In this document: piece after piece, positions 1-64,000 of the stretch | Numbering within the stretch: position 1 is the stretch's first letter | Layout of the letters: the number at the start of each line of letters is the position of its first letter | Assembly: GCA_029855935.1 (NCBI GenBank) | Contig: JAGSHN010000012.1 | Location: 128,001 to 192,000, forward strand | From: Candidatus Thorarchaeota archaeon | GTDB lineage: Archaea > Asgardarchaeota > Thorarchaeia > Thorarchaeales > Thorarchaeaceae | Length of the DNA stretch: 64,000 nucleotides | Reading direction: 5' to 3' | The notes under the pieces: model-generated | The model's database searches: none | What the model was told of the DNA's origin: nothing | The model's input: only the letters and a program-made list of their open reading frames with translations | Made by a program: the position numbers and the translations under genes

Positions 1-29
1 GACAGCTGTCCCCGAAGAGAGACTCGCCG

Positions 30-527
30 ATGAAAAGCATACGGGTGAACCTTGAGCAGGATGTCCTCGACAGGGTCGACAGAGTCGCGGGCCCGGGCGG
101 TCGTCAGAGGTTCATCCGCGAGGCAATCCTCTGGCGTCTCGACAGAGAGATTCCTCCCTTCGTCACTGAACTTGAGTCGCGCCTCAATGAACTGGAGAGT
201 CGTGTCTCACGTCTGGAGGATCTTCATGGGCCGCAGACGTTCGCAGGCGAGTTGAGCGACGTGGTCACACGGCAGGTCTGCAGAGACGATCTCGAGCGGC
301 GAATCCTTACCTATTTCCTCCGTCACGGTGGTGCCACAACGCCTGAGCTCGCGGAGGCCCTCCTTGGGGACAGCAGAAAACGACGTACAATTCTTAGCAG
401 GATGGAGGGCATCAATAGGCGCGCCACGGAGCTGCTTGGCGCCCCGCTCTTCAGACTCGAGAAGGGAGTTGTCAGAGGAAAGCGCGGCGCGTGGTGGTTG
501 ACGGACGTGGACCTACTCAGACGATGA
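30..527 (+). CDS. Putative regulator: CopG-like ribbon-helix-helix + short coiled coil + winged helix
   Basis: N-term MKSIRVNLEQDVLDRVD...RQRFIREAI fits RHH; heptads LESRLNELESRVSRLE; C-term LERRILTYFLRHGGATTPELAEALL fits wHTH. Confidence 0.65.
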   Translation: MKSIRVNLEQDVLDRVDRVAGPGGRQRFIREAILWRLDREIPPFVTELESRLNELESRVSRLEDLHGPQTFAGELSDVVTRQVCRDDLERRILTYFLRHGGATTPELAEALLGDSRKRRTILSRMEGINRRATELLGAPLFRLEKGVVRGKRGAWWLTDVDLLRR

Positions 528-658
528 TTGAGATCTGGGGGTACACACATGGTCTTCGTGTTGGTGGGCTGGGACTAGGACTGCGCCCCACGGGGCTATC
601 ATCTTGTGGATGTGCTCCAGAGCAAATCTTTAAAGAACTGCCACTGACCCTGATAATC

Positions 659-736
659 GGGGCCGTAGTCTAGCTTGGATAAGGCGCCAGCCTCCGGAGT
701 TGGTCTTCCCCGGTTCGAATCCGGGCGGTCCCGCCA
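659..736 (+). tRNA. tRNA-Arg(CCG), intronless, CCA encoded
   Basis: Acceptor GGGGCCG/CGGTCCC, anticodon arm CCAGC-CTCCGGA-GTTGG, T loop GTTCGAATC, 3' GCCA; TTTAAA box ~25 nt upstream. Confidence 0.96.
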
Positions 737-787
737 TCTCCTTCTCCGATTGCCCCTGAGCCGCTCCAGACCTAGTGTGGTGCTTAT

Positions 788-1033
788 ATGAGCCCCTCAA
801 CACAGGATGACGAGGAGACCGTATTGAGTGTCGTCAACCAGCATGTGCCGGAGGCAGAGGGCGACGAGGGTCATAGTATTGCCCGCAGGCTTGAGAGGTA
901 TCTCAACAGCAGCCTAGGTTGGATGATAATGAATCATCTTGAGGACGGTGAGAGCTTTGTCCTTCGTGTGGAGCGAGAACGGGTGCGCGTGACGAAGAGA
1001 AACGGGCGTGCGATAGTCGAAGTCCTCGGCTGA
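788..1033 (+). CDS. Small hypothetical protein between the two tRNA-Arg genes
   Basis: 81-aa ORF with protein-like alpha/beta composition filling the inter-tRNA gap. Confidence 0.55.
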   Translation: MSPSTQDDEETVLSVVNQHVPEAEGDEGHSIARRLERYLNSSLGWMIMNHLEDGESFVLRVERERVRVTKRNGRAIVEVLG

Positions 1034-1233
1034 GACAGCAATCAGGCATCCTCTCTGTTGTTCTGCGCCTGTCGCGAGCTGGCTAGATGCCGGCATCACA
1101 CCGCGATCAGCACAGGGTCTACAGTAATAGTTCCATACGCTCTCCGCGACAAACTGCCAGTCATCTCCCCCGACAGTCAGCAGTCGCATCCTCAGCGAAG
1201 AGTCTATAAGAGAAACGCTCGCTCCGAGTCAAC

Positions 1234-1311
1234 GGGGCCGTAGTCTAGCTTGGATAAGGCGCCAGCCTGCGGAGTTGGTAATCCCCGGTTCAAATCCGGG
1301 CGGTCCCGCCA
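1234..1311 (+). tRNA. tRNA-Arg(GCG), intronless, CCA encoded
   Basis: Same cloverleaf as 659-736 with anticodon loop CTGCGGA; T loop GTTCAAATC; TATAAG upstream. Confidence 0.96.
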
Positions 1312-1413
1312 TCTTTTCTTCTCTTGTACCGCCTACAATTCGAGAGCCTTATATGGCGTCTTTCACGGGCGACACGACCTGTCACTAACGGTACTGTCAT
1401 AGGGCTGTGAGAT

Positions 1414-2541
1414 ATGCAATTCATCCCTGGACGCATAGATAGAACGCATCGTTTGATGCGGAACGAGGGTATTGACGGGATCATAGTGACCCGTCCCTCA
1501 AACGTTCAATACCTGACAGGTTACGGCCAGACAAGGGATGATATGCCTGTCGCTTGCGTATTGGGGACGGACAGTCTTCCTGTTCTGATCATCCCCGACG
1601 GACTGCTTGTTTCTCTGCCTTCTGATTCTGTCTTGGGCAATGCCGTGGGATACAGCCGTCATGAGTACAACTATTGGGACTTCTCACTAGAGTCAGACTT
1701 CTGGCAGTGCATCTCAGAGGTCGTTAGAGGCGCATCGCTTGCTGACGGAGAGATAGGCCTAGAGCTGAACTGGCTGTCGGTGAGAGAGTTCGAGGGACTG
1801 AAGAAGCTCCTCCCTGACGCTGGCTTCCGCGACTTCTCCCAACAGCTCTGGCATCTGCGTTCGGTCAAGGACGCCGCCGAGATTGACGCCATCGTGCAGG
1901 CTGTCCGAATCGCTGAGATCGGGATGCGCACCGCACTGGAGCTTGTTCGTGCAGGTGAGTCTGAGATGGCCGCATCACTTGAGTCGGAGTCTGCGATGCG
2001 ACGCGCTGGCGGTCAGCAGCGAGGGATTCGCGCTGCGGTTCTGTGTGGTGCCCACGCACGTGACCCTCAGGCGCAGCCGGGAATGACACGCATCTCTGCG
2101 AAGGATATTGTTGTCATAGACGTGACTGTCAGCCTTGCTGGCTACTTTGCGGAGATATCACGGACCTGTCATCCTACCACTCCTAGTGTTCACCAACGGC
2201 GTCTCTTTGAATATAGCACCACCCTGCTGGAAACGCTTGCCGACGGCCTGAGCGCTGGAGAGGCGATAGGACCTGTTGTCGAGCGGTCGGTGAGGATGTG
2301 TCATCAGTCACTTCCCGAGTGTACGGTCAACGAGCCCCTCGGTAGCTCGATAGGACTTGACCTCCACGAACCGCCCTTCATCGAGTCTGCGTGTGACTCA
2401 GTGTTACGGGAGAATGCAGTAGTATCTCTCAGACCGACGTGCTCGTTGAGCGATGCTGGAACCGTACAGATTGCGGATATGTACCTCGTGACCCGTGATC
2501 GACTACATCGTCTAAGCCGGGTCTCTCTGGAGACACTGTGA
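1414..2541 (+). CDS. M24/Xaa-Pro aminopeptidase-fold protein (creatinase N-domain + pita-bread domain) with degenerate metal ligands
   Basis: SNVQYLTGY, LRSVKDAAEI, GYFAEISRT, IGLDLHEPP motifs. Confidence 0.85.
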   Translation: MQFIPGRIDRTHRLMRNEGIDGIIVTRPSNVQYLTGYGQTRDDMPVACVLGTDSLPVLIIPDGLLVSLPSDSVLGNAVGYSRHEYNYWDFSLESDFWQCISEVVRGASLADGEIGLELNWLSVREFEGLKKLLPDAGFRDFSQQLWHLRSVKDAAEIDAIVQAVRIAEIGMRTALELVRAGESEMAASLESESAMRRAGGQQRGIRAAVLCGAHARDPQAQPGMTRISAKDIVVIDVTVSLAGYFAEISRTCHPTTPSVHQRRLFEYSTTLLETLADGLSAGEAIGPVVERSVRMCHQSLPECTVNEPLGSSIGLDLHEPPFIESACDSVLRENAVVSLRPTCSLSDAGTVQIADMYLVTRDRLHRLSRVSLETL

Positions 2542-2546
2542 TGGCG

Positions 2547-3071
2547 TCACGGGACAGACTGCCACTTCTTTAGCTTCTGAAACACCAGAGATATGGTCTC
2601 TGCACGATGTTCCGCCTTTTCCAGCTCATCGCGGGACAGCTCGCGTATCTGGGCTGCGGGCGCCCCCGAATTGACGCTTCTTGGTGGGATAACGACGTTC
2701 GCTGGTACTATGGCTCCGGGGGCCAGTACCACACCCTCCCCCAACGTCGCGCCGTCGAAGACTACGCATCCCTCACCTATTGTCACTAGGTCGCCCAGAT
2801 ACACACCGTGAAGGACCGACGCCGTGCCAATGACAACTCGATTGCCTATGACGGCTGGATTGTCTTTGTTGTGCGCATGAATGACAACACTGTCTTGGAT
2901 GCAGCTCTCCTCTCCAATTCTGACTGGGGCCTCGTCGCCGCGAATGACGGCACCGGGCCAGATGCTCGTTCTGGCCCCAATCTCGACATCGCCTACTATC
3001 GTTGCCTGAGGACTCACGTATGCTGACTCGTCGATGCGTGGCATGACATCACGAAAAGGTAGGATTGGCAC
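2547..3071 (-). CDS. Gamma-carbonic anhydrase/YrdA-like hexapeptide-repeat protein
   Basis: PRIDESAYVSPQATIVGDVEIG, IWPGAVIRGD, CIQD, VLHG. Confidence 0.9.
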   Translation of the reverse strand: MPILPFRDVMPRIDESAYVSPQATIVGDVEIGARTSIWPGAVIRGDEAPVRIGEESCIQDSVVIHAHNKDNPAVIGNRVVIGTASVLHGVYLGDLVTIGEGCVVFDGATLGEGVVLAPGAIVPANVVIPPRSVNSGAPAAQIRELSRDELEKAEHRAETISLVFQKLKKWQSVP

Positions 3072-3176
3072 CTTCGAATCACTCCCTGTGCATATGTTCT
3101 ACGACAGATGCGTCATATAAACCATAATATCGCCTGCTCAATGTGATGACACCGAGATTGAGGTGGCGCGTGAGAG

Positions 3177-3548
3177 TCAGTCCCCCAAGAACTGTTCGAT
3201 TACCTCCTCGTACACCTCTGTGTCTCGCAGGCCGATTATGCGGTCAGTCTCTTGATATCCTCCGGTCAATCGACTGTACATCTTCACGCGCGCGGGCTTT
3301 CCGTCGAAGTAGACCAGGACGCACGGGATGGCTGTTATCTGATGTTCAATGGCAAACTCACGATATTCATCGACGTTGAGCTTCACGAAGGCGATATCGG
3401 GATTATGAGAGTGCTCTCTCTCAAGCTCTTCAAGACGCGGGGTCAGCGCCCTGCAGGGCCCACACCATGCAGCCCAGCAGTCGACGAAGACGAGTCGTTT
3501 CTCCTTTATGATCTCCTCAAGTTCCTCGGGACTGACGTCTCTGACCAT
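3177..3548 (-). CDS. trxA: Thioredoxin (WCGPC)
   Basis: VDCWAAWCGPC, KLNVDE, cis-Pro AIP. Confidence 0.92.
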   Translation of the reverse strand: MVRDVSPEELEEIIKEKRLVFVDCWAAWCGPCRALTPRLEELEREHSHNPDIAFVKLNVDEYREFAIEHQITAIPCVLVYFDGKPARVKMYSRLTGGYQETDRIIGLRDTEVYEEVIEQFLGD

Positions 3549-3751
3549 AGTCCGTTCCTCCTCTGCACTCAGTTATGATTGGGTGACCTACGCGGTTCCC
3601 TCTGTAAAGTGTTACGTCCTATACGTAGCTCCCCGTCCTTTCAGGATCGGGTCGGAGTAGCGCCATACCATCAGTCTCTCGGGCCGCGGGTCAGTCTGCA
3701 GTCCCTTTCACTGCATAACACATAGTTGTGAGAAAAAACAGGTCTAGAGGG

Positions 3752-3771
3752 GTGGGACCGTAGAGTCCCAC
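3752..3771 (-). terminator. Hairpin plus T-tract downstream of the second thioredoxin
   Basis: GTGGGAC-N6-GTCCCAC, followed on the minus strand by a T6 run. Confidence 0.45.
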
Positions 3772-3783
3772 AGAGTCCTCTGA

Positions 3784-4146
3784 CTATGCCGCTGCGTCAG
3801 CGAGCAGGTTCTGAATGATCTGTTCGTAGACCTCCTCGGGCATCACGCCGACAAGCTTGTCTAGCTTTCGGCCGCTCCCATCGTCAAATATGACTCGTCG
3901 TCCCTCACTGTAGACGAGGACACTGGGCACGCCCGTAATCTGATTGACCATGCTGAACTCTTGGTTCTGGTCCACGTCAATCTTGACGACCTTGAATCCC
4001 CTGTCGGCGTACTTCTCGTGAAGTTCCTCAAGGATTGGACTGAGTATCTTGCATGGGTGACACCAGACCGCATAGCAGTCCACGAATACAACTTTGTTCT
4101 CACTGATCACCTTGTCCAGCTGATCTGCATTGATCTCTTCGACCAT
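3784..4146 (-). CDS. Thioredoxin paralog (WCHPC); start moved to MVEEIN
   Basis: VDCYAVWCHPC, KIDVDQ, GVP; its N-terminus aligns with the paralog from ATG 4146. Confidence 0.9.
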   Translation of the reverse strand: MVEEINADQLDKVISENKVVFVDCYAVWCHPCKILSPILEELHEKYADRGFKVVKIDVDQNQEFSMVNQITGVPSVLVYSEGRRVIFDDGSGRKLDKLVGVMPEEVYEQIIQNLLADAAA

Positions 4147-4340
4147 CTTTATCACTTCATCTCCCGTTGCTTTACGGGCGGTTGTGTACGACTCGCGCAC
4201 AACCGCTAAAAAGCATTGTGATAGGTCCTCATCCCCGGTCCACCTCTCGTGAGAAGAAACAGCCCGTTGATGGCGTCTCTCACACTAAAACCTTCATAAG
4301 TGAAGCTCTACCGGCTGTTTCTAGTCGGGTGTGTACTCCA

Positions 4341-6986
4341 ATGCCAGTCCTGCACTGTGCGCGCTGCGGCTCGAAGCTGACAATCTTCAAGGCTGGCGGC
4401 ATATGGACCGTACGATGCAGCACGTGTGGGATTGAGTTGATGGTCGATGGGCGTTCGAAAGACCTCTTCGATGCCTACGAGGAGTTCACGGAGGGCGTGA
4501 TGTCTGGGCGTCTAAGACCCTCGGCTCCCAGAGCTCGGACTGCAGCGACAGAGGTTCTGAGTGTGGAGCCAACTACTCGTAGGCGAGCCCAGAGGGGCAA
4601 GTCCCCGGCACGCGTTGAGACACCCTCGGAGGTCAAGGCCAAGATCTTGGCCGGGGGGAGTCGGCTTGAGGATCTCCCCCGGGCCGTCAGGGCTCTGGTC
4701 GAGCGCGGTCGCGACTATCTCGTTTCGTACAAGTATATGCCAGCGACCGATGCAGACTACGGGGCGTCCATTGATGACATGCCCATACCAAACCGGCTGC
4801 GCGAGGTGCTGAAGAGGAGGGGAATCGACCGGCTGTATAGGTTCCAAGAGGAGGCGTTCGGTGCCATTCTTGATGGCCGTGACGTCGTCATCACGGCTCC
4901 GACAGGGCAGGGCAAGACGGAGGCATTCATCCTTCCAATCATATTGAGGCTCGTCAAGACAATCGATGAGGCGATGTTCAATCCAGGCGTCCGAGCGCTG
5001 CTAATCTATCCGACGAAGGCGCTTGCCCGTGATCAATACGAGAAGATACGAGAGATGTGCAGGGCCGCAAGCCTCATTACTGGAATCTTTGATGGTGATG
5101 TGTCGTCCTCCGAACGCGATAGGCTGTACGAACGTCCGCCCGACATACTGCTGACGAATCCTGATGTGCTTCACTATCATCTTGGATGGTCGAGGTCGCG
5201 TCTGACACCAATTCTGCGCTCGGTGCGATATGTTGTCCTAGATGAGATTCATCTCTATACCGGGTCAATGGGCGCCAATGTTTACTACATTCTCAAGCGG
5301 CTTGAGCTGGAAACCGGACGCCTACAGAAGATTGGTGCCTCTGCCACAGTTGCGAACCCCAAGGAGTTCGCCGACATGCTCTTTGACAGTGACACCTATC
5401 TCGTTCGCTCTGAGAGGGCCCGGAGGGGCCCGGTGCACTTTATGATGTATTATCCGGGAGAGCGAAGCAAGTACAGCATGATTACCGACATCGTGTCGAC
5501 ACTTATCCGTGGCGGATTCAAGACCCTCGTCTTCGGGAACACGCACAGCGAGGCCGAACTGCTGAACCTCCTGCTGCGGGAACAGGGAATCAAGTCAATG
5601 GTCCACCGCGCGGGCCTGCCAAAGAAGTACCGACTGGAAGTCGAGGACAGTTTTCGGAGGGGCGCTCTCCCAGTCATAGTCTCGACGCCGACGCTGGAGC
5701 TTGGCATAGACATTGGAGACCTCGACTGTGTAGTGAGCATGATTGTGTCGATAACTCGGCTGACGCAGCGTGTCGGACGTGCCGGGCGGAAGGGTCAGGA
5801 GAGCGTGGCAGTGCTGGCGCTGCGCGACAACGACCCCATCTCATCGTTCTACCGCTACAAACCTGAGAAGTACTTTACGGACATCGATGCGGCCTATATG
5901 GAGCCCGAGAACGAGGTGGTCGGACGCGTTCAGCTCATAGCTGCAGCCATGACGGGGAAGCTGAGGACCTCGATGTTTCCGCGTCAGATGCGACTGTTTG
6001 AATCGCTTCAGGAGGAGGGGCTGATCTCAATTGATGAGGATGGTACAGTACGTATCAAGGACTTCTCTCGTGCAAGGAAGATCTGGCACGAGTACAGCAT
6101 ACGTGGAATTGGCGATGTCGTGGAGATTCGCACAGAGCGCAAGAAGATTGGGGAGCGCACCATGCCAATGGCCGCGCAAGAGCTGCATCCTGGTGCCATC
6201 TATCTCCACGGAGGCAACGCCTATCGGTCTGTAGAGTTCAAGTATCGTCCTGGCCTCGGTAGGGCTCGTGTCGTCCCGTACCAGGGACCCAGGGTCTACA
6301 CTAGGCCGCTCTACTCAATAATGCCAGCAATAGTGCAGGTGCACGAGGCGAAGCAGGTACTTGGTATGAGAGTGATCTATTGTACCCTGCGAATGACACA
6401 GGAGGTAACGGGCTACCTCACGCTCGAGACACGCACTGGCAAAGTCATCGGAAAGGAGTGGCTGGCCGAGCCGCTCGTCTATAGCTATCTGACCAGGGGA
6501 ATCGCCTTCAAGGCGCCACCACCGAAGCGCTCAGTAGAGCAGTACTTGAAGAGGAATCTGGAGGACTCCAGAGGAATGCTGATGGGAGTCACGCAGCTCT
6601 ATGGTGGCGCTTACCATGCGCTTGAGCACGTCCTCATTGAGTCGAGTGACATGCTTACAGGAGGCAGCACGCGCGAGATCGGTGGTGTCTCGATGGGCGA
6701 CTCGGGTGTCATATTCGTCTACGATGGCAGTCCTGGCGGGAATGGCGCCTCCAAACTGCTCTTTTCAAGGCTGCCGGAAGCGTTTTCACGTGTGGAGACA
6801 ATACTGTCAAGATGCGAGTGCAAGACTGTAGACGGATGTCCCCTGTGCACGTACTCGTACCAGTGCGGCAACAACAATCAACCGCTCTTCAAGCCTGGCG
6901 CGCTGGAGAGCGTGAGACAGATTCTGAAGGGCGTCAGTACATCGATTGAGGATGACTCTCACATCGGGTATGAGCCTCTGGTCTGA
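4341..6986 (+). CDS. DEAD/DEAH-box helicase with DUF1998 Zn domain (Hrq1/MrfA/SftH family) and N-terminal Zn ribbon
   Basis: APTGQGKT, YPTKALARDQ, TNPD, DEIH, SAT, STPTLELGIDIG, QRVGRAGR, C-term CEC..DGCPLC.....C; start at MPVLHCARC. Confidence 0.93.
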   Translation: MPVLHCARCGSKLTIFKAGGIWTVRCSTCGIELMVDGRSKDLFDAYEEFTEGVMSGRLRPSAPRARTAATEVLSVEPTTRRRAQRGKSPARVETPSEVKAKILAGGSRLEDLPRAVRALVERGRDYLVSYKYMPATDADYGASIDDMPIPNRLREVLKRRGIDRLYRFQEEAFGAILDGRDVVITAPTGQGKTEAFILPIILRLVKTIDEAMFNPGVRALLIYPTKALARDQYEKIREMCRAASLITGIFDGDVSSSERDRLYERPPDILLTNPDVLHYHLGWSRSRLTPILRSVRYVVLDEIHLYTGSMGANVYYILKRLELETGRLQKIGASATVANPKEFADMLFDSDTYLVRSERARRGPVHFMMYYPGERSKYSMITDIVSTLIRGGFKTLVFGNTHSEAELLNLLLREQGIKSMVHRAGLPKKYRLEVEDSFRRGALPVIVSTPTLELGIDIGDLDCVVSMIVSITRLTQRVGRAGRKGQESVAVLALRDNDPISSFYRYKPEKYFTDIDAAYMEPENEVVGRVQLIAAAMTGKLRTSMFPRQMRLFESLQEEGLISIDEDGTVRIKDFSRARKIWHEYSIRGIGDVVEIRTERKKIGERTMPMAAQELHPGAIYLHGGNAYRSVEFKYRPGLGRARVVPYQGPRVYTRPLYSIMPAIVQVHEAKQVLGMRVIYCTLRMTQEVTGYLTLETRTGKVIGKEWLAEPLVYSYLTRGIAFKAPPPKRSVEQYLKRNLEDSRGMLMGVTQLYGGAYHALEHVLIESSDMLTGGSTREIGGVSMGDSGVIFVYDGSPGGNGASKLLFSRLPEAFSRVETILSRCECKTVDGCPLCTYSYQCGNNNQPLFKPGALESVRQILKGVSTSIEDDSHIGYEPLV

Positions 6987-7021
6987 CCGACGGTCCGGTT
7001 GATCGACCGACCCGCGAGTGG

Positions 7022-8992
7022 ATGAAGATGAGCAGATTCGAGATAGAACGCGGTCACGATGGTCCTGCAAGGCGTGGAAGGTGGGTCTCCCCTGTTGGAA
7101 TTATCGAAACTCCATTCCTTCTTGGCCCTCCCAACATCAAGGATGTTGATGCTGTGTATATTGTTCCCGACCACGACATACTCACGCAGGTGTCACAACC
7201 TACCGTGCTTGTTATGCCCACACTGCTTAGTGGGAGGAGTGCAGGTGAGGACATTCTCTCAGAGCGTTCGCCACTCGTTGCTGCCCCCTCTGTCGTGGGC
7301 GCCTCAGCTGTTTCATCCGAGATGGTCACCGCTCTGATTCGCGAACAGCTTCATATGGCGGGCGACCACGATGACCCATCGCGAGTGGTACTACGTCTTC
7401 CCCCAATTGACGATATGGCTCTGCTTGGGCCCTTGGTGACAGAGGCACACAACATAGGTGTACGTGCTGCGCTACTGCAGTTCGATGGGATGCTGGGTCG
7501 ACGCGATCTCAACTCGGTCATCATACGTTCTATGCTTCCGCGCAACTGGCTCACCATAGCTGTTGGTAGTATCGAACCCTGCCTCGTCCCACTGCTATCC
7601 TACATAGGCATTGATGGCTTTGATGTCAGTCGTGCGGATGAGGCCGCCAGACGGCACGAGCGACTGTGGCAGAACGGAACCGAATGTGTGACCAGCATCC
7701 ATGATGCGCGGTTCTGTGCGTGCACAGCCTGCACAATGGCCACGGACAGTGCGGAGGGTGATCTGGAGTCTGTGTTGAGAGGGCACAACATTCACATCTA
7801 TCGCACTGTGCTCTCCGAGGCAGTGCACGCCCGGTCAAGAGGTCTACTCAGATGGCTTGTTGAATCAATGACACACGTGTCACCGGGGATGGCTACGTTT
7901 CTCCGCAGAGTGGACCGCGCTGTCTATCCTTACATTGAGGAGTTTACGCCGACGGTCGGGCCGTCTTATCTCCCTCTCATAGGCCCGGAGTCCTATCACG
8001 CTGCAGCTGTTGCGCGATTCCGACAACGGCTGGCTGAGAGATATAGTCCACCGGAGGATAAGCAGATTGTTCTATTGTTGCCCTGCTCTGCACGGAAGCC
8101 GTACTCGGAGTCACGTTCTCACCGGAGATTCATAGAAACGATAGAGTCCGCCCTGCAGGGAGCCAGATCTGCAGTCGCAGAGGTCGTGATCACATCCCCT
8201 CTCGGAGTCGTCCCACGTGAGCTGGAACGCCTGTACCCCGCTGCACAGTACGACATACCTGTCACTGGCGACTGGGATGCCGAGGAGATTCGGATTGCAG
8301 CCGAGGCCCTGCGGACACACTTGAGCAAGTTCAGCAGCGATGTCGTCGTGGTGGCTCACACCTCCGGTGGGTATGCCGATGTACTTCGTGCCGCACAGGA
8401 CGATATCGACCAGAGCATAATCTATACGATACAGGGAGGCTCTGCCACGTCAGACGAAGCTCTCGAGTCGCTCCGAGAGACTCTCAGTGATGTGGGTGGC
8501 CTTCTCGGCCTTCAGGTTTCGTATGAGGGTCGCTCTGATAGACGTCGCCGTCGTCCTCGGAACGCGCTTGTGGGAGAGACACTGAGAGCAACAGCTGACT
8601 TCCAGTTCGGCCCCGGTGCGGGATCGCTCCTTGTTCCTGACAGCGCCCGCCTGAGAGGACGACTATATGCAACGGTCACATGCACAGTGGAGGGGCAGCA
8701 ACTCTGCTCATACGTTGGTTCCACGGGACTACTCTCTCTGACGCTTGCGGGGGCACGCCGAATATCCTCCTTGGGAAACTATTGGGTACGTTTTGATGGT
8801 GAAACACTGAGAGGTGGTTCCCTCTTTGCAGTTGCAGTGACAGATGCAGACCCTCTGATCCGGCCCGGTGACGAGGTGATAGTTCTGAACACCGATGGCG
8901 AGGTTGTCGGAGTGGGACGCAGTGAGATGTCTGGTCGTGAGATGTGTGAGTTTGACAATGGCCGCGCAGTCTCGATACGACACAAGGAGTAG
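7022..8992 (+). CDS. arcS: Archaeosine synthase subunit ArcS (TGT-like + DUF5591 + PUA)
   Basis: DGPARRG, LLPCSARKPYSESRSH, TSPLGVVPRELE, YDIPVTGDW, C-term PUA (IRPGDEV). Confidence 0.92.
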   Translation: MKMSRFEIERGHDGPARRGRWVSPVGIIETPFLLGPPNIKDVDAVYIVPDHDILTQVSQPTVLVMPTLLSGRSAGEDILSERSPLVAAPSVVGASAVSSEMVTALIREQLHMAGDHDDPSRVVLRLPPIDDMALLGPLVTEAHNIGVRAALLQFDGMLGRRDLNSVIIRSMLPRNWLTIAVGSIEPCLVPLLSYIGIDGFDVSRADEAARRHERLWQNGTECVTSIHDARFCACTACTMATDSAEGDLESVLRGHNIHIYRTVLSEAVHARSRGLLRWLVESMTHVSPGMATFLRRVDRAVYPYIEEFTPTVGPSYLPLIGPESYHAAAVARFRQRLAERYSPPEDKQIVLLLPCSARKPYSESRSHRRFIETIESALQGARSAVAEVVITSPLGVVPRELERLYPAAQYDIPVTGDWDAEEIRIAAEALRTHLSKFSSDVVVVAHTSGGYADVLRAAQDDIDQSIIYTIQGGSATSDEALESLRETLSDVGGLLGLQVSYEGRSDRRRRRPRNALVGETLRATADFQFGPGAGSLLVPDSARLRGRLYATVTCTVEGQQLCSYVGSTGLLSLTLAGARRISSLGNYWVRFDGETLRGGSLFAVAVTDADPLIRPGDEVIVLNTDGEVVGVGRSEMSGREMCEFDNGRAVSIRHKE

Positions 8993-9001
8993 AGTCCAGA
9001 G

Positions 9002-10093
9002 GTGAGCGACGTGATACGAGACATGGACAGGCTGACAGAGGCAGTCTCCAAGATGAGTCTTGAGGCCCGCGCGGACTCGATTGCGTCCCGACGGAGGAGA
9101 AATCCGGAGATTCCCGCGGCAGCCTGGACAGCAAGAACGGTCGTTCAAGGCAATGAGGGAACAGCAATTGCCATAGTCCTCTCCACAATCGGTTGCAGTC
9201 ACGCTCGAGATGAGAACGGCGGGTGCACAATGTGCAGCTACCTCCTCGACGGGACTGAGGCCCCTGTGACTGCCGACGACCTCGTCAAGCAGTTCAGAAC
9301 CGCAATGATGAGGGTCTCTGACGCGGATGGTCCATTGTCCGTCAAGCTGTACACGAGCGGAAGTTTCCTCGACCCGGAGGAGGTGCCCCCACAGGCACGT
9401 GGCGAGATTCTGCAGCTCATCTCAAGCGACAGTCGTGTCCAACACGTGGTGATCGAGTCAAGGCCTGAGTTCGTCATTGAGGATGCAGTCGTAGAGGTGA
9501 GGCAGGCTCTTCCTGATGTCTTTGTCGAGATTGGCATGGGACTGGAGTCGAGCAATGACGTGATCCGCCTATTGTGCCTAAACAAGGGCTTCACGAGGGC
9601 CGAGTTCATCTCGGCGGTTGAGACTGCCCGGCGCCATGGCATAGGCACAAGAGCCTACGTCTTGCTCAAGCCCCCATTTCTGACGGAGCAGGAGGCACTG
9701 ACGGACGCCGTTGAGACAATGCAGGACGCTGCAGAGATGGGTGTGACGACAGTCTCGGTCAATCCAGTGAACATCCAGCGGCACACGCTCGTGAGTCAGC
9801 TCTGGAGCCGTGGTGCCTACCGGCCCCCGTGGCTCTGGACAGTTGTGGAGGCACTGCAACGTGCCCGGATGTTCTTGCCCGTGGGGGTCAGGATCGAATG
9901 CGATCCCGTTGCTGGAGGCACGCATCGCGGTGCACATAATTGTGGCGACTGTGATGGTGCCGCACTCGATGCGATTCGAAGGTTCTCTCTGACTCAGGAC
10001 CTCAGAACATTTGACGGGCTTGACTGTCACTGTCGTCCTCGGTGGCATCACGTTCTGGAGCACGAGGGTGCCTCACTGGTTGTGCACTACTGA
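9002..10093 (+). CDS. raSEA: Archaeosine biosynthesis radical SAM enzyme RaSEA
   Basis: GCSHARDENGGCTMC, TSGSFLD, ESRPEF, YVLLKPPFL, YRPPWLW, RGAHNCGDCD; directly follows arcS. Confidence 0.92.
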   Translation: MSDVIRDMDRLTEAVSKMSLEARADSIASRRRRNPEIPAAAWTARTVVQGNEGTAIAIVLSTIGCSHARDENGGCTMCSYLLDGTEAPVTADDLVKQFRTAMMRVSDADGPLSVKLYTSGSFLDPEEVPPQARGEILQLISSDSRVQHVVIESRPEFVIEDAVVEVRQALPDVFVEIGMGLESSNDVIRLLCLNKGFTRAEFISAVETARRHGIGTRAYVLLKPPFLTEQEALTDAVETMQDAAEMGVTTVSVNPVNIQRHTLVSQLWSRGAYRPPWLWTVVEALQRARMFLPVGVRIECDPVAGGTHRGAHNCGDCDGAALDAIRRFSLTQDLRTFDGLDCHCRPRWHHVLEHEGASLVVHY

Positions 10094-10188
10094 GGCCCAG
10101 AAGACCTCTCTCAGGTGTGCCCGAGTGGTGACTAAATACTGTGGTCCCAACAGGCCAGTGCTGAACAGATGTTCTGAGAGGTTCTTCG

Positions 10189-11532
10189 ATGACCAGTCTC
10201 TTGCAGACGGAACGGGATGGGGAAACTCCTCTTCCACTCAAGGCCGCACTGCGGGACCTCTTGGGGCGGAGGAGCTACACGGTGTTCCTTGCGACAGCCT
10301 GGAGTCTATACGCCTTTGAGTCGCTGAACATCTTCTTCAATCTCTATCTCCGGGATCTCGGATGGACGTTTCTGTCGATTGGGATACTCGGTGCCGCGAA
10401 TCAGGCAATCGCCGCTCTCTCACGCATCATTGGTGGATACGTTGGCGATCACGTGGACCGGAAGAGCCTCGCTGCTGCGTCAATGCTGGTCGTTTCCGGC
10501 TTCTACCTGCTCATCGCTCTGTCCATTCATCCAGTCGTCCTCGTCCTTGCTCTTCTCCTCTACTCGACTATGCATCTCGTGACGAGTGGCTCGTCCGCCT
10601 ATGTGATGAACAGCATTCCTCAACGACATAGTGGTCTGGCTCTCTCCCTGTTCACAGCCGGACGTGCAATCGGGATCTCGGCCCTCCTAGCTCTGAACAT
10701 CCTCGTACCAGTCATAGGGTTCGGTGCAGGATTCCGTTTCCTTGCATTGCTGGCATCCTGCGTACTGATGGCGAGCGCAGTGGTGCGTCATGTATGGTTG
10801 GCACCCAGCCCAATAGAACACGAGATGGGTCCAGAGGGTCTCCTCCGTAATTTCCTCTCCGAGAATGCACGGGCGCTGCGTGTCCTCGTCTTGGCGCTCC
10901 CCGGCACTCTTCTCGTTGTGCTGCTTGATGCCGTGAGCGATGGCCTGTTCAAGTTCGGCGCCCTTCTCTATGCCAACGAGTTTCTCAACGTGTCGATTCC
11001 GGGTATCGGCAGCATAATGATCTTCACGCTGCTCTTCTCGGTGCCGCTGCTCATCTGGGTGGGCCGTGTGGCTGACACCCGAGGTCTGAGCAGCGCCGCC
11101 GACCTGGTCTATGCTATGATGCCTCTCTCAACATTTCTGATTCTGGTGGCCCCGGCTGTTCCGATGTGGGCCCCCGCTGACTGGGCAATAGGGGCGGAGT
11201 CCCTATTCCCCGGTCTTGGAGCAGTGTTCACCACAGTCTTCCTCGCGATAGTCCTCAAGTATGTGAACGACATTCTGTGGAACCTTGTGCTGATCACTCT
11301 GATACGCAAGAACCTCCCATCCAGCGACACGTCGAAGTTTCTGGCTCTCTTCTGGTTCTTGGTCGCCCTGTTGACCGCTCTTGGCCCGGTCTTGGGCGGC
11401 TTACTGTTCTCGTTCGGCGTGCCGTCTCTTGTCTTTGTCGCGGCCCTGTTTCTCAACGTCCTTATCCTGTTCTCTCTGCATCGGTACGGGCTCTTCGCAC
11501 GACCGGGCGTCCCCAACGTGGAAGACAGATGA
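10189..11532 (+). CDS. MFS transporter
   Basis: About 12 hydrophobic segments; motif A GGYVGDHVDRK and second-half GRVADTRG. Confidence 0.88.
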   Translation: MTSLLQTERDGETPLPLKAALRDLLGRRSYTVFLATAWSLYAFESLNIFFNLYLRDLGWTFLSIGILGAANQAIAALSRIIGGYVGDHVDRKSLAAASMLVVSGFYLLIALSIHPVVLVLALLLYSTMHLVTSGSSAYVMNSIPQRHSGLALSLFTAGRAIGISALLALNILVPVIGFGAGFRFLALLASCVLMASAVVRHVWLAPSPIEHEMGPEGLLRNFLSENARALRVLVLALPGTLLVVLLDAVSDGLFKFGALLYANEFLNVSIPGIGSIMIFTLLFSVPLLIWVGRVADTRGLSSAADLVYAMMPLSTFLILVAPAVPMWAPADWAIGAESLFPGLGAVFTTVFLAIVLKYVNDILWNLVLITLIRKNLPSSDTSKFLALFWFLVALLTALGPVLGGLLFSFGVPSLVFVAALFLNVLILFSLHRYGLFARPGVPNVEDR

Positions 11533-11596
11533 ATAAAGTCTTAAAGGCCATCCAGCGGCGAATTCAATGTTCAGGTAGTCTGGAGACGGGCCCAAC

Positions 11597-11944
11597 ATGC
11601 CGAGATATGTGACACGTGTAAGCATCTGGTTCTATAGCGAGGGAGCCTCTCCCTCTGAGGTGATCAAACGTCTGACGGAGCTTGGTTTCACTCCAGTGCG
11701 GGGTGCCTTCGACTTTGTCTACGAGCACAAGCAGGAGGACATGGACGAGCGGGACCTCAGCAGCTCGATACTGGAGATTGCCAATGCTCTCCACGCCGCT
11801 CTGTCAGGGTTCAAGGTCTGGTACAACCTTGACACACATCTCGCGGACGAGGGGGCCGACTACGTCCCGCTGGAGGCAATAGACGCGGAACTCGCAGCGA
11901 CCCGCGAAGAGATCTCCAAGATGGAGAACGAGATTGAGCAGTAG
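11597..11944 (+). CDS. Archaeal hypothetical protein with acidic helical tail
   Basis: WFYSEGASPSEVIKRLTELGFTPVRGAFDFVY, a pattern I recall from archaeal hypotheticals. Confidence 0.75.
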   Translation: MPRYVTRVSIWFYSEGASPSEVIKRLTELGFTPVRGAFDFVYEHKQEDMDERDLSSSILEIANALHAALSGFKVWYNLDTHLADEGADYVPLEAIDAELAATREEISKMENEIEQ

Positions 11945-11968
11945 TTGCTTCTTCAGTGCAAAAGGAGT

Positions 11969-12005
11969 GTGAAGGGGGACGGGAAGAGCATCCCGTTCCC
12001 CTCAC
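11969..12005. terminator. GC-rich hairpin between convergent genes
   Basis: GTGAAGGGGGACGGGA-N6-TCCCGTTCCCCTCAC. Confidence 0.5.
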
Positions 12006-12059
12006 CGGGAGGGACCGACTAATTGCGGTGAGTGGGAATAGGAGGTACTCTCTCTCCGG

Positions 12060-13841
12060 CTAGTCGGATGTGACCTCCGGTTCGCGGCGCTCATACTCGC
12101 CCTCGCCACGAACGGTTACATTGAGCTTCTTCCTGTCACCGGGATTCATCCGTGCCCAGGACCATCTCATCGTTATGCCATCGTCGACTGTGTCGATTCT
12201 TGGCTCCTCGTCCGATGGCTCGACTGAGACGAACTCGAAGCCCTTGGGGACCCAGTCGGTCACGGTCACGTTCTCGACTGTCACCTCGCCCTTGTTCTCA
12301 ATGACGAGCACAACCACGTACTCACCCGGGCTGGCACCCCTGTTGATGGCCTTCTTCGCTGAGATGCGCCGCTTCTTGTAGACGACACCAATCTTATGAC
12401 CGTCCTCCGGGCTCTGGACATCTATGACGGTCCCAGGTGGGTATATCGTCGCCTCACACCGTATAGGACTTGGGTACTCCTTCTCCGGTCGGCTCTTCCA
12501 CGCCATAATGGCGTAATTGATCTTTATGCTGTCACCCGGCTCAAGTTCGCCGACCGTGTCCTTCAGGTCCTTGAATCTGAACGTCAGTGTATGGGCCGAT
12601 TCAGGGTCTTGGTCGTCAGGATCAATCGTGAACTCGTAGTCCCCAGTGTATTCCTTCCCTGCTATCCAGACTGTTATGTGTTCGGGCTTCGGCGGCATGA
12701 CATCGTCGGGGAGATGGTCAATGATTGTAACCTCGTTCAGCCTTGCCGTGCCTGTGTTCTTCACCTCTATGGTGACCTCGACAGGAGTCTTATCGAAGCT
12801 GGCGACCTCCGGAGGATCAAACACCTTTGTGTAGTCAATCTTGTAGACCGGGATTGTCTGGGGAGTCTTCTCAATGGTTCCGAGAACCCTCTTGGTGACA
12901 GTCCTGACGGGAGTGTAGATGACCTCGTGTGTCACCTTCGGTGGTGTCTTGCTTTCAATCTGAAAGCTGACGCTCCACTCTTGTCCAGGACCGAGCTCGA
13001 CTGCAGGTGACTCGTCAATCCTCTTGATCTTCTCTCCTCCCTCCTCGGGAGTCACGTACACCTCTGCGTGGTCAATTCGCACAACAAGGTCGCTCTCATT
13101 GGCACACTCCAGGGTGCACTCCCACTGGTTCGGCTGTGTCTCTGCAGTGTCCACACCAGTGAGAAACTCTGTGAGGGCTGTCATATCTGGGTCCAGACTC
13201 GACCTCTGCTGTCCCTCCGCACGGTACGTGACGACAACGTCGCCAGAGTTGACCACAGTGATGTCTTCGACACGGACAACGCCTCGGATCACAATGGTAG
13301 ACTCCTCGTGCGGGTATATTACGAAGTCCTTCCATATCACCTGACGTGTACCCTCATCGAACTCTGCAGTACCGGACTGTGTGGACTCGATGACAACATC
13401 CGTCATCTCTGGCGGTATCGTCTTGTTGAGCACGATGTTGTCAATCTCACCATCAGTCTCATTTCTTACTTGGATAGTGATTCTGATGTTGTTGTCCTTG
13501 CCGTGAGCGTATGCCCAGTGCGGCTCTTCGGTCTCGACGTCGGCGCACGTGTCATATCTCTCAGTCACAGTGAGCAGTGGCGCATCAATATCCACAGTAT
13601 ACTCGTACTCCCAGCGTCCACCTGCATCAATCTCCCCAGCAGAGAGGGTCTCCTCTTCTATGTTGGTCCGTTCTCGGCTGTCTCCGAGCAGTACTCTGAC
13701 GTTCCATATTCTGTTCTGCTGTGACACGTTATTGACGCTGAGGATACCAGTCGCAGTGGCAGACAGGAGCTCGCTCTGTTCACCAAGCGTCGCCTTCTCT
13801 TTCTCCTCAATGTCGATGACTACTCTCTTTTCCTCGCTCAA
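12060..13841 (-). CDS. Acidic multi-beta-sandwich protein (DUF11-like repeats; N-terminal mu-homology-domain-like region), no signal peptide
   Basis: Repeated V.I.V.N.G....NV...D..P motifs; TTG start 13841 after GGTGGGTGAG (track start 13871). Confidence 0.75.
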   Translation of the reverse strand: MSEEKRVVIDIEEKEKATLGEQSELLSATATGILSVNNVSQQNRIWNVRVLLGDSRERTNIEEETLSAGEIDAGGRWEYEYTVDIDAPLLTVTERYDTCADVETEEPHWAYAHGKDNNIRITIQVRNETDGEIDNIVLNKTIPPEMTDVVIESTQSGTAEFDEGTRQVIWKDFVIYPHEESTIVIRGVVRVEDITVVNSGDVVVTYRAEGQQRSSLDPDMTALTEFLTGVDTAETQPNQWECTLECANESDLVVRIDHAEVYVTPEEGGEKIKRIDESPAVELGPGQEWSVSFQIESKTPPKVTHEVIYTPVRTVTKRVLGTIEKTPQTIPVYKIDYTKVFDPPEVASFDKTPVEVTIEVKNTGTARLNEVTIIDHLPDDVMPPKPEHITVWIAGKEYTGDYEFTIDPDDQDPESAHTLTFRFKDLKDTVGELEPGDSIKINYAIMAWKSRPEKEYPSPIRCEATIYPPGTVIDVQSPEDGHKIGVVYKKRRISAKKAINRGASPGEYVVVLVIENKGEVTVENVTVTDWVPKGFEFVSVEPSDEEPRIDTVDDGITMRWSWARMNPGDRKKLNVTVRGEGEYERREPEVTSD

Positions 13842-13910
13842 TGTTTCTCTCACCCACCTATACGTTCTCACGCTCCCGGGCGTTCCGGCTCATCAGGTTC
13901 GCGTCCGAGT

Positions 13911-14606
13911 TCAGGACAATGTGAAACGGAACTCATAACCCGCCGCCCACTCCGCAGTCACGGACTGATTCGGTTCCATGACCAGAGGAGTACAACCAGA
14001 TGCAAACTGGTCCACATACTTCTTGAACTTCGTGGTCTGCTCCTCAGAGGACCAGCGCATCGCGATACCAAGTTTCGGTGACGCATCGATGCAGAGGTTG
14101 ACAGCATCCTTGACACCGAACACACCCTCACCACTGATGGGGACAATCAGGATGTCGGTGTCAAACTGACCGAAGGGCCCCCTGACGATGGTGTCACCCA
14201 GATACGAGACTCGCATCTTGCCCATCTGAATATACAGTCCAAGGTTTTCGACATCCTCGTTCGCCTCCGGACTCCGTCTCTTCAGCGGGAATGCCGTGAC
14301 CTTGAGACCCGGTATCTCGTAGGGCTCGTCTGGCCGCAGGACGTGCAGGAGCCAGGGTCTGGCGCCCTGCGCGCGGGCCTTCTCGATGGTCTCCTCGTTG
14401 CCCAAGATCCACGCCTTCGCGTTGTTCGCGATCGTGGCGGCATTGCCGAGCGCATCGTCCATACGATTGGTGGCTATGATCACCCTGACATCGAGGTTGT
14501 CTGGGACCACAGCCTCGCCATTCCAGATGCCAGGATTCAGCAGGACTGACGTTTCCTTGGACTCTACTACGAAGGACGTGTGACCCAGGTAAGTTATCTT
14601 CAGCAA
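13911..14606 (-). CDS. Metallo-beta-lactamase-fold (UPF0173-like) protein with degenerate metal motif
   Basis: KITYLGHTSFVVE, YLGDT, DILIVPISG; HxHxDH position reads NRMDDA; TTG start after GAGGAAAGGAAGTGA. Confidence 0.82.
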   Translation of the reverse strand: MLKITYLGHTSFVVESKETSVLLNPGIWNGEAVVPDNLDVRVIIATNRMDDALGNAATIANNAKAWILGNEETIEKARAQGARPWLLHVLRPDEPYEIPGLKVTAFPLKRRSPEANEDVENLGLYIQMGKMRVSYLGDTIVRGPFGQFDTDILIVPISGEGVFGVKDAVNLCIDASPKLGIAMRWSSEEQTTKFKKYVDQFASGCTPLVMEPNQSVTAEWAAGYEFRFTLS

Positions 14607-14848
14607 ACAATCACTTCCTTTCCTCGGACTTGGTACCCTCTGAGCCGGAAAACTTGCGTCGAGATATGGAAACCACTGCTGGCTTAAAAGGAAATTGTAG
14701 AGGGACTTGAACACGAAGCGGGTCGTGAATGGCAGTCCCCTATGAGATGCATAGCGCGCGTTTTGATGTCACTCGGCATTCCCTAGAGTTGGGCTTATGT
14801 ACGCCGAGCAGTGATATGGGATGGATGATTGACAGATGAGGGGATAGA

Positions 14849-16132
14849 GTGTTTCCGCATGTCGTCACCAGTAAGTTTCGCAAGAAGCTGAAGGCCGTCC
14901 TGCTGGATGTCAAGGCTGACTTCGAGCGGCGTGAGAAGGCCTTCGAACGCGACGAGCGGAGAATCAAAGAGGAGCTTCTGGCAGCCATAGACTGTCATCC
15001 GCCACGACCAAAGATCGACGACTTCTACATTGCAGCTGTTGATGGTTCAGGACATCCGCGCGTTGCCACCTTTGACGACATTCGGGTGCACATAGTCACT
15101 CGCGCTATCTCCTTGCTGCGCACCAGTCCGGATGGGGACGCACCATTCCAAGAGGTGGGTCCGCAGGCCAGGGACGCGGGACTCCTCACGGAGCAGCCAG
15201 AGTCGGACTTCTTCTGGCACTCAGGCGTTGGTCGCGATGCCCTTGAGAAGCTGAAGGAGACAATACTGGAGTTCTATCCCATTGATGACACCGAGAAGAT
15301 AGTTCTGCCCTACTTCAAGGATCTGCTGGGAGTGTCCTCCCTAGACGAGCTGGCGGACCACTCCCCCGAATACCAGATACCCAACTCGGTGCGCGAGAGT
15401 CTGATCTCTGATGATATGATACTCTCCGAACGCACACTCCACGAGCAGGTCATGAGGGTCTACGAGTATGCTGCTGCCCGCCAGCTCGTTGAGAATGAGG
15501 AGATGCGGCCGAGGTATCTCTTCCTCGACGGGTCCCTCACACTGTTCCTACGTCGTTCAAGGTCATATCCCTCATATCCATCGGGCTTTGTCCTCCGTGA
15601 GCTCGTCTCATCTGCCCGCAAGAGAGGAGTGATCATTGGAGCTGTCAGCAAGGACCACACCATTCCGTTTGCCCATAGGATTGCCACGATGGCGACGGAG
15701 GTCTTCCCACGAGGAACCAAGTGGTTCTGCAGACTTCCATCAGATGACGACCCCGGTCACGGTCTTGAGATCTACAAGGACAGAATCTACATACCCCCGA
15801 CTCTGGCAGTGACCTATCTGTTCTGCTTCTCACCTGACAATCGTCCGTCGAGAATAGACTTTGACCGCATCTGGTGGCTTGAGAATATCTTTGTCAATGG
15901 TGACCCAGAGACCACACGGGCGAATGAGATTACTCTGTTTCGTGACATCGAACTGATGTCCCGGGATGCCCGATGGTACGGCTATCCTGTCCCCCTCGCC
16001 CTTGCGCACAATGAGTGCACGCTGACGCGGGACAATCTCCGTGCCATTCGTCACGAGGCACGGGCTCTGCTACGGGAGATTGAGCTCGACTTTACCGAGG
16101 TGAATCCTCTTCGTGAGGACTACAATCTATGA
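14849..16132 (+). CDS. nurA: NurA 5'-3' nuclease
   Basis: AAVDGS, FLDGSL, GAVSKD, GYPVPLALAHNEC; operon context. Confidence 0.88.
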   Translation: MFPHVVTSKFRKKLKAVLLDVKADFERREKAFERDERRIKEELLAAIDCHPPRPKIDDFYIAAVDGSGHPRVATFDDIRVHIVTRAISLLRTSPDGDAPFQEVGPQARDAGLLTEQPESDFFWHSGVGRDALEKLKETILEFYPIDDTEKIVLPYFKDLLGVSSLDELADHSPEYQIPNSVRESLISDDMILSERTLHEQVMRVYEYAAARQLVENEEMRPRYLFLDGSLTLFLRRSRSYPSYPSGFVLRELVSSARKRGVIIGAVSKDHTIPFAHRIATMATEVFPRGTKWFCRLPSDDDPGHGLEIYKDRIYIPPTLAVTYLFCFSPDNRPSRIDFDRIWWLENIFVNGDPETTRANEITLFRDIELMSRDARWYGYPVPLALAHNECTLTRDNLRAIRHEARALLREIELDFTEVNPLREDYNL

Positions 16133-16145
16133 GGTGTGAACTGAG

Positions 16146-17948
16146 ATGAATGCGGAGACTGAGAAAAATCAGGAGATAGATCTTGACAAACAGGCCGAGC
16201 TGTTCGGCCGAGTGTCCTCCGGTGACCAGACCTCTCTGGTGCTAATCTGCAACGATGACGACCTGGCCACTGGCCGCTTGCTTCTGATTCGTTCAACGCG
16301 TGGAGGAGAGGAGCGCATATTCTTCTTCCTCGTACTGCGTGTGAGCAACTACCTGAAGTATGTTGACAAGGCAGAGGATGTCGCAAGCACACTTGTGGCA
16401 TTTGAGGACGCATATCTCATAGACGGCAGTCTGAGATTCTTTCTTGAGGTGGAGGGTCATCTCCTTGGGTATGCTCAGAAGAACAAGCAGAAGGGGGTCT
16501 GGGAGTTCCGTCCATCAAAGCGCACACCCGAGCACTTTGCGCATGTATACATCCCCCAGAAGAAGACAGCCGAGAAGTTGATTGGGACTCTCTTCGGACC
16601 ACAGCTCGACGGTGAGATATACGTAGGCGATCTTGAGGACGGGGACACAGCTCTTCCAGTGCGAGTGAACCTGCCAGTCAAGTTCCTCCCGATGCATCTC
16701 GGCATCTTCGGGTCCACTGGTGCGGGAAAGAGCAACCTGATGATGGTCCTCATCAAGTCGTTCATTGACCACAACCTTGAGGTCCGGCGTGGAGCGGCTC
16801 GGTCGAGACAGCCACTTGTCTCCGCATTCTGCATAGACCCTCACGACGAGTTTGCAACTGGCACGGACACATACGGCATTCACGACATCGTCGAGGCTAT
16901 GGATGACAGTCGCAGGAACGAGGTCATGGGCGACTTCTACTACCTGACATCGACGATCAGAGCAGTCCCAAGGGAGATAAAGAGGTACGCACGTGAGCTG
17001 AGAATCCTCTGGGACGAGATACAGCCAGAGGACCTGTACTCAATCATGGACTTCAGCCCGCAGATGTCGTGGTTCATAGATGATGTATACGCCCGCGTGG
17101 GCGATCGCTGGGTCTCCGAGATTCTCAACATGATTGAAACTCCTCAGGGTGTCACTCCAGGGACGTTCAGAGCCGTTCAGCGCCGGTTGGCCTTTCTCAA
17201 GAACTCTGACTTGTTTGTGGACTCGGGGGCGTCGACACTGGACGACATCATCTACGCACTTGAGAACGGGCGAGTTCTCATTGTCAATACGTCTCTGATG
17301 AGCAGCACCGAGCAGTTCTTGGTGACGACAATCGTGACGAGGACGATCTCCGACCTCCGCAGAGCTCTGAAGAGCAGCATGACGCTTGGTGACTTCAAGA
17401 AACAGGCACAGGAGAGGCTTCCTCACGGTCTGTACCAACGGATACACGAGCGGATGATAGCTCTGTATGCGAGAGGGCGAACAGCTAATGACGACTCACC
17501 AGTAGCGAGTCCCACCGAACTTCCCGCTGTGATGATCACTGTGGAGGAGGCCCCCTCCATTCTCAACCCCGAGCTGATGAAGGGGCGGTCGGTCTTCAAG
17601 GATGTTTCGCGCCAGGGGCGCAAGTTCAACATCGGCCTGATAGTCATCAGTCAGCAGGTGAGCGTGCTCGACAGGGTCATTCTCAGCCAGATGAACACGC
17701 AGATCAGTCTGCGGCTCAACAACAAGACCGAGATCAAGAGCTGTATTGACAACGCAAGTATTAACATATCTGGATACGAGGACAAGTTCCGTACGATGGC
17801 ACGTGGTGAGGCCCTACTCACGGCCTCTTATCGTGATGTACCACTTCCCGTGAAGATACCAAAGTTCGATGATCTGTTCGAACATGATAAGAGGCGGTAC
17901 AAGGGCGGCACATCCAAGAGGCGTACAACCAGACATGCCCTCCCGTAG
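16146..17948 (+). CDS. herA: HerA helicase/ATPase (HAS barrel + FtsK/HerA)
   Basis: HLGIFGSTGAGKSN, IDPHDEF, VEEAP, RQGRKF, ISQ. Confidence 0.92.
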   Translation: MNAETEKNQEIDLDKQAELFGRVSSGDQTSLVLICNDDDLATGRLLLIRSTRGGEERIFFFLVLRVSNYLKYVDKAEDVASTLVAFEDAYLIDGSLRFFLEVEGHLLGYAQKNKQKGVWEFRPSKRTPEHFAHVYIPQKKTAEKLIGTLFGPQLDGEIYVGDLEDGDTALPVRVNLPVKFLPMHLGIFGSTGAGKSNLMMVLIKSFIDHNLEVRRGAARSRQPLVSAFCIDPHDEFATGTDTYGIHDIVEAMDDSRRNEVMGDFYYLTSTIRAVPREIKRYARELRILWDEIQPEDLYSIMDFSPQMSWFIDDVYARVGDRWVSEILNMIETPQGVTPGTFRAVQRRLAFLKNSDLFVDSGASTLDDIIYALENGRVLIVNTSLMSSTEQFLVTTIVTRTISDLRRALKSSMTLGDFKKQAQERLPHGLYQRIHERMIALYARGRTANDDSPVASPTELPAVMITVEEAPSILNPELMKGRSVFKDVSRQGRKFNIGLIVISQQVSVLDRVILSQMNTQISLRLNNKTEIKSCIDNASINISGYEDKFRTMARGEALLTASYRDVPLPVKIPKFDDLFEHDKRRYKGGTSKRRTTRHALP

Positions 17949-17962
17949 GAGAAGATGAAGTC

Positions 17963-19273
17963 GTGACCATTCGCATCGCCCATCTCTCGGACACCCATCT
18001 TGGCTACTCGCCACGAACTGGTGTCAAGCAGAATGTGTGGGGAGTTGAGATGCGGTCACGGCTCATCGAGAACGACTTCTATGAGCGCTTTGTCGAGGTC
18101 TTTCACAGGATTGCAGCACTGGACCCGCCAGTCGACCTAGTGATTCACTCGGGCGATCTCTATGACTCGCCTTGGGACAAGAACCCCTCGCAACCACCTG
18201 TTATGGCACAGGAGACTGTGATACGCACTCTCCGCGAGTTCATCGAGAAGACGGGCATCCCCGTCCTGATTCTCGAGGGTAACCACGGCCTCTACCGCAC
18301 ACGCCACGTGAGTCTGCTCGACATAATCCGGGTGTCAGTCCCCGGTGTCAATGTGGCCACCCGGATGGACATGAGGCGAGCGTGGGCGGGCGGAGAGCCC
18401 CTGATCTTCTCGTATGACGAGGCCGATGTCTACTGCTTCCCCTTTATCGAGCCTGCAGTCCTTGAAGCCACCGAGACCAAGCATCTGTTCTTTGACTGGA
18501 TTCTCAATCAACAGGCCCCCAAGCCCAGTCGGACATCAATCGCCGTGGCCCACGGAATGCCACTTGACGGGACACTGTACGATCAGATTCTCACGAATGA
18601 CTACGACTATGTTGCCCTTGGTCACGACCATCGGCAGGGAGAGTTCGGTCCTAAGGCGTGGTACGCGGGCAGCATTGAACGCTGGCGGTTCGATGAGGCT
18701 GGCCAGAAGAAGGGCTTTCTCGTCGTCGAGGCCTCAAACGGCGAGAGTCCTGTTGTGGATCCCCAGTACTTGGAGTTCCGTCGTCCGGTGTACAATGAGA
18801 GAGTCGATGTTGGAACGAACCCGACTCCCGAGTGGGTGGCTGAGACTCTGCTGGGCTGGCTCGATGAGCACGGGCTCCGGACTGCCTGGGACCCTGAGTC
18901 TGCCGCCCGGGTGCGGTTTGTCCTGACGGGGGAGATGCCACAGAGTCGGGTGTTGGATCTCTCTCTCAGGCTTGAGGCCCTGAGGGCGGAGGTATTGAGG
19001 GACGGTTCGGAATACAACGTGGCTCAGCTTGTGTGGCAATTTGGCTTCAAGAGGCAGGAGCAGGAGAGTCCCGCTTATCCCGAGGTGGTCTCGGAGTACC
19101 TGATAGACGATCCTGAGGAGGACTTCAAGACCTATCTCAAGGAGTTGAAGATTGATTCCCAATACGACCCGGAGATTCTGACGCGAATAGCTGTGGAGGC
19201 ACTGAGACTCGCTGTGTCGCCTAGCGATGAGCATCTCACGTGGGACACGCTGAAGAAGGATGCGGAGGAGTGA
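17963..19273 (+). CDS. mre11: Mre11/SbcD nuclease
   Basis: HLSDTHLG, SGDLYD, GNHG, AHG, LGHDH, YAGSIER. Confidence 0.92.
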   Translation: MTIRIAHLSDTHLGYSPRTGVKQNVWGVEMRSRLIENDFYERFVEVFHRIAALDPPVDLVIHSGDLYDSPWDKNPSQPPVMAQETVIRTLREFIEKTGIPVLILEGNHGLYRTRHVSLLDIIRVSVPGVNVATRMDMRRAWAGGEPLIFSYDEADVYCFPFIEPAVLEATETKHLFFDWILNQQAPKPSRTSIAVAHGMPLDGTLYDQILTNDYDYVALGHDHRQGEFGPKAWYAGSIERWRFDEAGQKKGFLVVEASNGESPVVDPQYLEFRRPVYNERVDVGTNPTPEWVAETLLGWLDEHGLRTAWDPESAARVRFVLTGEMPQSRVLDLSLRLEALRAEVLRDGSEYNVAQLVWQFGFKRQEQESPAYPEVVSEYLIDDPEEDFKTYLKELKIDSQYDPEILTRIAVEALRLAVSPSDEHLTWDTLKKDAEE

Positions 19274-19276
19274 ACC

Positions 19277-21364
19277 GTGCGTCTGCTCTACATCAAGATA
19301 AAGAACTTCAAGCCCTTCAGCGAGCTCGAGGTGCCGACCGAGGGCGACCTTCCTGAGGGCCTGATTCTCGTACGCGGCAGGAACTCCACCGGAAAGTCGT
19401 CACTGTTCGAGGCGGTCCTGTGGGCCATCTGGGGTGCGAACGCGGTTGCTCTCTCGAACGAGGACCTGATTAATTCGAATCACACATTCATGCGGGTCGT
19501 ACTGGAGTTCGAGGTTGCAGGCACACGCTACAGGATTGATCGCTCCTACGACCGGGCAACGAGGACGAAGGTTGTTCTATCCAGACACGACGGCTCAAAA
19601 TGGGTGCCAATCGGTGACAGGGTTGGTACTGTAGAGCGTGCCATTCAAGACATTCTCAGACTTGACGTTGACCAGGCACTGAACACACTCCTCGTGCGTC
19701 AGGGTGAGGTCGCTAAGATTGCTCTATCTCGACCAGCCGAGCTCCGAGATCTGCTGGTCAAGGTCTACAATATCGATGTCATTCACGATATGGGTAAACA
19801 CATAGAGTATCTGGAGGACAATCTCAGGGCACGAGTAAAGGCGCTTGAGGAGGACTATGTCAAACCAGAGCGATTGGAGCAGGACCTACGCTCCCTCGAG
19901 GAAGAGGTTGCTACACTTGAGCGCGAGCTGGAGAAGAACACTGCCGAACTGGAGAGCCGTCGTCAGAGCCTGCAAGAACTGCCAGATGGGACCCTAGTAG
20001 ATCGGCTTGAGGCTCTTCAGGAGCAGATGGAGAATACAGAACGCGACATCTCAAGGACTCTAGAGGAGCGCAAGCACGCCCTCAAGCAGGCTGGTCTGCC
20101 TGTGGACTCGGAGGAGGCAGTCTCAGCGCGTCGGAAGGCCCTCGAGTCGCAGATTGAGCGAACGGAGAAAGAGATTGAGAAGCTGAGTCAGGAGTCTGCT
20201 TCTATCAACCAAGAGATTGGGGCAATCAAGGGACGCGAGGCAGACCTGAGAAAGAAGATCGAGACACTGCAGGACGCGTCTGCAGACGACAGTGGAGTGA
20301 CACGCTGTCCCACCTGTTCAAAGCCGCTCGCCCCCGACGAGCGCGATCACATTGTCAGCGAATACCGGGAGATGATAGAGGCTGGGCGGAAGCGGCTGAG
20401 CAAACTCACTCAGAGACGCAAGGAGATCGAGAATGATGTTCGCAAGCTCAGGCACAGACGGTCCAGCCTTGACCTGGCCCTACGTGCGATTGATGATGTG
20501 ATTCGACATGACGAGCGCATAAGGGTAGCACGACAGACTCTGGAGGAGCTCAGACGTCATCTGACATCGACGTTCAAGAAGGTGGGTGTTCCAGACCTTG
20601 ATGCCCTGCTCTCTCGATACGGTGTCAAGGACCTTCCCACACTGAGAAATCAAGCGCGGGTCCTGAAGACTCAGATTGAGGCGCTTGAGAGACGTTGCGA
20701 GGACCTGAGGCGCGATATCGATAGGAGAAAGGACCGGATTGAGGAGTTGCGAGTGGAAGTCGAGACGATGCGGCAGAGGGGGGCCGAGATTGAGGAGCTC
20801 AGGCGCTATGCGGAACATGCTCGATATGTCCGCCTGAACTTGGCCAAGGGCTTCGTGTCTGACTGGGTATTTCAAAAGCGTCTGATAGGGATAATAAGGA
20901 GGGTAACGGTCGACTATCTCGCCTCCTTCACAGCCCAGCAGTACACCTCCATAGATCTCGTGCCAGCGTCTACGGGGAGGACTCCCGGTCTTGTACTTGA
21001 GGTCTACGACCAGCGTGATGGGCTGCGCAAGAGAAAGGAGAAGCTCAGCTACGGCGACAGAACGGCTGTCAGTCTTGCACTACGTATGGGGATTGCTCGC
21101 ACGATGAGTGTCCTGCGGCCGCTGAGAGACAGTCCGTCCAATGCTCCACGTGTGAGATGCGTGATGCTGGACGAACCTCTCTCCGGTCTGGACGCCGAGC
21201 GTCGACAGGCGGTGGTCCTGAGTCTTGTCAACGACTCGAACTTTAGGCAGATCTTCCTCATCACTCACACCGAGGTACAGAACCTCGAGGGAGTGCCTGT
21301 CATTGAGGTGGAGAAGAGCGGGGACTATAGTACCGCCACGCTCGTCCTACCGTCCGAGATATGA
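19277..21364 (+). CDS. rad50: Rad50/SbcC ATPase (short) with Zn hook
   Basis: GRNSTGKSS, Q-loop RQGE, CPTC hook, LSYGD signature, LDEPLSGLD, ITH. Confidence 0.92.
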   Translation: MRLLYIKIKNFKPFSELEVPTEGDLPEGLILVRGRNSTGKSSLFEAVLWAIWGANAVALSNEDLINSNHTFMRVVLEFEVAGTRYRIDRSYDRATRTKVVLSRHDGSKWVPIGDRVGTVERAIQDILRLDVDQALNTLLVRQGEVAKIALSRPAELRDLLVKVYNIDVIHDMGKHIEYLEDNLRARVKALEEDYVKPERLEQDLRSLEEEVATLERELEKNTAELESRRQSLQELPDGTLVDRLEALQEQMENTERDISRTLEERKHALKQAGLPVDSEEAVSARRKALESQIERTEKEIEKLSQESASINQEIGAIKGREADLRKKIETLQDASADDSGVTRCPTCSKPLAPDERDHIVSEYREMIEAGRKRLSKLTQRRKEIENDVRKLRHRRSSLDLALRAIDDVIRHDERIRVARQTLEELRRHLTSTFKKVGVPDLDALLSRYGVKDLPTLRNQARVLKTQIEALERRCEDLRRDIDRRKDRIEELRVEVETMRQRGAEIEELRRYAEHARYVRLNLAKGFVSDWVFQKRLIGIIRRVTVDYLASFTAQQYTSIDLVPASTGRTPGLVLEVYDQRDGLRKRKEKLSYGDRTAVSLALRMGIARTMSVLRPLRDSPSNAPRVRCVMLDEPLSGLDAERRQAVVLSLVNDSNFRQIFLITHTEVQNLEGVPVIEVEKSGDYSTATLVLPSEI

Positions 21365-23076
21365 CCACACTCGACGCACACAAGACATTCTCTCCACTTA
21401 CAGCAAGTATATCTATACGTTCGAGAAGTCCCTATTCTATGGCGCGGCGGATGGTAAGGTTCCTTGTCCATCTTGTCACAGAGTACGGGATCCTTGTAGT
21501 CGTTCTTGGCTTCGGTCTGTACGTCTGGTTGGTCGTGTTCAATGCCGCACTTGTGGACTATCTTGATGCAAATCTGTGGCGATTCAGGGCTGTATGGCTG
21601 GGGAACGGAGACTTCACGGTCTTCGGCTACACGGTGTCGTATCACCTCGAGGGGTATTCTGACTACTCCTTCTTCTACGTCCACTGGGGGAACAACCTTC
21701 TCAATGGTGTGATGCCCTACTCCGACAGTTTCGGCCACATCTACTTGGACGGGTTGACCAACAACAACGGTCTATACATATTCCCTCCCCTGTACGCCTA
21801 TCTCTACGGGATTGGAATCGCCCTTGGTCTTGATGGCTACTGGGGGATTGGCGCAATTCTAGCTGCATTTGGTTATCTTACAGCTCTTCCGACCTACGGC
21901 CTCGCAAGGCACCTCTCTGGGAGTCGTCACGCCGGCGAAGCTGCTGCACTGACCTATCTCCTCAACCCGAATGTCCTCTATCATGTCGACTTTGTCTGGC
22001 TCAATACCTCCCCCTTCATATTCTTCTTCTTCCTGGGATTCTATCTGCTCGTCAGAGGTCACAGACATGCTGGTACTCTATCGATAGTGACAGCCGCGCT
22101 CTTCAAGCAGATGGCTTGGTTTCTGGGAATCCCCTTGGTGATCTACCTGCTCATCCGCCCCCGAAGATGCCCGCATGATGAGACCGACGCTGATGGGGCC
22201 GGTCCAGCTGATGACGAGGGAGCCGATGTCACCATTCCAGAGCCACAGGGTGACGGGGAAGAATCCTCACAGGAGGGGACTCTCGTCCGACTGTTCCATG
22301 TTCTCAACCGTGTCTTCGATCTCAAGGGCTTCATCACCAGTGCGCTGCTCGTTGTGGCCTATGTCATCGCAGTGATGCTACCGTTCCTTGTCATGTATCC
22401 CTCCCTGACACTACGGAACATCTCGCTGGCAGCAGGAGGATTTGCTCTTGACTCTTACACAGACCCTCCACCCTATGGTTCTCCAATGAGGCTACAGGTG
22501 CTTCCAGTCGTCGCCGGTCTCCCGGCCCTCGCCGAGTTTCTCGACGGGCTCATCTACAGCAAGTACCCGCTCATCTTCGGTGTCTGTCTATTGGCTGGTC
22601 TGATGTTGGTTCAGCGAAGAGACGAGGACCGACCAGTCTACTACGCGAGACGCCTGTTGTTCTTGGCTCTCATTCTGATGCTCTGGGTCCATCTCGCAGG
22701 GCCGAGAGGGGTCTACAAGTACTATTTCACGCTCTTCGCACCGTTCTTCTCAATCTTCTCGTCGTCCAAGATGGTGACGAGCAGAGAGGAACACGTGGGA
22801 TTCTCTCTGTCCATGGTGTGGTTGCCGTTCGCGCTATCCGCTCTCATCCTTCTCCCCCCGCGGGAGGTGTACCTTGCTGGTGTCCTCCTAATCTTCGTCG
22901 GCTATCTTGCAGCCGATACGGTGGGTAGTCTGTGGTTCATTGTGACCTCGCCTCTCCGCTGGCTATCACGACTACTCCATCCATATGCGCAACGTCTGAA
23001 GGGCGTTGTCGCGGCACGTGCTAGACGGGCGATGCTCTCACATCCGAATTCCGACACAGAGAACAGGGAGGGATGA
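21361..23076 (+). CDS. GT-C superfamily (GT87/PIG-M-like) membrane glycosyltransferase; alternative start 21439
   Basis: TM1, then EGYSDYSFFY loop, YIFPPL, YLLNP, AALFKQ, RGVYKYY. Confidence 0.75.
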   Translation: MTTLDAHKTFSPLTASISIRSRSPYSMARRMVRFLVHLVTEYGILVVVLGFGLYVWLVVFNAALVDYLDANLWRFRAVWLGNGDFTVFGYTVSYHLEGYSDYSFFYVHWGNNLLNGVMPYSDSFGHIYLDGLTNNNGLYIFPPLYAYLYGIGIALGLDGYWGIGAILAAFGYLTALPTYGLARHLSGSRHAGEAAALTYLLNPNVLYHVDFVWLNTSPFIFFFFLGFYLLVRGHRHAGTLSIVTAALFKQMAWFLGIPLVIYLLIRPRRCPHDETDADGAGPADDEGADVTIPEPQGDGEESSQEGTLVRLFHVLNRVFDLKGFITSALLVVAYVIAVMLPFLVMYPSLTLRNISLAAGGFALDSYTDPPPYGSPMRLQVLPVVAGLPALAEFLDGLIYSKYPLIFGVCLLAGLMLVQRRDEDRPVYYARRLLFLALILMLWVHLAGPRGVYKYYFTLFAPFFSIFSSSKMVTSREEHVGFSLSMVWLPFALSALILLPPREVYLAGVLLIFVGYLAADTVGSLWFIVTSPLRWLSRLLHPYAQRLKGVVAARARRAMLSHPNSDTENREG

Positions 23077-24542
23077 GTGCTCTGACAGACCAGCCACATC
23101 GCTCCGCGTTGAAACGGTTTCTCCGACAGCACCATGAGATCATTGTTGTCCTCGCTGTTGGGGCTGTTCTCTGGGCTGGGGTGTTTGTGGTCGCCACGCA
23201 GTCATTCGGTGGAACTCGACCTTTTCGTGCGGTGTGGAACGGGATGGGAACAGTGAACGTCTTTGGTTACCAGTTCGACTACGATTTGGAGGGCTGGTCA
23301 GACTACGACTACTACTATGTGACCTGGGGATTGGAGCTGCTTCAGGGCCGTCAGCTGTACTCGCCAGAGTTCGGTGCGATTGAGACCGAGGAGGGCACAT
23401 ACAACGCGCCGTATTTCTTCCCGCCGCTCTTTGCCTATATGTGTGCCCTCGGAGTCGCTCTTCCCATCCAGCCGTATGGTATCGGCCTGTTGATCACGCT
23501 CTGCGGATATCTCACAGCCATCCCGATCTATGGTATTGCCCATAGTCTCTCGAGGCGCGAGTCGCAGGCCCTGCTAGCCACGCTGATCTATCTGTTCAAT
23601 CCCCTGGTCCTCTACTATACTGCATTTGAATGGCTCAATTCCGCGCCGTTCACATTCTTTGGTCTGCTCGGCCTGTATCTCATGATGAGAGACCACAGAC
23701 TTGTGGGTGCCGCGACGATTGTCGTGTCAGCCCTCTTCAAGCAGACCGGCTTTTTCCTGATAGTCCCACTGTTGGCCTACGCGGCAAGACCCTCCACAGG
23801 TCTCAGAGTGTTCTCGCACGAGAAGTCCACCAAGCCCGTGATGGACTGGGTCTCTCTGAGGAATACGATGCTCGTCGTTGTGGTTGTTTCCGTGCTACTG
23901 TCACTGCCCTACATCGTGACCGACCCGGTGAACTACCTCTTCTACCTATTCGTCCGCCCCGGGACCGTCTGGATTGATGTCGAGAAGGGGCTTCCATCTC
24001 GCCAGATGCCCACCACCATTGTCTATCCCCTAATCGCAGTTGGCGCTCCTCTCCCCGTTCTGTATGCTGTCAACGTGGTCACATACTACGGCTTTGTGGC
24101 CCTGCTGGGCATTCTTGTGGTCATTATTTTCCAGCTTGTGCGTGTGACACTGGACTGGTCAGAGCCCCAATTCTCACGCAAGACATTCCTATTGCTTGTG
24201 ACCATGTACCTCTGGGTCCATCTGTGGTCTCCGCGTGGAATATACAAGTACTACTGCGTCACTCTTGTTGTTCTGCTGGCTGTGTGGAGTGCTGTGGAGT
24301 CTGCTGACTACTTGGAGCGTGGTCATGAGGTTGGGTGGGTGGTCATCCCGCTATTGGTCCTCCTCTGGTCGCTTCTCATTCTATTCACCCCTCGATGGTT
24401 CTACATTGTTCTGATTGGTCTTGCGGCCCTGGTGGTTCCCCGCAAGTATCTATTCCTGTGGTGTCGTGCGCTTGTACGGAGAATTCGGTCAATGTCGCAA
24501 TGGTCACTGCCCAGTGTAAGTGAGGCACGAGTACGGGAATAG
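23073..24542 (+). CDS. GT-C membrane glycosyltransferase, tandem paralog
   Basis: EGWSDYDYYY, YFFPPL, YLFNP, SALFKQ, RGIYKYY shared with the upstream gene. Confidence 0.75.
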   Translation: MSALTDQPHRSALKRFLRQHHEIIVVLAVGAVLWAGVFVVATQSFGGTRPFRAVWNGMGTVNVFGYQFDYDLEGWSDYDYYYVTWGLELLQGRQLYSPEFGAIETEEGTYNAPYFFPPLFAYMCALGVALPIQPYGIGLLITLCGYLTAIPIYGIAHSLSRRESQALLATLIYLFNPLVLYYTAFEWLNSAPFTFFGLLGLYLMMRDHRLVGAATIVVSALFKQTGFFLIVPLLAYAARPSTGLRVFSHEKSTKPVMDWVSLRNTMLVVVVVSVLLSLPYIVTDPVNYLFYLFVRPGTVWIDVEKGLPSRQMPTTIVYPLIAVGAPLPVLYAVNVVTYYGFVALLGILVVIIFQLVRVTLDWSEPQFSRKTFLLLVTMYLWVHLWSPRGIYKYYCVTLVVLLAVWSAVESADYLERGHEVGWVVIPLLVLLWSLLILFTPRWFYIVLIGLAALVVPRKYLFLWCRALVRRIRSMSQWSLPSVSEARVRE

Positions 24543-24577
24543 TGGCCGCGTCCCACCACAGAGAATGGTCTGCTATA

Positions 24578-25756
24578 CTACTCCCCCTCTAGACTCTTCA
24601 AGTCCTTCTTCTTCTTCGAGATCTTCCTCTTCAGACTCTTGATACGCGCATCGAGTTTCGCAATCTGCTCCTCGTAGGTGTCCTTGCTCATTGCACCAGA
24701 GGCATGCCTCTCCTCCACGTGCTCTCGGAGCTGCTCCACAGACTGAATCTCCCGCTCTAACGCAGCGATGTCGGACTTGATGCGTTCTGCTTCAGCCTCT
24801 TTCTCAGTGCGGAACTCACCAGCGGGAATTATCATTCCCAGTTGTTCCTGTGTCTTCTGTGCAAAGGCTTGAAACTGAGATCGAAGTGACTCGATGTTGT
24901 TCTGGACGCCATCAATCTTCTCGGACAGGCGCTCCATCCCCTTGCTCAGGTCAAGGACTGTGTCGACGAGTCTCCGCAGCATTTTCTCGAAGTCCTTTGG
25001 TATCTGTACTCCTGCGGCCACGGCGACTGCCTGCGATCCTGGCGCAGCAGTCGTTGGTGCAGTCACCTCACTGGGCCGCACTAGGCTCTCAGTACCGCAT
25101 AGCCACCTGAAGGCGTTCAGTGCGAGTGTCCTATTTCCCTTATTCTTGAGGCCGCCACTTCGAAAGACTTCGTAGGTACCGATGCATATCACGCGTCCCT
25201 CGCCATACTCGGCGACAGCCAGCACCGGCTGACTGGCGGGATCGGCTACCGCTGATGTGAGCGCGAGGGCCATTGCCGGACTTGAGACTCGCAGAGTACA
25301 TGCTGCTGACATCACAATCTCGGCCACGTTCTGAGTGACAGGATGCGGGACTATGTCCCTGATGATTGGCATCGTCGGCATTCCGGCATTGTTGCGAGCA
25401 TCCTTCACGGCAGTGTTCTCGAAGACTATGCCGAACTCTTTCGAGACCATACTCATGTTATTCATCAGGCCGCGATCGCCTCCTGAGAGGGAGAGTAGCA
25501 TCAGTCCCCCGCCCTCCTTGACGAATCTCTTGAGTGTGTCAATCTCCGGGGGCCTCAGTTTGGAACTGTTGGGACAGCCGAATACGATTGCACTGGCCTC
25601 TTTCAGCTTTCGCGGCAGGATCATATACTCCGTATAGGGCTCGACATCAAAGCCGTTCTCGCGGAGCAGTTTTCCCAGCTGTGAGTAGGTGGAGTCGAGA
25701 CGGCCTCGCTCGTTCTGCGTCTGGTCAAAGAATATCATCCCTTTCCTGCCGCTCAA
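24578..25756 (-). CDS. GIFT/DUF4350-domain (IFT52-like) protein with C-terminal coiled coil
   Basis: IFFDQTQNE, YSQLGKLL, EIDTLKRFVKEGGGLMLL, EFGIVFENTAV, HPVT, GEGRVICIG, NRTLALNAFRWL. Confidence 0.82.
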   Translation of the reverse strand: MSGRKGMIFFDQTQNERGRLDSTYSQLGKLLRENGFDVEPYTEYMILPRKLKEASAIVFGCPNSSKLRPPEIDTLKRFVKEGGGLMLLSLSGGDRGLMNNMSMVSKEFGIVFENTAVKDARNNAGMPTMPIIRDIVPHPVTQNVAEIVMSAACTLRVSSPAMALALTSAVADPASQPVLAVAEYGEGRVICIGTYEVFRSGGLKNKGNRTLALNAFRWLCGTESLVRPSEVTAPTTAAPGSQAVAVAAGVQIPKDFEKMLRRLVDTVLDLSKGMERLSEKIDGVQNNIESLRSQFQAFAQKTQEQLGMIIPAGEFRTEKEAEAERIKSDIAALEREIQSVEQLREHVEERHASGAMSKDTYEEQIAKLDARIKSLKRKISKKKKDLKSLEGE

Positions 25757-25854
25757 AGTGCATCACCTTTCTTGTGACAACTGGAGAATTCCTCTAATGA
25801 GACTTCCTACTGCATCGCGAACATTTTATCTCGCTCTCGCGTACAATCTCGGGT

Positions 25855-26283
25855 ATGAGCACTAACGAGGACTGCATATTCTGCAAGATTATCAGAGGTG
25901 AGATTCCAGCCTCCGTTGTCTTCGAGGACGATGTCTGCATAGCCTTCATGGACATCTTTCCGGTGAAGGAGGGTCACTGCCTGCTCATCCCGAAGAAGCA
26001 CTACACCAATATGTTCGATGTCGACCCTGACGTAGTTGCCCATCTCGGCAGACAGTTGGCAGAGTTGACACGAAAGGTAAACGCCGCTTTCAGACCCGAT
26101 GGCGTCCTCAACATAGTGGCAAATGGTTCCGGGGCCGGACAGGAGGTCCCACATCTGCACATTCACGTCGTGCCTAGGAACCATGACGACGAGTTCCGTT
26201 TTCAGTTCCCGAAGAACTATCGGGAGAAGATGGCAGAGCGTGAGGAGCTGGAGCGGGCTGCACGAAAGATTGCCGAGGCGTGA
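25855..26283 (+). CDS. HIT family nucleotide hydrolase
   Basis: DCIFCKII, GHCLLIPK, GQEVPHLHIHVVPR. Confidence 0.95.
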   Translation: MSTNEDCIFCKIIRGEIPASVVFEDDVCIAFMDIFPVKEGHCLLIPKKHYTNMFDVDPDVVAHLGRQLAELTRKVNAAFRPDGVLNIVANGSGAGQEVPHLHIHVVPRNHDDEFRFQFPKNYREKMAEREELERAARKIAEA

Positions 26284-26291
26284 GACGGCTG

Positions 26292-26729
26292 TCACTGCAG
26301 TTTCAACAGGTTCAGCCCGGTGACTTCGTCGCGCTCTCGCATCAGAGGTCGATCAAACTCTGTGATCACCACCTCAATTGTGGCTGAGACAGTACATCCC
26401 TCCATGACGTGACCGCCGTAGCATCTCCCATCTCTGTCAGCTGTCACCATATGTGCGTGGACGACAACAGTGTCATCCTCGAGTCTGGAGATGTTGCCAA
26501 CACACGACACGACCTCAAGGTCCTCCTTTAGGGAGAACGTGTGATACTGGCTTCTCTCTCTGTCAAAGTAGCCGAGAGTGGCCTGTGACACAGCGCCAAT
26601 CAGACTAAGCTGTCCACCCCTGATATCGTACTGGGTGACCAAGCGCTGTAGGCTCTGGAGGATGTCCTCTCCCGGATAGAGTCGCGCCACTATGGTGCGT
26701 CTTCTCCGCGTCTCAAGTGAGTCTGGCAT
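26292..26729 (-). CDS. PPC/DUF296 domain protein
   Basis: ARLYPGEDI, IGAV, EVVSCVGNI, HAH, GGHV. Confidence 0.92.
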   Translation of the reverse strand: MPDSLETRRRRTIVARLYPGEDILQSLQRLVTQYDIRGGQLSLIGAVSQATLGYFDRERSQYHTFSLKEDLEVVSCVGNISRLEDDTVVVHAHMVTADRDGRCYGGHVMEGCTVSATIEVVITEFDRPLMRERDEVTGLNLLKLQ

Positions 26730-26817
26730 ACCGTACCGTGTGGTCCATCCAACTAATCAATCGCGCTATGTGGGAAGTCCTTATCTGTCTAATACGTGAC
26801 GTATCTGATGAACGGCA

Positions 26818-29772
26818 GTGGCGGACAAGAGAGAGAAACAGGATAGAGGTCAGTCGAGTCTGGACGACTTCATGTCATCATCACCACCCATAGTGTCCTC
26901 CGTGCAGCCGGGAGGAGCACAGGACACCACATCAGACACGGAAGGTGACCAGATTTCTGAGGCAAGGTTCTCCGCGATTCCCCCTCCTATGTCTCCCTCT
27001 TCAGAGGACTCGGGGCGCACGAGATTGAAGGAGTCAGAGTCCCCTCCCCAACAGTCATCGTCTGAGCCGCCCTCGGAGGGCAAGTCGGGCCCCTCCTCGC
27101 CCACCGTCATAGTCTTTGCAGACAATGAGGAGGGCGAAGAGGAGGAGTCTGTGGAGGAGATTGAAGAGCATCTTGCAACATACTGGCTGGCACCCCGCCA
27201 GACGCCCCGCAACACACCCCCCTCCTTCCTGCTCTCTGTCGACTACTCCGGCCAGCATAATCGCGCAATTGTCAGGCTCTTCAACCCCGAGACACGAGAA
27301 ACCGTGTTCTGGCTTGACAACACTGGTCACCAGCCCTATTGTTACACCGACTACCCTCCTCAGGTCGCCGAGATGAAGGCCAAGGCGCATCCCGGGTTTG
27401 TACGCACCGAGACCGTTCGGCTTCATGACCTTCTCCGGGACCAAGAGGTCACGATGACGAAGGTGATTGGTGATAACCCTCTGGCCATAGGTGGCTCGCA
27501 TCGCGCCATTCGCGACCTGCTGACGGAGCTCGTGAGAACTGGAGACCCCGCCCATCCGACAACGGAGGTCAGTCACGCGTGGGAGGCCAACATCAGATAC
27601 AGAAACTGCTACACATACGACCGCAAGCTTGTTCCCGGGATGATGTACCGTGTGGAGAACGGTCAGCTCATCCCCTGTCCGCCAGAGCTTGACGAGGCGA
27701 CCCTGCACAAGTTCATCGAGGCCCTCGATGAGGAGGAGGGCCTCAAGGACATCGTGGAGACCTATGCACCGATGTTCTTCACTGAGGTTCCCGACATTCC
27801 GCGAATTGCCCTGGACATTGAGGTCTATTCTCCTCAGCTCAACCGGGTGCCCGACGCGGCAACGGCGCCTTTTCAGGTCACGGCGATCGGCCTCTCCGAC
27901 AGTGAGGGCTACAACGTGTGTCTCGTACTGAAACGTGAAGATATTCCTCTTGGCGAGCGAGGCGAGGACTATCCCAAGGATCTTGAGGTCGTATTCTATG
28001 ATGACGAGCGTCAGATGCTCCTCGACGCCTTCAGAAAGATTGACGAGTATCCCATAGTCGTGACCTTCGTTGGCGACGCCTTTGACCTGAACTATCTCTA
28101 TCATCGTGCGAAGAAGCTTGGCATCGACGTGAAGACACAGTGTCCCATCTATCTCGGACGTGACATCGCACTTCTACAGAGGGGAGTGCACGTGGACCTC
28201 TACAAGTTCCTGAAGAATCCGTCCGTCCGACTCTATGCTCTATCGGGGGCCTACGAGCAGAGCAATCTTGAGTCCATTGCTCAGGGCCTCCTCGGCTTCG
28301 GCAAGCTCCAACGCACAACGGACATCTCCCATCTGCCCCTGTACGAGCTGGCGCACTACTGCTGGCTCGATGCGAATATCACGCTGCAGATCACGACCTA
28401 CAAGAACAACCTCCTGCTCCGTCTCATCGTACTCTTGATGCGTATCTCGCGCCTCAGCATGGAGGATGTCACGCGTCAGGGCATCTCCTCGTGGATTCAG
28501 TCCCTGTTCCGGCAGGAGCATCGTTCCCGGCGAGCATTGATTCCAAGGCAGGTCGACATCGCGACCGTGAAGGGAGCCGAGGCACATACTGAGGCGATCA
28601 TAAAGGACAAGCGGTTCAAGGGTGCAATTGTCATCGATCCTGTCCCCGGCGTTCACTTCAATACATGCGTCCTCGACTTTGCGAGCCTGTATCCCACCAT
28701 AATGAAGCGCCACAACATAAGCTACGAGACTGTCGACTGTCCGCACGAGGAGTGCAGAAATGCCACGGACAATCGTGTCCCCGAAACAGACCACTGGATA
28801 TGCAAGAAACGTCGCGGGATGATCAGCCAGACGATTGGCTTCTTCAGGGACACTCGTGTCCGATGGTTCAAGCGTCTGAGCAAGGACAAGAGTCTCGACG
28901 AGCGTATTCGTGACTGGTACGGTGTTGTCGAGAAGGCTTTGAAAGTGTTCGTCAATGCGTCGTATGGTGTGACGGGTGCGCAGCACTTCGAGCTGTTCTG
29001 TATGCCTGCAGCCGAGAGCGTCACTGCCTACGGACGACACGCCATCGTGCGCACAAAGGAGAAGGCCGAGTCAATGGGCGTGAGAGTCCTCTACGGGGAC
29101 ACCGACTCGGTGTTCCTTGACAATCCCACGGAGGAGCAGCAGCGAGAGCTCATACGATGGTCGAGGGAGGAGCTGGGTATCGATCTCGAAGTCGAGAAGA
29201 CCTACAAGTACGTGGCCCTCTCCGGTCGGAAGAAGAACTACATTGGTGTCTACCCATCGGGCTACGTTGAGGTCAAGGGCCTCAGCGGCAAGAAGCGCAA
29301 CACCCCGGACTTCGTGCAGGAGGCCTTCCGAGAGATGCTCGGGGTGCTGAGCAAGGTGGACAGCCCTCAGGGGTTCGAGGCTGCGAAGGAGGAGATACGC
29401 GAGATTGTCAACTCCGTCCTTGACCGGCTTGAGGGGAAGGGTGAGCTCTACTCGCCCGAGGAGCTTGCGTTTCGAGTACAGATGACGAAGCCGATTGACA
29501 AGTACGGCTCGACAATGCCGCAGCATGTGCGCGCGGCAAAGATGCTGGTCGAGGCGGGATACGATGTTCAGCCCGGCACGGTGGTGGAGTATATCAAGAC
29601 GAAAGACGAGGCCGGGGTACTGCCCATACAGCTGGCGCGAGAGCGCGCGTATTGGATTGATGTGGACAAGTATGTCGACACTCTGAGGTCGGTATTTGGT
29701 CAGGTGCTGGACGCAGTGGGAATTGACTTTGAGGAGCTGTTGGGATTCACGACACTCGACCAGTTCTTCTGA
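26818..29772 (+). CDS. polB1: Family B DNA polymerase, PolB1 type, with low-complexity N-terminal extension
   Basis: DNTGHQPYC, WEANIRY, ExoI LDIEV, DFASLYP, KVFVNASYG, YGDTDS, KKNY, C-term TLDQFF. Confidence 0.95.
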   Translation: MADKREKQDRGQSSLDDFMSSSPPIVSSVQPGGAQDTTSDTEGDQISEARFSAIPPPMSPSSEDSGRTRLKESESPPQQSSSEPPSEGKSGPSSPTVIVFADNEEGEEEESVEEIEEHLATYWLAPRQTPRNTPPSFLLSVDYSGQHNRAIVRLFNPETRETVFWLDNTGHQPYCYTDYPPQVAEMKAKAHPGFVRTETVRLHDLLRDQEVTMTKVIGDNPLAIGGSHRAIRDLLTELVRTGDPAHPTTEVSHAWEANIRYRNCYTYDRKLVPGMMYRVENGQLIPCPPELDEATLHKFIEALDEEEGLKDIVETYAPMFFTEVPDIPRIALDIEVYSPQLNRVPDAATAPFQVTAIGLSDSEGYNVCLVLKREDIPLGERGEDYPKDLEVVFYDDERQMLLDAFRKIDEYPIVVTFVGDAFDLNYLYHRAKKLGIDVKTQCPIYLGRDIALLQRGVHVDLYKFLKNPSVRLYALSGAYEQSNLESIAQGLLGFGKLQRTTDISHLPLYELAHYCWLDANITLQITTYKNNLLLRLIVLLMRISRLSMEDVTRQGISSWIQSLFRQEHRSRRALIPRQVDIATVKGAEAHTEAIIKDKRFKGAIVIDPVPGVHFNTCVLDFASLYPTIMKRHNISYETVDCPHEECRNATDNRVPETDHWICKKRRGMISQTIGFFRDTRVRWFKRLSKDKSLDERIRDWYGVVEKALKVFVNASYGVTGAQHFELFCMPAAESVTAYGRHAIVRTKEKAESMGVRVLYGDTDSVFLDNPTEEQQRELIRWSREELGIDLEVEKTYKYVALSGRKKNYIGVYPSGYVEVKGLSGKKRNTPDFVQEAFREMLGVLSKVDSPQGFEAAKEEIREIVNSVLDRLEGKGELYSPEELAFRVQMTKPIDKYGSTMPQHVRAAKMLVEAGYDVQPGTVVEYIKTKDEAGVLPIQLARERAYWIDVDKYVDTLRSVFGQVLDAVGIDFEELLGFTTLDQFF

Positions 29773-29907
29773 GTTTCAGTTGGTCTGTTCCAACCTTCTC
29801 ATCGTAGAGAGGTTGTCCACCGAGTCTGGGCAAGAAAGTCTTATAGCATAGGTACGGCCTAACTTGGCCCTAGACGGCATCCTCTGCTTGTCCAACTCTA
29901 TGGGGTA

Positions 29908-30948
29908 GTGAAGATGAAGATAGATCTCCGGGAGCTGTTCGCCAAGAATGCACTTCTCATTCTGACTCCTGAGGACATTGGGCCATCCGCACGGGAGTTC
30001 ATCTCCAAGTACGGCTCATACATGCGCCTCGCAGGAATTGAGGCCAAACGAGAGAGCGGCTATGCCATCTTTCCTAGCAAGACCGCCCCTGTAGAACAAG
30101 AGCACACAGCCATGTTCGAGGAGTGGGTCGCAATCACTGACAAGCTCCGCGTGGAGACATCCGTCGTGATGAACTTCTACACGGACAGGTGGTTTGCCCG
30201 TGACCCGAAGTATCAGTCTGTGAGCGCCAGGGGCAATGCCGTGACACATCAGGTATGTCCGAATCGTGAAGAGTTCTGGGAATATGGTGCTGAGATAGTC
30301 AAGGAACTCGGATCCTATCCAATCCGCGAGATAATGGTCTTCGGGACGGGATTCATTCGCGACAGCTTCTGTTTCTGCGAGCGATGCCGTGAGGCCTTTG
30401 CGCCACGCGTGGGTCAAGAGCCAGCCCGCCTGAACTACGGCTATATCACGGAGAATCCAGACTATCATCGCGCCTGGCACGAGTGGAGAACCGAGATAGT
30501 GATGAGCGGACTTGCTCAGCTGGCGGCCGCAGCTCGTGAGGCTGATGAGCTCACCGAGCGTGCAGAGCCGCTGCAGCTCACGGTGGAGATTCCCATTGAT
30601 CCACAGACTGGTCTCCTTGAGGGCGCCAAGACAGAGAATGGCCTTGATCCCGCCAGAATCTTCGATGTCACAAAGAGTGTCGTTCTCAATCTATATCCGT
30701 GGACGCCAGTCCTCCCACGCAAGGGGACCCCGGAGCATGACAGACTGCTAGAGGCCCTGTACTTTGCGAAGGACTACAAGAGGCGTGGCGGGTCGGTCGT
30801 TCTGTACAGATGGGGCGTCTCCTCTGGGGAGAAGGTGGATGAGGTGATGGCCATCGCCCGCGATGCTGAGATTGATCGGGTGGCTGTCAGCTTCAGATTC
30901 CCCGAGAGCTATGCTGAGCGTCGCGAGAGTGCAATTGGCGGCGTGTGA
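29908..30948 (+). CDS. Glycoside-hydrolase-like TIM-barrel protein with CFCxxC motif
   Basis: GYAIFPSK, VCPNREEF, FCFCERCREAF, WHEWR pattern typical of GH-like barrels. Confidence 0.6.
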   Translation: MKMKIDLRELFAKNALLILTPEDIGPSAREFISKYGSYMRLAGIEAKRESGYAIFPSKTAPVEQEHTAMFEEWVAITDKLRVETSVVMNFYTDRWFARDPKYQSVSARGNAVTHQVCPNREEFWEYGAEIVKELGSYPIREIMVFGTGFIRDSFCFCERCREAFAPRVGQEPARLNYGYITENPDYHRAWHEWRTEIVMSGLAQLAAAAREADELTERAEPLQLTVEIPIDPQTGLLEGAKTENGLDPARIFDVTKSVVLNLYPWTPVLPRKGTPEHDRLLEALYFAKDYKRRGGSVVLYRWGVSSGEKVDEVMAIARDAEIDRVAVSFRFPESYAERRESAIGGV

Positions 30949-30957
30949 GCAGGCTGC

Positions 30958-31932
30958 CTACTGTATAGCCCCGCAGTAGGGACATCGGACCGTTCCCCTT
31001 CCTATTGTCTTTCCGCAGGAGAAACAGAACGATCTACTGTGCGACTCGTCCCCACGAGTCCGTTCGTCGGCAAAGGGGCTAATCTCTCCTTGACGAAACA
31101 GGGCACCAAGACCGCCAACTATCTCCTCGCTGCCAAGACTGCAAGCTGCTGCAGACGGCGCGGCGACAGGTGTCTGTGATGTGAGCGCACCCGTTCCTGT
31201 TCTACTGTCGGTGGCAGGACTGCTGGCGGTGCGCCCGAATGGCGATCGTTGTCTGCCTGAGGACGACGTACTCACTGGCGCACGTGTGCCACGGACATCC
31301 GGACCAGGGGATGACGCCTGTTCTGAAGCGATTCCCGAGCCACTGTGTGTCTGCACTCCCCATCCAACAGTTGACGCCCGATCCGTCCCCCTCCTCAGAT
31401 CTCTCTCCCGCATAGCTCTCTCAAGAGCGTCAAAGTCCCTCCTGTAGTCATCGCCTCCAAAGCCCGCATCGATTGCGGGGCGGTTCGCCGCACGAGGTGA
31501 CGCGGAGTGACCATACTCATCAGCATACCGTGTCAGCGGATCGTGGCTGCCAGCTGCATCAAGGAACTGATGGTGCTCCTCCATCTTGAGCCTCTCGTAG
31601 TCCTCTGGGGTGAGACCCAGGACCTCCAGTGCCCGGTCACGCTCGGGGCATCTCTTTGAGAGCGGACAGCAGTACGCTAGGCTTCCGTGACACAGCGATG
31701 CAAGGGCGCGCTCCTGCCGTGACTTGAAGATTGGGGCAATCTTCCTATGACCTAGAACCAGGGCGTTGCCGACTGTACGAATCTGTGCATAGCCGCTCTG
31801 TGCAAGAGCCTCTATGACCTCTCTCGCTGGATATGGTCTTCCCTCGATTATCACGACCCCCTCAGTGCGGTCCAGTCTTACCGGGCGCTCGTCCTCTCTG
31901 GAATCGTAGGAAGGGTATCTCGTTCCAAACAC
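30958..31932 (-). CDS. Cys-rich protein: methanogenesis-marker-9-like module + S/T/P-rich linker + C-terminal Zn ribbon
   Basis: LCHGSLAYCCPLSKRCPERDRALEVLGLTPEDYERLK; FCFSCG...RCPYCG. Confidence 0.7.
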   Translation of the reverse strand: MFGTRYPSYDSREDERPVRLDRTEGVVIIEGRPYPAREVIEALAQSGYAQIRTVGNALVLGHRKIAPIFKSRQERALASLCHGSLAYCCPLSKRCPERDRALEVLGLTPEDYERLKMEEHHQFLDAAGSHDPLTRYADEYGHSASPRAANRPAIDAGFGGDDYRRDFDALERAMRERDLRRGTDRASTVGWGVQTHSGSGIASEQASSPGPDVRGTRAPVSTSSSGRQRSPFGRTASSPATDSRTGTGALTSQTPVAAPSAAACSLGSEEIVGGLGALFRQGEISPFADERTRGDESHSRSFCFSCGKTIGRGTVRCPYCGAIQ

Positions 31933-32178
31933 CTCTTATGGCCGCTCTCAGGCTGGTCTACCCGGCTCGGAAATAGAATATCGTGTATTACGAAGGTATA
32001 GCGGCCTCTCTCGTGCCTGCGCGGCGTGTACACTACGGTGCCCTCTCGGCCGCTTTGATGATGAGTGTCGAGGCCGTTGTGCGTTCCCCCCGAGTCACCA
32101 CACTCTGGCCGTATAGCCTTTAAGGACGATTCGACTAACGACAGAACTACCGAATTGAGTCAGAGGATGTTGTCAACA

Positions 32179-32553
32179 ATGGGATGCAAGGCTGAAGGTG
32201 CTGCACAGGGCCTTACGCTCCTTGGTGCAGCAGTACTGTTTGTCTTTGGGCTCTTTAGCTTGGTGATACCTGGAGCACAGGTGGCAGCGTTCAGCGGCGA
32301 CGTGAATGCGGTCATCGACCTTGTTCTGGGAATCACACTGATACTGATGGCCATACTGGGCCTCGACGCATGCGGGTTCGTGAGTTGGAAGATCACCCGA
32401 AGCGGTCTTCTGCTGGCCATCTTTGGTTTTGTGTCCATAATCATAGTGGCACGAGGCCTCAATTTCAATCTTCTTAGTTGGCTGATGAACGCCGGAATGC
32501 TGGCAGGTCTAATGTTCATCATTGCAGGCATACTCATTCTGACGAAGAGCTGA
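32179..32553 (+). CDS. Small 4-TM glycine-rich membrane protein
   Basis: Four hydrophobic segments; start moved from 32065; similar to 34173-34508. Confidence 0.7.
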   Translation: MGCKAEGAAQGLTLLGAAVLFVFGLFSLVIPGAQVAAFSGDVNAVIDLVLGITLILMAILGLDACGFVSWKITRSGLLLAIFGFVSIIIVARGLNFNLLSWLMNAGMLAGLMFIIAGILILTKS

Positions 32554-32557
32554 GAAC

Positions 32558-32574
32558 GGCCCCTCATAGGGGCC
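32558..32574 (+). terminator. Hairpin after the membrane protein gene
   Basis: GGCCCCT-CAT-AGGGGCC. Confidence 0.4.
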
Positions 32575-32734
32575 ATCCCCCTGCTAGTTTCGTTTCGATA
32601 GGCCGCGCCAGAGCACGCTTCTGCTATGTACGGCCAGCGCGGTCACTCCTCTCCAGTACCGAGTTGGCCGACATCGGAAACTAGATTAGCCACATATCTC
32701 GCGCAGTCGCTCGACCCGGACCAACGGAGGTACT

Positions 32735-34093
32735 GTGGTAATGGACAGCAGGCATTTTGAGATATTTAAGGAACTGGGCTTTGACGATATCACTCCAGAG
32801 ACGATGACAAACGAGTACTGGGCGAAGCGCGGCGCGAGGGCACTGGCGCTGACCACTCAGACCCGGGATGTCTATGGCTGCCTTGACCATACGCGCGGTG
32901 AGGGCATAACTCTCTACGACGTTGAGGGAACAGAGTATCTTGATATGACTGGCGGCGTTGCAGTCCGCGCGTTCGGGATTCGATATCGCCCGCTGGCCGA
33001 CTTTGAGTCACGAATCAGCGATGTGATTCACGAGTTCCCAGGCATGGACTTCGACGCCATTCCTCAGACCTTGCTTGCGGAGAAGCTTGCATCGATCACC
33101 CCCGGAGACCATCAGAAGCAGGTTGTATTCACGACCTCCGGTGGTCGTGCGGTCGAGGGGTGTATGAAATCGGCGATGGATCTGAGCGGTCGGCATAGGT
33201 TCGTCGCCTTTCGTCCCGCCTTCCACGGTCGCACAGGTTACGCGCTGGCTCTGACAGCCTCCAACTCCAAGCACAAGACAGGATTCCCCCAAGGTGTGGA
33301 TGTTGTCCGCGTGTTCTATCCGTACTGCTACCGCTGCCCCTATGGACAGACCGAGGAGGACTGCAATCTCGAATGTGTGGAGGCGCTGCGCTATGCCCTT
33401 GAGGTCGAGGGGAACGACATCGCTGCCACCGTGATGGAGCCAATCTGCGGTGAGGGCGGAATCATTGTACCGCCATCCAAGGCGGTCAAGGGAATGTACG
33501 AGGTGACAAAGGAGTTTGGCGGCTACTTTGTGTCTGATGAGGTCCAGGCTGGGATGGGCCGCACCGGGAAGTGGTGCGCGATAGAGAATCACAGTGTCGT
33601 GCCTGACTACGTGTCGATGGCCAAGGCCCTCGGCGGAGGTTATCCTCTTGGTGCGTCAATCGGGCCAGCACCTATGTATACAGGTCCGTCACGTCACTCG
33701 GAGACCTTCTCTGCTGAGCCAAGAATGGCGTTGATTGCCCTCTGGGTCCTGCGCCACATCGAGGAGGGCGACTTCCTCAGGAAGAACCGCGAGAACGGTG
33801 AGTATCTACTCCGGCGCCTTGAGGAGCTCGTGGAGAAGCATGAGGTCGTTGGCGATGCCCGCGGAATCGGTCTGATGGCTGGCATCGAGATTGTCAAGAG
33901 CAAGAGGGGGAAGGAGAAGGCCCCCAAGCTCCGGGACCGGATAATAAAGCATCTTGTGTCTAAGGAGCACCTCTGGGTGCTTGGAGCGGGGCAGAATGTA
34001 ATCCGCTTCACGCCGAGCTATGTCATCACGCCGGAGGAGATTGACGACGCGGTAGATCGTCTTGACCGGGCCATAGGTGCAGTGACAGAATAG
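32735..34093 (+). CDS. Class III PLP aminotransferase (GABA/ornithine-type)
   Basis: YLDMTGG, AFHGRT, EPICGEGG, SDEVQAGMGRTG, MAKALGGG, RGIGLMAG. Confidence 0.93.
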   Translation: MVMDSRHFEIFKELGFDDITPETMTNEYWAKRGARALALTTQTRDVYGCLDHTRGEGITLYDVEGTEYLDMTGGVAVRAFGIRYRPLADFESRISDVIHEFPGMDFDAIPQTLLAEKLASITPGDHQKQVVFTTSGGRAVEGCMKSAMDLSGRHRFVAFRPAFHGRTGYALALTASNSKHKTGFPQGVDVVRVFYPYCYRCPYGQTEEDCNLECVEALRYALEVEGNDIAATVMEPICGEGGIIVPPSKAVKGMYEVTKEFGGYFVSDEVQAGMGRTGKWCAIENHSVVPDYVSMAKALGGGYPLGASIGPAPMYTGPSRHSETFSAEPRMALIALWVLRHIEEGDFLRKNRENGEYLLRRLEELVEKHEVVGDARGIGLMAGIEIVKSKRGKEKAPKLRDRIIKHLVSKEHLWVLGAGQNVIRFTPSYVITPEEIDDAVDRLDRAIGAVTE

Positions 34094-34110
34094 GAATAAA
34101 GAGTGGGGAC

Positions 34111-34150
34111 GAGACGTGTTCCTGGCACGTATGCCGCTGGGACACGTCTC
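34111..34150. terminator. Long hairpin between convergent genes
   Basis: GAGACGTGTTCC...GGGACACGTCTC 12-bp stem with inner TGGCA/TGCCG stem. Confidence 0.55.
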
Positions 34151-34172
34151 TCTGAACGTCCTCTGTACTCGA

Positions 34173-34508
34173 CTATAGCAGTAGTATGATTCCGCCGATG
34201 AGGACGAGAAGTCCTCCAAGGCCCGCACCGATGACCATCAACACGATACCGAGGATGATCATCACGACTCCGTTGTTCTCCAGCTTCAGTGCTGGAATAT
34301 CAACTACTCCACTCGTGGCAAGTACAATCAGTGCGACAACTATCTGTACAATACCAACGACGATACCGCCCAGTGGACCGATGACGTTGAACCAACTGAG
34401 GTAGCCAGATACCCAGTTGATAGCGGTCAGTATTCCTGTCAGAAGTGCTATTATGCCACCGATGACAATCAGAAGGTCAGCTGCCTTCTTGTTGGAAGCT
34501 TTCGACAT
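34173..34508 (-). CDS. Small 4-TM glycine-rich membrane protein
   Basis: IGGIIALLTGIL...GLGGLLVLIGGIILLL; GGAGAG upstream. Confidence 0.78.
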   Translation of the reverse strand: MSKASNKKAADLLIVIGGIIALLTGILTAINWVSGYLSWFNVIGPLGGIVVGIVQIVVALIVLATSGVVDIPALKLENNGVVMIILGIVLMVIGAGLGGLLVLIGGIILLL

Positions 34509-34857
34509 ATGTCTTCCACTCTCCTCTAAAGAGAATTTGCGAAAATTAGCACGCCGCCTTTGTTATATCTCTTGCTGTAAGAGGGGGCCTTCTTCTGAAG
34601 TTCTCTGAAGATGAAACAGAGGGTGAGTGGAGCGGTGTCGGGGCGGAGATGTCAGTACCACATCCCCCATGACCAGTTCTTGTTGTCAATCTCTCATGCG
34701 CCTACTGTAGTAGGTCCATTGACTGTGTCCCTGACCGAACTTGCCCGCTTGTTCGTTTGCCTGACGCTAATCCTTATAGGGTTCTATGTTGCTCCTCTGT
34801 CAGAACACAAAAGGAGGTAAGAAGCGCGATGGCAATAACCGAATGGGGGAATCACGT

Positions 34858-35087
34858 TTGTCCGAAGATCCTTCCTAGCGCTGCCTCCCTCCGCGAAGTT
34901 CGTCTACGTTCTTCTTAAGGCGCGACAGCGCATGTCGCGTCAGGAGCTGATTGATGAGTCGTTCCTGCCTCCCCGGACTGTCAATTATGGCCTCAGTAGG
35001 CTCAAGGAGCTGGGTCTGGTGAGAGAGGAGTCTCACGCGGAGGACTTGCGGAAGGTCGTCTACGAGCTGACGGAGGCTCCCTTCTAG
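34858..35087 (+). pseudogene. MarR-like archaeal wHTH regulator with apparent 1-nt frameshift near 34870 (absent from ORF track)
   Basis: 34872-35087 reads FLALPPSAKFVYVLLKARQRMSRQELIDESFLPPRTVNYGLSRLKELGLVREESHAEDLRKVVYEL...; upstream TTG/ATG starts are in other frames. Confidence 0.7.
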
Positions 35088-35279
35088 CGACGCCGAGATA
35101 GATGTGTGGATGCCGGGCCCAGCTGTGTCCGGTGTCCTCTCCCTCATCCCCGACGGACAGTCAGAAAGGTCTCGATAGTTGATGTGTGAAGAGCGTGATG
35201 GTCTCGGAGTGCATCCAAAAGCCTCATAATGGGTGGGTCGTGGGCTGTCACATCATCGACTTGAGACGAGGCTGTATCG

Positions 35280-36638
35280 ATGGACTTCTACCAAGCGGCA
35301 GGCGTTGAGCCCATTGGCAATCTCCGAAGGACGCATTTGTCAAGCCAGATAACGAACGACTTGGTTGGCCAGACCGTAGTCCTGATGGGCTGGGTTCACA
35401 TCCTACGCGACAAGGGCCGGATCAAGTTTCTCATCCTGAGAGATGAGGGAGGCACGGTCCAGATCACAATTCCGAAGAAGAAGGTGTCTGAGGAGGTCTT
35501 TGATATCTCCGGCCGACTCAAGCCAGAGGCCGTTGTGGCAGTTGAGGGTGAGGTGGTAGAGGCCCCACAGTCAAAGACGGGTGTGGAGGTCATCCCGCAT
35601 TCCATTCACATCCTCAACACTTCTGAGCCTCTGCCCATTGACGTCGTGGAGGGAAAGGTGTCCATAGAGCTTGACACTCGTCTCAATTATCGTATCTTGG
35701 ACCTTCGCAAGCCGACGGTCAATGCAATCTTTCGCATCCAACACTCTCTTGTCCGCTTCTCACGGGAGTTCCTTGAGAGCAACGGCTTTGTCGAGATACA
35801 CACTCCCAAGATTGTGGCTGAGGCGACAGAGGGAGGGGCTAACCTGTTCGAGATACAGTACTTCGAGCGAAAGGCGTTCCTCGCGCAGAGTCCCCAGTTC
35901 TACAAGCAGCTGATGCTGCTGGCTGGCTTTGGCCGCGTCTTTGAGATAGCCCCCGTGTTCCGCGCGGAGAAACATAATACTCGTCGTCACATCAACGAGT
36001 ACACGTCCTTCGATTTCGAGATGGCATGGATTGGAGGTGTGGAGGATGTCATGCAGATGGAGGAGCAGATGCTGAGCTACGCCTTTGCCAAGACCTTGGA
36101 GGCATCAGAGCGGGAGCTCAAACTACTGGGTGTCGATCTCAAGGTTCCGAAGACACCCTTCCCTCGAATCAAGTATGCTGAGGTCATAGACCTGCTCAAC
36201 TCCGAGGGCAAGGAGATCTCCATTCACGACGACCTCGACCCGGAGAGCGAGAGGATGTTGGGAGAGATATTCCCTGAGAAGTTCGGCACCGACTTGGTGT
36301 TCATCACACACTATCCTCTGGAGCTCCGACCAGCGTACACGATGCCGAGCCTGACGGACGAGGGGATGACAGAGAGCTTCGACCTGACCTACAAGGGAAT
36401 GGAGATCACCACCGGCGGGCAGAGAATACATCTCTACGACCTGCTCGTGGAGCGTTTCAAGGCAAAGGGCTTCAACCCCGACCACTTCCGCTTCTACCTC
36501 GACCCGTTCAGGTATGGTGCGCCACCACACGGGGGTCTTGGTCTCGGTGTGGAACGCCTGACGATGCAGCTGCTTGGTCTGGAGAACATCCGTGAGGCCG
36601 CGCTGCTGCCTCGTGACCGCGACCGACTCACCCCATAA
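35280..36638 (+). CDS. aspS: Aspartyl-tRNA synthetase, archaeal type
   Basis: [50 protein letters not shown]. Confidence 0.96.
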
Positions 36639-36729
36639 CCAGGGGCAACGTAATACTACGCCTTAAAGGAGCCGCTACGTAGTCGGTGACTGGTCAGCAG
36701 GTGTTGGCAGTAGCGTAGAGGTTTTGAAC

Positions 36730-37509
36730 ATGAGTGATGCTTTCCAGTCCGAAGTGTATGCCTCCATTGCCACACTGGACCAGCTCAAGCGTCTCTACGA
36801 CCTCGGCGATATCGATGTCCGCTTCTTCGAGCGTGAGTCGCGAGCATTGATCAACGAGGTTCAGCGTGGTCTCGAACAGATGAAGCGTCTTGGGCTGGAT
36901 GTGCAGGCCTTTCTGACAGACTGGAGCATACACCAGCGTTTTCCGGAGGCTGCGAATCTACTCGGACTGGTCCCTGCGCAGCCGGCAGGCCCGACGTGGA
37001 CGGCGGGCCAGTGGGCATCGAAAGAGGAGTTCTATGACTACCTAGGTCTGCTTGTTCTTGATGTGGCGACCAAACATTCCTCAAAGGGTCTGATCGGTCT
37101 GGCTGAGATGATAGTCGAGGTGCTCCGCAGCCTGCCTAATCCCCAGGTGGCCAAGTTCACTGACGTCATCGAGGCCGTCAACCGCGTTTCGGGGGCTGGA
37201 CTGATTCCCGGTATCCGTACGCTGAAGGGTGGTGTCAAGGTTGTCGAGCTCCGCCCCCTTGAGCTGAGACGTGATCAGGCCGATGTCATCAATCTCGCGG
37301 CGGGCAAGGGCTACGTTTCTCTTGAAGAGGTGATGATGAACCTCGGTTGGTCCGAGGATCACGCACGACGCGTCCTGGCCAGTCTTGTAGAAGCCGGGAT
37401 AGCGGTCGTGAGCCTGAAGTATAGCACAGGTGGCAGATACTATTTCCCCGGGCTCCGTCCGATGGAACAGGATGGTGGCCCGGACGGCAGTCCTACAGTC
37501 TCAGAGTGA
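36730..37509 (+). CDS. vps22: ESCRT-II Vps22/36 (EAP30) protein with N-terminal Vps28-N-like domain
   Basis: EFYDYLGLLVLDV, GLIGLAE, PLELRRDQADVINLA, GYVSLEEV..NLGWSEDHARRVLASLV..G, YYFPGL match SNF8; N-term SEVYASIATLDQLKRLY resembles Vps28. Confidence 0.88.
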   Translation: MSDAFQSEVYASIATLDQLKRLYDLGDIDVRFFERESRALINEVQRGLEQMKRLGLDVQAFLTDWSIHQRFPEAANLLGLVPAQPAGPTWTAGQWASKEEFYDYLGLLVLDVATKHSSKGLIGLAEMIVEVLRSLPNPQVAKFTDVIEAVNRVSGAGLIPGIRTLKGGVKVVELRPLELRRDQADVINLAAGKGYVSLEEVMMNLGWSEDHARRVLASLVEAGIAVVSLKYSTGGRYYFPGLRPMEQDGGPDGSPTVSE

Positions 37510-38179
37510 TGGCATGGCGTTTCTTGTCAAGCCACTCGGCCAGTCCGTCCTCCACCAGGATTTGGAGAGCCCTGTGCAGCTCCTCCTCGGGCAGAGATGA
37601 GAAGGTTTCCTCTGGACACTGAATGACAAGGGTCTTGACATCAATCTGCCGTTCCCCTCGCCTCAGTGCCCATGCGTAGATGACCTCGGCCCACTCCTGC
37701 ACGGAGCGCCAGTATACCCTCAGCCTCCTCTTCTCCTCGTCCATCCACTCTGCGACTCCCTGCCCAACCAACCAGTCCCCAATCAGTCTGAATGCCTCAA
37801 TCTTTCCGTGAATCTCGCCGAACTCTCTCTCTATGATGAAATCGCCAAGCGAAACAACATGGGCACCCTGATGCCTCGCCCAGTCGAGCAGATACTCTCC
37901 CCACTCTGCTGTCCATCTTTCCCTTGCCGCGTCATTCTCTGGAACTGTATACATCCACACGGCGGCGCGCGAGCCACCCCATGGAGGCGGTGGTCCTCTC
38001 TCCCTCTGGGCCACGGTGACTGCCTGCGTCCGCACTCTCGCTGAATCCCTCGTCCTGTCGTGGCGTATCGCACCGGAGATTGGGAGCGGCTGACCTCTCG
38101 CTGTTTCCGTAGCTGGTACAGTGTCCCGCTGTTCCCCGGTTCGTTTCTCCCGCTGTTTCCGTTGTTCTCTCACAGCCAC
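37493..38179 (-). CDS. vps25: ESCRT-II Vps25 with charged N-terminal extension
   Basis: MYTVPENDAARERWTAEWGEYLLDW, GVAEWMD, YWRSVQEWAEVIYAW, FSSLPEEELHRALQILV..GLAE. Confidence 0.88.
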   Translation of the reverse strand: MAVREQRKQREKRTGEQRDTVPATETARGQPLPISGAIRHDRTRDSARVRTQAVTVAQRERGPPPPWGGSRAAVWMYTVPENDAARERWTAEWGEYLLDWARHQGAHVVSLGDFIIEREFGEIHGKIEAFRLIGDWLVGQGVAEWMDEEKRRLRVYWRSVQEWAEVIYAWALRRGERQIDVKTLVIQCPEETFSSLPEEELHRALQILVEDGLAEWLDKKRHAITLRL

Positions 38180-38181
38180 GG

Positions 38182-39381
38182 CTACGGTGCCTCCGCCCAG
38201 CTGACGTACCTGCTTATGTCATTGGCTCTGATGGCTGGCCTCGTCAGGTCGATGGCGTACAGAAAGTCGTCCATACTCACAGGACGCAATACGGGGGTCA
38301 GACCATCACTCGAGAGCTGTCCGGTTCGCTGAAGTTCTCTGATCGGCTCCATTGCAGCCTCCCTGCATATCACGCTGATGTCCCTCCCGCTGTAGCCCTC
38401 GGTCAGGTCGGCAAGATCGCGGAAGCTCACATCTGCAGCGACTTCGACATCACGCATATGGACCCTGAAGATCATCTCCCGGGCATTCAGGTCCGGTAGA
38501 GGCACCAGTATCCGCTTCTCGAATCTGGACAGCAAGGCAAAGTCGAGTTCCCAAGGTAGATTTGTGGCCGCTATCACTGTGACTCGTTCTTCCGGTCTGC
38601 TGTTCAGGCCCTGGAGCTCGGTGAGGAGTTGAGTCTTCAATCGACGTTCTCCTCCGACATCGTCTGAGGAGCGCAGGCTACCGATGGAGTCTATCTCGTC
38701 GACGAAGATGATGGACGGCTGTCTCTCCCGGGCCATTGCGAAGAGAAGGTGGACGAGCCGCTCTGACTCCCCCAACCATTTGCTCACAATATTGGCTGCG
38801 GATACGTTGAAGAAGGTGGCGTTGATCTCTGCGGCTACCGCCTTGGCAATCATGGTCTTTCCGCAACCAGATGGACCATAGAGCAGGATGCCCCTCCACG
38901 GCTGTCTGGCCCGTCCTCGAAATAGCCCCGGATACCTCATTGGGACAATGACTGCGTCGTTGATTGCCTGTTTCGCCATCTCAAGACCCGCCACATCTGT
39001 GAGCCGGACGTTCGGTCTCTCCGTCACCATGGTGTCCTCAAGGGCCTCCATGAGATTGCGAGTTTCTGCAGAATCGGTTGCGAGTTCAGACCGTGGTGAG
39101 GCTGGCGAGACTGGCATGTCCGACGAGCTGGTGGGCCGTGGTCTCCGGGCGCGATGTTCGACAGTCACTCCCGACAGCTGCTTGACTCGCTGTATGCACT
39201 CCTCTGCGCGCCTGTAGTAGTAGTCTCTGACAGAGGGAATGCTTGTAGACCTAGACAGCTGCACGAGGACCCTGCTGGCCTGCAGATATGCCTGACAGGC
39301 CTCTCTTGCGAGGTTCTTCTGGTCCAGCTGTATGGCACGGCCGAGCAGCTCTCTCAGACCGCGGTCTATTCTGTCTGACAT
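38182..39381 (-). CDS. vps4: Vps4 AAA+ ATPase with MIT domain
   Basis: MIT (RAIQLD..EACQAY..RAEECIQRV), PWRGILLYGPSGCGKT, SKWLGESE, FVDEID, ATNLPW, TEGYSGRDI. Confidence 0.93.
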   Translation of the reverse strand: MSDRIDRGLRELLGRAIQLDQKNLAREACQAYLQASRVLVQLSRSTSIPSVRDYYYRRAEECIQRVKQLSGVTVEHRARRPRPTSSSDMPVSPASPRSELATDSAETRNLMEALEDTMVTERPNVRLTDVAGLEMAKQAINDAVIVPMRYPGLFRGRARQPWRGILLYGPSGCGKTMIAKAVAAEINATFFNVSAANIVSKWLGESERLVHLLFAMARERQPSIIFVDEIDSIGSLRSSDDVGGERRLKTQLLTELQGLNSRPEERVTVIAATNLPWELDFALLSRFEKRILVPLPDLNAREMIFRVHMRDVEVAADVSFRDLADLTEGYSGRDISVICREAAMEPIRELQRTGQLSSDGLTPVLRPVSMDDFLYAIDLTRPAIRANDISRYVSWAEAP

Positions 39382-39464
39382 AGGTACCCTCTACTGGTGA
39401 GTCAGAGTGGGATTAAGAACCTCTGTGACTGCTCGGTATTACGTGCCTATGCGTTCCTACTTGT

Positions 39465-40814
39465 TCAGCCGGACGTGATCTGTGCCTGCTCTACTACGAT
39501 GGAGGGTGTGATTGCCTCAGAGGTCCTCCTCACATCCCCTCCGACGAGGATCACTCGTCTGAGCAGGTCGAGCATGTTTATTCCGATGAGAGTACTCTTC
39601 ACAGGGTACCGAATCTCTCCATTCTCGAAATAGTATCCCTCCATCACAAGTGCGCTGAGGTCGCCTGTCGTCATATTCGGTCTGTCGCCCGTGTCGCGAC
39701 AGAGTATACCGCGACCCACCTCTTCAACCAGATCCATCAGCCCGCCTCTTCCCGGTTGGACTATGAGATTACTTGGAGCAATCCTTGGAGGGCTGGAGTA
39801 GGAGGATCGGCTTGCGTGAGCGGTGTTCTCAACTTGATCCTTCTGTGCAGTGTACGAGTTGTGCAGTAGACTCTTTAGTACTCCCTGCTCAAGTAGCATT
39901 ATTCTCCTCGACGGAACCCCCTCTCCGTCGAACGGTCTTGAGCTGACCTCTCCAGGGCTCAGCGCATCATCTACTATAGTCAGGTGTTCAGAGGCTATCT
40001 GCTGTCCGAGGGCATCGGCGACGTACGACCGGCCGAACTGAACCTCCTCAGCGTTGACCGCTCCACCGAACCCGCCGCCAAGTACCGAGCCGACAGCTAT
40101 CGGCCCGAATACCACCGGCATCTTGTCGTTCTCAATTCTTCTGCCTCCGAGGTTTGCGATGACCGCAGCGGCCGCCTCTCTACCGACCTTCTCAGGGTCG
40201 AACTCGCGCAATGCTCGCGCCAGCTCATATTCAGAGCTCGATGTCTGTTCATCCTCTGTCTTGATGGTCGGAGCCGAGTAGATGTATCCGGTAGTCCCCT
40301 CGTAGTATGCCTCGATGCCCAACGAATTCACGATGCCAGCGCCCCCACGCGAGGTCCGCATCTGTGCCTCAATTGCATACTTGTAGTCTGACAAGCTCTC
40401 TTTGGTCGCGTCGACCATCCTTGTGACAATGTCGGCGGCCTCTTCGGAGCTGAGGTTGGCCATCGCCCGGTCGTAGAGTCTCTCAACAACTGGATATCCA
40501 CCGCTCGCCGAGGGGAGCGATCCAAAATCGGGGTCGGGGACAGAGACATGTGCGAGCGAGATGGCTCTCTCGACAGCGGCCCTGACGTCCTCCTCTCGGA
40601 TGGTCGTGACGTATGCAAAGCCGATTCTACTATCAATGACACACCTTATTCCACAGCCACTGTCACACCTCTCTGCAGCGCTCTTGATTGAGTTGTTCTC
40701 CACCTCAATTGTGAACGAGCGAGTGCTCGCCACAAAGGCCTCGGCCTGCTCGGCGCCTTGTCTCTCAGCGTGTCTGACCGCTATCTCAGCGATACCAAGT
40801 ATCTCTTCCCGCAC
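39465..40814 (-). CDS. tldE: TldE/PmbA
   Basis: AEQAEAF, GIRCV, RPFDGEGVP, NMTTGDLS, TPSIVV; no HExxH; GTG start next to tldD stop. Confidence 0.92.
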   Translation of the reverse strand: MREEILGIAEIAVRHAERQGAEQAEAFVASTRSFTIEVENNSIKSAAERCDSGCGIRCVIDSRIGFAYVTTIREEDVRAAVERAISLAHVSVPDPDFGSLPSASGGYPVVERLYDRAMANLSSEEAADIVTRMVDATKESLSDYKYAIEAQMRTSRGGAGIVNSLGIEAYYEGTTGYIYSAPTIKTEDEQTSSSEYELARALREFDPEKVGREAAAAVIANLGGRRIENDKMPVVFGPIAVGSVLGGGFGGAVNAEEVQFGRSYVADALGQQIASEHLTIVDDALSPGEVSSRPFDGEGVPSRRIMLLEQGVLKSLLHNSYTAQKDQVENTAHASRSSYSSPPRIAPSNLIVQPGRGGLMDLVEEVGRGILCRDTGDRPNMTTGDLSALVMEGYYFENGEIRYPVKSTLIGINMLDLLRRVILVGGDVRRTSEAITPSIVVEQAQITSG

Positions 40815-40816
40815 CT

Positions 40817-42202
40817 CTACATCCCTCCGACAGGAACTTCTGTGGCCCGTGCGTGTGGTCCACCGCTCATGTCCGGCACCCATTGACCATTCTTTCCGCA
40901 AGTACCTGCGTCAAGCTCGAAGTCCCTGCCCACCGCGTCTATCTTGGAGAGAACCTCCAGTATGAGACCTGACAGCGAAACATCCCTGACCATCTGGCCA
41001 ATCTCTCCCTTCTTGATCACGTATCCGTATTGGGCTTGAAACATGAAATGTCCCATAGAGGGGTTCGTGTAGCCGTAGTTGAATCTGCACAGGAGAAGGC
41101 CATGTCTGGTGTCCTCAATCAGCTCATCAACATCCCAGTCACCCGGCTCCATGAACGTGTTGCTCATCCTCGGGATGGGTACGTGTGCATAGGACTCAGC
41201 TCTGGCTGCGCCATTCGACTCCATCCCCAGCCTAGATGCCGTTTCGAGAGAGTGGAGTATCTCTGTCAAGATGCCGTCTTTGACAAGGATTCGCTTTCTC
41301 GTCTTTGTCCCTTCCCAGTCATATGGGTAGGATCCGCGGGCACAGTCCAGCGTGGGATCATCACTTATGTTGAGCCACTCTGGTCCGACACTCTGTCCGA
41401 GCTTGTCCTCAAGGACTGTTGTGTGCGCAGGCCAGCCATCGGCCTCACAGGCGTGTCCAAACGCCTCATGCACCATTACGCCGTTGAGGACCGGATCCAT
41501 CACGACATCGTAGACGCCTCCCCTTACAGCCACCGACGAGAGCAGGTCGACGGCGGTTCTTGCGGCTCTCTCTCCAACCGTCTGAGCGTCCTCTTCCATC
41601 ATCATCTCGAACCCGCCCTTTACTCCGACAGACCTGTAGGCACGCTGCCGATTCGCCCCCTCTCTTGCCGTTATTGACGATATGATGCGCGGGAGGGAGT
41701 TCTCAATATACACAGAGGTCCCAAGAGAATTGGCCACATAGAGCTCGCTCCACAGCTCCCCGTATACAGTCCTCGCATTGGAGACACGCTCGTCAAACTC
41801 ACGTGCCTGCATGTCAATCTGTTTGACAAACTCCATCTTCTCCTCCATCGGGACATCAGGGAAGGGGCGCCTGACGGAGATGAACTCCTTCGCCCTGAAA
41901 GTGGGGCCGTCGATCTCAAATCGTTCGGCAACAAGTGGACGGACAGCGAGAGCCAGCTTGGTAGCAGACTCGCCAACCCCTCGCATTCCCTCGGGTGTGA
42001 GTTCCGTCGTCTGAGCAAAGGCCCACGCCCCGTCGATGAACGCCCTCACTCCTGCGCCTCTGAGATGGGCGGACATCGACCTCCGAGTCACGCCATTGAC
42101 CATCTCTATAACGGTAGAGTGAGTGTTCTCAATTCTCACGTCAGCGAACGATGCTCCTGCGTCGAGTGCAGACTCTACGGCAATCTGGGCAAGGTCTTCC
42201 AT
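40817..42202 (-). CDS. tldD: TldD metalloprotease
   Basis: HEAFGHACEAD, DDPT, YDWEG, PIPRMSNT, CGKNGQ. Confidence 0.94.
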   Translation of the reverse strand: MEDLAQIAVESALDAGASFADVRIENTHSTVIEMVNGVTRRSMSAHLRGAGVRAFIDGAWAFAQTTELTPEGMRGVGESATKLALAVRPLVAERFEIDGPTFRAKEFISVRRPFPDVPMEEKMEFVKQIDMQAREFDERVSNARTVYGELWSELYVANSLGTSVYIENSLPRIISSITAREGANRQRAYRSVGVKGGFEMMMEEDAQTVGERAARTAVDLLSSVAVRGGVYDVVMDPVLNGVMVHEAFGHACEADGWPAHTTVLEDKLGQSVGPEWLNISDDPTLDCARGSYPYDWEGTKTRKRILVKDGILTEILHSLETASRLGMESNGAARAESYAHVPIPRMSNTFMEPGDWDVDELIEDTRHGLLLCRFNYGYTNPSMGHFMFQAQYGYVIKKGEIGQMVRDVSLSGLILEVLSKIDAVGRDFELDAGTCGKNGQWVPDMSGGPHARATEVPVGGM

Positions 42203-42340
42203 CAGAATCACTAGCCGGTCGCATACACCGCTCGTTATAATTGCTTTGAAGAGTGAGTGGCGGTCGGTGTAACCTTGGTGATACACAGCTCTTTCTTATC
42301 CCATCACTGAGTCGAGACCAAGGCACACGGAGGCACACAG

Positions 42341-43909
42341 TTGAGTCAAGAATCCGCGCGCGACTCTTGCCAGGTCTGCAGAAGGTCTAACGGCGTCTAC
42401 TTCTGTGAGGACTGCGGTGCTGTTCTGTGTGCTGACTGTGTTGAAACGGTCACAAGCGACTTCTACTTCTGTGGCGACTGCCACTCCCAGATCCCGTCCT
42501 CGGAGACCGACAATCATCCGCAGAAGTGTCCCGAGTGTGGCTCCGAAGAGATTCGTACGGGGCGCCGGGAAGAGGAACGATGCCCCCGGTGTCACTCGAC
42601 AAGGCTTGTGCTCGTGTCGGAAAAGCGACGTACTCTCGCTCAGGACCTGCGTCAGGCAATCAATGTTCTCCAGTACGGACACTCAAGATTTCACGAGCTC
42701 TCTAGACGTCTTACTCGGATTGTCGAGACTCTGGTGTCACTACGGATGGCAAAGTTCGTCCACTACCACTGGCTTGAGCGCCACTTGGAGGAATTGCAGG
42801 AGGAGGTCCCTGCACTCAGGAACCGAATAGTCAACCGGGCCGAGATGGTGGCGCGCCAGATGGCTGCGGAAACATCAGGGATAATGCACGACCCTCTATG
42901 GACGGCTGACCAGTTCCCGTTCATATCAGGTGTGGTGAACAGGCTGCGCGAGCTTGGACGGGAGTACAAGGAGCGAGTCGATGAGACCCTCGCTGGTGCA
43001 TTCCGTCGTCTGGAGGAGATCAGCAAGACGATTGAGGGTCTCGAGTATTTCCGACGAGCCTTTGTGGCCTTTTCTAGCCTCGTCCCCCTTGAGGTCAATG
43101 AGCTGCCCGTCTGTGCACTGCCGGATATCCGCCTCACGGGGTCCGACTTTCTCAAGCACGACAAAGCCGCAGGAACGCTCTATCTGACCGACCGGCGAAT
43201 GGTCTTCATTGCCACCACTGGGACTATTCGAAAGAGGGAGTCCGTGGTCTTTGACTTTCCTCTGCCGTATCTGTCGGGGATTGAGGAGGACGGCAGACGG
43301 AAGAAGCGTCTTGTTCTGAGGATGCAACAAGGCGACATCAGGATAGTCTGTCCTGAGGGAACACGACGTGTGATGAGCGACTACATGGAGATTGCTCGCA
43401 GCTTTGCCAAGTATGCACAGACCAATCTTCAGCGTACGAGGCAGCTGCAGCGGTTCAGTTGTGCGCCTGATGAGGTGAGGATCCGTATATTGGATCTGAT
43501 TGATGACCTGCTCTCTCGAGAACGACGCAGAGCGATTGCCATGAGCGGTACGGGGGCGTACACTCGCTCTCCTCCTCCGGTCCACAGCTGGGGCTATCCG
43601 GAGACCTCGAATAGTCCTAGGGCCACATTCTCGGGGTCGCCATTCAGTCCGCAGGCCACAAGTCCAGATAGTCGCTACAGCTTGGACGGCTCGTATGTGA
43701 GAACGGCTGCGACTTCGCCCCCGCGCGGTGTCTACTCGCAACACTATGGCGACGGGGACATGACTGCACTACTCAATCACGAGATCCAAGAGACAATACG
43801 TGCACTCAGACGGGGTCGACTTCCTCCTGACGAGTTTGTTCGGCGTTATCGTGACCTGATGCGGAGTTCATTTGAGATGGAGCGACGCTTCTACGAAAGG
43901 GTTCGGTAG
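42341..43909 (+). CDS. Multidomain protein: B-box-like and Zn-ribbon fingers, coiled coil, GRAM/GLUE-like PH domain, Pro/Ser-rich linker, steadiness-box-like C-terminus
   Basis: CQVC..FCEDCGAVLCADC plus three more CxxC; AAGTLYLTDRRMVF; IRALRRGRLPPDEFVRRYRDL. Confidence 0.75.
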   Translation: MSQESARDSCQVCRRSNGVYFCEDCGAVLCADCVETVTSDFYFCGDCHSQIPSSETDNHPQKCPECGSEEIRTGRREEERCPRCHSTRLVLVSEKRRTLAQDLRQAINVLQYGHSRFHELSRRLTRIVETLVSLRMAKFVHYHWLERHLEELQEEVPALRNRIVNRAEMVARQMAAETSGIMHDPLWTADQFPFISGVVNRLRELGREYKERVDETLAGAFRRLEEISKTIEGLEYFRRAFVAFSSLVPLEVNELPVCALPDIRLTGSDFLKHDKAAGTLYLTDRRMVFIATTGTIRKRESVVFDFPLPYLSGIEEDGRRKKRLVLRMQQGDIRIVCPEGTRRVMSDYMEIARSFAKYAQTNLQRTRQLQRFSCAPDEVRIRILDLIDDLLSRERRRAIAMSGTGAYTRSPPPVHSWGYPETSNSPRATFSGSPFSPQATSPDSRYSLDGSYVRTAATSPPRGVYSQHYGDGDMTALLNHEIQETIRALRRGRLPPDEFVRRYRDLMRSSFEMERRFYERVR

Positions 43910-44000
43910 GCTCCGCCAGAACCCCTGCGTGAAACTATGAGGCGTGCACGGACTGTGGGACATTGAGCGTGAGGACATTGAGCGTGAGTCTGAGCGGAGT

Positions 44001-44633
44001 CTAGAGGCCAAGCCTCCTCTCAAGCGCCTGAATCTCTTCTGCCAGTCTGTCGGGTGGTGCCTTGGTGGATGGAGTGGTCCCCCTACGGCCGCCACTCTCC
44101 ACAACCTCGGAATCTATCTCCGCCATCACGTCTGCCAGCTCCTCAGGAGCAATTCTGCCATCCGTGGCTCCGTGGAGGGTCTCCTCGAAGATGCCGTTCT
44201 CAATCTCGAACTGCTCGAGTCTTCGTGCCACCTCGTCGAGATTCTGAATGACCCTCTTGGCACTGATCTCTTCTCCGAGGATACCAAAGATTGCTGCCAC
44301 CCTCTCCATGCCTATGTTGACTCTTGCTGTTATCCTCGCTCGCTTGATGTAGGACGCAATACGTAGAAGAGAGAACCGGACACGCTCGATCTTGAGAATA
44401 TCACGATGTGTCCGCAGGACCTCCCCGGCATAGAGTATGCAGGCCTCGTTCTGCCCGTTTCTGCGAGCTGTCACTGCCCGCCTCTTGGCATCGGCAGCCA
44501 GTTTCTCCAGATGGTTGCGCTCACGTTCGAGCTCTCTGGCCATCACCTGAAGACCGCTGACAATCTCCGTGACATCTGGCTTTTTTCTGCCCCATATGGC
44601 GGCCCGCTTCAACAGACGCAATAGTTTCACCAC
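44001..44633 (-). CDS. ESCRT-III, Vps2/24/46 (CHMP1-like) class
   Basis: LQVMARELER, ARRNGQNEACILYAGEVLR, EELADVMAEI, C-term MIM1-like helix LAEEIQALERRL. Confidence 0.87.
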   Translation of the reverse strand: MVKLLRLLKRAAIWGRKKPDVTEIVSGLQVMARELERERNHLEKLAADAKRRAVTARRNGQNEACILYAGEVLRTHRDILKIERVRFSLLRIASYIKRARITARVNIGMERVAAIFGILGEEISAKRVIQNLDEVARRLEQFEIENGIFEETLHGATDGRIAPEELADVMAEIDSEVVESGGRRGTTPSTKAPPDRLAEEIQALERRLGL

Positions 44634-44717
44634 TGCTGGTATCCTGTCTCAGGAGTGGGTCAAGGAGGCCTTGTATAAACCCTAGTAGGACGCTGGGCAT
44701 ACGTGGCGCTACAGCTC

Positions 44718-46745
44718 TCACATCCGTTCGATGACCGGGATACCGAGCATTTGAAGGCAGTTGCGTATGGTGTCCCTGAACGCTCTGACAAGGGCAAGTC
44801 TTGCCCTTCGGAGGTCGCCATCAGCCTTCAGCACGGGACAGTTGTCGTAGAACTTGCTGAAGAGGGTCGCAATCTCGAAAGCATATTCTGTGAGTCTATT
44901 GGAGCTGAAAGCTGTACCACGTACCTCCTTTTTCAGTCCCCTGACGACCTGAACCACCTCGTAGGGGAATCTGGACAGTGCCTTCACGAGCGCGAACTCA
45001 TATGGTGTCACCAGGAGCGTGGCGTCGCCTCCCTCCCCTTCATCGCCAGCGCGTTCGAGTATCCGTTGGGCGCGCGCATAGGAGTACTGCAGGTATGGCC
45101 CGGTGTCGCCCTCGAAGTCTAGCACCGAGTCCCACCGGAAGGTTATCTTCCTGTCAGGTGAGGCATTCAACATGAAGTACCTGAGCGCCCCAACAGCAAC
45201 CTGTCCCGCGACGCGGTTCTTGAACTCATCGCTGGCGTCAGGATTTCTCTTCTCGACCTCAATCCTAGCGATCTCCTCCGCCCGGTCAAGAACGTCGTCC
45301 ACAGTATAACCTATCCATGTCCCCTTCCGTCCCGAGAACTCGGTGTCCTCAAGCCCGACGAACTCGTAGGCTATGTGGTGAGAGTTCTCGCTCTCCCTCT
45401 TGTAGCCCAACAGTTCGAGGATGTTGTAGATCAGCCTCTGAGGGTGGGCCTGTGCTGCAGCTATTACATTGAACACGAGGTCCACCTTACCCAAGTCGTG
45501 TCTATGACCCTCAAGAGTGGTACGATACACAGGCTTACCATTGGGCTGGACCTCGAACTCGACGTACCTGAATGGGTCCTCGATTATCTGATGTTTCCAC
45601 ATCTGAAACGCCAGGTCTGCGCCGGTGTAGGTACGTGTCCCATCTGACCGGAACAGCACCTTGTATGGATCCTTCATCCCCTTGAATTCCTCAAGGTCGT
45701 CGAGCTTTGCAACGATACATCCTGCCTTTTCGCCCTCCTGAAGGATCATCACCGAGGGGCATTTGAGAATCATCTTCTTTGCGATGTCCAGCAGGCCGCT
45801 GTGAGCAATGGAGCTCTCCCAGACCTGATAGTCGTGGTAGATGCCAAGTCGGTATGCTGTCTGACACTGTGCTTTCAGACACTCTGATACCATCTTCTCA
45901 CTGAACCTGGCCTCGTCAGAGTCGGGAATCTCCAGCTGTCTCGCCACCTCCCTCACGGCACGCTCCACTGCAGGGTCGCTCTCGAAGTCCCTCTGAATGT
46001 CAACATACACCCTGCCGAGGAAGTGGTCGTACTTCTCTCCCTTCTCGGGCTGTAGGTCGCCATCCATGAGCCGCCATGTCAGCTGCGCAATCTGGAGGCC
46101 GAGGTCATTGATATAGTCGAGTCTGATGACCTCAAAACCCACCATCTCAAGGACGTTGCAGAGAGTGTCTCCTAGGACCGCATTCCTTGCGTGCCCGATA
46201 TGCCACGGCTTTGACGGGTTGACCGCGGGAAACTCCACCAGAGCCCGTTTCCCCTCAAAGTCTCTGGTCCTCCCGTAGCTCGGTCCGGTCTCTGAGATTG
46301 CGTTGATGACGAAACGGGCAACTACCGCACGGTCGAGGAACAGGTTGATGTATGGCCCTTTCACCTCCACTCTCTCGAACAGTGGCTCCGCATCAATCGC
46401 GGTCTTGACCCTCTCTGCGACCTCAGCCGCAATTTGCACAGGACTCCTTCTCAGATGCTTCGCCAGCGCGAAGGCAACGGTCGTGGCCAGGTCCCCGAGA
46501 GCAGGGTCGGGCGGTACCTCCAAGAGATCAAGACTCTCATCGGCCCCTATGTCAGCTGCTTGTGCGATAATGTCAGCTGCCGTCTTCAGCATATGTTCCC
46601 AGGGGTTGATGACCGGTGATCGCACTGTCGAGCTCACCTGCTCGGGGTCACTCGGTGTGGTTCTCCTCATAAATGACGCGATGGGTGGCTGTTCGGCGAC
46701 CTCTTTCTCCTCTCCTAACACGAGCCGACGAAGGGAGCGGAGCAT
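44718..46745 (-). CDS. argS: Arginyl-tRNA synthetase, archaeal type
   Basis: GDLAT, GPYINL, NPSKPWHIGHARN, FSGRKG, GPYLQYSYAR, FYDNCPVL, ERM. Confidence 0.96.
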   Translation of the reverse strand: MLRSLRRLVLGEEKEVAEQPPIASFMRRTTPSDPEQVSSTVRSPVINPWEHMLKTAADIIAQAADIGADESLDLLEVPPDPALGDLATTVAFALAKHLRRSPVQIAAEVAERVKTAIDAEPLFERVEVKGPYINLFLDRAVVARFVINAISETGPSYGRTRDFEGKRALVEFPAVNPSKPWHIGHARNAVLGDTLCNVLEMVGFEVIRLDYINDLGLQIAQLTWRLMDGDLQPEKGEKYDHFLGRVYVDIQRDFESDPAVERAVREVARQLEIPDSDEARFSEKMVSECLKAQCQTAYRLGIYHDYQVWESSIAHSGLLDIAKKMILKCPSVMILQEGEKAGCIVAKLDDLEEFKGMKDPYKVLFRSDGTRTYTGADLAFQMWKHQIIEDPFRYVEFEVQPNGKPVYRTTLEGHRHDLGKVDLVFNVIAAAQAHPQRLIYNILELLGYKRESENSHHIAYEFVGLEDTEFSGRKGTWIGYTVDDVLDRAEEIARIEVEKRNPDASDEFKNRVAGQVAVGALRYFMLNASPDRKITFRWDSVLDFEGDTGPYLQYSYARAQRILERAGDEGEGGDATLLVTPYEFALVKALSRFPYEVVQVVRGLKKEVRGTAFSSNRLTEYAFEIATLFSKFYDNCPVLKADGDLRRARLALVRAFRDTIRNCLQMLGIPVIERM

Positions 46746-46957
46746 TGTTTCATAAATACAATAACGATATTTTTGAAGAGCCGTGCAAACCCTTATTTAT
46801 GTTTGTTGTTTGGCGAACATGATTGTTCTCCGACAGGAGAACTCTCCCGTGTCCGCGTCCCACCATGCGGTCCCTCATCACGCCACGAGGGGTCGCACAG
46901 CATCGGTTCATTGACACCTCTGAGCGCAGGTCCTTCAGCGAAAGGGACTGCAGGGAG

Positions 46958-47923
46958 ATGATCGGACTGGCCAGCAGACAACCAAAGACCCGGACTCACA
47001 GGGAGAGTGGCCTTGGCGCGACTCGTTATGTCTGTTCAGCCTGCAGCTCGACTGATGTATACATTGATTCTACTCGTGGGGAAGTCATCTGCTCTAATTG
47101 CGGACTCGTTCTCTCTGACCACTCTATCGATATGGGGCCGGAGTGGAGAGCATTCACTGCTGACGAACAGAATGCCCGTCAGCGTGTTGGTGGTCCAAAC
47201 GACTGGAGCAAGTTCGACCAGGGCCTCACCACCATAATCGGCCGGCAGAACGTTGATGCCTCCGGCCGAAAACTCTCATCGACGCGTCGAGCGCAGATAC
47301 ACAGACTCAGAAAATGGCAGATTCGTACCAAGGTTCACTCGTCCGACAAGCGCAACCTCGCGGTTGCGATGACCGAACTCCACAGGATAAGTTCCCAGCT
47401 AAGCATCCCGTACTCGATTCGGGAGACATCCGCAGTGATCTACCGCAAGGCGCTGAAGAAGCGTCTGACCCGTGGTCGCACAATTCTCGGAATGGTCGCT
47501 GCCTCGCTGTATCTTGCCTGCAGAGTACACCAAGTGCCACGGCCTCTTGAGGAGATTGTGGAACAGATTCACATCACCAGGAAGGAGTTGAGCCTCTGTG
47601 TGAGACTCATTCTTAGATACCTAAATCTCAAGATCCCCCACAGCAACCCCATCGAGTTCGTCCACCGTTTTGGAACGGAGCTCAATCTCCCAGGTGAGGC
47701 CAAGAAGAAGGCCATTGATATCCTCAAGAAGGCACGCGAGCACCATCTCACGATTGGCAAGGACCCGAAAGGGATGGCAGCTGCTGCCATCTATGTTGCA
47801 AGCATCCTGACAGGTTCTCGAAGAACTCAGCTGGAGATTGCACGCACTGCTAGGGTCACGGAGGTGACTGTCCGCAATAGGTACAAAGAGATGGTTGAGC
47901 GCCTCGGTATCACGACGATGTAG
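46958..47923 (+). CDS. tfb: Transcription initiation factor IIB (TFB)
   Basis: CSAC..RGEVICSNCG, IDMGPEWRAF, RLRKWQ, GKDPKGMAAA, VTEVTVRNRYKE; start uncertain. Confidence 0.95.
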   Translation: MIGLASRQPKTRTHRESGLGATRYVCSACSSTDVYIDSTRGEVICSNCGLVLSDHSIDMGPEWRAFTADEQNARQRVGGPNDWSKFDQGLTTIIGRQNVDASGRKLSSTRRAQIHRLRKWQIRTKVHSSDKRNLAVAMTELHRISSQLSIPYSIRETSAVIYRKALKKRLTRGRTILGMVAASLYLACRVHQVPRPLEEIVEQIHITRKELSLCVRLILRYLNLKIPHSNPIEFVHRFGTELNLPGEAKKKAIDILKKAREHHLTIGKDPKGMAAAAIYVASILTGSRRTQLEIARTARVTEVTVRNRYKEMVERLGITTM

Positions 47924-48001
47924 AGTCGAGGTACGGTGCCAAACTCGGGCGGGGGTCCATCTTTCCCCGCCCCTCCGTACTCTTTCTCCACGGTGATTTC
48001 G

Positions 48002-48334
48002 ATGGACGTGCTCGTTGACGTGACTGTCACATGCCGGATGAACCGACACGAAAACTGGGAGTGCCTGAACAGGTGTCGTCTCCGGCTTGCCGGCGGCTCG
48101 ATGACAATCGAGGTCCTCGACGACCCGGGGCCATATTGCATTGACACAGTTCTTAAGGACGTGAGCTACGAGGTTGAGATGTCATCAATTGGCCCTGTGC
48201 TGTTCATGACGTGGGACAACGAGGGTTCAAGGACCACCCTTGAGATCCGTGGTGAAAGTTCATCAATCGACCGCCTCTCGGCGGCGCTGGAGGCTCTCAT
48301 TGCGGGGCCGTCCCCCGTGCCCGCGCAGGACTGA
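48002..48334 (+). CDS. Hypothetical beta-rich protein with C-terminal helix (possibly PH-like)
   Basis: Alternating-pattern strands then SIDRLSAALEALI; co-oriented between tfb and the longin gene. Confidence 0.55.
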   Translation: MDVLVDVTVTCRMNRHENWECLNRCRLRLAGGSMTIEVLDDPGPYCIDTVLKDVSYEVEMSSIGPVLFMTWDNEGSRTTLEIRGESSSIDRLSAALEALIAGPSPVPAQD

Positions 48335-48383
48335 GAGAAACTGGTACTCTTGCGAACGACCGAGTCTGAGGTGAAACTGGAAA

Positions 48384-49223
48384 TTGTCGTTGAGGCGGTC
48401 CATTCTTGGCATATGGGTGATTGAGCGGCACACCGGCCGTAATCTCGTCGCCCGTGCCTACGGGGGCATAGATGTGGATATGGATCTGATAGCTCCCTTT
48501 CTGTCAGCGACGCACACCTTCATCGACAAGGCATCGAACGAGTCTCTTCAGACAATCGACACGGTGAATTCACGATACGTGTGGGTCAGAAATGATCATC
48601 TACTGCTCGTGATGATTGTGAGCAAGGCGGCCCGGATTGGTCATATGCGTTTCCTGCTGAAGTACGCACTGAAGGAGTTCGTTGACACGATGATACCAAA
48701 GGGCCGTGACCTGGGAGAGTTCCTGAGCGAGTGGAAGGGCAATCCTGAGACCTTTGCCTCGTTCGGGGCATTCCTTGATGAGCTTGTCGAGCAGTATGAG
48801 ATGACTGATGAGAGTCTTGTTGCTGGAAAGTCTATGGACTCCTTGGAGGTGTACAATCACCTCTTCCGCGAGCTGATGCGGATCGATGTGGACCGCGTGA
48901 CGAAGAGGAAGATAGTCCGGGACATCAAGAGGCGCATGGCCTCTCTCATTGAGACATATCCGTTCTTGGAGGACGTGCCTGTCGATGAGGCTGGCGTCGA
49001 GGTGCTCGAGATTGACGTGCTCAACAACCAGATACCATATCGGGCCCTCCGTGCTGCACTTGAGGACCTGTTCCAAGTGGTTGCCGAGGCAGTCAGGTCG
49101 AATGTCGATTCAGGGTCCTACAGAGACTGCGTCTTCAGCCACGTGATGCGATACGTCAAGGAAGATCTGAAGCGTCTCCAGACATACGCCATTCTCGATG
49201 ATGTGGTCCGCTATCTCTTCTAG
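48384..49223 (+). CDS. Longin-like domain protein (Asgard type) with helical C-domain
   Basis: ILGIWVIERHTGRNL, DLIAPFLSATHTF, LLLVMIV, LKEFV, FGAFLDELV. Confidence 0.75.
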   Translation: MSLRRSILGIWVIERHTGRNLVARAYGGIDVDMDLIAPFLSATHTFIDKASNESLQTIDTVNSRYVWVRNDHLLLVMIVSKAARIGHMRFLLKYALKEFVDTMIPKGRDLGEFLSEWKGNPETFASFGAFLDELVEQYEMTDESLVAGKSMDSLEVYNHLFRELMRIDVDRVTKRKIVRDIKRRMASLIETYPFLEDVPVDEAGVEVLEIDVLNNQIPYRALRAALEDLFQVVAEAVRSNVDSGSYRDCVFSHVMRYVKEDLKRLQTYAILDDVVRYLF

Positions 49224-49224
49224 G

Positions 49225-50562
49225 CTATGGTCTTCCCAGTACGACGACCTCTCGCTGTACGATCTGCCCCCTCTTTCTCTCGGGAAGCCTTGTTCTCTCG
49301 GGATGGATTGTCAGTCCGCCTCGTTTCCTCAGTAGAGGTCGAAGGGCCTGCTTTGGTAACATTCTGTACGTGATGAATGGGGTCCCCTCCAGCATCGAGT
49401 CGACATCGACCGACACGGTCTTGTCTCCGACGACTACTACGGGCAATGTCATTGCCACCCGTCCATTCTCGTGCAGGACATCGCCTGCTGCCCTCAGGAC
49501 ATCCCGGTAGAGTGATGTCAGTTCAGCAATCGTCTGTTGTGCCTCGTTCAGAGCAGGAGGAGTCGCAAAGACGGGACCGAGGGGCGGTTCGGTGGCTATC
49601 GCATGAACTGTTTCATCAATCAGCTGAGGCAGTTTCCTGGCATCTCCCCTTATCACTTTGAAAACAATCTGTTCACCGAGTTCTCGACCCAGCCACTTCA
49701 GGTTGGACCGAGCCCCGCGCACTGCGTCCCCGTCGATGTCTATGCCGACCGCTCTCATACCGAGCAGAGCCGCCTCCATCAGGATGGTCCCGGTGCCGCA
49801 GAATGGATCAAGTATTGTGTCCCCCGGGCGGGCTCCCGCCAGATTCAGAAGAGTCCTGCACAGCTTCGGGCTGGTCGTTATCTCTGCTGAAACATACGGG
49901 CGCGCCTCATCCCGGTATTGCTGGAGAAGGGAGTCATAGGCACTGAGGGTCTTCCCGACGTACATCTTCGTGTCCGTTATCCCGACAAGTATCTCCGCGT
50001 TCGGAGGCGAGAGAAGTCTATGACGCGCGATGGTCTGCGGCCATAGTGCTGTTGGAGTCTTGGTAGGATGCCGACGATCAGGCTGTGTGTAGAGATGGTA
50101 CGCCGCTCTCTTGGCCCCGGCCTCCAGGAGCCAGTCCTTGACAGCCTCGCTCAGCGCACGCGCTAGGCGGACGGCGTGAATGGTGTCGTCATTGGAGGCC
50201 GGGTAGACACTCACTGCGAACTCCACCCTCTGCCCATCCGGCGCAGGCCAGACCTGAGGGCACCACTGGCAAGAGAGGACTCGTTTCCGCTCGGTCTTTC
50301 GAGGACGCCGGTCTCGCGGATACGCTCTCTCCACTGCTCTCTTCTCCTCGGTGTGAATGACGACACCGACCTTGAAGCACCCACCTAGGGCAGACTGTAT
50401 CTCCATAACCTCGTGCTCGGGCAGCTCGGACATGTCCAGTATGGCCACGTGTCTCGACAGGTCTGTCACATGAGCTGTGATTCCTCTGTTATCAAGCAGT
50501 GCTATCAGTTCTGCAAGTGAGAGTATCCAGTTCTTGCCGAGGACGAAGATGTAGTCCGTCAC
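49225..50562 (-). CDS. trm11: tRNA (guanine-N2)-methyltransferase, Trm11/TrmG10-like
   Basis: SLAEL, PKLCRTLLNL, LDPFCGTGTILMEA, GIDID, IATEPPLG. Confidence 0.8.
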   Translation of the reverse strand: MTDYIFVLGKNWILSLAELIALLDNRGITAHVTDLSRHVAILDMSELPEHEVMEIQSALGGCFKVGVVIHTEEKRAVERAYPRDRRPRKTERKRVLSCQWCPQVWPAPDGQRVEFAVSVYPASNDDTIHAVRLARALSEAVKDWLLEAGAKRAAYHLYTQPDRRHPTKTPTALWPQTIARHRLLSPPNAEILVGITDTKMYVGKTLSAYDSLLQQYRDEARPYVSAEITTSPKLCRTLLNLAGARPGDTILDPFCGTGTILMEAALLGMRAVGIDIDGDAVRGARSNLKWLGRELGEQIVFKVIRGDARKLPQLIDETVHAIATEPPLGPVFATPPALNEAQQTIAELTSLYRDVLRAAGDVLHENGRVAMTLPVVVVGDKTVSVDVDSMLEGTPFITYRMLPKQALRPLLRKRGGLTIHPERTRLPERKRGQIVQREVVVLGRP

Positions 50563-51395
50563 CGCTGTGCCTCCTCAAGTTCTTGGAGCAGGAACTTGGC
50601 ATACAGAGCTCCCCTTACCGGGGTGGGCGTTTCGGAGATGATTGTTGGTGAATAACCTCTCTCACGAATCACTTCAAGCAGTGGGAGGATATCGGGTCCC
50701 CAGCTCTCGCCGAGAGGACGATGCGCCCTCTCGCCAGCCTTTGTGTATGTGATTCCGCTCACGTGAAAGTGCATATTATCGACGAAGAGGTCTCCGAGTT
50801 CTCTCTCAAACATATCTATGACCCTGACAAAGTCCTGCTTACGCCGCAGTGCTCCCTGTGAGCGCGCATACAGATGGGCCCAGTCGATTGTCGGAATGCA
50901 CCCCTCCACCTCTGTGCACAGCATAAGAATCTCGTCGACGGAGCCAAAGGCATTCACCTTGCCAGCTACCTCCGGGGCAAGGAGCGCCCCACAGCGGCGA
51001 CCGTCAGCCTGTTGCCACACCTCCCTCAGTGCGTTGCGGATCACTCTGAAGGCCTCTCTCTTGTCAAGGCCTCCGTATCCCCCTGGGTGGAACACTACTC
51101 GCCTCACTCGCATCAGCGGTGCAAACGTCAGTGCCTTCACAAGGCGTTCCTTGGACCGCTCTCTAATCTCAGGCTTGCGAGAAGCGAGGCTGATGTAGTA
51201 GGCGCCGTGAACACTCATTGCGATGTCATGTCTCTCGGAGAGAGAACCAATCTCGCGAGCCCGCTCCTCTCCTAGTCTGAGTCCTCTAACGGCTGCATAC
51301 TCCAGTGCGTCAAGGCCAATCTCGCTGAGAATGGCGAATACTCTCTCCAGCTTGCCTCTCGCCTCGTCCGGGTATCCTGCGGGACCAAACCTCAC
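50559..51395 (-). CDS. nfo: Endonuclease IV (archaeal AP endonuclease family 2)
   Basis: MRFGPAG, SVHGAYYISL, VFHPG, PEVAGK, IDWAHLYAR, HFHVSGI, ISETP. Confidence 0.9.
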   Translation of the reverse strand: MRFGPAGYPDEARGKLERVFAILSEIGLDALEYAAVRGLRLGEERAREIGSLSERHDIAMSVHGAYYISLASRKPEIRERSKERLVKALTFAPLMRVRRVVFHPGGYGGLDKREAFRVIRNALREVWQQADGRRCGALLAPEVAGKVNAFGSVDEILMLCTEVEGCIPTIDWAHLYARSQGALRRKQDFVRVIDMFERELGDLFVDNMHFHVSGITYTKAGERAHRPLGESWGPDILPLLEVIRERGYSPTIISETPTPVRGALYAKFLLQELEEAQR

Positions 51396-51407
51396 TCTGG
51401 CCAGTGG

Positions 51408-51917
51408 CTACTCCTCCAATGTGAACTCCCATGAACAGTACGCGTCTTCAGGATGTTCGTCAGGCGGGCAGAACAGGCACCGCGTCTTGATTCTCGGGTC
51501 TATAGTCTTGGCAAACTCTGTGTACTCGATGATGCCCACTGACTTGCACGGAAAGTCCGGAAGGCCCTTTCTCTTTCTCGCCGTCTGCACCCTGCAGGTA
51601 TTCATCGTGAAGACAAGCCTGTTGGGCCCATCCCACTCTATGGACTGCTTGTTCAGTGACGCGTAGACCCTGTACTTGAGCGCCTGCTCAAGAGACTTCA
51701 GCCCGCCTCCCTCCTCGATACCGAACTCCCGCATTATTCGTCGCGCCTCAATGGGGGAGAATATTCGCCAGGCCTCGCGGTCCATCTCCATTGCTACATC
51801 CATTCCGTACTTCTTCTCCAGTGAGAGGAAGTAGGCACCGTCCATTGCCTGCCACGCCTTCGCATAGGCATCGATGATCTTCAGGAGCGTTTCTCGTGGA
51901 AGGTCTTCAAATGTCAT
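51408..51917 (-). CDS. DUF6125-like protein
   Basis: AMDGAYF, CRVQTARKRKGLPDFPC, CLFCPPDEHP...CSWEF. Confidence 0.8.
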   Translation of the reverse strand: MTFEDLPRETLLKIIDAYAKAWQAMDGAYFLSLEKKYGMDVAMEMDREAWRIFSPIEARRIMREFGIEEGGGLKSLEQALKYRVYASLNKQSIEWDGPNRLVFTMNTCRVQTARKRKGLPDFPCKSVGIIEYTEFAKTIDPRIKTRCLFCPPDEHPEDAYCSWEFTLEE

Positions 51918-52101
51918 TGCGGTTCACAATATCTCGCTCCCTCTTCCTCTGCTTAATGCTTTGGGTTGCTCCACGCCCTCCCTCCGCACCGCCCCCGCTC
52001 GCACCGGACTCACGACAGATCTTCATCAGGGTGCCGGAAGTCTTTAATCAATGATGACCACCGTTGCCACGAACTGGACGGTGTTCCGAGGAGCGACGCG
52101 T

Positions 52102-53010
52102 ATGGAAGGCCGCAAGACTGACCCTAAGGCATTCTTCTCCATAATCCGGCCACAGAACTGTGTGATTGGTGCTCTCACGGTGATTGCCGGGATCGCCATT
52201 GCCTACCGTGTGAATCCTGTGGGTCTATTGGGTGACTATCTGTACAACTTCGTCTACGGATACCTGACATACTTCTTTGTGGCGGCCGGCGGGAATGTTG
52301 TGAACGATATATTCGACATCGAGGTGGATAGGATCAACCGGCCGCACAGGGCGCTGCCCAGTGGAAGGATGACTGTGCGCCAGGCTTGGGTATACGTCGT
52401 CTTCCTCAGCATCTTGGGGACATTCTTTGCCTGGCTGAACGGGCCCTATGGCTCACTCGTCGTCGTGATATTCCTCCTCGTGGGTTACGCCTACGCCTCC
52501 AAGGTCAAGGAACTCGGCATAGCAGGCAACTTTCTTGTTGCCTTCTCCTTCGCCTTCGGTGTCATCTATGGGTCTTTTGTCTACGGAGAGCTCGTGGGAT
52601 CTATTGTGATACCGGTTCCCACGTGGCTGTTCTTTATCACCGCATTCATGATTCTTCAGGCACGTGAGACCATCAAGGGGGCGGAGGATGTCGAGGGTGA
52701 TGCGCTGAGAGACGTGCGGACCGTGGCACGAGTCTATGGCCACAAGGTGGCCGCTGCTGTAGCCTTCGTCTTCAACTTGATAGGTGTGCTGTGCTATACA
52801 CTGATCTGGACCTTGGGCTTTGCAAGCTGGGACCTCTGGCCGCTGCTCGTGCTGGGTGACGTTGTCGTTCTCGGTGCGGCTATTGCCCCTCTGACAGGCT
52901 ATGACAGCAAGCGGTCGCTGCTCATTGGTAGTACCCTTGACAAGATTGGCGCACTGGTGGGCCTCATCGCCTTTGTCATCATCCCCCTCTACGGCATAGC
53001 CCTATTCTAG
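52102..53010 (+). CDS. Digeranylgeranylglyceryl phosphate synthase (UbiA family)
   Basis: IRPQNC, NVVNDIFDIEVDRINRPHRALPSG, RETIKGAEDVEGD. Confidence 0.9.
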   Translation: MEGRKTDPKAFFSIIRPQNCVIGALTVIAGIAIAYRVNPVGLLGDYLYNFVYGYLTYFFVAAGGNVVNDIFDIEVDRINRPHRALPSGRMTVRQAWVYVVFLSILGTFFAWLNGPYGSLVVVIFLLVGYAYASKVKELGIAGNFLVAFSFAFGVIYGSFVYGELVGSIVIPVPTWLFFITAFMILQARETIKGAEDVEGDALRDVRTVARVYGHKVAAAVAFVFNLIGVLCYTLIWTLGFASWDLWPLLVLGDVVVLGAAIAPLTGYDSKRSLLIGSTLDKIGALVGLIAFVIIPLYGIALF

Positions 53011-53020
53011 TTCCTCTACG

Positions 53021-53827
53021 TCAGTGCACCTGCCAGAATGTCCACATCAGGACAGTCATACATGCCAGCGCCATCACGAAGGCCCACAGTGTGGAGGTAT
53101 TGTGCGCCTCTCTGATGCCAAATATCAGCAGGAACCCCACCCAGGCAAATGACGCGGCCGTCATATAGTCGAGAATGGTCCAATATGGTGCGTCATAGAT
53201 TGCAGTCACAAGCGCTACGAGATTGGTGGTCCCGGTCAGGTCAAATGGGGCCGCCATAACGGCGACGATGGCGAGACCGACCAGTCGTACCAAGACAATG
53301 GGCATGATGCTGTACCCGACAATGGACATAGTCTTCAGCCTGTTTCCAACGCCGCCCATTATCTTGAAGGCCAGATGTGCAAATGCGCTGCCAAGGATGA
53401 AGTAGACAATCCCCATCATGATATTGCCGATGAGCAGCCCGAGTGCACCGAGGTAGAATGTGGCGCCCAGGTCCGTGTTCAAGATGGAGGTCTGCACTGG
53501 TGTCCCGTCGATAATGACTGTGGTCGTGAACTTGGACGAGATGAGCAGGAAGTAGCCTGTCACAATCAGCGCGTTGATCAATATCAACAGTACCGGCCCT
53601 GCTGTGTCCGGTCGCCGTCCTATGTCGCGAAAGGTGGGGCCCGGCCTCCTGATGGTCCCCCACAGTCGCTCTACGGGGCTCAGGAATCGCACATCGGGCG
53701 ACTCAGGCCTCTTCAGCAACGGTAGGAGTCTCTCAAGGGTCTCCTCCCCTATCTCCTCTTTGCACACCGGACAGGTTGTTGCATCTGACGGTACTGGACT
53801 ATCACAGAACGGGCAACGTCGGACCAT
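53021..53827 (-). CDS. Zn-ribbon + Yip1-domain membrane protein
   Basis: CPFC...CPVC; IRRPGPTFRDI, KIMGGVG, VGYSIMP, FGIREAH. Confidence 0.8.
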   Translation of the reverse strand: MVRRCPFCDSPVPSDATTCPVCKEEIGEETLERLLPLLKRPESPDVRFLSPVERLWGTIRRPGPTFRDIGRRPDTAGPVLLILINALIVTGYFLLISSKFTTTVIIDGTPVQTSILNTDLGATFYLGALGLLIGNIMMGIVYFILGSAFAHLAFKIMGGVGNRLKTMSIVGYSIMPIVLVRLVGLAIVAVMAAPFDLTGTTNLVALVTAIYDAPYWTILDYMTAASFAWVGFLLIFGIREAHNTSTLWAFVMALACMTVLMWTFWQVH

Positions 53828-53966
53828 AGAGGGGACTCCCTACGGTTGTTTTATGGACCACTGGGGTGATGGCAGGGAGTCTATGTATTTAACTCATTTT
53901 GGACGGGACCCATTCCATTCTCCGTGACGCTCAAGATATCGCGTTCGGCCCCACTGTTGTGATGAC

Positions 53967-54623
53967 TCACCACATTCCGAAGTGCTTGAACAGCGGGGTC
54001 CTGTAGACAACCACGAAGGGCACGAGAGCGTCCCAGAATCCCTGTACTATGTTGAGCACCACAGTGTACTGCACTATGAAGCTGATGTCATTGAAGCCCA
54101 TCAACAGCGGGACAAGAACGATGTTGATAGGGACCATCAGTGCCAGTCGGACGACCAGTGCAAGTATCATCAGCAGTGCATATACAGCACCATTTGATAG
54201 TCTCTCACCACCACCATCAGTCCCAGCTCTAAGCTTGACATACAGCATCGGCACTATCATCATCGGGAGTGTCGCTGCCAGCTTGAAGAGAGGACCGACG
54301 AGCGTGGGGTCGGTCAGGAGCAAGGCGAAGGTCCCAGCCAGTGCGGCGGTCAGGCCGACATAGGGCCCACCGATGAGGAAGGCTGCAATCCAGAATAGCG
54401 AAACGGGATCAAATAGGGCAATCCCCCAGCTCAGTCTCGGCAGGAACGCAGCCACAGGCGATACTGCGACCGAGAGTGCTGCGAGTTCCGCTGCGGTGGC
54501 GACTTTCATGGTCAGGGTTCGACCACTCGCACTCGCCACGGGGGTGAGTTCAGTTCTATCAGTCTGAACACCATTGGGCGGATCGGATCCAGAATTGTCA
54601 CTCTTCATATGCTCAGGCGTCAC
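53967..54623 (-). CDS. ECF transporter S component
   Basis: ATAAELAALSV, FDPVSLFWIAAFLIGGP, GPLFK, NIVQG. Confidence 0.7.
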   Translation of the reverse strand: MTPEHMKSDNSGSDPPNGVQTDRTELTPVASASGRTLTMKVATAAELAALSVAVSPVAAFLPRLSWGIALFDPVSLFWIAAFLIGGPYVGLTAALAGTFALLLTDPTLVGPLFKLAATLPMMIVPMLYVKLRAGTDGGGERLSNGAVYALLMILALVVRLALMVPINIVLVPLLMGFNDISFIVQYTVVLNIVQGFWDALVPFVVVYRTPLFKHFGMW

Positions 54624-54677
54624 GGTGCCCCTTATAAATGCTACTCAAGAGAGAGGAATTACTCAGTTCTGAGTAAA

Positions 54678-55256
54678 TCATTCTTGCGACCGCTGGGCCT
54701 CTCGTAGCCGCGCCCGAGTCAGCATCTGGAGGAGCCTGCGGGTGGGTTCGAGCCAGTTCGGATTGATTCTCCACTCGGCCCACTCGATTCCGGAGGACGG
54801 AGGTGTCCGGCTGAGTATCAGTTTCGCCGAGACAAGATCGTTCAGTCCTGACAGTATGGTACCGATGGTCACGGCACCAAGAATTGGCCGTGCCTGTCTG
54901 GCCACCCGGAGCAGGTCCGAGGTCGTGACCCATCCACCGTCCTCAATCAAGAGCCTAAGAAGTCTGGACCTCACGGGATCCGATTCAAGAATGCCCTTCA
55001 GTGGTGCAAGGTTGACCGCTCGCAAGCGTGCAGCCTGCTCCTCAGGGTCTATCCAGGGTCCCTGCCCCGTGAACCGGCTCCCCGCCATCTCTCTGCTGGG
55101 GGTCCGCTGGTCATAGTGATCCCGAAACGGTCCAGCAGGTTGGTCAACAGAAGAAGACAGTTGCCGGCGCGCTTCTCCAGAGGGATGTTCAGACAGAGAG
55201 TGTATGTCTCTCTGGGGGTGGTCTTCAAATTCCTTGAACGGTGGTCGAGGGTCCAC
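54678..55256 (-). CDS. Hypothetical protein, disordered N-terminus + winged-helix-like domain
   Basis: DPVRSRLLRLLIEDGGWVTTSDLLRVAR...EWRINPNW. Confidence 0.6.
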   Translation of the reverse strand: MDPRPPFKEFEDHPQRDIHSLSEHPSGEARRQLSSSVDQPAGPFRDHYDQRTPSREMAGSRFTGQGPWIDPEEQAARLRAVNLAPLKGILESDPVRSRLLRLLIEDGGWVTTSDLLRVARQARPILGAVTIGTILSGLNDLVSAKLILSRTPPSSGIEWAEWRINPNWLEPTRRLLQMLTRARLREAQRSQE

Positions 55257-55318
55257 TGCACTTCACTCTCACATAGAGTTCGTCGTCACATCCTTTTCAA
55301 GTCCAGTATTATGACGGG

Positions 55319-55337
55319 TGTGCAAGGCCATTGCACA
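55319..55337. promoter_or_regulatory. Palindromic operator next to a TATA-like box
   Basis: TGTGCAA-N5-TTGCACA immediately upstream of CTTATA (55341-55346). Confidence 0.55.
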
Positions 55338-55378
55338 ACCCTTATACACGGATTGTATCGATTGTATTCCGGTGAGTC

Positions 55379-55756
55379 ATGACTACGCACGATCCGCTGG
55401 ACGGGATATTCTCACGTGGGTTCGACAAGCCGTCCGACTTCCTGTGTTGCGCGTGTGGGCTTAGGACGACCGAGATTGACACTTACTTTGCTCTGCTCTC
55501 TGGAGAGAAAACGGTAGAGGAGATACGGGAGATCATCAACAGAGACCGCACCACTGTTCAGCGGGTGCTGAGTCGTCTGTACAAGAAGGGGCTGGTCGTT
55601 CGTGAGGCCCGTACCTTTCCACGCGGCGGATACTACTACGTCTATCGTGCGGTTTCCACCAAGGACGTGAAGCGACGCATCTTGGAGCAACTGGAGCGCT
55701 GGTATCAGGAGACGAAAAGGTTCTTAATGGAGTCGTGGCCGGACCCGCCCGAATAG
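55379..55756 (+). CDS. Lrs14/TrmB-like HTH regulator
   Basis: CACGLRTTEIDTYFALL, RDRTTVQRVLSRL..KGLVVR, GGYYYVY. Confidence 0.88.
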   Translation: MTTHDPLDGIFSRGFDKPSDFLCCACGLRTTEIDTYFALLSGEKTVEEIREIINRDRTTVQRVLSRLYKKGLVVREARTFPRGGYYYVYRAVSTKDVKRRILEQLERWYQETKRFLMESWPDPPE

Positions 55757-55781
55757 TACATCCAAGTGGGGTACGACTGAG

Positions 55782-56354
55782 ATGGAATCGATTCCCGTCC
55801 AAAAGAGCAATGTCGTCTGGCTGGCAACTCTGTCCATGGTGGCAGCGCTTGGCGCAGTGTTCAGGCTCTTCGTCCGAATACCTGTCATTCCCGATTGGGT
55901 GGAGCTCACACCAGCCTTCACGTTCTCCGAGCTTGGAGGAGTCATCGGTGGGATTCCGGGTGGGATCTTTGTCGGTGCGGTTGTCGGAGTGGCCGGAGCA
56001 ATGGCTGGTGGCGAGGTCCCGCTGTTGCCAGCAATTGGTAACATCTGCCTTGGGATAGGCACTGGGTACGCGATTCACGTGACTCGTGAGCGTGACAGCG
56101 TTCTATACTGGGTGCTTGCAATAGTTGGCGGTGCGTTCATTGGCGGATTTATACCCACGCTGACTATCTTCGGTGGATTCTCACTGTCTCTTGAGGCGTC
56201 GATAGTCCCCGCGACCATCGATGGCTTGCAGGCCGCTCTGTGGGCATTTGTCGCTCTTGTGTTGGAGCGGACGGTGGTGCGCCCGATTGCTGGTGTCTAC
56301 CTCTACCCAAATGTTGAAGGTCAGAGTCCGTCGTCTGAAACGACGGAGGAATAG
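55782..56354 (+). CDS. ECF S-component-like membrane protein
   Basis: LSMVAALGAV, RIPVIP, ELGGVIGGIPGG; about 6 TM. Confidence 0.68.
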   Translation: MESIPVQKSNVVWLATLSMVAALGAVFRLFVRIPVIPDWVELTPAFTFSELGGVIGGIPGGIFVGAVVGVAGAMAGGEVPLLPAIGNICLGIGTGYAIHVTRERDSVLYWVLAIVGGAFIGGFIPTLTIFGGFSLSLEASIVPATIDGLQAALWAFVALVLERTVVRPIAGVYLYPNVEGQSPSSETTEE

Positions 56355-56356
56355 GC

Positions 56357-57007
56357 TTGACTGGCAAGACGATCACGATAGATGTGAGGCAGGACCTCTT
56401 CGGTGCTAACGAGGAGGCGGCTGCTATCAATGCGGCAGTCTTCCGTGAGCACGGCAACCGGGTGTTCGACATAATGGGCTCCGTGGGCACCGGGAAGACC
56501 CTGCTCATCGAGTCCCTGTGCGAGCGTCTTGGTGACAAGTATCGCATTCTGATGGTCGCAGGCGACCTTGCAACCTCGATCGATGCTGACAGGGTGGCGC
56601 AGCACGGCGTCGACACGCTCCAGATCAACACACAGACTGCGTGTCATCTCGATGCAAGAATGGTGCGGGTGGCCCTGAGGGATGTCGACCTGTCAAAGTA
56701 CGATGTCATCTTCATAGAGAACGTGGGGAACTTGATCTGTCCGGCAGGGTACCCTCTCGGCGCAGAGAAGAAGATAGTCATTGTCAGTCTCACTGAGGGC
56801 CCCTACATGATTCGAAAGCATCCGCTGACAATCAAACGATGCGACGCAGTGGTCATCAACAAGATCGACCTTGCGGAGGCTCTTGAGATTGATGTTGATG
56901 CAATCGAACGCGACATTCGAGAGATTGACGCGAAGATACCTGTCGTCAGGGTCAGTGCGAAGACTGGCACGGGTATTGACGACCTCATTCAGGTACTCGG
57001 TCTGTAA
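56357..57007 (+). CDS. hypB: Hydrogenase nickel-incorporation GTPase HypB
   Basis: GSVGTGKT, GDL, CHLDA, ENVGNLICPA, NKIDL, SAKTG. Confidence 0.94.
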   Translation: MTGKTITIDVRQDLFGANEEAAAINAAVFREHGNRVFDIMGSVGTGKTLLIESLCERLGDKYRILMVAGDLATSIDADRVAQHGVDTLQINTQTACHLDARMVRVALRDVDLSKYDVIFIENVGNLICPAGYPLGAEKKIVIVSLTEGPYMIRKHPLTIKRCDAVVINKIDLAEALEIDVDAIERDIREIDAKIPVVRVSAKTGTGIDDLIQVLGL

Positions 57008-57009
57008 CC

Positions 57010-57714
57010 CTATCTCTGTGACTCGGACCTCAATCTTGCCAGAAGGTGATCCCTGACTCCCTCTATGTGCCCTGCACCGAGAACCGCAACTATCTTGCCC
57101 TTGACATCTCCTAGAATTGACTCCAGTGCCCGTGCTACATATTCGTCGCGCTGGTCTATCAGTGCGTCCGTGATTGCGGGGAACTCGCTGCGAAACTGTG
57201 CCATCATCTCGGCCACGCCCTCCTCTGTCTTCAGGGAGTCCACGTACTCCTTGGCCTCTCCTGAGGCGACCTCTTGTGCGGTCTCGGGTATCAGATTCAT
57301 CAGTCTGTAGATCTCGTCCAATGGGACCTTCATCAATGCCCTCATGGTCTCCCTAATGGGCCTGTCAACGAGTGCTATCTTCGCCCCGATTCTCCGGCCC
57401 TCCTCGATGGCTGCAAGCATCTCTGCTCCAACGCCCGAACCCATCTGATTGCCGAGGGCCAACTCAAGGCTGGCAATCTGCTGCATCAGGTTCTCGATTG
57501 GATCGCCGGACGACACAAACTCTGTCAGGTCCACTCGCCCGCCATCCCTCACCTGTTCGTACCTCTCTCTATCGAGCTCAACTGCCACGACCTCGGGTCT
57601 CTCGTTTCGGACTATCTCGCGTACCCGCTCTATGCTCTCAGTATCCGTATGAATCACAGGAACGAATATTATTCGCTCGATATCTTTCTCTGTCATCGCT
57701 GGCGGGAGAGACAC
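57010..57714 (-). CDS. TraB/PrgY family protein
   Basis: VAVELDRER, GAEMLAA, LVDRPI, LIDQRDEY, VLGAGH. Confidence 0.88.
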   Translation of the reverse strand: MSLPPAMTEKDIERIIFVPVIHTDTESIERVREIVRNERPEVVAVELDRERYEQVRDGGRVDLTEFVSSGDPIENLMQQIASLELALGNQMGSGVGAEMLAAIEEGRRIGAKIALVDRPIRETMRALMKVPLDEIYRLMNLIPETAQEVASGEAKEYVDSLKTEEGVAEMMAQFRSEFPAITDALIDQRDEYVARALESILGDVKGKIVAVLGAGHIEGVRDHLLARLRSESQR

Positions 57715-57841
57715 ACAACCATCTTAACTTGTTTTCCACAGATGAGCCCTATCACTGGGCGGTGCAGCTGGTTGCAGCCCAGCATGAGCGTTACAAAGCT
57801 TTTTCACGAACGCGTCCAGTATCACGTCCGGTTGAGAAAAG

Positions 57842-58198
57842 ATGTGGCCAGACATGGACGTGGCTTTCTCAAAACTGATGAATCCAAGGATGCGTGTGGG
57901 CATCACCGTTCTTCAGACGCTGCTGACTCAGCTTCACGGTCCTCCGGTGCCCCCGAAGGAGGTCCGTGATCAGCTGAGAGAGATGTTTGGAGAGACTAGG
58001 ATATCGAAGCAATCAATCACAAATGCAGCTAGGCGGCTCTACGAACTTCATCTGCTTGAGCGACCCCAGGAGGGAGGCTATTCGGTCCGCTACGGCTATC
58101 TCATCGCTATATTGGTGGGTGCCATGATGGACTTGGTGAAACGTGTCGAGTCCCTTGAGGACGAGATAGAGAGTCTACGTCGGCCACGACAGCCCTGA
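57842..58198 (+). CDS. Hypothetical wHTH-like protein with C-terminal coiled coil
   Basis: ISKQSITNAARRLYELHLLER..GGYSV; LVKRVESLEDEIESLR. Confidence 0.62.
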   Translation: MWPDMDVAFSKLMNPRMRVGITVLQTLLTQLHGPPVPPKEVRDQLREMFGETRISKQSITNAARRLYELHLLERPQEGGYSVRYGYLIAILVGAMMDLVKRVESLEDEIESLRRPRQP

Positions 58199-59380
58199 CT
58201 ATGCCGGAATGGTCGTTGAGATATCGTCGAGGTCGTTGAAGAAGGCGTTGATGGCACCCTCTTTGACGTGAGGCATTATCACCAGCCTGAGCGTGGGCGG
58301 CAGCGGCGATGTGGCCAGCCTCCATCCGCGAGCCTCCATCCTCTCGACTATGTCATCAAGAGGGACCTCCCTGCTCTCTATTCCAACAATGTTCATCACG
58401 GGGCTGATGGCCAAGTCCAGCAACGGGTTCTGTTCGACTCTGTTGACAACGTGATCGGTCCGCTTCATGCATGTTTCAACGACCTTGCGATATCCCTCTC
58501 TTCCCAGATGTTTCATTATGGCCCAGGCTGCAATGATAGGTGCTGCGGGTCGTGTTCCGAGGATCGACACCTGGACGGCACTCTCCCCTCTGAGATAAGG
58601 CACGGTCTTTGTGATGCGCCGAACGTAGCCCTTGTTGCGGAAGATGATGGCGCCTGCTGGGATTGGTGCCAGCCCCATCTTGTGAGGGTCAACACTGACG
58701 CTTGTCACACCGTCGACCTCGAACGCGAATCTGTAGTCACCTCTTCCGAGATCATTTAGAAATGGAATGACAAAGCCGCCGAAGGCAGCATCGATGTGCA
58801 GCGGAAGCCGATGGTCCTTGGCAATCTCGGCAATCTCCTCTATCGGGTCTATCTGGCCAAGATAGGTTGTCCCGGCAGTCAGCACGATACCGACAGTGTT
58901 CTCGTTGATCTTCCTCTCGATGTCCTTGGGTACCGCTCGGTATTCCCTGTCAACGCGTGTTCGGACTACCTTGACCCCAAGCAGCCATCCCGCCTTGTCG
59001 ATGGACGAGTGGGCTGTCCTCGGAGCGACTACCTCGGGCCGTTCGACCCTCCGTCTCGCCTTCTCTCTCGCGGCGAGTATTGCAAGGATGTTGGACTCGG
59101 TGCCTCCCGAGGTCGTCGTACCGTAGGCCTCGCCCCTGAGATTGAGGAGGTCGGCTATCATCCTTAGTAGCTCCTGCTCAATGCGCGCCGATCCCTGAAA
59201 CGTATGAAGGCGCCCAGCATTCTTCTCGAGGGTTCTTGAGAACACCTCCACTCCTAGGCTGTGCGGTATCGTGGACATTGATGCCACAGGATGACCGCTG
59301 CTGTACGTGCTGTCTGCTCTCAGCAATGCATCAAGCTCTTCCAGCACCTCGGTCCGATTCTGACCCTTCTCTTCGAACAT
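58199..59380 (-). CDS. mfnA: PLP-dependent L-aspartate/L-tyrosine decarboxylase
   Basis: SGGTESN, AHSSIDKA, HIDAAFGG, DPHKMG, GTRP, LVIMPH. Confidence 0.9.
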   Translation of the reverse strand: MFEEKGQNRTEVLEELDALLRADSTYSSGHPVASMSTIPHSLGVEVFSRTLEKNAGRLHTFQGSARIEQELLRMIADLLNLRGEAYGTTTSGGTESNILAILAAREKARRRVERPEVVAPRTAHSSIDKAGWLLGVKVVRTRVDREYRAVPKDIERKINENTVGIVLTAGTTYLGQIDPIEEIAEIAKDHRLPLHIDAAFGGFVIPFLNDLGRGDYRFAFEVDGVTSVSVDPHKMGLAPIPAGAIIFRNKGYVRRITKTVPYLRGESAVQVSILGTRPAAPIIAAWAIMKHLGREGYRKVVETCMKRTDHVVNRVEQNPLLDLAISPVMNIVGIESREVPLDDIVERMEARGWRLATSPLPPTLRLVIMPHVKEGAINAFFNDLDDISTTIPA

Positions 59381-59491
59381 TGTCTATGCTCCGTGGGCTG
59401 GCCAGCTGTCTGGCGCGAGTTCTCTGTATTCTCTGGTATAATCATTGTGGCCATTACGACGCAACAGTGACAGCACGTGAGAATGAGAATA

Positions 59492-59566
59492 TGGGGCCCG
59501 AGGCGGGAATCGAACCCGCCGCCAAGGATCCACAGTCCTTGAGGTTGCCACTACCCCACTCGGGCC
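59492..59566 (-). tRNA. tRNA-His(GTG) with encoded G-1 and CCA
   Basis: Minus strand G-GCCCGAG...AAGGA-CTGTGGA-TCCTT...GTTCGATTC...CTCGGGC-C-CCA. Confidence 0.95.
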
Positions 59567-59706
59567 ATAGGTGTGATAGACCTTCAGGATTCGCTCCTGT
59601 GGGCCGCTCTTATTAGCTTATCTGTGCATCTCCGTTGTTGACGAGGAGTTCCCAAAGAGATATCGCCATCGGAGTCAGAGTGACCGGACGGATGGTGACC
59701 CTCACA

Positions 59707-60009
59707 ATGGGCGGATCAGGCAAGATAGTCATCAGGGTCAGAGAGGTGAGAGGACAGTGCCCAATCTTCACACCCGGCGACACCATCACCATTGATGGCG
59801 CTGAGCTGGACATGAAGGCCACAGACGCATATTGTGTATGGGCATCCGCATCCTTCTTGCCGTACCTAGTTGCCGCGCGCTACGGTGTACCTGCTGATGA
59901 GATAGGGTTGGGAACGGCCCCGACACAACCATATGTCGTCCAGTGCCTAGACCCAGGACCACCACTGACACCAGGCGGAACTGTCGTGTTCGAGATTCGG
60001 CGGGAGTGA
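59707..60009 (+). CDS. TIGR04076-like small Cys protein
   Basis: RVREVRGQCPIFTPGD, YCVWA, VQCLDPGPP.TPGGTVVFEI. Confidence 0.82.
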   Translation: MGGSGKIVIRVREVRGQCPIFTPGDTITIDGAELDMKATDAYCVWASASFLPYLVAARYGVPADEIGLGTAPTQPYVVQCLDPGPPLTPGGTVVFEIRRE

Positions 60010-60034
60010 GCTAGAACCTATCCCCCAGCTCTAT

Positions 60035-60496
60035 TCAATGTCTGTGGTGCCTCTCGTGGTCCTCATCATCGGGTAGCGAGAAGACAAAGAGGCGCACGTA
60101 CTTGATGCCCGACAACCCGCTGATGGTGTTGGCCAGATTCTCGATGTCTTTGCGGTCACCACGTATGGTCAGTGCCTCGAAACAGTGAGAATGGGTGAGG
60201 TGCACATGAACGGTGGAGATCACGTGTGCCCTAGATCTGTGCTGTGCGCGTATCAGTTCAGCCATCAGACGTGGCTTGTGTTCATACACAATGTTCAATG
60301 CCGCAAGGCGCCCCTCTTGCTGGGACTCCCATTCGCACTGCGCGATGAAGGCACGCATGGCATCTCGTATGGCCTCTGATCTGCCAACATAGCCCCTCTC
60401 TATCACAATCTCATCAAACCTCTTGAGGAGGTCTGCAGGCACAGAGACTCCAAACCTCTTCAGCTCAATCTCGTTCGTCGATGTAGATGATGTCAT
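60035..60496 (-). CDS. nikR: Nickel-responsive regulator NikR
   Basis: RFGVSVP..LL.RFD, RSEAIRDAMR, HVHLTHSHCFE, His-rich tail. Confidence 0.94.
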   Translation of the reverse strand: MTSSTSTNEIELKRFGVSVPADLLKRFDEIVIERGYVGRSEAIRDAMRAFIAQCEWESQQEGRLAALNIVYEHKPRLMAELIRAQHRSRAHVISTVHVHLTHSHCFEALTIRGDRKDIENLANTISGLSGIKYVRLFVFSLPDDEDHERHHRH

Positions 60497-60542
60497 TATG
60501 TGTCCTCCTCTGTGTCACCCTTGACACAGGGCAGCTACATTC

Positions 60543-60569
60543 GTGCCACGATTTTTCCGATAGTAACAC
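60543..60569. promoter_or_regulatory. Candidate NikR operator
   Basis: GTGCCAC-N13-GTAACAC pseudo-palindrome between divergent nikR and cbiM, abutting TATA-like CTTAAGTA. Confidence 0.55.
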
Positions 60570-60624
60570 ACTTAAGTACCTTTGCCCGACGCGGCCCCAT
60601 CGCATCAGGGAGATGCAGATAACC

Positions 60625-61320
60625 GTGCACGTTCCCGATGGAGTAGTACCTCTGTACCTGCAACTCATACTATTCGTGGTGAGTATAGCCTTCATTGTCA
60701 CCGCAGTAAGACGTGTCAACGGGCGACTTGACGAGAGGACCGTGCCCTATATCGGAGTCCTAGCGGCTGTGATTTTTGCAGCACAGTTCGTCAACTTTCC
60801 CGTACCGCCCTCGAGTGGTCACCTGATCGGCTCCACGATGGTGGCGGTCATGCTGGGTCCCTGGGCGGGAATGTTGGTGATCGCACTTGTTCTGTTCATT
60901 CAGGCGCTCTACGGCGACGGCGGAATGCTGACCTACGGCCTGAACTTCTTCAATATGGGTGCGTTCTCATGCCTCTTTGGATGGCTCCTTGCGCTCTCAC
61001 TGTTCAAGGCGCTGAAGAAGAGGATGGACGAGAAGAGGGCGGTCCTCGTGGCAACATCTCTTGCATCGTATGTCACGACAGTTGTGGCCGCGTTCATACT
61101 CGGCATCGAACTCCAGACGGTCCCCGGCTTTGGCGTAGCAGGTCTGCTTGTCATCACGGGCATTCACGCGGTGATCGCTGTGGGCGAGGCCGTCTTGACG
61201 TTCGTCATAATGCTCTATTTCGTCAAGGCTCGGCCACAGATAATATCGTTCCTCAGCGGCAGCGAGGTCGCGGAGCTCGCCCCCGCGGTGGACGCGCCCT
61301 GGGCAAGACCAGCAGAGTGA
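60625..61320 (+). CDS. cbiM: Ni/Co ECF substrate component CbiM/NikM
   Basis: GTG start gives the conserved M-H-V-P-D-G N-terminus; SSGHLIG, QALYGDGG, GIHAVIAVGE. Confidence 0.93.
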   Translation: MHVPDGVVPLYLQLILFVVSIAFIVTAVRRVNGRLDERTVPYIGVLAAVIFAAQFVNFPVPPSSGHLIGSTMVAVMLGPWAGMLVIALVLFIQALYGDGGMLTYGLNFFNMGAFSCLFGWLLALSLFKALKKRMDEKRAVLVATSLASYVTTVVAAFILGIELQTVPGFGVAGLLVITGIHAVIAVGEAVLTFVIMLYFVKARPQIISFLSGSEVAELAPAVDAPWARPAE

Positions 61321-61338
61321 GCTCGGGAGGTAGAGAGA

Positions 61339-61626
61339 ATGGAGAGAGACGAGTTCGTCCGGTTTGTCATCCCCGTGGTCATTGTGCTGATTGCAATTCT
61401 GGCTGTGGTCATACTCGGCAATCTAGTATCGTCCAATCCTGATGGGTTCGAGTGGGCCCTCTTTGAGTTTGCCCACGTGTCAGAGCCAACAGGCGGCTTT
61501 GAGGGTATCTGGGCGTTTCTCGGTGAGGGACCTCTCGTTGAGGTCGTTGCCGGAGCCCTGGGAGTGATCATAGCGTTGATGCTCGGGCTGCTGTTGTTCC
61601 GTGCGATGGCGCGGAAGGAGCGCTGA
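61339..61626 (+). CDS. NikN/PDGLE-domain component
   Basis: SSNPDGFE between two TM helices. Confidence 0.85.
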   Translation: MERDEFVRFVIPVVIVLIAILAVVILGNLVSSNPDGFEWALFEFAHVSEPTGGFEGIWAFLGEGPLVEVVAGALGVIIALMLGLLLFRAMARKER

Positions 61627-61671
61627 GCGAGAGTCCCTCGATATAGAGTCTAGTGTATCGAACGACAATGC

Positions 61672-62505
61672 GTGACTGGTTGGCAACAGGGGGTTGATAC
61701 ATTGAGCCGGTTCCTACTACCGTTCACAGAACGGCCAGACACACAGGGGGCCTTCTCTCCAGCTGGCAAGCTGCTGATGGCCGCTGGGACAGGACTGGTC
61801 ATAACGGCTCAGGCTCAGCCCCTCACGGTCGCCATCCTACTGGCCCTGATTATCGCGGGCGCTGTCGTCACGCATACCAGGTGGCGGACGGTCTTGGATC
61901 TGGCGCTTCGTTTCGAGACGATAGTCGTTGCTTGGATTCTGATTGAGCCATTCATCTATGGTCAGACCGTGATTGCTCGTCTGACGATTCCATTCGGCTC
62001 TCTACCCATCTTTGCGGAGGGACTGGAGGTCGGTCTTCTTCTGGGACTGAGAATGATGACGCTCCTTCTCCTGTTTCTGATAGTCCTGTCACATATGACC
62101 CTGAGCGAGTTTGTCGACGGACTGCGCACACTGCACGTGCCATTCGTGATCGTGAGTTCTCTGATGGTGATGCTCAGGTACATCCCCTTGTTTATGGAGG
62201 AGAGAAACCGTCTTCAGGAGGCCCAGACGCTAAGAGGCTTCCACAGAGGCACCCGGGTGGAGCGTATCTCCTCGCTCGGCTATCTTGTCGGGACGATAAT
62301 TGATCGCGCTCTTGACAGGAGTGTCGCCGTCTACGAGTCAATGACGCTGAAGGGCCTCGGTCTTGGAGGTGGCGCTCACGGTAGTGGTCTACGCAGGGCC
62401 GATGCAGCGCTGCTGCTCGTCCCCGTAGTAATGCTGGTCCTCTCTTGGTGGTTGCTACCTGTTCTCTCGGAGGTTGTGTCATTATGGTATATGCGGTTCT
62501 TGTGA
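61672..62505 (+). CDS. cbiQ: ECF transmembrane component CbiQ/EcfT
   Basis: LRYIPLF, AQTLRG, SMTLKG. Confidence 0.88.
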   Translation: MTGWQQGVDTLSRFLLPFTERPDTQGAFSPAGKLLMAAGTGLVITAQAQPLTVAILLALIIAGAVVTHTRWRTVLDLALRFETIVVAWILIEPFIYGQTVIARLTIPFGSLPIFAEGLEVGLLLGLRMMTLLLLFLIVLSHMTLSEFVDGLRTLHVPFVIVSSLMVMLRYIPLFMEERNRLQEAQTLRGFHRGTRVERISSLGYLVGTIIDRALDRSVAVYESMTLKGLGLGGGAHGSGLRRADAALLLVPVVMLVLSWWLLPVLSEVVSLWYMRFL

Positions 62506-63257
62506 AGAACGTAGAGTTCGACTACGGAACATTCTCTCTACGTGACGTGTCTATGGCGCTCCGAGAGGGAGAGCAGAAGGCGCTGCTCGGTCCAAATGGT
62601 TCCGGGAAGACCACACTCCTTCGCCTCATCCTCGGGCTGTTGCGTCCGTCATCGGGTGAGATATCGGTCCTTGGGATTCCGGTGATTCCTGAGAACTTCT
62701 GGCAGGTTCGTCAGAGAGTGGGCTATCTGTTCCAGAATCCCCAGGATCAGCTGTTCGCCCCCACGGTGTGGGAGGATGTGGCCTTCGGGCCGCGCAATCT
62801 CGGCCTCTGTGATGATGAGGTCGAGCAACGAGTGCAATGGGCGCTGGACATAGTTGAGATGAGTGACCTCGCGTATCGACCGGTCAACAAGCTCAGTCAC
62901 GGGCAGGCGAAGCGAGCAGCTCTGGCCGGAGTCATTGCCATGCGTCCTCAGATCCTCTTCCTTGACGAGCCATTCACAGGTCTCGACTTCCGGATGGTGC
63001 GCAACATGGTCGACATCGTTGACAGACTCAGGTCTGACGGAGGAGTTAGCGTCCTCTTCACCACGCACAATCGATTCTTTGTCGAGAACTGGGCGGAGAG
63101 TGTTGTGGTGATGGATGCGGGACGGGTGGTGTTTGATGGGCCTGTGGAGGATGCCTTGGCTGACGAGAGGGTCAGGTCGGTCATTGGTGACTGGGAGTCG
63201 CTGAGGAGAGAGATGCGTAGTCCCGACTGCGTGGCGGAGCGGCGCCGTTACGGTTAA
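62484..63257 (+). CDS. cbiO: ECF ATPase CbiO/EcfA
   Basis: GPNGSGKTT, FQNPQDQLFAPTV, LSHGQ, LDEP, TTH. Confidence 0.93.
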   Translation: MVYAVLVKNVEFDYGTFSLRDVSMALREGEQKALLGPNGSGKTTLLRLILGLLRPSSGEISVLGIPVIPENFWQVRQRVGYLFQNPQDQLFAPTVWEDVAFGPRNLGLCDDEVEQRVQWALDIVEMSDLAYRPVNKLSHGQAKRAALAGVIAMRPQILFLDEPFTGLDFRMVRNMVDIVDRLRSDGGVSVLFTTHNRFFVENWAESVVVMDAGRVVFDGPVEDALADERVRSVIGDWESLRREMRSPDCVAERRRYG

Positions 63258-63285
63258 AAGGCTCTGTGGATGAAACGGAGAATAG

Positions 63286-63373
63286 GCGGAGGTTGCCAAG
63301 CCAGGTCAAAGGCGCGAGGTTCAGGTCCTCGTCTCGTAGGAGTTCGCGAGTTCAAATCTCGCCCTCCGCACCA
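63286..63373 (+). tRNA. tRNA-Leu(CAG), long variable arm, CCA encoded
   Basis: GCGGAGG/CCTCCGC acceptor, CGAGG-TTCAGGT-CCTCG, variable arm CTCGTAGGAG, GTTCAAATC, ACCA. Confidence 0.96.
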
Positions 63374-63510
63374 TCTATCTTCTGCTCATCTTTTGCCCAA
63401 CGGGTGAGAGCATGATTGTATTGTTTTTCCGGTGACAACGCGATAGTGTCCATCTCGACAGGGGTGCCTATCTGCCACGAGATTAGGAGCGGATCGGATA
63501 TGCTGCATTG

Positions 63511-63960
63511 CTACTCTGGCTCGGGCATCAGGAACATACTCTCCACGCTCTCGACACCCTTGAGCCTCTGCAGCTCTTGAGATAGAAAACGTGATAGCTC
63601 TGCCATGTTATGTACCCTGACGAGGCAGACCACGTTGGCAGGGCCTGATGTCCAGTAGACCTGATGCACCTCCTCATACTCCTGAAGCTGGTGATAGATC
63701 TCCTCGGACTTGCCTGGACGCGATGTCACAAGTACGAGAACGTGGATGTCATACCCGAGGCGACGATAGTCTATGTCGATGGTAAACCGCCTGATGATAC
63801 CTATGTCCATCAGGCGAGCGATCCGGTTCCGTACCGACCCTGCACTGAGCTTCACCTCTTTTGCGATGTTCCGCAGGGAGCGCCGCGAGTCCTCTCTCAA
63901 CAGCCTGATTATCTTGAGATCTCGTGCGTCTATCTTGGTACTACCCACTGCCACTATCAC
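63511..63960 (-). CDS. Lrp/AsnC family regulator
   Basis: IDARDLKIIRLLREDSRRSLRNIAKEV.LS...VRNRI.RL...GIIRRFT, SGPAN. Confidence 0.93.
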   Translation of the reverse strand: MIVAVGSTKIDARDLKIIRLLREDSRRSLRNIAKEVKLSAGSVRNRIARLMDIGIIRRFTIDIDYRRLGYDIHVLVLVTSRPGKSEEIYHQLQEYEEVHQVYWTSGPANVVCLVRVHNMAELSRFLSQELQRLKGVESVESMFLMPEPE

Positions 63961-64000
63961 TCCCGTCTGAGCATATGGAGCAGGATTGTCTGCACACTAG

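Follow-up and report, generated by a model that had tools for sequence, protein, structure and literature searches.

A Thorarchaeota ESCRT locus with a Vps28-N-like hairpin on Vps22 and a Zn/PH/steadiness-box protein

Does a compact group of ESCRT genes in a Thorarchaeota genome, two of which encode fusion proteins, represent a re-wired ESCRT-I/II machine, as a sequence-only reading proposed, or an arrangement already known? [quoted passage not shown] We conclude, with a probability of about 0.8, that this is an ordinary Thorarchaeota (Asgard) ESCRT locus, the domain architectures of which have already been published and for which a five-step working model can be offered. The source genome is 2.97 Mb long and 97.3% complete; the window is the whole 64,000-nucleotide stretch of it that was analysed.

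Genes of the locus and their order in relatives

All five ESCRT genes that the sequence-only reading had placed within 8 kb were found between positions 36730 and 44633 of the window. Pfam matches of the translations and the structural models agreed on a Vps28N-like/Vps22 fusion, Vps25, Vps4, a Zn/coiled-coil/GLUE-like/steadiness-box (SB) protein and a CHMP1-like ESCRT-III. An NCBIfam search left the ESCRT-I, ESCRT-II and ESCRT-III proteins of the locus without names.

The gene for the Vps22 fusion (36730–37509, plus strand) and vps25 (37493–38179, minus strand; Pfam ESCRT-II, 2.3e-14) are convergent, and their 3' ends overlap by 17 bp. Vps25 consists of two winged helices and a charged N-terminal extension of about 75 aa; its GTG start abuts the stop codon of vps4 (38182–39381, minus strand), and in relatives vps4 is directly followed by Vps25 products of 231–240 aa. 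The Vps4 protein has an MIT domain (Pfam MIT, 2.8e-6, narrowly missing the cut-off), a single AAA module (AAA, 6e-40, with the AAA lid) and the Vps4 C-terminal helix (Vps4_C, 1e-4). Its match to NCBIfam CdvC, at 1e-81, falls short of the equivalog cut-off. The probable ESCRT-IIIA gene (44001–44633, minus strand; Pfam Snf7, 6e-9), apparently of the Vps2/24/46, CHMP1-like class, adjoins the gene of the 522-aa Znr_CC_PH_SB protein (42341–43909, plus strand). Its product appears, from a motif read by eye, to end in a MIM1-like C-terminal helix. A second ESCRT-III, ESCRT-IIIB, is encoded off the locus on contig 27 of the source genome; the two are distinct paralogues, with a similarity of only E 0.4.

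Between vps4 and the Znr_CC_PH_SB gene, 2.8 kb of the 8 kb are filled by a TldD/PmbA metalloprotease pair (39465–42286, minus strand; Pfam PmbA_TldD domains at 1e-63 to 1e-64), on which the sequence-only reading was silent. The pair is non-ESCRT, yet it is a steady neighbour of the Znr_CC_PH_SB gene in Thorarchaeota, and in three relatives with conserved synteny of the ESCRT genes it is divergent from that gene. It was found that the block of PmbA, TldD, the SB gene and ESCRT-IIIA is inverted here, both against three Thorarchaeota contigs and against the gene spacing of a genome of the same genus, so that the proteases now separate vps4 from the SB gene. A search for inverted repeats at the borders of this 5.3-kb block gave none beyond matches of chance size.

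An orthologous five-gene cluster, ThorAB25_08990-09030, was used in two-hybrid assays by Hatano et al. 2022 (PMC9192718). It contains the same SB protein, ESCRT-IIIA, Vps4, Vps25 and Vps22, with the same pattern at the N-termini, and the position and N-terminal pattern of our ESCRT-IIIA are those of ThorAB25_09000 ('ESCRT3A'). The two systems are also alike in that ESCRT-IIIB is encoded elsewhere and ubiquitin is absent.

The two hairpin proteins

The Vps22 fusion comprises a Vps28-N-like hairpin (aa 1–80), a disordered linker (aa 83–92) and an EAP30 helix with two winged-helix domains (aa 98–240), and it is 54–69% identical to its Thorarchaeota homologues. Pfam EAP30 matched residues 72–229 at 1e-9, above the cut-off. 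In the AF2 model (pLDDT 84), the helices 2–24 and 30–53 had a pLDDT of 93–98. When the model was compared with solved structures, residues 94–245 aligned with human Vps22 (3cuq_A) at Z 12.1 (Foldseek, 4e-9), and residues 1–80 aligned with a chain of the human ESCRT-I headpiece (6vme_E) at Z 11.4 (rmsd 2.1 Å over 78 residues) and with yeast Vps28 (2caz_E) at Z 8.9. The latter matches surfaced with an exhaustive aligner; Foldseek on the whole model gave only Vps22/Vps36 and generic winged helices. In addition, residues 9–71 weakly matched the N part of Pfam VPS28, as did 37 of the 44 family members (best 1.9e-4, sub-threshold). As a fold, the helical hairpin is simple. The N-domain is nevertheless, to judge by the model, specifically Vps28-N-like, and the earlier claim of a domain of this type on Vps22 was thus borne out.

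The Znr_CC_PH_SB protein begins with 12 cysteines arranged as six CxxC pairs (residues 10–84), which may form three Zn-ribbon-type sites; all 12 are conserved in every homologue retaining the N-terminus. They are followed by a helical bundle or coiled coil (aa 92–247), a GRAM/GLUE-type PH domain (aa 242–360), further helices (aa 363–403), a disordered P/S/Y linker (aa 406–469) and a Vps23-type steadiness-box hairpin (aa 471–521). The AF2 model had a pLDDT of 81 overall and of about 95 in the hairpin. The PH domain aligned with the GRAM domain of MTMR2 (Z 12.2), with Lam6 (Z 11.8) and with the GLUE domain of EAP45 (2hth_B, Z 11.3), so a GLUE-like module does sit on the Vps23-like subunit, as had been proposed. 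No PI3P equivalent is known among archaeal lipids. The Vps23-core-like character of the C-terminal hairpin was likewise upheld: Pfam Vps23_core was matched by 21 of the 49 family members (best 7.5e-5) and Mod_r by 12 of the 49, all below the curated cut-off, and the SB profile found yeast Vps23 (2p22_A) in the PDB at E 0.018.

Both architectures are identical to families described by Makarova et al. 2024 (PMC10936438) as 'Vps22 fused to an SB' and 'Znr_CC_PH_SB', for the second of which they predicted a place in ESCRT-I and binding to membranes by its PH domain. The first protein matches 'Vps22#' (cog.002769), with the EAP30/Vps22 tandem winged-helix core and the N-terminal SB-type hairpin on one polypeptide; the second matches cog.011556, with the three Zn-ribbon-type sites, the coiled coil followed by PH and the C-terminal SB all present. 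To that description we add that the SB of Vps22 is, on the model, of the Vps28-N type, that the full fusion is limited to the window's order among about 150 genomes, and that the two hairpins are predicted to share an interface. We found no published statement of the exclusive clade-level pattern or of the predicted interface, and in the literature of 2023–2026 nothing more specific on this architecture.

Missing components and distribution among Asgard genomes

Neither ubiquitin nor E2 was found in the whole genome; the same searches find both in other Asgard genomes. One ThiF/MoeB-type E1-like gene is present on another contig, and such genes are usual in archaea. The search for UEV (PF05743) gave no match in the source genome, and the control genomes likewise gave none; UEV-Vps23 has been reported absent from Thorarchaeia in the literature. 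The lack of UEV, ubiquitin and E2 that had been noted for the window therefore extends to the genome searched, with the same caveat for UEV. A search of the genome with PF03997 for a Vps28 with the C-terminal four-helix bundle gave only the N-part match of Vps22 and one weak match to a 444-aa protein, the gene of which lies 136 kb downstream on the contig of the locus. This candidate was rejected, since it is a generic coiled coil that matches many other proteins just as weakly and has no Vps28 among its PDB matches. The genome holds a single EAP30-family gene, and no Vps36 paralogue was found in this 97.3% complete assembly. Most Thorarchaeota have a second EAP30-like protein of about 780 aa, not found in the source genome, so the composition of ESCRT-II may differ in relatives.

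We also determined the distribution of these genes across a sample of about 150 Asgard genomes. The complete Vps28-N/Vps22 fusion was present in all 26 members of the window's family and in the sole genome of the sister family (27/27 of the order), whereas the matches outside the order were without all or most of the N-domain. Vps28 was found in none of the 26 genomes of the family and in 102 of 123 outside the order; E2 in one of the 26 (weakly) and in 108 of 124 outside the family. When linkage and ubiquitin co-occurrence were compared, as had been suggested, linkage was kept in the relatives and ubiquitin was found in 0/26 genomes of the family against 107/124 outside it. All 26 genomes of the family have the Zn/PH/SB gene, and so do many Asgard families with E2 and ubiquitin. 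The idea that Zn fingers stand in for UEV must therefore be modified: as the protein has a wide distribution and occurs together with ubiquitin in other lineages, it is not a Thorarchaeota-specific replacement.

In comparison with eukaryotic ESCRT-I (Vps23/TSG101, Vps28, Vps37; PDB 2CAZ, 2F6M, 6VME), the helical-hairpin head elements, the Vps28-N fold and the Vps23-core matches are shared, whereas UEV, the Vps28 C-terminal bundle, Vps37 and Mvb12 are missing and the Vps28-N unit lies within the Vps22 polypeptide. The eukaryotic head contains three hairpins, and only two kinds were seen here. The source genome was searched for further SB or Vps28-N paralogues and none were found. A candidate third hairpin in the tail of an IFT52/GIFT-like protein (24578–25756, minus strand) was not supported (hhalign against the SB profile, probability 4.6%); the GIFT domain of this protein is real. 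Similarly, eukaryotic ESCRT-II (Vps22, Vps36 and two Vps25; PDB 3CUQ, 1U5T) shares the Vps22 and Vps25 winged-helix cores with this locus, but here the GLUE-like PH domain is on the ESCRT-I-like protein and not on ESCRT-II.

Predicted hairpin contact and working model

An interaction between the two hairpins, part of the original proposal, was examined by controlled complex prediction. The N-hairpin of Vps22 and the SB hairpin scored 0.82 in three runs, and the best control 0.00; 58 of 80 solved complexes pass the mark used, against 2 of 110 mismatched pairs. The partners had a pLDDT of at least 76 and the contacts agreed by at least 95%. The residues of the interface are better conserved than the rest of the domain in both partners (entropy 0.66 against 1.34 in one, p 0.009, and 1.10 against 1.58 in the other, p 0.044). 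The two hairpin families have no detectable similarity to each other (hhalign probability 14.7%), and homology between them was rejected. The prediction speaks for a contact of the two hairpins by way of the best-conserved residues in each protein. The pass may, however, stem from solved Vps23:Vps28 heads that the model has memorised, and to that extent it would show likeness rather than binding.

Gene content, folds, the distribution among genomes and a predicted interface are what the analysis shows; the binding and functional steps of the working model are ones that we infer. First, Znr_CC_PH_SB would be held at the membrane by its GRAM/GLUE-type PH domain, with the Zn modules and the coiled coil available for binding of cargo or partners and for self-association. 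Second, its Vps23-type hairpin would pack on the Vps28-N-type hairpin of Vps22 to give an ESCRT-I-like 'head', and, as the latter hairpin is fused to Vps22, the link between ESCRT-I and ESCRT-II would be a peptide linker and not the eukaryotic Vps28-C:Vps36 contact. Such a covalent bridge is plausible from the models, but incremental. Third, Vps25 would be bound by the winged helices of Vps22, which is probably a homodimer, given that the search of the source genome turned up no further EAP30-family (Vps36-like) gene. Fourth, Vps25 would nucleate ESCRT-IIIB, and ESCRT-IIIA and Vps4 would follow; the locus thus falls short of the complete adaptor to ESCRT-III first envisaged, which needs ESCRT-IIIB from another contig. 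Fifth, recruitment would be independent of ubiquitin, since neither ubiquitin and E2 nor UEV and Vps28-C were found in the genome.

The homodimer could also be the whole purpose of the Vps22 hairpin. It would then replace the N-terminal helices of canonical Vps22, which are missing from the AF2 model, and join two ESCRT-II halves, and the SB protein would enter the pathway otherwise or not at all. The lack of a Vps36-like partner is consistent with this, as is the self-interaction of Thorarchaeota Vps22 in two-hybrid assays, reported by Hatano et al. 2022 (PMC9192718). However, the hairpin resembles Vps28-N and not the helical domain of Vps22/Vps36, the heterotypic prediction far exceeded its controls and runs through the conserved residues, and the two roles are compatible with each other. 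We therefore consider it unlikely that the hairpin serves homodimerisation instead of SB binding.

It is much less probable still that the 522-aa protein is a TRIM-like adaptor or ligase (B-box/RING, coiled coil, C-terminal domain) of another pathway which resembles an SB protein by chance. Weak Pfam zf-B_box matches (1e-4), the order of Zn sites, coiled coil and C-terminal domain, and SB matches below the Pfam thresholds would fit such a protein, but the gene adjoins ESCRT-IIIA, vps4, vps25 and vps22 in every Thorarchaeota locus examined, it occurs throughout the family, its profile matches are specific to the Vps23 and Vps37 cores, and no ubiquitin or E2 was found for a ligase to use. Finally, the view of a previously undescribed machine is the least credible: its domain layout and ubiquitin absence are real, but both architectures and the ESCRT-I/ESCRT-II assignment (PMC10936438), and the Thorarchaeota lack of ubiquitin and the experimental use of the orthologues (PMC9192718), were already published.

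Within the ordinary ESCRT locus that we favour, the chances appear evenly balanced that Vps22 acquired the Vps28-N hairpin within the window's order, in the very clade without free Vps28, ubiquitin, E2 and UEV, leaving a minimal ubiquitin-independent adaptor of three proteins (Znr_CC_PH_SB, Vps28N-Vps22 and Vps25) with a covalent ESCRT-I/II link. The window is one more example of a published arrangement and therefore changes little by itself. The clade-wide pattern of fusion and loss, together with the predicted Vps28-N:Vps23-SB contact, could guide minimal constructs for tests of ubiquitin-independent ESCRT recruitment, and the three-protein adaptor, if confirmed, would be a simple natural system for the role of ESCRT-I/II without ubiquitin.

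Genes of the ESCRT locus and their order

Genes in the window were called from an ORF listing and Pfam matches. The locus is flanked by genes for an AspRS/AsnRS-type synthetase (35280–36638, +) and ArgRS (44718–46745, −), and it encodes a 259-aa Vps22 fusion (36730–37509, +; EAP30 1e-9 over residues 72–229, weak VPS28 match over residues 9–71), Vps25 (37493–38179, −), Vps4 (38182–39381, −; MIT, AAA and Vps4_C), two TldD/PmbA metalloproteases (39465–42286, −), a 522-aa protein designated Zn/PH/SB (SB, steadiness box; 42341–43909, +; weak B-box and Vps23_core matches) and a Snf7-family ESCRT-III (44001–44633, −). The gene list that the sequence-only reading had given for 36730–44633 was confirmed; it omitted the TldD/PmbA pair, about one third of the interval. 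The genome (2.97 Mb, 32 contigs, 97.3% complete) holds the window at positions 128001–192000 of contig 21. Homologues of both fusion proteins carry Candidatus Thorarchaeota names, and their identities were 39–51% for the 522-aa protein and 54–69% for the Vps22 fusion.

Conserved linkage was also found in relatives. Three Thorarchaeota contigs share the order ArgRS, PmbA, TldD, SB gene, ESCRT-IIIA, Vps4, Vps25, Vps22, AspRS, and the window has the same gene set except that a 5.3-kb block of PmbA, TldD, the SB gene and ESCRT-IIIA (39465–44633) is inverted, which places the proteases upstream of vps4–vps25 in the same direction. No inverted repeats were found at the borders of the block. In a genome of the same genus, the 5-kb spacing and the opposite strands are those of the usual order. 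ArgRS and AspRS genes were the flanks at each Thorarchaeota ESCRT locus examined, and in every one the TldD/PmbA pair was divergent from the Zn/PH/SB gene (window 39465–42286; relatives' loci L012, 2206–4955, and L013, 7079–9815).

Vps25 has an N-terminal extension of about 75 aa, rich in Lys, Glu and Arg and probably disordered. The GTG start codon of its gene follows the vps4 stop by two bases, a spacing suggestive of translational coupling between vps4 and vps25; at the 3' end, the gene runs 17 bp into vps22, which is convergent.

Domains of the two fusion proteins and a predicted contact

The AlphaFold2 model of the Vps22 fusion (pLDDT 84, 51-row alignment) has a confident hairpin (helices 2–24 and 30–53), short helices up to residue 78, a disordered linker (83–92), and a helix followed by two winged helices (98–240). 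In an exhaustive structural search, residues 94–245 matched human Vps22 (3cuq_A, Z 12.1). Residues 1–80 matched chain 6vme_E of the human ESCRT-I headpiece (Z 11.4, rmsd 2.1 Å over 78 residues), which we infer from its residue numbering to be VPS28, and chain 2caz_E of the yeast ESCRT-I core (Z 8.9, 22% identity), an entry with the Vps28 sequence on two chains. The N part of Pfam VPS28 was matched by 37 of 44 family N-domains (best 1.9e-4), and a profile of these domains found yeast Vps28 N-domains at E 0.05–0.09.

In the 522-aa protein, modelled at pLDDT 81, a Zn module is followed by long helices (92–247), a beta-sandwich with a C-terminal helix (242–360), further helices, a disordered P/S/Y linker (406–469) and a confident hairpin (471–521). 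The 12 Cys of the Zn module form six CxxC pairs, all of which are kept wherever the region is present. The beta domain resembles GRAM/GLUE-type PH domains (MTMR2, Z 12.2; Lam6, Z 11.8; the GLUE domain of EAP45/Vps36, 2hth_B, Z 11.3, 20% identity); 'GLUE-like' is a fair label, although the likeness is not unique to GLUE. In 21 of 49 family members the C-terminal hairpin matched Vps23_core, and in 12 it matched Mod_r, the Vps37 family; its profile found yeast Vps23 cores at E 0.018–0.078. Fold and profile matches thus support the domains that had been proposed for both proteins.

The complex of Vps22(1–82) and the SB tail (462–522) was predicted with a separate alignment for each. Scores were 0.82, 0.82 and 0.83 (best of three controls, 0.00), with a partner pLDDT of at least 76 and contact agreement of at least 95% between runs. 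Among solved complexes, 58 of 80 reach the mark for such predictions, as do 2 of 110 among mismatched pairs; with own alignments these counts are approximate only. The pass may reflect the memory of the model, because Vps23:Vps28 heads have already been solved; what the prediction shows is likeness rather than binding. The predicted interface would comprise, on the Vps22 side, the invariant helix ASIATLDQ and, on the SB side, R490, Y503, M507, R508 and S510, and in both domains its residues are conserved above the remainder of the domain.

Distribution across Asgard genomes

About 150 genomes spread over the phylum were sampled; counts outside the window's family include the single genome of another family of the same order. 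Ubiquitin was found in 0/26 genomes of the window's family, 0/1 of the sister genome and 107/124 outside; the corresponding counts were 1/26 (weak, 3e-5), 0/1 and 108/124 for E2, and 0/26, 1/1 and 103/124 for full-length Vps28, the match in the sister genome being the Vps22 fusion itself. The full-length fusion (profile positions 1 to about 248) was present in 26/26 and 1/1, and elsewhere no match was full length: outside the order most Vps22 matches start near position 77–114, covering only the winged-helix part, and a few in four other families start at 19–53. In the window's own genome, ubiquitin, E2 and Vps28 were looked for and none was found, a result validated by the matches of the same searches in other sampled genomes. 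A UEV search, confined to the window's own genome, gave no match.

The Zn/PH/SB protein was present in 26/26 and 1/1 and is widespread outside the family, and many families that have it retain ubiquitin and E2. What is specific to this lineage is thus that Vps22 carries Vps28-N and that Vps28, ubiquitin and E2 are lacking, and not that Zn/PH/SB took the place of UEV-Vps23; the proposed swap of Zn fingers for UEV does not hold as a change peculiar to Thorarchaeota. Since the sampled genomes are kin, the pattern counts as one evolutionary event and not as a statistic. A covalent bridge from ESCRT-I to ESCRT-II is plausible, with the hairpin prediction and the clade-wide pattern behind it.

Other ESCRT parts and published systems

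A profile search with both hairpins found no second copy of either in the window's own genome, which has one EAP30-family gene. A second EAP30/Vps22-like protein of about 780–850 aa, with a C-terminal EAP30 region, occurs in at least 17 of 26 sampled Thorarchaeota genomes and is a possible Vps36 analogue; the window's own genome gave no match to it. The single copy examined, from the same genus (779 aa; locus L018, 623–2962; G069:C1:696622–698961), has an Ig-like (CarboxypepD_reg) domain ahead of the EAP30 region. A 444-aa coiled-coil protein (G000:C21:327351–328685; L003, 1351–2685) gave a full-length-looking but weak Pfam VPS28 match (E 0.009), which is probably compositional. The protein of 24578–25756 (−) has an IFT52/GIFT domain (IFT52_GIFT, 1e-17), a long coiled-coil tail and no signal peptide; a steadiness box was not detectable in its tail (hhalign probability 4.6%).

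A second, very divergent ESCRT-III (G000:C27:58172–58660; L005, 1399–2079, −; Snf7 1e-13) lies apart from the cluster on contig 27, beside a HAD hydrolase gene, and is presumably ESCRT-IIIB; ThorAB25 likewise has a separate ESCRT-IIIB gene.

The sequence-only reading had considered the architecture undescribed. Both fusions and the absence of ubiquitin have been published, and neither is new. According to Makarova et al. [quoted passage not shown] UEV-Vps23 is absent from Loki- and Thorarchaeia (Lu et al., bioRxiv 2023.07.25.550441). In Hatano et al. 2022 (PMC9192718), Thorarchaeota are repeatedly stated to seem to lack ubiquitin, and the Supplementary Data list ThorAB25_08990 'SB', 09000 'ESCRT3A', 09010 'Vps4', 09020 'Vps25' and 09030 'Vps22', which were used in two-hybrid assays; the sequences given there follow the same pattern as the proteins of the window. 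As a whole, the finding is a further example of this published Thorarchaeota system.

Follow-up and report, generated by a model that had tools for sequence, protein, structure and literature searches.

A Thorarchaeota ESCRT-II subunit with a Vps28-type N-terminal domain in front of the Vps22 winged helices

In eukaryotes, the head of ESCRT-I is formed by the N-terminal domain of Vps28 together with hairpins of Vps23 and Vps37, and the C-terminal domain of Vps28 contacts ESCRT-II. The link between the two complexes, made via this C-terminal domain and Vps36, is non-covalent. Asgard archaea are, to our knowledge, the only prokaryotes to possess ESCRT-I and ESCRT-II; the two complexes bear on the origin of eukaryotic membrane trafficking, and the Thor lineage has, as far as we know, been reported without ubiquitin and without UEV-Vps23.

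The closest described protein belongs to an Asgard Vps22 family (asCOG cog.002769, 'Vps22#', SB plus two wH), which was reported as 'fused to an SB' by Makarova et al. (2024, mBio, PMC10936438). In Table S3 of that work, residues 1–70 of the Thorarchaeota protein KXH75178.1 are assigned to the PF03997 VPS28 N-terminal domain (SB) by HHpred at 99%. The Vps28N–Vps22 fusion architecture is already known from this source; the absence of a separate Vps28 and an origin by deletion between neighbouring genes were not found spelled out in it. Hatano et al. (2022, Nat Commun, PMC9192718) use ThorAB25_09030 as 'Vps22' and ThorAB25_08990 as 'SB', and report yeast two-hybrid interactions involving the Thor steadiness-box protein. 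There, 'Vps28' is named as a partner of the Thor SB protein, no Thor protein being so labelled in the sequence file, and no mention of a Vps28-type N-domain in ThorAB25_09030 was found in the text covered here.

The window analysed here is the whole stretch of 64,000 nucleotides from position 128,001 to 192,000 of contig JAGSHN010000012.1 (Candidatus Thorarchaeota archaeon, assembly GCA_029855935.1), and all coordinates are given relative to its first letter unless a contig is named. The host genome measures 2.97 Mb in 32 contigs and is 97% complete. A first-pass annotation, made from the letters of the sequence, had proposed a Vps28-N/Vps22 fusion protein at 36730–37509. Its coordinates are right, and the fusion lies far beyond chance by Pfam, profile and hhalign comparisons.

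The open frame and its two halves

The fusion gene occupies 36730–37509 on the forward strand and reads without interruption from the ATG at 36730 to the stop codon at 37507–37509, giving 259 codons (259 aa plus stop). An alternative TTG start at 36724 would add 2 residues; in the family alignment, homologues start at the ATG. The AlphaFold model of the full protein (pLDDT 85) places two winged-helix units at residues 96–241. Five parts can be delimited on the forward strand. A Vps28 N-terminal core domain of the steadiness-box type (aa ~4–84, 36739–36981) was bounded by hhalign, reverse search, AlphaFold and Foldseek, and is followed by a flexible Pro/Ala/Gly linker (aa ~85–95, 36982–37014), the fusion junction, placed by pLDDT and the homology borders. 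Winged helix 1 of Vps22 (aa ~96–176, 37015–37257) and winged helix 2 (aa ~177–241, 37258–37452) were each bounded by the SNF8 match, Pfam EAP30, AlphaFold and Foldseek, and a disordered, poorly conserved C-terminal tail (aa 242–259, 37453–37506) closes the frame, with pLDDT <50 at residues 245–256 and variable columns in the alignment. The A/P/G linker VPAQPAGP, which had been read from the sequence as joining the two halves, does so: it lies within residues 84–91, the sole internal stretch with pLDDT <50. Vps28 homology stops at aa 84 and Vps22 homology begins at aa 89, and the linker varies in length and sequence among family members.

The C-terminal half, about 150 aa that had been aligned by eye with SNF8/Vps22, consists of the tandem winged helices of Vps22 (aa ~96–241). 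Pfam EAP30 (PF04157) matched aa 70–227 over profile positions 58–217 of 219 with an E-value of 1.1e-9 and 38.8 bits, above the cut-off of 26.8. A family profile built from 36 members was used for the PDB search and matched human SNF8/Vps22 (3CUQ_A) with an E-value of 9.4e-20, aligning aa 89–240 with chain residues 64–217; yeast Vps22 was matched over residues 89–240 only (E 6e-4). By Foldseek, the top PDB matches were the Vps22 chains 3CUQ_A, 2ZME_A and 1U5T_A, followed by Vps36 chains. In the model, winged helix 1 is composed of helices 98–115, 124–134 and 143–155 and strands 121–123, 161–164 and 170–173, and winged helix 2, the most conserved region of the family alignment, of helices 181–190, 198–205 and 209–221 and strands 195–197, 226–228 and 236–238.

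For the N-terminal part, searches with the single sequence would by themselves have left the identity as Vps28-N undecided. Pfam VPS28 matched aa 7–69 (profile positions 2–66) at an E-value of 0.029 and 14.6 bits, below its cut-off of 24.5. In PDB sequence searches (phmmer/hmmsearch), yeast Vps28-N came out at E ~0.1, and the top PDB sequence match of the fusion protein was a designed repeat protein. Such values, together with the ease with which helical hairpins are matched and the weak Foldseek E-values given below, are what speaks for ordinary, fast-evolving Vps22 helices whose likeness to Vps28 would be due to chance or to convergent hairpin similarity. We hold this to be very improbable in view of the profile comparisons, which are decisive for homology of the N-terminal ~80 aa to the Vps28 N-terminal domain.

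For these comparisons, a profile of 88 positions was built from 28 Thor N-termini and searched against the six-frame translations of 151 Asgard genomes. In ~20 Asgard families other than its own it gave matches, usually one per genome, with E-values of 1e-8 to 1e-19 per genome; these lie at the N-terminal end of those frames to which Pfam VPS28 aligns over its full length. Canonical Asgard Vps28 loci that were fetched were matched in 30 of 30 cases, at 40–69 bits; reference Asgard Vps28 genes match PF03997 end to end with up to 67 bits. An alignment of 20 canonical Asgard Vps28 proteins has the motifs ELYxxIATLDxL, a G..D turn, G(F/L)D...F and FPxA..L in common with the Thor N-terminus. Aligned by hhalign, the Thor N-terminal profile and this Vps28 alignment gave 99.0% (E 2.4e-18, 80 columns, 33% identity), and the Asgard Vps28 N-domain alone gave 99.4% (E 5e-21, 77–80 columns). 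Conversely, a search of the host genome with the Asgard Vps28 profile gave a sole match, at 36742–36984 of the window over profile positions 17–97 (E 3e-13); when the search was repeated with all HMMER filters off, the fusion gene was again the sole match (E 8e-14). Pfam itself recognises the domain in the fusion of the sister family, which scores 27.1 bits and thus exceeds the VPS28 cut-off, and an independent HHpred assignment at 99% has been published (PMC10936438). The first-pass annotation's placing of Vps28-N likeness in the first ~78 aa is borne out by these results, and the N-terminus did not come out closest to the Vps22/36 N-terminus or to SHOCT.

The structural models agree with this assignment. 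The N-domain has a pLDDT of 93–98 within the AlphaFold model of the fusion and of 87 when modelled separately; its helices 2–25 and 30–53 form a hairpin, which is followed by the short helices 58–64, 67–70 and 72–78. In a Foldseek search of the N-domain against the PDB, the comparison with ESCRT-I core structures that had been suggested as a check, the best nine matches were all Vps28-N chains (2F6M, 2CAZ, 6VME; TM 0.66–0.73, rmsd 1.9–3.6 Å). The E-values were weak (0.19–0.49), as expected because the domain is short and helical; the ranking and the TM-scores are clear.

The helices that precede the winged helices in other Vps22 proteins are missing, as had been claimed. H0 and the helical domain, represented by EAP30 positions 1–57, are unmatched in the fusion protein. 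Non-Thor Asgard Vps22 proteins span EAP30 positions 1/2–218, whereas most proteins of the Thor family f1 and the sister-family protein match from ~58–85 onward; among the f1 matches listed, three begin at positions 11–44. Compared with the Thor N-domain or Vps28-N, the N-terminal regions of 30 non-Thor Vps22 proteins showed no similarity, with an hhalign value of 0.2% and a best HMM score of 8 bits. Under permissive settings, hhalign extended the match between the whole family and non-Thor Vps22 across the N-terminus, with very low confidence. From the gap at EAP30 positions 1–57 and the N-termini without similarity it therefore follows that the Vps22 N-terminus was replaced and has not merely diverged.

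Absent domains, distribution and origin

The Vps28 C-terminal four-helix bundle is likewise absent from the protein, in line with the initial reading: the Vps28 match stops at aa 84 and the winged helices come next. A CTD-only HMM of Vps28, run against all ORFs of the genome, detected none (best E 0.41), and the N-domain of the fusion gave 0.4% by hhalign against the Vps28 CTD profile. A Vps36 paralogue was not found either, the fusion being the sole EAP30 match over cut-off in this 97%-complete genome.

Outside the window, a 444-aa coiled-coil protein (contig C21, 327383–328717) was the second Pfam VPS28 match of the genome, at 16–19 bits. It was treated as a coiled-coil artefact; its family alignment reached at most 2% by hhalign against the Asgard Vps28 N or C domain. 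The adjoining 356-aa coiled-coil protein (C21, 329693–330760), for which Pfam gave no VPS28 match, has a C-terminal motif like the last helices of the Vps28 CTD (hhalign 14%, E 0.002, 30 columns). A BAR-Vps28-like protein of Thorarchaeia has been reported (Eme 2023; Makarova 2024, PMC10936438), and a remote Vps28-C-like module may be located elsewhere in Thorarchaeia, the 356-aa protein being a weak candidate for it.

The same fusion was sought in other genomes and in protein databases, as had been advised for excluding misassembly. In the protein database, 132 full-length homologues of ~245–275 aa were found at 54–69% identity, from Thorarchaeota where named; they stem from NCBI, JGI, ENA and Logan clustered proteins, on contigs of up to 3.1 Mb. 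In family f1 the fusion is present without internal stops in 25 of 26 sampled genomes. It is also carried by G108, the single genome sampled from the sister family within this order, with EAP30 at 55.7 bits and VPS28 at the score given above, both over cut-off. An assembly chimera, a frameshift or a read-through of two genes could be suspected in a metagenome-assembled genome of 32 contigs, the more so as vps28 adjoins vps22 in other lineages. The recurrence of the same frame and junction in the clustered proteins and in two families, and an in-frame linker between flanking domains that are both truncated, unlike a read-through of two intact genes, make such an artefact a negligible prospect.

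A VPS28 match over cut-off was obtained in none of the 26 f1 genomes, against 101 of the 151 genomes of the phylum sample. The fusion layout is conserved across the Thor order and absent from the other Asgard lineages sampled; within the 151-genome Asgard sample, the Vps28-type fusion is confined to this order. In a tree of the N-domain, with few columns and long branches, the fusion copies all lie on one side of one branch (support 94/85), which speaks for a single origin. Some genomes of the order have a second EAP30 protein, of 800–880 aa, so that in these the fusion is not alone as an ESCRT-II stalk subunit.

Gene order in other Asgard lineages points to how the fusion was made. Of the 30 non-Thor loci fetched, 27 have vps28 immediately 5' of vps22 and in the same orientation, and the same order was seen in more than 40 genomes among the matches listed in both searches; the two frames often overlap or abut. 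Because vps28 adjoins vps22 upstream in these lineages, the fusion was probably made by an in-frame deletion across the adjacent genes. One such deletion, reaching from the inter-domain linker of Vps28 to just before winged helix 1 of Vps22, would take out the C-terminal domain of Vps28, the spacer between the two genes and the N-helices of Vps22, which is exactly what the fusion lacks. No intermediate of this scenario was seen. To the fuller proposal, in which a single deletion in the ancestor of the Thor order replaced both stand-alone genes and left a hard-wired ESCRT-I/II supercomplex without Vps28 CTD, Vps36 and ubiquitin, we would give even chances.

Gene neighbourhood and a predicted partner

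The fusion gene sits in the usual Thor ESCRT neighbourhood, with a gene for a class II tRNA synthetase of the aspartyl/asparaginyl type upstream. The ESCRT-II gene vps25 (37493–38179, reverse strand; Pfam ESCRT-II E 2.3e-14, aa 76–177) is convergent with it and overlaps its 3' end by 17 nt. On the same strand as vps25, vps4 (38182–39381; MIT, AAA and Vps4_C, with Pfam AAA at E 6e-40) lies upstream of vps25, from which it is separated by 2 nt, and two TldD/PmbA peptidase genes come after vps4. An ESCRT-I-like protein with Zn-ribbon, coiled coil, PH domain and steadiness box is encoded at 42341–43909 on the forward strand, with weak Pfam B-box and Vps23_core matches, and an ESCRT-III gene of the Snf7 family at 44001–44633 on the reverse strand (Pfam Snf7 E 6e-9, over cut-off).

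The steadiness-box gene was found in all 31 sampled genomes of the family, usually 3–5 kb from the fusion gene. A database search with the steadiness-box tail alone (aa 440–522) returned only the query, and the tail alignment was built from genome searches. Its profile is weakly Vps28-N-like (hhalign 65%, E 6e-5 against Asgard Vps28-N). Modelled as a complex with custom alignments, the N-domain and the steadiness-box tail scored 0.75, with the best of 3 controls at 0.04; 58 of 80 solved complexes and 2 of 110 mismatched pairs attain this mark. The score may mirror likeness to the solved Vps23-C:Vps28-N structures (2F6M, 2CAZ, 6VME) and not real binding. At least 95% of contacts are common to the runs, the partner has a pLDDT of at least 81, and the modelled interface is the invariant helix-1 motif ELYASIATLDQLKK of the N-domain, the predicted contacts lying within residues 7–22. 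The C-terminal hairpin of the Zn-ribbon/PH protein (aa ~486–515) is the likely, model-predicted partner of the Vps28-type domain.

A different use of the hairpin has to be weighed here, namely self-association, by which it would mainly hold the stalk of a Vps22 homodimer in place of the Vps22/Vps36 N-helix contact. According to Hatano et al. (2022, PMC9192718), the Thor Vps22 ThorAB25_09030 interacts with itself in yeast two-hybrid assays, and one of two cross-linked dimer surfaces of a Heimdall Vps22 lies at the N-terminal helical residues 41–47. This contact region is exactly the one replaced in the Thor fusion; the three hairpins of the ESCRT-I head are, besides, homologous and stand side by side, so that homotypic packing is plausible. 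In solved ESCRT-I heads, Vps28-N partners the hairpins of Vps23 and Vps37 and not itself; the complex modelled with the steadiness-box tail, a heteromer, is of high confidence and engages the invariant surface of helix 1, and the gene of the tail protein is syntenic and co-occurs throughout the sampled genomes of the family. Self-association as the main role appears rather unlikely on balance, and it is not exclusive, as it can coexist with docking of the steadiness box.

The best explanation overall, which we consider probable, is that the fusion protein is the sole Vps22/36-family (ESCRT-II) subunit of this genome, with its N-helices swapped for the Vps28 N-core, and that it bridges ESCRT-I and ESCRT-II. 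In the mechanism proposed for this bridging subunit, the Vps28-type hairpin would pack on the hairpin that forms the steadiness box of the neighbouring Zn-ribbon/PH protein, yielding an ESCRT-I-like headpiece. The winged-helix pair would bind Vps25, a contact that we assume from homology and gene context, and Vps25 in turn would recruit ESCRT-III and Vps4. The peptide linker of ~12 residues would stand in for the non-covalent eukaryotic bridge from the Vps28 C-terminal domain to Vps36.

The Thorarchaeota arrangement is simpler than the eukaryotic one: a single polypeptide carries both the head module of ESCRT-I and the stalk module of ESCRT-II. If the hard-wired supercomplex is real, it amounts to a natural experiment in which a short tether can replace the eukaryotic Vps28-CTD:ESCRT-II bridge, and the published general statement on Asgard Vps22 and the SB would hold for the Thor order only. 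What is added here is the restriction to the Thor order, the lack of a separate Vps28 over cut-off, the proposed one-step deletion origin and the modelled contact between helix 1 and the steadiness box. These are increments only, the architecture being published; they provide a simple set of two or three proteins from which an ESCRT-I/II/III cascade could be reconstituted in vitro.

Comparison with known systems

The Thorarchaeota Vps22# of Makarova et al. (2024) is of the same family and architecture: the fusion protein is likewise an SB plus two wH of ~250 aa, encoded in the neighbourhood of vps25 and vps4. In that work the SB is stated for Asgard Vps22 generally, whereas the 30 non-Thor Vps22 proteins compared here have an ordinary EAP30 N-terminus. 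ThorAB25_09030 of Hatano et al. (2022) belongs to the same family as well, with a near-identical N-terminal motif and length and with vps25, vps4 and the 'SB' gene as neighbours, and the Zn-ribbon/PH/steadiness-box protein of the window is of the same family as the ThorAB25_08990 'SB' of that article (PMC9192718).

With eukaryotic Vps22/SNF8/EAP30 (3CUQ_A, 2ZME_A, 1U5T_A) the fusion protein has the tandem winged-helix core in common, and its gene is adjoined by vps25. It differs in lacking H0 and the helical domain, in the place of which it has the Vps28 N-domain. With Vps28, both the eukaryotic protein and the canonical Asgard protein of ~205–230 aa, it shares the N-terminal core in sequence, profile and fold. 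The C-terminal four-helix bundle, which binds ESCRT-II in eukaryotes, is missing in the fusion protein, and its connection to ESCRT-II runs through its own polypeptide chain.

Another merger of ESCRT subunits in Asgard archaea is the UEV-Vps23-Vps28 fusion of Heimdallarchaeota, HeimAB125_14070, described by Hatano et al. (2022, PMC9192718). The Thor N-terminal profile also matches the Vps28 part of this Heimdall fusion, in frames of 467–490 aa. The Heimdall fusion joins subunits of ESCRT-I only and retains the C-terminal domain of Vps28, whereas the Thor fusion crosses the border between ESCRT-I and ESCRT-II and drops that domain.

A Zn-module/steadiness-box protein and a possible second steadiness-box protein

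The protein encoded close to the Vps28-N/Vps22 fusion gene (522 aa, window 42341-43909, + strand) was found to carry Cys-rich Zn modules at its N-terminus, with a weak match to the B-box, followed by a coiled coil and, at the C-terminus, a conserved steadiness-box hairpin with the consensus ...LLRxGRLVPEDFIRRYRxLMRDSY.... The central region is putatively PH-like, according to the first-pass annotation and Makarova 2024 (PMC10936438). The gene was detected in all 31 sampled genomes of the Thorarchaeota family to which the window's genome belongs, usually at a distance of 3-5 kb from the fusion gene.

Elsewhere in the same genome, a frame of 538 aa (contig C15, 92454-94067, - strand) gave two weak matches to the Vps28-N/steadiness-box profiles near its C-terminus (aa 438-473 and aa 494-520), with whole-protein E-values of 0.0012 for the profile built from canonical Asgard Vps28 and 0.023 for that built from the N-termini of the Thorarchaeota fusion proteins. 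This frame may encode a further steadiness-box-bearing protein.

Other genes of the ESCRT neighbourhood and a large EAP30 protein

Two adjacent genes for PmbA/TldD-family metallopeptidases (window 39465-42286, - strand; E 1e-63 to 1e-64) are located between vps4 and the steadiness-box gene, within the ESCRT neighbourhood. The vps25 gene (window 37493-38179, - strand) was identified by a Pfam ESCRT-II match at aa 76-177; as called, its product has an Arg-, Glu-, Gln- and Pro-rich N-terminal extension of approximately 75 aa before this domain, and the start codon of the gene is uncertain. Additional N-terminal subdomains of Asgard Vps25 are mentioned by Makarova 2024 (PMC10936438).

A second, large protein of about 800-880 aa with a C-terminal pair of EAP30 winged helices is encoded in some genomes of the same order, for example on contig C21 of the sister-family genome G108 (locus L129), where the frame extends to the beginning of the locus and the winged helices occupy aa 648-789, and in genome G055 (C7:27377-27928). 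The genome from which the window comes yielded no such paralogue.

Coiled-coil gene pair outside the window

Using the Pfam VPS28 profile, the top score in the window's own genome (16-19 bits, profile positions 17-185) was obtained for a coiled-coil protein of 444 aa (contig C21, 327383-328717; L001:1351-2685), which is retained in 30 of the 31 family genomes at 56-79% identity. In hhalign, its family alignment did not resemble the Asgard Vps28 domains at the profile level (≤2%). Approximately 1 kb downstream lies the gene for a second coiled-coil protein (356 aa; C21, 329693-330760; L160:294-1364); the two genes are conserved as a pair throughout the family. The 356-aa protein contains a unit of about 23 aa, repeated three times in tandem (…QVQQVAERVDTSSVMEKIDSVE…), and a highly conserved C-terminal tail with the motif ELKSYPPTATLNENDIARLNKEIRxW, which is reminiscent of the final helices in the C-terminal domain of Vps28 (hhalign 14%, E 0.002). 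A 'BAR-Vps28' protein of Thorarchaeia was reported in Eme 2023 and Makarova 2024 (PMC10936438), and the 356-aa protein may correspond to it.

Follow-up and report, generated by a model that had tools for sequence, protein, structure and literature searches.

The locus described here raises the question of which protein could stand upstream of ESCRT-III in a thorarchaeon, and whether such a protein was put together from eukaryote-type subunits. ESCRT-I and ESCRT-II connect the ESCRT-III scission machine with cargo and membrane, and no known relatives of the eukaryotes are closer than the Asgard archaea. The window (the whole stretch of DNA that was analysed, 64,000 nucleotides) holds genes for ESCRT-II (Vps22/Vps25), ESCRT-III and Vps4, all within 8 kb, together with a gene for a 522-aa protein that a sequence-only reading had called a Vps36-Vps23 chimera. 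The genes concerned are:

36724..37509, + strand: Vps22-like ESCRT-II subunit (EAP30, E 1.1e-9) with an N-terminal Vps28N-like hairpin (aa ~5-70)
37493..38179, - strand: Vps25-like ESCRT-II subunit (Pfam ESCRT-II, E 2.3e-14)
38182..39381, - strand: Vps4 ATPase with MIT (E 2.8e-6), AAA (E 5.9e-40) and Vps4_C (E 9.8e-5) domains
42341..43909, + strand: whole gene for the 522-aa protein, TTG start; Thorarchaeota ortholog of the Asgard Znr_CC_PH_SB family
44001..44633, - strand: convergent neighbour, ESCRT-III (Snf7 family), CHMP3/CHMP2A-like (Pfam Snf7, E 6e-9; PDB CHMP3, E 2e-4)

The claimed open reading frame at 42341-43909, with the parts described for it, is real. Its product has about 98 close clusters at 39–59% identity, the N-terminus aligns with about 98 homolog clusters, and an AlphaFold2 model of the full chain reaches a pLDDT of 81.6. 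An exhaustive profile search with the family retrieved 119 representatives, and domain order and domain lengths are kept across about as many (~119). The protein is the only family match in its own genome. A whole-protein Pfam scan gave sub-threshold matches only and no PH family; the protein's own domain scores all lie below the Pfam cut-offs, and the domain assignments given below rest on family profiles and models.

The protein belongs, as the Thorarchaeota ortholog, to Znr_CC_PH_SB (asCOG cog.011556; the name also appears as Znr_PH_CC_SB), a published family restricted to Asgard archaea. Neither the family nor its architecture (zinc ribbons, coiled coil, PH domain and steadiness box) nor its inferred role is new: Makarova et al. 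(2024, mBio 15:e00335-24, PMC10936438) proposed that it is a component of ESCRT-I whose PH domain binds membranes. Of 201 Asgard genomes sampled, 175 carry Znr_CC_PH_SB, in most cases as a single copy, and 57 of 58 genera are represented. A Loki-type homolog (P0115) matches the Thorarchaeota profile at E 6.7e-46. The gene order around P0115 (peptidase C69, L35Ae, the family gene, MetE, ESCRT-III) equals that of the published Lokiarchaeum GC14_75 entry of cog.011556, and so ties the Thorarchaeota protein indirectly to a listed member.

The gene converges on the Snf7-family gene at 44001..44633 (- strand), as had been stated from the sequence. This convergence on an ESCRT-III gene is kept in all four relatives inspected, namely two Thorarchaeota, one distant genome and one Loki-type genome; the two genes are directly adjacent in three of them, and one gene lies between them in the Loki-type genome. 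The adaptor role that had been suggested would fit this conserved ESCRT neighbourhood.

Zinc module, helical bundle and PH domain

Six segments can be told apart in the 522-aa protein:

42362..42613, + strand: zinc module, aa 8-91, with 12 Cys in six CxxC pairs
42614..43081, + strand: predicted helical bundle, aa 92-247 (~155 aa), four helices (92-108, 111-136, 143-177, 189-247)
43088..43426, + strand: predicted PH-fold domain, aa 250-362, GRAM/GLUE-like (Foldseek, VIA-align, PDB profile search, Pfam per member, hhalign)
43427..43549, + strand: two helices after the PH domain, aa 363-403 (AlphaFold2 model; conserved in Thorarchaeota relatives)
43556..43747, + strand: disordered Pro/Ser/Tyr-rich linker, aa 406-469 (~65 aa; pLDDT < 50)
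43751..43903, + strand: helical hairpin, aa 471-521, Vps23-type steadiness box (helices 471-490 and 496-521 in the AlphaFold2 model)

The CxxC pairs of the zinc module (10/13, 22/25, 30/33, 44/47, 63/66 and 81/84) contain 12 Cys, all of them invariant in 37 diverse family members, and the model places pair-bearing short strands at aa 20-91. Six such pairs therefore imply three putative Zn(Cys)4 sites. For the B-box-like finger that had been proposed here, the zf-B_box match (E 1e-4) scores 22.7 bits, below the Pfam cut-off of 24.1. DZR matches at E 0.007 and an ANCHR-like B-box, again sub-threshold, at E 8.6e-4. Across the family, zf-B_box matches 16/36 members (best E 7.9e-6) and DZR 20/36. 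In Foldseek the zinc module weakly resembles the N-terminal zinc domain of MCM (E 0.15). Some relatives carry the annotation 'B-box zinc finger protein'.

The zinc module is followed in the model by helices at aa 92-247. The length of this region is fixed across the family (157–163 aa), and R135, which lies in an L..LR motif of the bundle, is invariant family-wide. The CxxC pairs had been reported to precede a long coiled coil in a TRIM-like layout. The pairs are there; the helices, however, are modelled as an intramolecular antiparallel bundle and not as a TRIM-type coiled coil (pLDDT 89.9 for a model of aa 1-250). The TRIM-like layout is unsupported as well, as aa 1-250 gave no TRIM-like match and no TRIM chain is among the structural matches listed for it. 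With the same model, Foldseek found no match at E <= 0.001, and VIA-align returned generic bundles only, with designed helical bundles on top (Z 9.7), in rows that barely covered the zinc module. The ALIX V domain (Z 9.2), HD-PTP (9.1) and BAR domains (8.5) fall below the noise level for helical proteins and were rejected as specific folds.

For aa 250-362 the predicted fold is clearly PH, with a beta-sandwich (aa 256-336) and a helix (aa 339-360). All seven matches of a PDB profile search with this domain were PH domains. Foldseek found the Lam6 PH-like domain (E 1.4e-4) and EAP45 GLUE (E 1.9e-4); VIA-align found MTMR2 (Z 12.3), Lam6 (Z 11.9) and VPS36 GLUE (Z 11.2, 20% identity), and also the bacterial PH structure 3hsa (Z 10.9) and the protein-binding PH-like folds of CCM2 PTB (11.2), the Exo84 Ral-binding domain (11.1) and GLUE with ubiquitin (11.2). 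Basic residues are conserved in the family at R286, R297, K298, R319, K322, R323 and R353. PH, GRAM and GLUE domains bind proteins as well as membranes.

The start of this domain had been likened to VPS36 GLUE, and that alignment could be reproduced: HMMER aligned profile positions 3-70 to positions 11-72 of mouse VPS36 GLUE (2dx5_A, E 0.31). An hhalign comparison with a vertebrate GLUE alignment of only five sequences gave P 1e-4, a probability of 58% and 31% identity over 61 columns. A specific grouping with GLUE/GRAM was not supported, however. More members match Pfam bPH_3, and at better E (25/37, best E 7.4e-9), than match Vps36_ESCRT-II (15/37, best E 3.2e-6) or GRAM (12/37). When the domain was set against generic bacterial PH domains, bacterial structures tied in sequence and structure searches alike; DUF1696 structures appeared in the PDB profile search at E 0.019–0.032. 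The protein's own PH domain has no bPH_3 match in Pfam and no PH-family match better than E 0.22, and bPH_3 (PF14470) comparators sought in 21 relative genomes gave no match at E 1e-5. The best eukaryotic matches of the domain are PH-GRAM and VPS36 GLUE, but prokaryotic bPH families match equally well, so that a specifically GLUE-type origin does not follow from them.

The C-terminal hairpin and its predicted partner

The P/S/Y-rich linker announced by the sequence-only reading is found at aa 406-469; it is disordered in the model, and across the family it is poorly aligned and variable in length. The resemblance of the C-terminus to the TSG101 steadiness box was likewise borne out. A profile of the hairpin matched yeast Vps23 in the PDB at E 8.5e-6 (2f66_A), with the whole 47-position profile covered, followed by 2p22_A (E 5.3e-5), 2caz_A (E 1.2e-4), TSG101 (6vme_B, E 0.084) and VPS37B (E 0.52). 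Pfam Vps23_core was found in 27 of 36 family members (best E 1.3e-6). The 522-aa protein itself scores E 0.0035 and 17.7 bits against a cut-off of 26.8, and its hairpin is the best Vps23_core match in its own genome. At the level of sequence profiles, the hairpin is homologous to the Vps23-type steadiness box. SHOCT and CdvA match one of the 36 members each; SHOCT was rejected as the identity of the hairpin on this count (1/36 against 27/36 for Vps23_core). Within its own genome the steadiness-box profile also matches hairpins with a G-x-I-S/T-x-x-E-Y/F pattern in unrelated proteins (E 1e-4 to 2e-3); it matches neither the N-terminal hairpin of Vps22 nor the tail of the IFT52-like protein at 24578-25756.

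A candidate partner for the steadiness box lies at the N-terminus of the Vps22-like subunit. In an alignment of this region, Pfam VPS28 was found in 18 of 21 members; the subunit's own sequence matches model positions 2-66 at E 0.0027, and its N-terminus matches the yeast Vps28 N-terminal domain at E 0.12–0.25. A complex prediction of Vps22 aa 1-85 with the steadiness box (aa 474-522) reached an ipSAE of 0.84, against 0.01 for the best of three controls. At least 93% of contacts are shared between the runs, and the partner has a pLDDT of at least 85. The calibration mark is reached by 58/80 solved complexes and 2/110 mismatched pairs, counts that are only rough here because the analysis used its own alignments. 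The predicted interface involves hairpin residues around 499-511 and residues 12-21 of the partner. The prediction supports a pairing between the steadiness box and the Vps28N-like hairpin on Vps22, although the score may reflect likeness to solved complexes, since yeast Vps23:Vps28 (2f66, 2caz, 2p22) and the human head (6vme) are among these. Yeast two-hybrid data give hints that a steadiness-box protein binds Vps28 in Loki- and Thorarchaeota (Hatano et al. 2022, PMC9192718). A search for a free Vps28 elsewhere in the genome returned one weak, sub-cut-off match (E 0.0013), probably spurious; the protein concerned (444 aa) is a highly charged coiled coil encoded on the same contig.

Proposed role and alternatives

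Thorarchaeota seemingly lack ubiquitin (Hatano et al. 2022, PMC9192718). In this 97.3%-complete genome, ubiquitin (PF00240) gave no match. UEV (PF05743) gave none either, a weak negative, as the same search matched in none of the control genomes. With no ubiquitin or UEV gene found, recruitment in this genome would therefore be independent of ubiquitin.

The reading that we favour, and regard as fairly probable, is that the 522-aa protein, as the Znr_CC_PH_SB ortholog, is an ESCRT-I-like upstream adaptor that works as follows. We infer that its PH domain binds membrane and would hold the protein there via a conserved basic surface. The three-zinc module and the helical bundle may recognise a site, a cargo or a partner. 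For the steadiness-box hairpin on its linker tether, the prediction is a pairing with the Vps28N-like hairpin that the Vps22-like subunit carries, and this pairing would recruit ESCRT-II (Vps22/Vps25), followed by ESCRT-III and Vps4.

Within the same ESCRT-linked family, the PH domain could instead be a protein-binding module for cargo, ESCRT-III or another partner, with membrane contact made via another part or partner. GLUE, which binds ubiquitin and Vps28, would be the model for such a domain. Protein-binding domains match at nearly the same Z as the membrane-associated ones, and a direct link to ESCRT-III could be read from the convergent position next to one ESCRT-III gene, which is conserved. 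The conserved basic positions and the top matches (MTMR2 PH-GRAM, Lam6 and GLUE), which are lipid- or membrane-associated domains, speak against it. The results agree with either reading, and we consider this one rather unlikely. A different doubt concerns the C-terminus: the hairpin could be a generic SHOCT/CdvA-like self-association motif that does not dock on ESCRT-II, and the protein would then act on ESCRT-III or in division in a different way, comparable to CdvA of Crenarchaeota. The steadiness box and the CdvA helical hairpin are reported to resemble each other (Makarova et al., PMC10936438), single family members match SHOCT and CdvA, and the profile hits hairpins in unrelated proteins of the genome. 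The predominance of Vps23_core in the family, the yeast Vps23 alignment that spans the whole profile and a complex prediction that passes with controls near 0 all speak against this, and we hold it to be decidedly unlikely.

A reading that would remove the protein from the ESCRT system altogether makes it a TRIM-like B-box/coiled-coil protein of regulatory or ubiquitin-ligase type, with its ESCRT adjacency incidental. The sub-threshold zf-B_box and ANCHR-like B-box matches and the annotation of some relatives point that way. But Pfam finds no RING domain in the 522-aa protein, the genome has no ubiquitin match, the structural matches listed include no TRIM coiled coil, the helices are modelled as an intramolecular bundle, and the ESCRT neighbourhood is conserved across Asgard classes, so that we regard this reading as highly improbable.

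Nearly all Asgard archaea have the Znr_CC_PH_SB architecture, mostly in a single copy, and it therefore looks ancestral, rather than like a fusion of eukaryote-type subunits. With a Vps23-type head hairpin and a PH domain on one near-universal Asgard protein, the upstream wiring differs from the eukaryotic one, and in Thorarchaeota it appears to do without ubiquitin. One may go further and picture Znr_CC_PH_SB as the ancestral single-chain upstream ESCRT adaptor, which in ubiquitin-less Thorarchaeota docks on ESCRT-II via the steadiness box and the Vps28N-like hairpin of Vps22, and whose PH domain was the source of Vps36 GLUE, moved from an ESCRT-I-like to an ESCRT-II subunit during eukaryogenesis; this extension is speculative and, in our judgement, unlikely. 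The value of the present analysis lies in one more genome that confirms the family and in a testable prediction that the partner of the steadiness box is the Vps28N-like hairpin on Vps22.

Comparison with known systems

Between the 522-aa protein and Znr_CC_PH_SB (cog.011556) there is no essential difference. Both have three zinc ribbons, a helical region, a PH domain and a C-terminal steadiness box, and they share the restriction to Asgard archaea, the ESCRT neighbourhood and the inferred role. The Thorarchaeota form is compact (522 aa, against at least 650 aa in Loki-type members) because its linker is shorter. Most Thorarchaeota orthologs carry a C-terminal Trp tail, whereas the 522-aa protein does not; reading through past the stop codon revealed none.

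To call the protein a Vps36-Vps23 chimera is misleading. Its likeness to Vps23/TSG101 lies in the C-terminal steadiness-box hairpin and in the predicted pairing with a Vps28N-type hairpin. Vps23/TSG101 has a UEV domain, whereas our protein has no UEV match in Pfam and carries zinc fingers and a PH domain instead. The stalk of Vps23/TSG101 adjoins the steadiness box; here the model puts a disordered linker before the hairpin. The partner hairpin, too, is fused to Vps22 and not borne by a free Vps28. With Vps36/EAP45 GLUE the protein shares the PH fold, in which the first four strands align, and a place in the upstream ESCRT machinery. However, it lacks the winged-helix (EAP30) domains and the NZF insertion of Vps36/EAP45 (EAP30 has no Pfam match in it, and the tandem winged-helix fold is absent from the model), its PH domain sits on an ESCRT-I-like subunit, and the family PH is at least as similar to prokaryotic bPH_3/bPH_1 as to Vps36 GLUE.

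The PH-GRAM domains of MTMR2 and Lam6/GRAMD head the structural matches for aa 243-360 (Z 11.9–12.3, 12–20% identity), but they occur in unrelated multidomain eukaryotic proteins, and their Z is tied with that of many other PH domains. CdvA of the Crenarchaeota/TACK is a candidate functional analogue, as a membrane-associated upstream recruiter of archaeal ESCRT-III; it differs in having a PRC barrel, no zinc module and no PH domain, and in binding the CdvB winged helix directly.

Gene neighbourhood and distribution

The open reading frame at 42341..43909 (+) is real: it encodes 522 aa from a TTG start, and its N-terminus aligned with homologs starting at the same place. Its host genome (2.97 Mb, archaeal, 97.3% complete) carries the window on contig 21, and the closest homologs of the product bear Candidatus Thorarchaeota annotation. 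The family, architecture and proposed role of this protein are already known. The architecture was published as Znr_CC_PH_SB or Znr_PH_CC_SB (cog.011556), an Asgard-specific, likely ancestral family and likely ESCRT-I component, with a PH domain that is expected, in analogy to Vps36, to associate with membranes (Makarova et al. 2024, PMC10936438). The gene lies in the following order:

36724..37509 (+), Vps22-like EAP30 protein
37493..38179 (-), Vps25-like protein
38182..39381 (-), Vps4
39465..42286 (-), TldD/PmbA pair
42341..43909 (+), Znr_CC_PH_SB gene
44001..44633 (-), Snf7-family gene, CHMP3/CHMP2A-like, convergent with the Znr_CC_PH_SB gene
after 44001..44633, ArgRS and TFB genes

The Snf7-family neighbour faces the gene under study, so the convergence on an ESCRT-III gene described in the sequence-only reading holds. 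Two Thorarchaeota relatives show the order TldD/PmbA, Znr_CC_PH_SB gene, convergent Snf7, Vps4, Vps25, EAP30. Their Vps4-Vps25-Vps22 block is just downstream of Snf7, whereas in the window it lies across the TldD/PmbA pair, a difference that points to local rearrangement within the ESCRT cluster. Upstream of the gene, the TldD/PmbA pair is conserved as a neighbour in each of the three (3/3). In a distant relative the gene converges with two Snf7 genes; in a Loki-type one MetE separates it from Snf7, an order that matches the published Lokiarchaeum GC14_75 entry of cog.011556 (PMC10936438). Taken as its longest ORF, the Vps25-like gene has ~75 additional N-terminal residues rich in Arg/Gln and shares 17 nt with the 3' end of the Vps22-like gene; since relatives are ~240 aa long, an extension is present, though the gene's true start in the window is uncertain.

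A profile of aa 1-250 was run against a sample of 201 Asgard genomes with completeness of 80% or more. Matches came from 175 of these genomes and from 57 of 58 genera, mostly one copy per genome; among high-quality genomes the count was 77 of 88. One family of small genomes gave no match (0/4).

Domain architecture and conservation

In a full-length AlphaFold2 model derived from 36 Thorarchaeota homologs (mean pLDDT 81.6) these elements are seen:

aa 20-91, short strands bearing CxxC pairs
aa 92-247, four helices
aa 256-360, beta-sandwich with capping helix
aa 363-403, two more helices
aa 406-469, Pro/Ser/Tyr-rich disordered stretch
aa 471-521, helical hairpin

A separate model of aa 1-250 from 37 diverse relatives (pLDDT 89.9, pTM 0.75) has the same elements. 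An exhaustive profile search recovered 119 family representatives at E <= 0.001. Full-length representatives keep six CxxC pairs within the first ~130 residues, and a G-x-I-S...Y/F hairpin is recognisable at the C-terminus of most. Lengths are nearly constant for the zinc module (~95 aa), the helical region (157–163 aa) and the hairpin (47 aa), and mostly 112–117 aa for the PH domain; the linker is the sole length-variable part. Twelve cysteines and R135 of the helical region are invariant in 37 diverse members. R135 (window 42743-42745), in an L..LR motif of the bundle, is the only such residue besides the cysteines and is a candidate functional site. Most Thorarchaeota orthologs run ~7 aa longer and end in a conserved Trp (last columns of the alignment with Thorarchaeota homologs; window 43880-43909). 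The window protein lacks this tail, as does the relative closest to it, and reading through past the window's stop codon yields no Trp.

The proposed TRIM-like layout is not supported. For the B-box-like finger, the window protein scored 22.7 bits against zf-B_box, under the 24.1 cut-off, and among 36 members scanned singly DZR was matched by 20 and zf-B_box by 16. Foldseek gave no match to the aa 1-250 model at E <= 0.001; its only zinc-domain row was the MCM N-terminal zinc domain (E 0.15), and the zinc fold was barely covered. The helical region resembled only generic bundles (Z <= 9.7, beneath what is quoted as noise for helical proteins).

The PH domain is real, and its subtype is not settled between GRAM, GLUE and bPH. 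Foldseek matched the full model to Lam6 PH-like (E 1.4e-4), human EAP45/VPS36 GLUE (E 1.9e-4, 21% identity) and mouse GLUE (E 4.3e-4, 22% identity), with MTMR2 PH-GRAM also among the matches. The five VIA-align values fall within ~1.5 Z units, so subtypes are inseparable from Z alone:

VIA-align comparisons of the PH domain
MTMR2: Z 12.3, rmsd 3.0 Å, 108 aligned, 18% identity
Lam6: Z 11.9, rmsd 2.7 Å, 105 aligned, 12% identity
VPS36 GLUE: Z 11.2, rmsd 3.5 Å, 106 aligned, 20% identity
BBS5: Z 11.0, rmsd 2.3 Å, 99 aligned, 13% identity
bacterial PH 3hsa: Z 10.9, rmsd 2.6 Å, 102 aligned, 12% identity

All seven matches (E < 10) of a PH-only profile to PDB sequences were PH domains: two bacterial DUF1696 structures (E 0.019, 0.032), four Vps36 chains (E 0.079 to 1.5) and one GRAM protein. 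The alignments to Vps36 begin at the very point where the sequence-only reading had placed the likeness to the Vps36 GLUE start. Scanned per member, the region matched Pfam bPH_3 in 25/37 (best E 7.4e-9), Vps36_ESCRT-II in 15/37 (best E 3.2e-6) and GRAM in 12/37 (best E 7.4e-6), while hhalign against five vertebrate GLUE sequences gave a probability of 58% (P 1e-4, 61 columns, 31% identity). Taken together, these results place the domain within the GRAM/GLUE/bPH section of the PH superfamily. The PH fold and its likeness to VPS36 GLUE and GRAM stand, but a specifically GLUE-type domain is not shown, as bPH_3 was matched by more members than Vps36_ESCRT-II; grouping with bacterial PH families as opposed to GLUE/GRAM gave a mixed outcome.

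The C-terminal steadiness box

That the C-terminus is a steadiness box of the Vps23 type was borne out. A 47-position hairpin profile from 36 diverse members, searched against all PDB sequences, found yeast Vps23 (2f66_A, E 8.5e-6, entire profile covered; 2p22_A, E 5.3e-5; 2caz_A, E 1.2e-4), human TSG101 (E 0.084) and VPS37B (E 0.52). Pfam Vps23_core matched 27 of the 36 members scanned singly (best E 1.3e-6); SHOCT and CdvA were matched by one each. For the window protein, Vps23_core gave E 0.099 in a whole-protein scan and E 0.0035, under the cut-off, with the hairpin alone, and this gene is the best Vps23_core match in its genome.

The profile also picked up short 'G-E/T-I-S/T-x-x-E-Y/F' hairpins in three other proteins of the same genome (G000; C, contig; L, locus) at E 1e-4 to 2e-3, which look SHOCT-like:

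G000 C8:72365-72700 (L009 866-1201), 111-aa protein
G000 C27:22391-22993 (L010 892-1494), 200-aa protein, two hairpin copies
G000 C28:175211-178225 (L011 212-3226) (-), 1004-aa multi-pass membrane protein

The IFT52-like GIFT protein (window 24578-25756) had no match at E <= 10 in this genome search. Cyanobacterial ApcE, the phycobilisome core-membrane linker (PDB 9k9w, 8wql, 7eyd), was matched over a short repeated motif of 15–20 residues around 'L-L-R-N-G-S-I-S-V-R-E-F-V-R-R', probably a chance likeness of a common helix-turn motif.

A predicted partner in ESCRT-II

The sole genome-wide Pfam VPS28 match is a highly charged 444-aa protein (L001 1351-2685; G000 C21:327383-328717; E 0.0013, under the cut-off, positions 17-185). 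It is probably a coiled coil and the match likely spurious, though it is the only free-Vps28 candidate in the genome. The 97.3%-complete genome also gave no ubiquitin match, and Thorarchaeota seemingly lack ubiquitin (Hatano et al. 2022, PMC9192718); a UEV search was blank here and likewise in all its control genomes.

A conserved hairpin forms the N-terminus of the Vps22-like protein. Pfam VPS28 (its N-terminal positions 2-66) matches this hairpin in 18 out of 21 relatives and, at E 0.0027, in the window's Vps22-like copy; yeast Vps28 N-terminal chains are matched at E 0.12–0.25. Complex prediction that paired the steadiness box (aa 474-522) with Vps22-like aa 1-85 scored 0.84, against 0.01 for the best of three controls, with contact agreement of at least 93% between runs and partner pLDDT of at least 85. 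Of 80 solved complexes 58 pass the mark for this score, as do 2 of 110 mismatched pairs; both counts are only rough here because our own alignments were used. Since Vps23:Vps28 head structures are already solved, the passing score may reflect likeness and not binding.

The sequence-only reading is confirmed as an observation and supported in part as an interpretation. In the favoured mechanism the protein would be a membrane-bound adaptor whose steadiness box is predicted to dock on ESCRT-II by pairing with the Vps28N-like hairpin of Vps22; the homology of the steadiness-box hairpin is established, the docking itself is a prediction, and both the membrane attachment and the part played by the zinc module are inferred. 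Such a partner fits the fusion of Asgard Vps22 proteins to a steadiness box, noted by Makarova et al. (2024, PMC10936438), and a hint from yeast two-hybrid data on Loki- and Thorarchaeota (Hatano et al. 2022, PMC9192718).
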